From: Candidatus Iainarchaeum sp.
GTDB taxonomy: Archaea; Iainarchaeota; Iainarchaeia; Iainarchaeales; DTGL01
NCBI GenBank assembly: GCA_038736825.1
Contig: JAVYME010000038.1
Coordinates: 1-9,941, forward strand
Direction: 5' to 3'
DNA length: 9,941 nt
Of this stretch, positions 1 through 9,941 are shown one piece after another. The number at the start of each line of letters is the position of its first letter. Positions within the stretch are counted from its first letter, which is position 1. Position numbers and translations under genes: made by a program. The notes under the pieces were generated by a model. It was given only the letters and a program-made list of their open reading frames with translations. It made no database searches and had not been told where the DNA came from.

Positions 1-6275: not shown

Positions 6276-6995
6276 TTATTTTTTTTGTTGTTCTGAGAGC
6301 TCTCTTGCCATGCGGTCTATGTCTGAAGAGTCTATTTGCTTGTCTTTCACTATTTCTATTATTACTTTTTCCCTTTTTTGTTTTTCAATGGTTTCAGCTG
6401 GAGCCAGTGTTTTCGCGAAAAGGATTTTTATCAAGGATTCCACTTTCACGAGGTTTGCATCGTTTTCTTTTATGAATTCTTGAAAGCTTTCACTGTCAAG
6501 CTCTCTCCGGTACATTTTGCAGGCAGCAATCCTTCTCTGGCTTAAAAGCTCTGCTTTTTCATCCATTAATCTTTTCAAGGCAGCCCTTTCACGCCGTTTC
6601 AACAAGCGCGCTCGCAAGCCATCCAAGTGCAATGGCGAGGTTTTCCTGTAAATTTTTGCCTCTATTTTTATGAGTCTTTGGTGTTTTTCGCTTAACAGTT
6701 TTAAGAAAACCGCTTCAGTTATTTCCCTTTTAAGGAATCTTTCTTCAATAGCCCTTATTTCTGTTTTTAAGGATTGCATTTCCTCTTGGAGTTTTTTTGC
6801 AGGCGGATTCGACCAAATGCCGTAAATCACCACTATTCCAAGCAATGAAAAGGAAACAAAGTAAACTGTTAACAGTAAAATGTCTATCATTATTTCTTTG
6901 CCGAATAAAAAGTATACTGCGGCAAATGCTATTACAATCATTACAAACAGGAATACCAGTGAAAGGTTTTCCCTTAACCTTGAATCCTCTAGCAT
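6276..6995 (-). CDS. Two-TM membrane protein with a long charged coiled-coil cytoplasmic domain containing two SHOCT-like helical repeats
   Basis: The 239-aa ORF has two hydrophobic helices (about residues 12-31 and 36-61), followed by a K/E/R-rich helical region. Internal repeats are RFLKREITEAVFLKLLSEKHQRL (nt 6672-6746) and KMYRRELDSESFQEFIKENDANL (nt 6453-6530). An AT-rich TATA-like tract lies immediately upstream at 7005-7020. Confidence 0.75.
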   Translation of the reverse strand: MLEDSRLRENLSLVFLFVMIVIAFAAVYFLFGKEIMIDILLLTVYFVSFSLLGIVVIYGIWSNPPAKKLQEEMQSLKTEIRAIEERFLKREITEAVFLKLLSEKHQRLIKIEAKIYRKTSPLHLDGLRARLLKRRERAALKRLMDEKAELLSQRRIAACKMYRRELDSESFQEFIKENDANLVKVESLIKILFAKTLAPAETIEKQKREKVIIEIVKDKQIDSSDIDRMARELSEQQKK

Positions 6996-7026
6996 GCTAA
7001 AAATAAGTGCATTCTTATTTATATAT

Positions 7027-7788
7027 TTATTTGAAGGCTATCCGGGCTGCCTCTTGAATGGTTGAAACCTCTATTACCTGCATGCCATATTCTTCAAAAA
7101 ACGCTTTGTTCAAGTCAAATTCAACAGGCTCATAATAGACTCTCTGGAAAATAAAACCCCTGCCTCTTTTTTCTTCGGTTTTCCTTTCATAGATTACGCC
7201 TTTTGATTGCCCTGGAGGCACAAGGAAGACTTTTATTCCGTTTTTTGCTGCAGCTGTGCCTTTTTCCACTATTCCGCCAATCTGCCCTATTGAACCGTTT
7301 GCCATTATTGTTCCAGTGATTGCCATGTCCTCCCTTAAGTGTTTTTTTTCTATTGCAGCAATTGTTGCAAGCGTTAAGGCAGCGCCAGCGCTTGGCCCGC
7401 CAACAAGCCTTGATTCTCCAGCGGTAATAGTGTAAATTATGTCTTTGTCTGAAAGGCTTTTTTTAGTGAATTCTTCTGCAACGCTTTTCGCTGTTTCAGC
7501 TGAAAACTGGGTGTCAGGCTCTATGAAGGGGTTAACGCTGAAAAGAACCCTGCCTTTTCCCTCTATTATTTCCACTTCCGCTTGGCTCATTATGCCAGTG
7601 CCATCGCCTGCAACTGCCACAATGTTTGCTTTTGCTGAATAGTTTCCGCTTTCCAGGCTTGCTTTTGGAACCACGGTTTCAGGAACCCTTTCCATTAACG
7701 CGATTTGGGGATACAAAAGCAAGCCAAAAATTATTCCAGTGGCAAGCACAATTAAAGAGAAAAGCAATAATTGAAGGCGCGAGTTCAT
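7027..7788 (-). CDS. S16-family (Lon proteolytic domain) serine protease with an N-terminal TM anchor and no AAA+ module
   Basis: The TM helix is LQLLLFSLIVLATGIIFGLLL. The Lon catalytic motif GGPSAGAA places Ser133 at nt 7390-7392. ITGTI...GSIGQIGGIVEKGTAAAKNG places Lys176. The Ser-Lys spacing of 43 residues equals that of E. coli Lon (S679/K722). The protein is 253 aa in total, so it has no ATPase domain. Confidence 0.85.
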   Translation of the reverse strand: MNSRLQLLLFSLIVLATGIIFGLLLYPQIALMERVPETVVPKASLESGNYSAKANIVAVAGDGTGIMSQAEVEIIEGKGRVLFSVNPFIEPDTQFSAETAKSVAEEFTKKSLSDKDIIYTITAGESRLVGGPSAGAALTLATIAAIEKKHLREDMAITGTIMANGSIGQIGGIVEKGTAAAKNGIKVFLVPPGQSKGVIYERKTEEKRGRGFIFQRVYYEPVEFDLNKAFFEEYGMQVIEVSTIQEAARIAFK

Positions 7789-7883
7789 GAAAAAAACAAT
7801 GCGTGTAAAGTTTTAAGAGTTTGTTGTTTTGGTTCGCTTTAAAACAATCCTGCTTTTTTAAAAAGAGGCGTTCAGAAAAAACA

Positions 7884-7895
7884 AAATATATATAT
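7884..7895 (+). promoter_or_regulatory. TATA-like box (AAATATATATAT), candidate promoter of the Cys-rich lipoprotein gene
   Basis: It lies about 50 nt upstream of ATG 7941, inside the divergent intergenic region shared with the S16 protease gene. Confidence 0.4.
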
Positions 7896-7926
7896 GGGGT
7901 GTCCTGTAAATACTATGGTTTTTTAT

Positions 7927-7931
7927 GGAGG
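7927..7931 (+). promoter_or_regulatory. Shine-Dalgarno GGAGG for ATG 7941
   Basis: GGAGG is followed by T8-G and then ATG, a 9-nt spacer. This supports 7941 as the real start rather than the track's 7821. Confidence 0.6.
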
Positions 7932-7940
7932 TTTTTTTTG

Positions 7941-9083
7941 ATGAAAAGAAATTTTGTACTGGTTTTGGCTTCACTTTTTGTTTTAATGTTTTTTTTGAAT
8001 GGTTGCACTCAACCTGGCAGCAAAGAACAAACTCCAACGCCTGCTCCAAACATTCAAACTCCAACGCCCACGCCGGCTTTAAGCGGGCCAAAGGATTGCG
8101 GCACCGACATTGATTGCTTTATCAAGGCAGCAGAAAACTGTTCTGAGGCAAGTTACACTTCAATTCGAACGCTTTCCCTTGGATTCATTGAGCACACCAA
8201 CACTTCAAAAGTCGAACTAAGAGGAATAAGCGGGGGAAAATGCTTGTTTTATTTAAAAAATGTCAAGAACGAGTTTGTTTTCAGTCCAGAGTACACTCAA
8301 GAGCAAAAGGACAGCGTTTTGGAAATGTATAAAAAAATGGAAGGCTTGGACATGGTTTGCAAGTATGATATTGCTTATATAAGGCAAATCTTTCAGGACT
8401 GGAAGGCCGGCGGCTGGGAGTCATTGGATGTTGTGCCATGCGAGGGCGACTATGCCAAACTAATGAAGAACGAGAGTGGTTTTATCGCATGTGAAAACTG
8501 TGATTACAACGATAATTTTTTGGGGTCGCCTGGCACTGCAAGCGATGATGGCTGCCCTGCATGTGAAAACTGTGCTTCCGGCAAACAATTGCGAGTGATA
8601 TCCGGCAACATGGATTCTGTAACGGAAGCCTGCCATGATTGCATTTTAGATAAAGACTGCAAGAAAGGATTCCATTGCTTTGAAAAAACTTGCTTGAGCA
8701 ACAGTGTTTTGTTAGGTTTGCCTTCCTGTGAAGGCTTTGACGGCTATATCCCAAACGATCCTTGCAAAAAGTATGCCTGTGAAAACTGCCGGGAAGGCCA
8801 TTTGTCTTGCTATAGTGGCTGGAGCAATTGGCCAAAGGAAATACAATACAAGTGCGTGGAATGCAATGGCTCTGTTTTGTTTTGGAAGCAGTGCAAGGAT
8901 GGCTTTGAATGCAAGGCTTACAAGTGTGAACCGTTGAAAATAGAAACTTGCGACTTGGAGTGCAACAAATTCCATTATAGCAATTGCCCCGAGGGCTGCA
9001 TTCGGAAATGCCTTCCAAGCGCCTGTTCTGGGCAATATTGCACTGCCGACTGTGAGGGACCGGGAAGCTGTTCCTGTCCTTGA
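7941..9083 (+). CDS. Secreted cysteine-rich lipoprotein with a Thr/Pro linker and repeated CxxC modules
   Basis: The signal peptide MKRNFVLVLASLFVLMFFLNG|C carries a lipobox-like L-N-G-C. A TPTPAPNIQTPTPTPA linker follows. By hand count there are about 37 Cys in 380 aa. Repeated units are ACENC (three copies) and C-K-x-G-F-x-C-x4-C (two copies). The protein ends in a dense Cys tail, ...CSGQYCTADCEGPGSCSCP. Confidence 0.8.
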   Translation: MKRNFVLVLASLFVLMFFLNGCTQPGSKEQTPTPAPNIQTPTPTPALSGPKDCGTDIDCFIKAAENCSEASYTSIRTLSLGFIEHTNTSKVELRGISGGKCLFYLKNVKNEFVFSPEYTQEQKDSVLEMYKKMEGLDMVCKYDIAYIRQIFQDWKAGGWESLDVVPCEGDYAKLMKNESGFIACENCDYNDNFLGSPGTASDDGCPACENCASGKQLRVISGNMDSVTEACHDCILDKDCKKGFHCFEKTCLSNSVLLGLPSCEGFDGYIPNDPCKKYACENCREGHLSCYSGWSNWPKEIQYKCVECNGSVLFWKQCKDGFECKAYKCEPLKIETCDLECNKFHYSNCPEGCIRKCLPSACSGQYCTADCEGPGSCSCP

Positions 9084-9084
9084 G

Positions 9085-9093
9085 TTTTTTTTT
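9085..9093 (+). terminator. Oligo-T (T9) termination signal after the lipoprotein gene
   Basis: TTTTTTTTT starts 2 nt after the TGA stop (9081-9083). Confidence 0.5.
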
Positions 9094-9199
9094 AAGAAGA
9101 AAAATTGGGCGGGGTTTGCCGGAGCACTAGCATAACAAAAGCGGCTTTCAAGATGCGGTTCCCTTTTGTTCTCCCGCTTTTTTTTCCTTGTTTGGTTGG

Positions 9200-9844
9200 T
9201 TAGCTGGCTTTTCTTTTTTCTTTTTTTGCTTTGACTTTTTTCATGGAGTAAAAGGTTTCTCTTTCCCTTTCCTCCAATCTCTGTTCTATGTATTTTTTTG
9301 TGCTTTCAAGCCTTGGAATGATTATTTTTTCCAGAGAGTTGACTTTTCTCTTGGTTTTGCTTATTTCAAGGGAAAGCCTTTCAATTAGTGCTTCTTTTTC
9401 TGCTAATAGGGTGGTTTTTTCCAGTGCTTCTTCGAACTGGCTTGCGGTTTCATCCAATAGCGAGGAAGAGCCTGAAATGGAATAGCCTCTTTCTGAAAGC
9501 TTTCTCTTGATTCCAGAGGCTTTCACTATCGGCACTCTTGCACCCATTATGTTTCTCTCGCTTATTTCCAGTGAAATGCTTGAATTGTTTGAAGAGTCAA
9601 ATGCAAAGCCTTCAAGGTTTAGAGTGCCAAGCTGTGCTTGAGTGAGTGCAAGGGATGAAAAGGCTTTTTCCAAGACGGTTTCTGTTTCCAAGCGCAGTTT
9701 TTTTGCTTGCCCGAATTCTTTGTAGAATTCGTTGAATAAAGCGTCCCTTTTTTCTTTTAAGAGCTTGTGCCCTTTTTTTGCCAGTTCTATTCTTTTCCTT
9801 GCCTTTAACAATTCCATTCTTGTTGGTTTAATGTTCCAAATCAT
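9200..9844 (-). CDS. atpD: A/V-type ATP synthase subunit D
   Basis: The N-terminus IKPTRMELLKARKRIELAKKGHKLLKEKRDALFNEF and the C-terminal block KRKVNSLEKIIIPRLESTKKYIEQRLEERERETFYSMKKVK match the conserved termini of V/A-ATPase D subunits. Length is 214 aa. Confidence 0.9.
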   Translation of the reverse strand: MIWNIKPTRMELLKARKRIELAKKGHKLLKEKRDALFNEFYKEFGQAKKLRLETETVLEKAFSSLALTQAQLGTLNLEGFAFDSSNNSSISLEISERNIMGARVPIVKASGIKRKLSERGYSISGSSSLLDETASQFEEALEKTTLLAEKEALIERLSLEISKTKRKVNSLEKIIIPRLESTKKYIEQRLEERERETFYSMKKVKAKKEKRKAS

Positions 9845-9850
9845 TCAATT

Positions 9851-9941
9851 TCACTTTTTTTTCCTTTTTGCTTTAGCCTTTTCTGGTTTTTTTTCTATAA
9901 CTGGTTCCTTTTTTGTTTCCTTTTCTTTTGCTCCATGCAAG
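9851..9941 (-). CDS. 3' end of the upstream ORF (window-truncated), with a lysine-rich tail; by operon position it may be A-ATPase subunit B
   Basis: The minus-strand frame is open from the window edge: LHGAKEKETKKEPVIEKKPEKAKAKRKKK, then TGA (9853-9851). This ends 6 nt before the atpD ATG. The identity is inferred only from the usual archaeal atpA-atpB-atpD order. The visible residues carry no diagnostic motif. Confidence 0.3.
   Translation of the reverse strand, partial: LHGAKEKETKKEPVIEKKPEKAKAKRKKK

Follow-up and report, generated by a model that had tools for sequence, protein, structure and literature searches.

Three unclassified modules in a cysteine-rich, predicted surface protein of a Diapherotrites archaeon, one of them also found in CPR bacteria

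Attachment to other cells is the presumed way of life of DPANN archaea and CPR bacteria, yet understanding of their surface molecules is limited to very few cases. The gene at 7941-9083 of the window (i.e., the whole 9,941-nt stretch of Candidatus Iainarchaeum sp. DNA analysed here) raises the question of what role a very Cys-rich protein plays in such a cell, and of how its repeated Cys motifs arose. Translation gives exactly 37 Cys in 380 aa, confirming a hand count of about 37 in an earlier note on this DNA, and the Cys content of the product amounts to 9.7%, compared with 0-3.6% for the ten further ORFs that the window contains. We propose, with a probability of about 0.6, that the product is a surface protein of a DPANN archaeon (Diapherotrites) with disulfide-stiffened modules and a role in binding or attachment.

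Of the two in-frame candidates for the start codon, ATG 7941 and TTG 7821, the position of the GGAGG element supports the former (Table 1), a choice that also agrees with the NCBI model (380 aa) and with the N-termini of homologues. Farther upstream, AAAATATATATAT may act as an archaeal promoter, judging from its position. Apart from the oligo-T run, the intergenic region 3' of the gene yielded no significant fold (z = 0.74) and no Rfam match, and a GC-rich patch at 9104-9185 likewise showed neither a significant fold nor an Rfam family. We also considered a recent foreign origin of the gene, but its GC content, 0.444 where the window has 0.41, does not point to one.

Table 1. Features of the Cys-rich gene and its flanks, in coordinates of the window.
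Feature	Residues (aa)	Position (nt)	Strand	Basis or remark
TATA-box-like A/T-rich element, AAAATATATATAT		7883-7895	+	46-58 nt 5' of start codon
Shine-Dalgarno-like GGAGG		7927-7931	+	9 nt 5' of ATG 7941
Complete CDS, 37 Cys	1-380	7941-9083	+	NCBI hypothetical protein QXK06_05485 (Candidatus Diapherotrites archaeon MAG)
Signal peptide, MKR and hydrophobic core, ending in lipobox-like L-N-G-C	1-22	7941-8006	+	Cys22 at nt 8004-8006; sequence
Thr/Pro-rich linker	23-50	8007-8090	+	Sequence; AlphaFold pLDDT <50
N domain, alpha/beta, six conserved Cys (53, 59, 67, 101, 140, 167)	51-172	8091-8456	+	
Lineage-specific insertion/linker with first ACENC (C184, C187; 16-mer at 8487-8502)	173-203	8457-8549	+	
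M unit A, 8 Cys, with second 16-mer (8559-8574)	204-253	8550-8699	+	Alignments
Inter-unit segment, conserved C263 (PSCxG)	254-273	8700-8759	+	
M unit B, 9 Cys, with third ACENC (11-mer at 8778-8788)	274-331	8760-8933	+	Alignment
C-terminal 10-Cys mini-domain (C-tail)	332-380	8934-9080	+	
Oligo-T terminator-like run, nine T		9085-9093	+	Immediately 3' of stop codon; read from sequence

The N-terminus has the layout of a signal peptide, with a positively charged n-region (MKR), 16 hydrophobic residues and L-N-G-C (Cys22), and is followed directly by a Thr/Pro-rich stretch, in line with the earlier suggestion of an exported protein of the lipobox type. Compared with the lipobox pattern [LVI][ASTVI][GAS]C, positions -3, -1 and +1 fit, and the Asn at -2 is atypical. 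The same Asn occurs in the Woesearchaeota homologue P0144 (I-N-G-C), and canonical boxes end the signal peptides of several other homologues. Examples of the broader form [hydrophobic]-x-[GAS]-C include LSAC in P0002, IAGC in P0004, VSGC in P0028 and LSGC in P0151, and a lipobox-like regular expression matched 42/150 homologues. Lipobox proteins are documented in archaea, with their modifying machinery unidentified as of 2018 (PMC6098224). In the present protein, both lipidation at Cys22 and glycosylation of the linker are putative. Within the linker, a 14-nt string (CAAACTCCAACGCC) occurs twice without change, at 8028 and 8055, and encodes QTPTP each time; the low pLDDT of the linker is consistent with a flexible stalk. 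We also considered a C-terminal sorting signal (PGF-CTERM/archaeosortase or LPXTG type) and rejected it: the last 48 residues, which terminate in GPGSCSCP, contain 10 Cys and lack any hydrophobic stretch, and the same domain is found at internal positions in two metagenome loci (L013 and L014).

The earlier note recognised no family in this protein, and curated resources bear this out, with 0 Pfam and 0 NCBIfam matches at E <= 10, empty PDB sequence and fold searches, and no Foldseek match in PDB or BFVD at E <= 1e-3. The protein is no orphan, however, as an exhaustive phmmer search of 1.84 billion cluster representatives recovered 391 relatives at E <= 1e-3. A word-indexed homologue search was nearly blind to the family, returning the query alone and then 2 matches per alignment query (two queries). 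The 391 matches fall in three non-overlapping ranges of the query (50-172, 201-331 and 333-380), each of which is found alone elsewhere. As judged by sequence comparison, the protein is a mosaic of a signal peptide, a Thr/Pro linker, an N domain, an M module and a C-tail.

The N domain has homologues in the hundreds and was present in 135 of the best 150 of the 391 relatives. It follows the consensus DCGxDxDCFIxAxxxC...GKCxFY...GTCxF...WKxGxFS..D...CEGxYF, contains exactly 6 Cys in 89/133 copies, and is predicted with a pLDDT of 86-97 per 10-residue block. No Pfam family covered it in any of the 150 members, and it had no sequence or fold match in PDB. Its relatives sometimes also carry Big_2, PKD, SLH, TSP3 or DKNYY domains, a context that fits the cell surface. 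In the CPR proteins, M is preceded by another domain, which was considered as a possible counterpart and showed no relationship with the archaeal N domain (hhalign probability 1.3%); only M is common to the two groups.

The M module contains 18 Cys and consists of two homologous units of ~50 aa (hhalign probability 97.4%, E 1.5e-11), which substantiates the earlier view that part of the protein is built from a duplicated unit. Unit A follows the pattern C-P-x-C-E-N-C-x-S-G ... C-x-[ED]-C-x4-D-C-K-E-G-F-H-C-F-x3-C-x-x-N and is predicted as two beta-hairpins (E217-232 and E244-253; pLDDT 76-97 per 10-residue block). Unit B follows C-x4-C-E-N-C-x2-G-x3-C ... K-C-V-E-C ... C-K-E-G-[FY]-x-C-x2-Y-x-C and keeps all eight core Cys in 17/17 aligned homologues. 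Across the module of beta-hairpin units, the pLDDT is mostly 76-97 per 10-residue block in the AlphaFold model used, which was built on a 55-row alignment (the single sequence gave a pLDDT of 36). Both units occur in the 11/17 aligned homologues with a full unit A, the other six keeping a 4-Cys remnant of it, and the duplication is present in every M homologue that has both units.

M homologues were found in Diapherotrites (the present protein and P0028, i.e., MDO8428608.1), in Woesearchaeota (P0144), and in contigs of Paceibacterota and Moranbacteria on which PilM and full-length FtsK are also encoded; the M module of the query and that of the Paceibacterota protein share 35% identity (E 8e-20). 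Because the two-unit structure is common to Diapherotrites, Woesearchaeota and CPR homologues at 30-54% identity, the alignments indicate that the A/B unit duplication is ancient, not recent. MAG labels are open to binning error; the genes on the CPR contigs are clearly bacterial, as are those of locus L002, with MurB and a Mur ligase. We found no conserved synteny around the homologues, and neither the M nor the C module turned up when viral contigs were scanned.

The earlier note had read the repeated motifs as a sign of recent internal duplication or gene conversion, which does not sit with a two-unit structure common to such distant homologues. The motifs themselves are all in place: ACENC at aa 183, 207 and 279, the first two encoded by the exact 16-nt string GCATGTGAAAACTGTG (8487-8502 and 8559-8574, 72 nt apart) and the third including the 11-mer TGTGAAAACTG (8778-8788), and CKxGFxCx4C twice (CKKGFHCFEKTC, starting at residue 240, and CKDGFECKAYKC, starting at residue 318). 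An exact 16-mer repeat is striking in 1143 nt of random DNA (~1.5e-4 expected pairs by our own arithmetic), the match extends to 19 nt at 95%, the minor Cys codon TGT is used twice, and the first copy lies in an insertion that is absent from P0002 and different in P0003, all of which could suggest that ACENC repeats arose by recent intragenic duplication or gene conversion, with repeat number evolving rapidly in this lineage. The insertion is predicted with a pLDDT <50 at aa 181-198. Given the conserved peptide at both sites and the gene's own codon usage, however, the probability of identical codons is 0.03 per pair, or about 0.09 if any one of three pairs may match. Nucleotide identity between the first and second ACENC ends after 16-19 nt, and thus does not extend over the whole repeated unit as in a recent tandem duplication; over their remaining 56 nt, the two 72-nt periods show no relationship, and past ACENC 1/19 residues is identical. 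Tandem Repeats Finder detected no array at the ACENC repeats. Furthermore, specificity to this protein is limited to the first ACENC; the second and third sit in units that diverged before the DPANN and CPR homologues separated. We consider the 16-nt identity to be largely the product of a conserved motif and codon usage, and weak evidence of a recent event, and we regard recent duplication or gene conversion as a very unlikely account of these motifs.

Repeated units had also been thought to fill the C-terminal two-thirds of the protein, which overstates their extent. The last 48 aa form a separate domain, the C-tail, with the consensus TCDLxCxxYHYSxCPEGCxxxCxxSxCSGxxCTxDCxGPGSCxCP. It is unrelated to unit B by hhalign (probability 0.7%), so that the attraction between the two in MAFFT must be driven by cysteines alone; MAFFT repeatedly matched the end of the M module to the C-tail, and it also drew the N-domain tail onto CENC and N-domain starts onto the M module. 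At 42-67% identity, the C-tail ends otherwise unrelated proteins (P0050, P0056, P0095, P0100, P0138 and P0141, with two copies in P0143), and it also occurs in metagenome loci L009-L014. The AlphaFold model is unreliable over this domain because the alignment behind it had no C-tail rows, and the C-tail profile had no match in PDB.

Stand-alone proteins of ~70-84 aa that consist of a signal anchor and a C-tail (P0050, L009 and L012) raise the alternative that the knotted modules, and especially the C-tail, are not passive adhesins and instead act as secreted or displayed inhibitors or effectors of the defensin, TIL or Dickkopf type against host or competitor proteins. Their size and Cys density are typical of inhibitor and toxin folds, and there are sub-threshold resemblances to TIL (E 0.14, 1/9 members) and to Dickkopf modules (E 0.0066, 1/15 members). 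However, no curated threshold was reached, no fold matched in PDB or BFVD, no protease or target gene was consistently adjacent, and the modules would be membrane-tethered in the protein studied here, such that we regard this role as very unlikely.

A further question is whether the cysteines form disulfides or bind metal. The mature protein has 36 Cys (6 in the N domain, 2 in the insertion, 18 in M and 10 in the C-tail), and an even count in the mature part is found in 105/112 homologues (binomial p = 1.5e-23, for sequences that are not independent) and in 17/17 M modules (14, 16, 18 or 20 Cys). In exported proteins, a bias toward even Cys counts is accepted as a sign of disulfide bonding (PMC2823432), and even parity is compatible with 4-Cys metal sites as well. 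Cys are also lost in pairs, i.e., C205 with C234 in P0002 and C263 with C290 in P0039, while exactly 10 Cys are kept in 12/15 C-tail copies, both copies in P0143 lacking C362 and C367 together, and P0141 and L014 having 9. The co-loss does not fully agree with a single fixed pairing: C234 disappears with C205 in P0002, yet the six truncated forms retain it although C205, C208, C211 and C231 are missing from them. In another Diapherotrites MAG (contig JAUSKK010000040.1), a gene lies 68 nt downstream of P0028 (an N and M homologue) and on the same strand; its product is membrane-anchored and has three thioredoxin-like repeats with a CxxC in each (Pfam Thioredoxin_3, 28.4 bits against a cutoff of 24.8). 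The earlier note had proposed a search for a disulfide-forming system of the DsbA/VKOR type; none of the 11 ORFs of the 9.9-kb window encodes an oxidoreductase or extracytoplasmic thiol oxidase.

A metal-binding surface protein was the other option raised earlier. C208/C211/C231/C234 and C280/C283/C305/C308 would then form Cys4 sites resembling zinc ribbons, with other Cys or the C-tail possibly holding more metal, for capture, storage or structural Zn. The spacing (CxxC-x19-CxxC and CxxC-x21-CxxC, with a predicted beta-hairpin between the knuckles), the presence of all four unit B ligands in 17/17 aligned homologues, and a presumably anoxic habitat that would favor thiolate-metal sites speak for this reading, as does 1qyp, a zinc ribbon of the TFIIS/RPB9 type and the top match when the M profile was searched against PDB sequences, although at E 0.23 it falls short of significance. 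Neither a Pfam zinc-ribbon family at E <= 10 nor a Foldseek match was found for the query. The unit A site appears dispensable, since P0002 lacks one of its four ligands (Phe at C234, with C205 also gone) and six homologues lack three and keep C234. Moreover, Cys are lost in twos and not in fours, and C-tail counts of 10, or 8 after pair loss, are at odds with sets of four. An intracellular location is characteristic of zinc ribbons, whereas this protein carries an export signal, and an exported thioredoxin-type oxidoreductase adjoins one homologue. Even Cys counts, paired loss and the thioredoxin neighbour favor disulfide-knotted modules over metal sites; we consider a metal-binding surface protein quite unlikely, and Zn could still sit in the invariant CxxC pairs of unit B.

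Taken together, the disulfide-stiffened surface protein that we favor might work as follows. The protein would be exported via its N-terminal signal peptide and tethered to the membrane by the lipobox Cys22 or an uncleaved signal anchor, and the flexible Thr/Pro stalk would space it off the membrane and display three compact modules, stiffened by up to 18 disulfides from the 36 mature Cys; we can only infer the actual disulfide map. M, with tandem ~50-residue beta-hairpin units from an ancient duplication, has been shuffled as a whole among different surface proteins and is present in DPANN archaea as well as CPR bacteria. The assembly would offer a rigid, protease-resistant surface for binding or attachment outside the cell, with a host cell, a polymer or the cell's own envelope as partner. 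This role is probable from architecture and by analogy. Here, we show that 1) N, M and the C-tail are, as far as their sequences tell, three extracellular modules unclassified in databases, and 2) one of them, M, is found in both archaea and bacteria. The layout of the protein, the old age of the A/B duplication and the disulfide-type pattern of its Cys are likewise shown, and lipidation, glycosylation and the binding function are putative. A bolder proposal holds that M and the C-tail are two new domain families confined, in a small labelled sample, to ultra-small, presumed episymbiotic DPANN and CPR lineages, that M crossed domains as a device for host attachment or recognition, and that the oxidative folding of M in Diapherotrites depends on a dedicated membrane-anchored triple-thioredoxin oxidase encoded next to such genes; this combination seems unlikely to us as a whole. 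The modules can be tested as candidate attachment proteins, and the shared one could serve as a marker with which to trace gene exchange between the DPANN and CPR radiations. Considering up to 18 predicted disulfides and an oxidoreductase by a homologue, they also raise the question of how disulfide folding proceeds outside minimal cells of often anoxic habitats. If this were an ordinary structural surface protein, the value would not go beyond the annotation of three new domain families.

Comparison with known systems places the protein among several partial likenesses. The zinc ribbon (TFIIS/RPB9 C-terminal domain, 1qyp) also has two CxxC knuckles ~20 residues apart on a beta-hairpin, but the present protein is exported, has extra Cys around the knuckles, and its unit A "ligands" are lost singly or in threes. 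The Dickkopf/colipase families (Dickkopf_N PF04706 and DIKK1-2-4_C-subdom1 PF21481) resemble M in a C-x5-(D)C-x2-G-x2-C-x4-C motif on a beta-hairpin and in an extracellular, all-disulfide setting, which is predicted in the case of M. Those families are eukaryotic, and the likeness is one of motif, not of membership: no gathering threshold was reached, with 0 matches for the query and E 0.0066-1.9 for 1-2/15 M-module sequences, and Foldseek gave no PDB match. Similarly, TIL domains (PF01826) share with the C-tail 10 Cys in ~45 residues and an extracellular setting, but the C-tail spacing (Cx3C-x7-Cx3Cx3C-x4-C-x4-Cx3C-x5-CxC) differs, and 1/9 members matched at E 0.14. The Myxococcus cysteine-rich repeat, Giardia VSP and furin-like CxxC families were matched neither by the query in Pfam or NCBIfam (0 families at E <= 10) nor by any of the 150 homologues at E <= 1e-3.

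At the N-terminus, bacterial-type lipoproteins and haloarchaeal lipobox proteins (PMC6098224) share the lipobox-like end of the signal peptide, the invariant Cys and a flexible linker; they have A/S/T at -2 where the present protein has Asn, lipoprotein biogenesis in DPANN is uncharacterised, and lipidation is putative here. CPR genomes are enriched in MdbA-like oxidoreductases and VKOR (bioRxiv 10.1101/335083), and CPR bacteria have large Cys-rich extracellular proteins, described in Peribacteria and proposed to serve in rigidity or attachment (PMC4736985). Compared by description, those proteins are much longer (~1,650 aa) and show weak similarity to Myxococcus Cys-rich repeats, whereas the product of 7941-9083 has 0 Pfam/NCBIfam matches. 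Both are exported, unannotated and Cys-rich (7% Cys there, 9.7% here) and belong to ultra-small presumed symbionts, and module M itself also occurs in genomes of the CPR, the home radiation of the Peribacteria proteins.

The 380-aa product of ORF 7941-9083 (+) contains 37 Cys (9.7%), compared with 0-3.6% in the remaining ten ORFs of the window. Re-reading the sequence recovered all the motifs and coordinates that the earlier note had placed in this ORF, and its failure to recognise a family was borne out: Pfam and NCBIfam scans of the query returned zero matches even at E<=10, and a PDB sequence search returned none. When 1.84 billion cluster representatives were searched exhaustively with phmmer, 391 relatives were identified at E<=1e-3, which rules out that the query is an orphan. 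We show that the matches fall into three separate query ranges (modules N, M and C), each of which is also found without the other two. The nearest relatives, P0002 (348 aa) and P0003 (346 aa), comprise N and M and lack the C-terminal mini-domain (C-tail). Among the best 150 of the 391 relatives, no Pfam family covers N, M or C, and co-occurring annotated domains are of surface type only (Big_2, PKD, SLH, TSP3_bac and DKNYY). The protein is thus a mosaic of three domains that lie outside Pfam, NCBIfam and PDB.

Features of the cysteine-rich protein, its gene and the surrounding contig
Feature	Position	Strand	Evidence or remark
Module N	aa ~50-172		135 of best 150 of 391 relatives; pLDDT 86-97 per 10-residue block; three-stranded antiparallel sheet, helices, one further strand
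Module M	aa ~201-331		17 of best 150 of 391 relatives; pLDDT mostly 76-97; short beta-hairpins 217-232, 244-253, 304-306, 322-331
Module C (C-tail)	aa 333-380		8 of best 150 of 391 relatives, plus 6 further distinct metagenome loci; pLDDT <50, modelled without alignment rows
Linkers and first-ACENC insertion			pLDDT <50
ACENC	aa 183, 207, 279 of query	+	sequence
16-mer GCATGTGAAAACTGTG	8487 and 8559	+	sequence
11-mer encoding part of third ACENC	8778	+	sequence
CKKGFHCFEKTC	aa 240 of query	+	sequence
CKDGFECKAYKC	aa 318 of query	+	sequence
GGAGG	7927-7931	+	upstream of ATG 7941
A/T-rich TATA-like element	7883-7895	+	upstream of ATG 7941
tRNA-Arg, anticodon TCT	5699-5772	+	ARAGORN and Rfam both
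253-aa protein, N-terminal hydrophobic anchor	7027-7788	-	Lon_C (S16) proteolytic domain only, ATPase part absent; divergent neighbour of query gene

With the GGAGG and TATA-like element upstream and nine T directly 3' of the stop codon, the gene appears to be intact and transcribed on its own. The window spans one entire contig (9,941 nt), and the identical protein is deposited at NCBI as 'MAG: hypothetical protein QXK06_05485 [Candidatus Diapherotrites archaeon]'. The neighbours, which encode A/V-type ATPase subunit D, a deacetylase, a cytidine deaminase and the Lon_C protein, are ordinary housekeeping genes for an archaeon; the Lon_C product may be a peptidase that is exported or bound to the membrane. 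Two other ORFs are unusual. The 133-aa ORF 2174-2575 (+) has a GC of 0.505, where the window averages 0.41, is overlapped in another frame by a second long ORF (2229-2546) and has no Pfam match; Rfam at E<=1 gave only a chance-level match just upstream (2046-2162). The 662-aa ORF 42-2030 (+), starting near the contig edge, shows weak resemblance to PKD at the N-terminus and to RecX_HTH1 at the C-terminus, with a transmembrane segment around residue 520; such a mixture is odd for a surface protein.

An alignment of 15 M modules resolves two units, A (C-P-x-C-E-N-C-x-S-G ... C-x-E-C-x4-D-C-K-E-G-F-H-C-F-x3-C) and B (C-x4-C-E-N-C-x2-G-x3-C ... K-C-V-E-C ... C-K-E-G-Y-x-C-x2-Y-x-C). Profile-profile comparison matches them with a probability of 97.4% (E 1.5e-11), and the duplicated unit described in the earlier note is therefore real. 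Its suggestion of a recent duplication was not upheld: judging from their presence in homologues of only 30-54% identity, CPR bacteria included, the duplication of the two units is evidently old. Both units occur on contigs of Paceibacterota (JAGLOZ010000053.1) and Moranbacteria (CAMZLB010000052.1), which are bacterial because they carry PilM, ValRS, GatB and full-length FtsK; the query and Paceibacterota M modules share 35% identity across 130 aa (E 8e-20). P0151, a further M-bearing lipoprotein, is encoded on a contig of 253 kb that also has genes for MurB and a Mur ligase. Archaeal M modules are labelled Diapherotrites (the query; P0028 = MDO8428608.1) and Woesearchaeota (P0144), and the P0002 gene adjoins proteasome and Rpp14 genes. 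In the CPR proteins (L004 2469-3782, L005 3075-4934), M is preceded by a Cys-containing, unannotated domain (CDAFPNKLDxCEPFSCxFEHPLTGE...GKCxY...) unlike the archaeal one, with no relation to N detectable by hhalign. Unit A is reduced to a 4-Cys remnant in six homologues, P0007 has a single unit ahead of an N domain, and P0117 has one hairpin only.

Of the three ACENC copies, the first (aa 183) alone is query-specific; the segment holding it (aa 173-203) is absent from P0002 and different in P0003. Its identity with the second copy is exact over 16 nt and 95% over 19 nt, with none further out, and TRF detected no tandem array at the ACENC repeats. If the peptide is taken as conserved, this gene's codon usage would yield identical codons with a probability of 0.03 per pair. 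Evidence for a small recent insertion or conversion behind the first ACENC is weak, and such an event would leave the main A/B repeat unaffected. The Thr/Pro linker holds a second short in-frame nucleotide repeat, an exact 14-nt CAAACTCCAACGCC at 8028-8041 and 8055-8068 (spacing 27 nt), encoding QTPTP twice.

The C-tail (consensus TCDLxCxxYHYSxCPEGCxxxCxxSxCSGxxCTxDCxGPGSCxCP) is 42-67% identical between the query and other copies. It usually forms the extreme C-terminus, is duplicated in tandem in P0143 and L011, and occasionally lies within a large Cys-rich protein (L013, L014). Because it lacks a hydrophobic segment, it is not a sorting signal of the PGF-CTERM or LPXTG type. Mini-proteins of ~70-84 aa consist of a signal or membrane anchor and the tail alone (P0050, L009 90-341, L012 610-822), and this independent existence suggests that the tail is a binding or effector module in its own right. 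Where neighbouring genes are visible, they are archaeal (near P0056, those for proteasome, aCPSF1 and ribosomal P0).

The AlphaFold2 model, built on a 55-row alignment curated by hand, has a mean pLDDT of 79. Foldseek with this model found no match in PDB or BFVD at E<=1e-3, and PDB sequences searched with the M, C and N profiles yielded nothing significant, the best being a non-significant match of M to the TFIIS/RPB9 zinc ribbon 1qyp (E 0.23). When Pfam thresholds were relaxed for all members, the only likeness seen was sporadic and sub-threshold, to disulfide modules of eukaryotes (Dickkopf, Dumpy DPY and TIL). We noticed that MAFFT systematically places the M end onto the C-tail and the N-domain start onto M (alignments A3-A6), modules between which hhalign found no homology; automatic alignments of such Cys-rich proteins need checking.

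Whether the cysteines form disulfides or bind metal was judged on comparative evidence. The mature query has 36 Cys: 6 in N, 2 in the insertion, 18 in M and 10 in C. The count is even in 17/17 M modules (14, 16, 18 or 20), and C-tails have 10 Cys in 12/15, 8 in two and 9 in two. With the signal or anchor crudely trimmed off, 105/112 homologues have an even number (binomial p 1.5e-23, which overstates significance because the sequences are related). In genomes, such a bias is accepted as a sign that exported proteins are disulfide-bonded (PMC2823432). Cysteines are also lost in pairs: C205 and C234 in P0002, C263 and C290 in P0039, and C362 and C367 in both C-tail copies of P0143; co-losses in unit A fit no one pairing scheme. 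The alternative, Zn held in the CxxC pairs, is consistent with the four CxxC cysteines of unit B, which are never lost, and Cys4 metal sites would keep even parity too; we consider it unlikely. The earlier note had proposed looking for a disulfide-forming system, and a thioredoxin-type candidate lies beside the gene of the N+M homologue P0028, in a related Diapherotrites MAG (GCA_030649345.1). This gene (L016, JAUSKK010000040.1, 10935-12119 (+)), 68 nt downstream on the same strand, encodes a 394-aa protein that has a membrane anchor at its N-terminus and contains three thioredoxin-like repeats, every one with a CxxC (CTNC, CTEC, CSEC); Pfam Thioredoxin_3 and Thioredoxin both score over their cutoffs. 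It is plausibly an extracytoplasmic thiol oxidase or disulfide oxidoreductase of DPANN archaea. Taken together, and with these caveats, parity, pairwise loss and the oxidoreductase in a relative favour disulfides throughout the query over Zn, with a probability of roughly three in four.

The predicted protein would comprise an anchor, a flexible Thr/Pro stalk and a string of rigid knotted modules. These modules are shuffled among surface proteins, and the lineages carrying them are believed to live attached to other cells. Such a combination points to a putative role in surface binding or attachment; possible alternatives are an inhibitor or effector role and a purely structural role. The finding is well founded and moderately surprising. 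As a general kind, modular Cys-rich proteins on the surface of ultra-small prokaryotes are already known. The open-access full-text papers that we found mention neither the sharing of M between DPANN archaea and CPR bacteria nor the thioredoxin neighbour. The surface binding or attachment suggested here for the query is the same role as has been proposed for Cys-rich extracellular proteins of CPR bacteria (PMC4736985).
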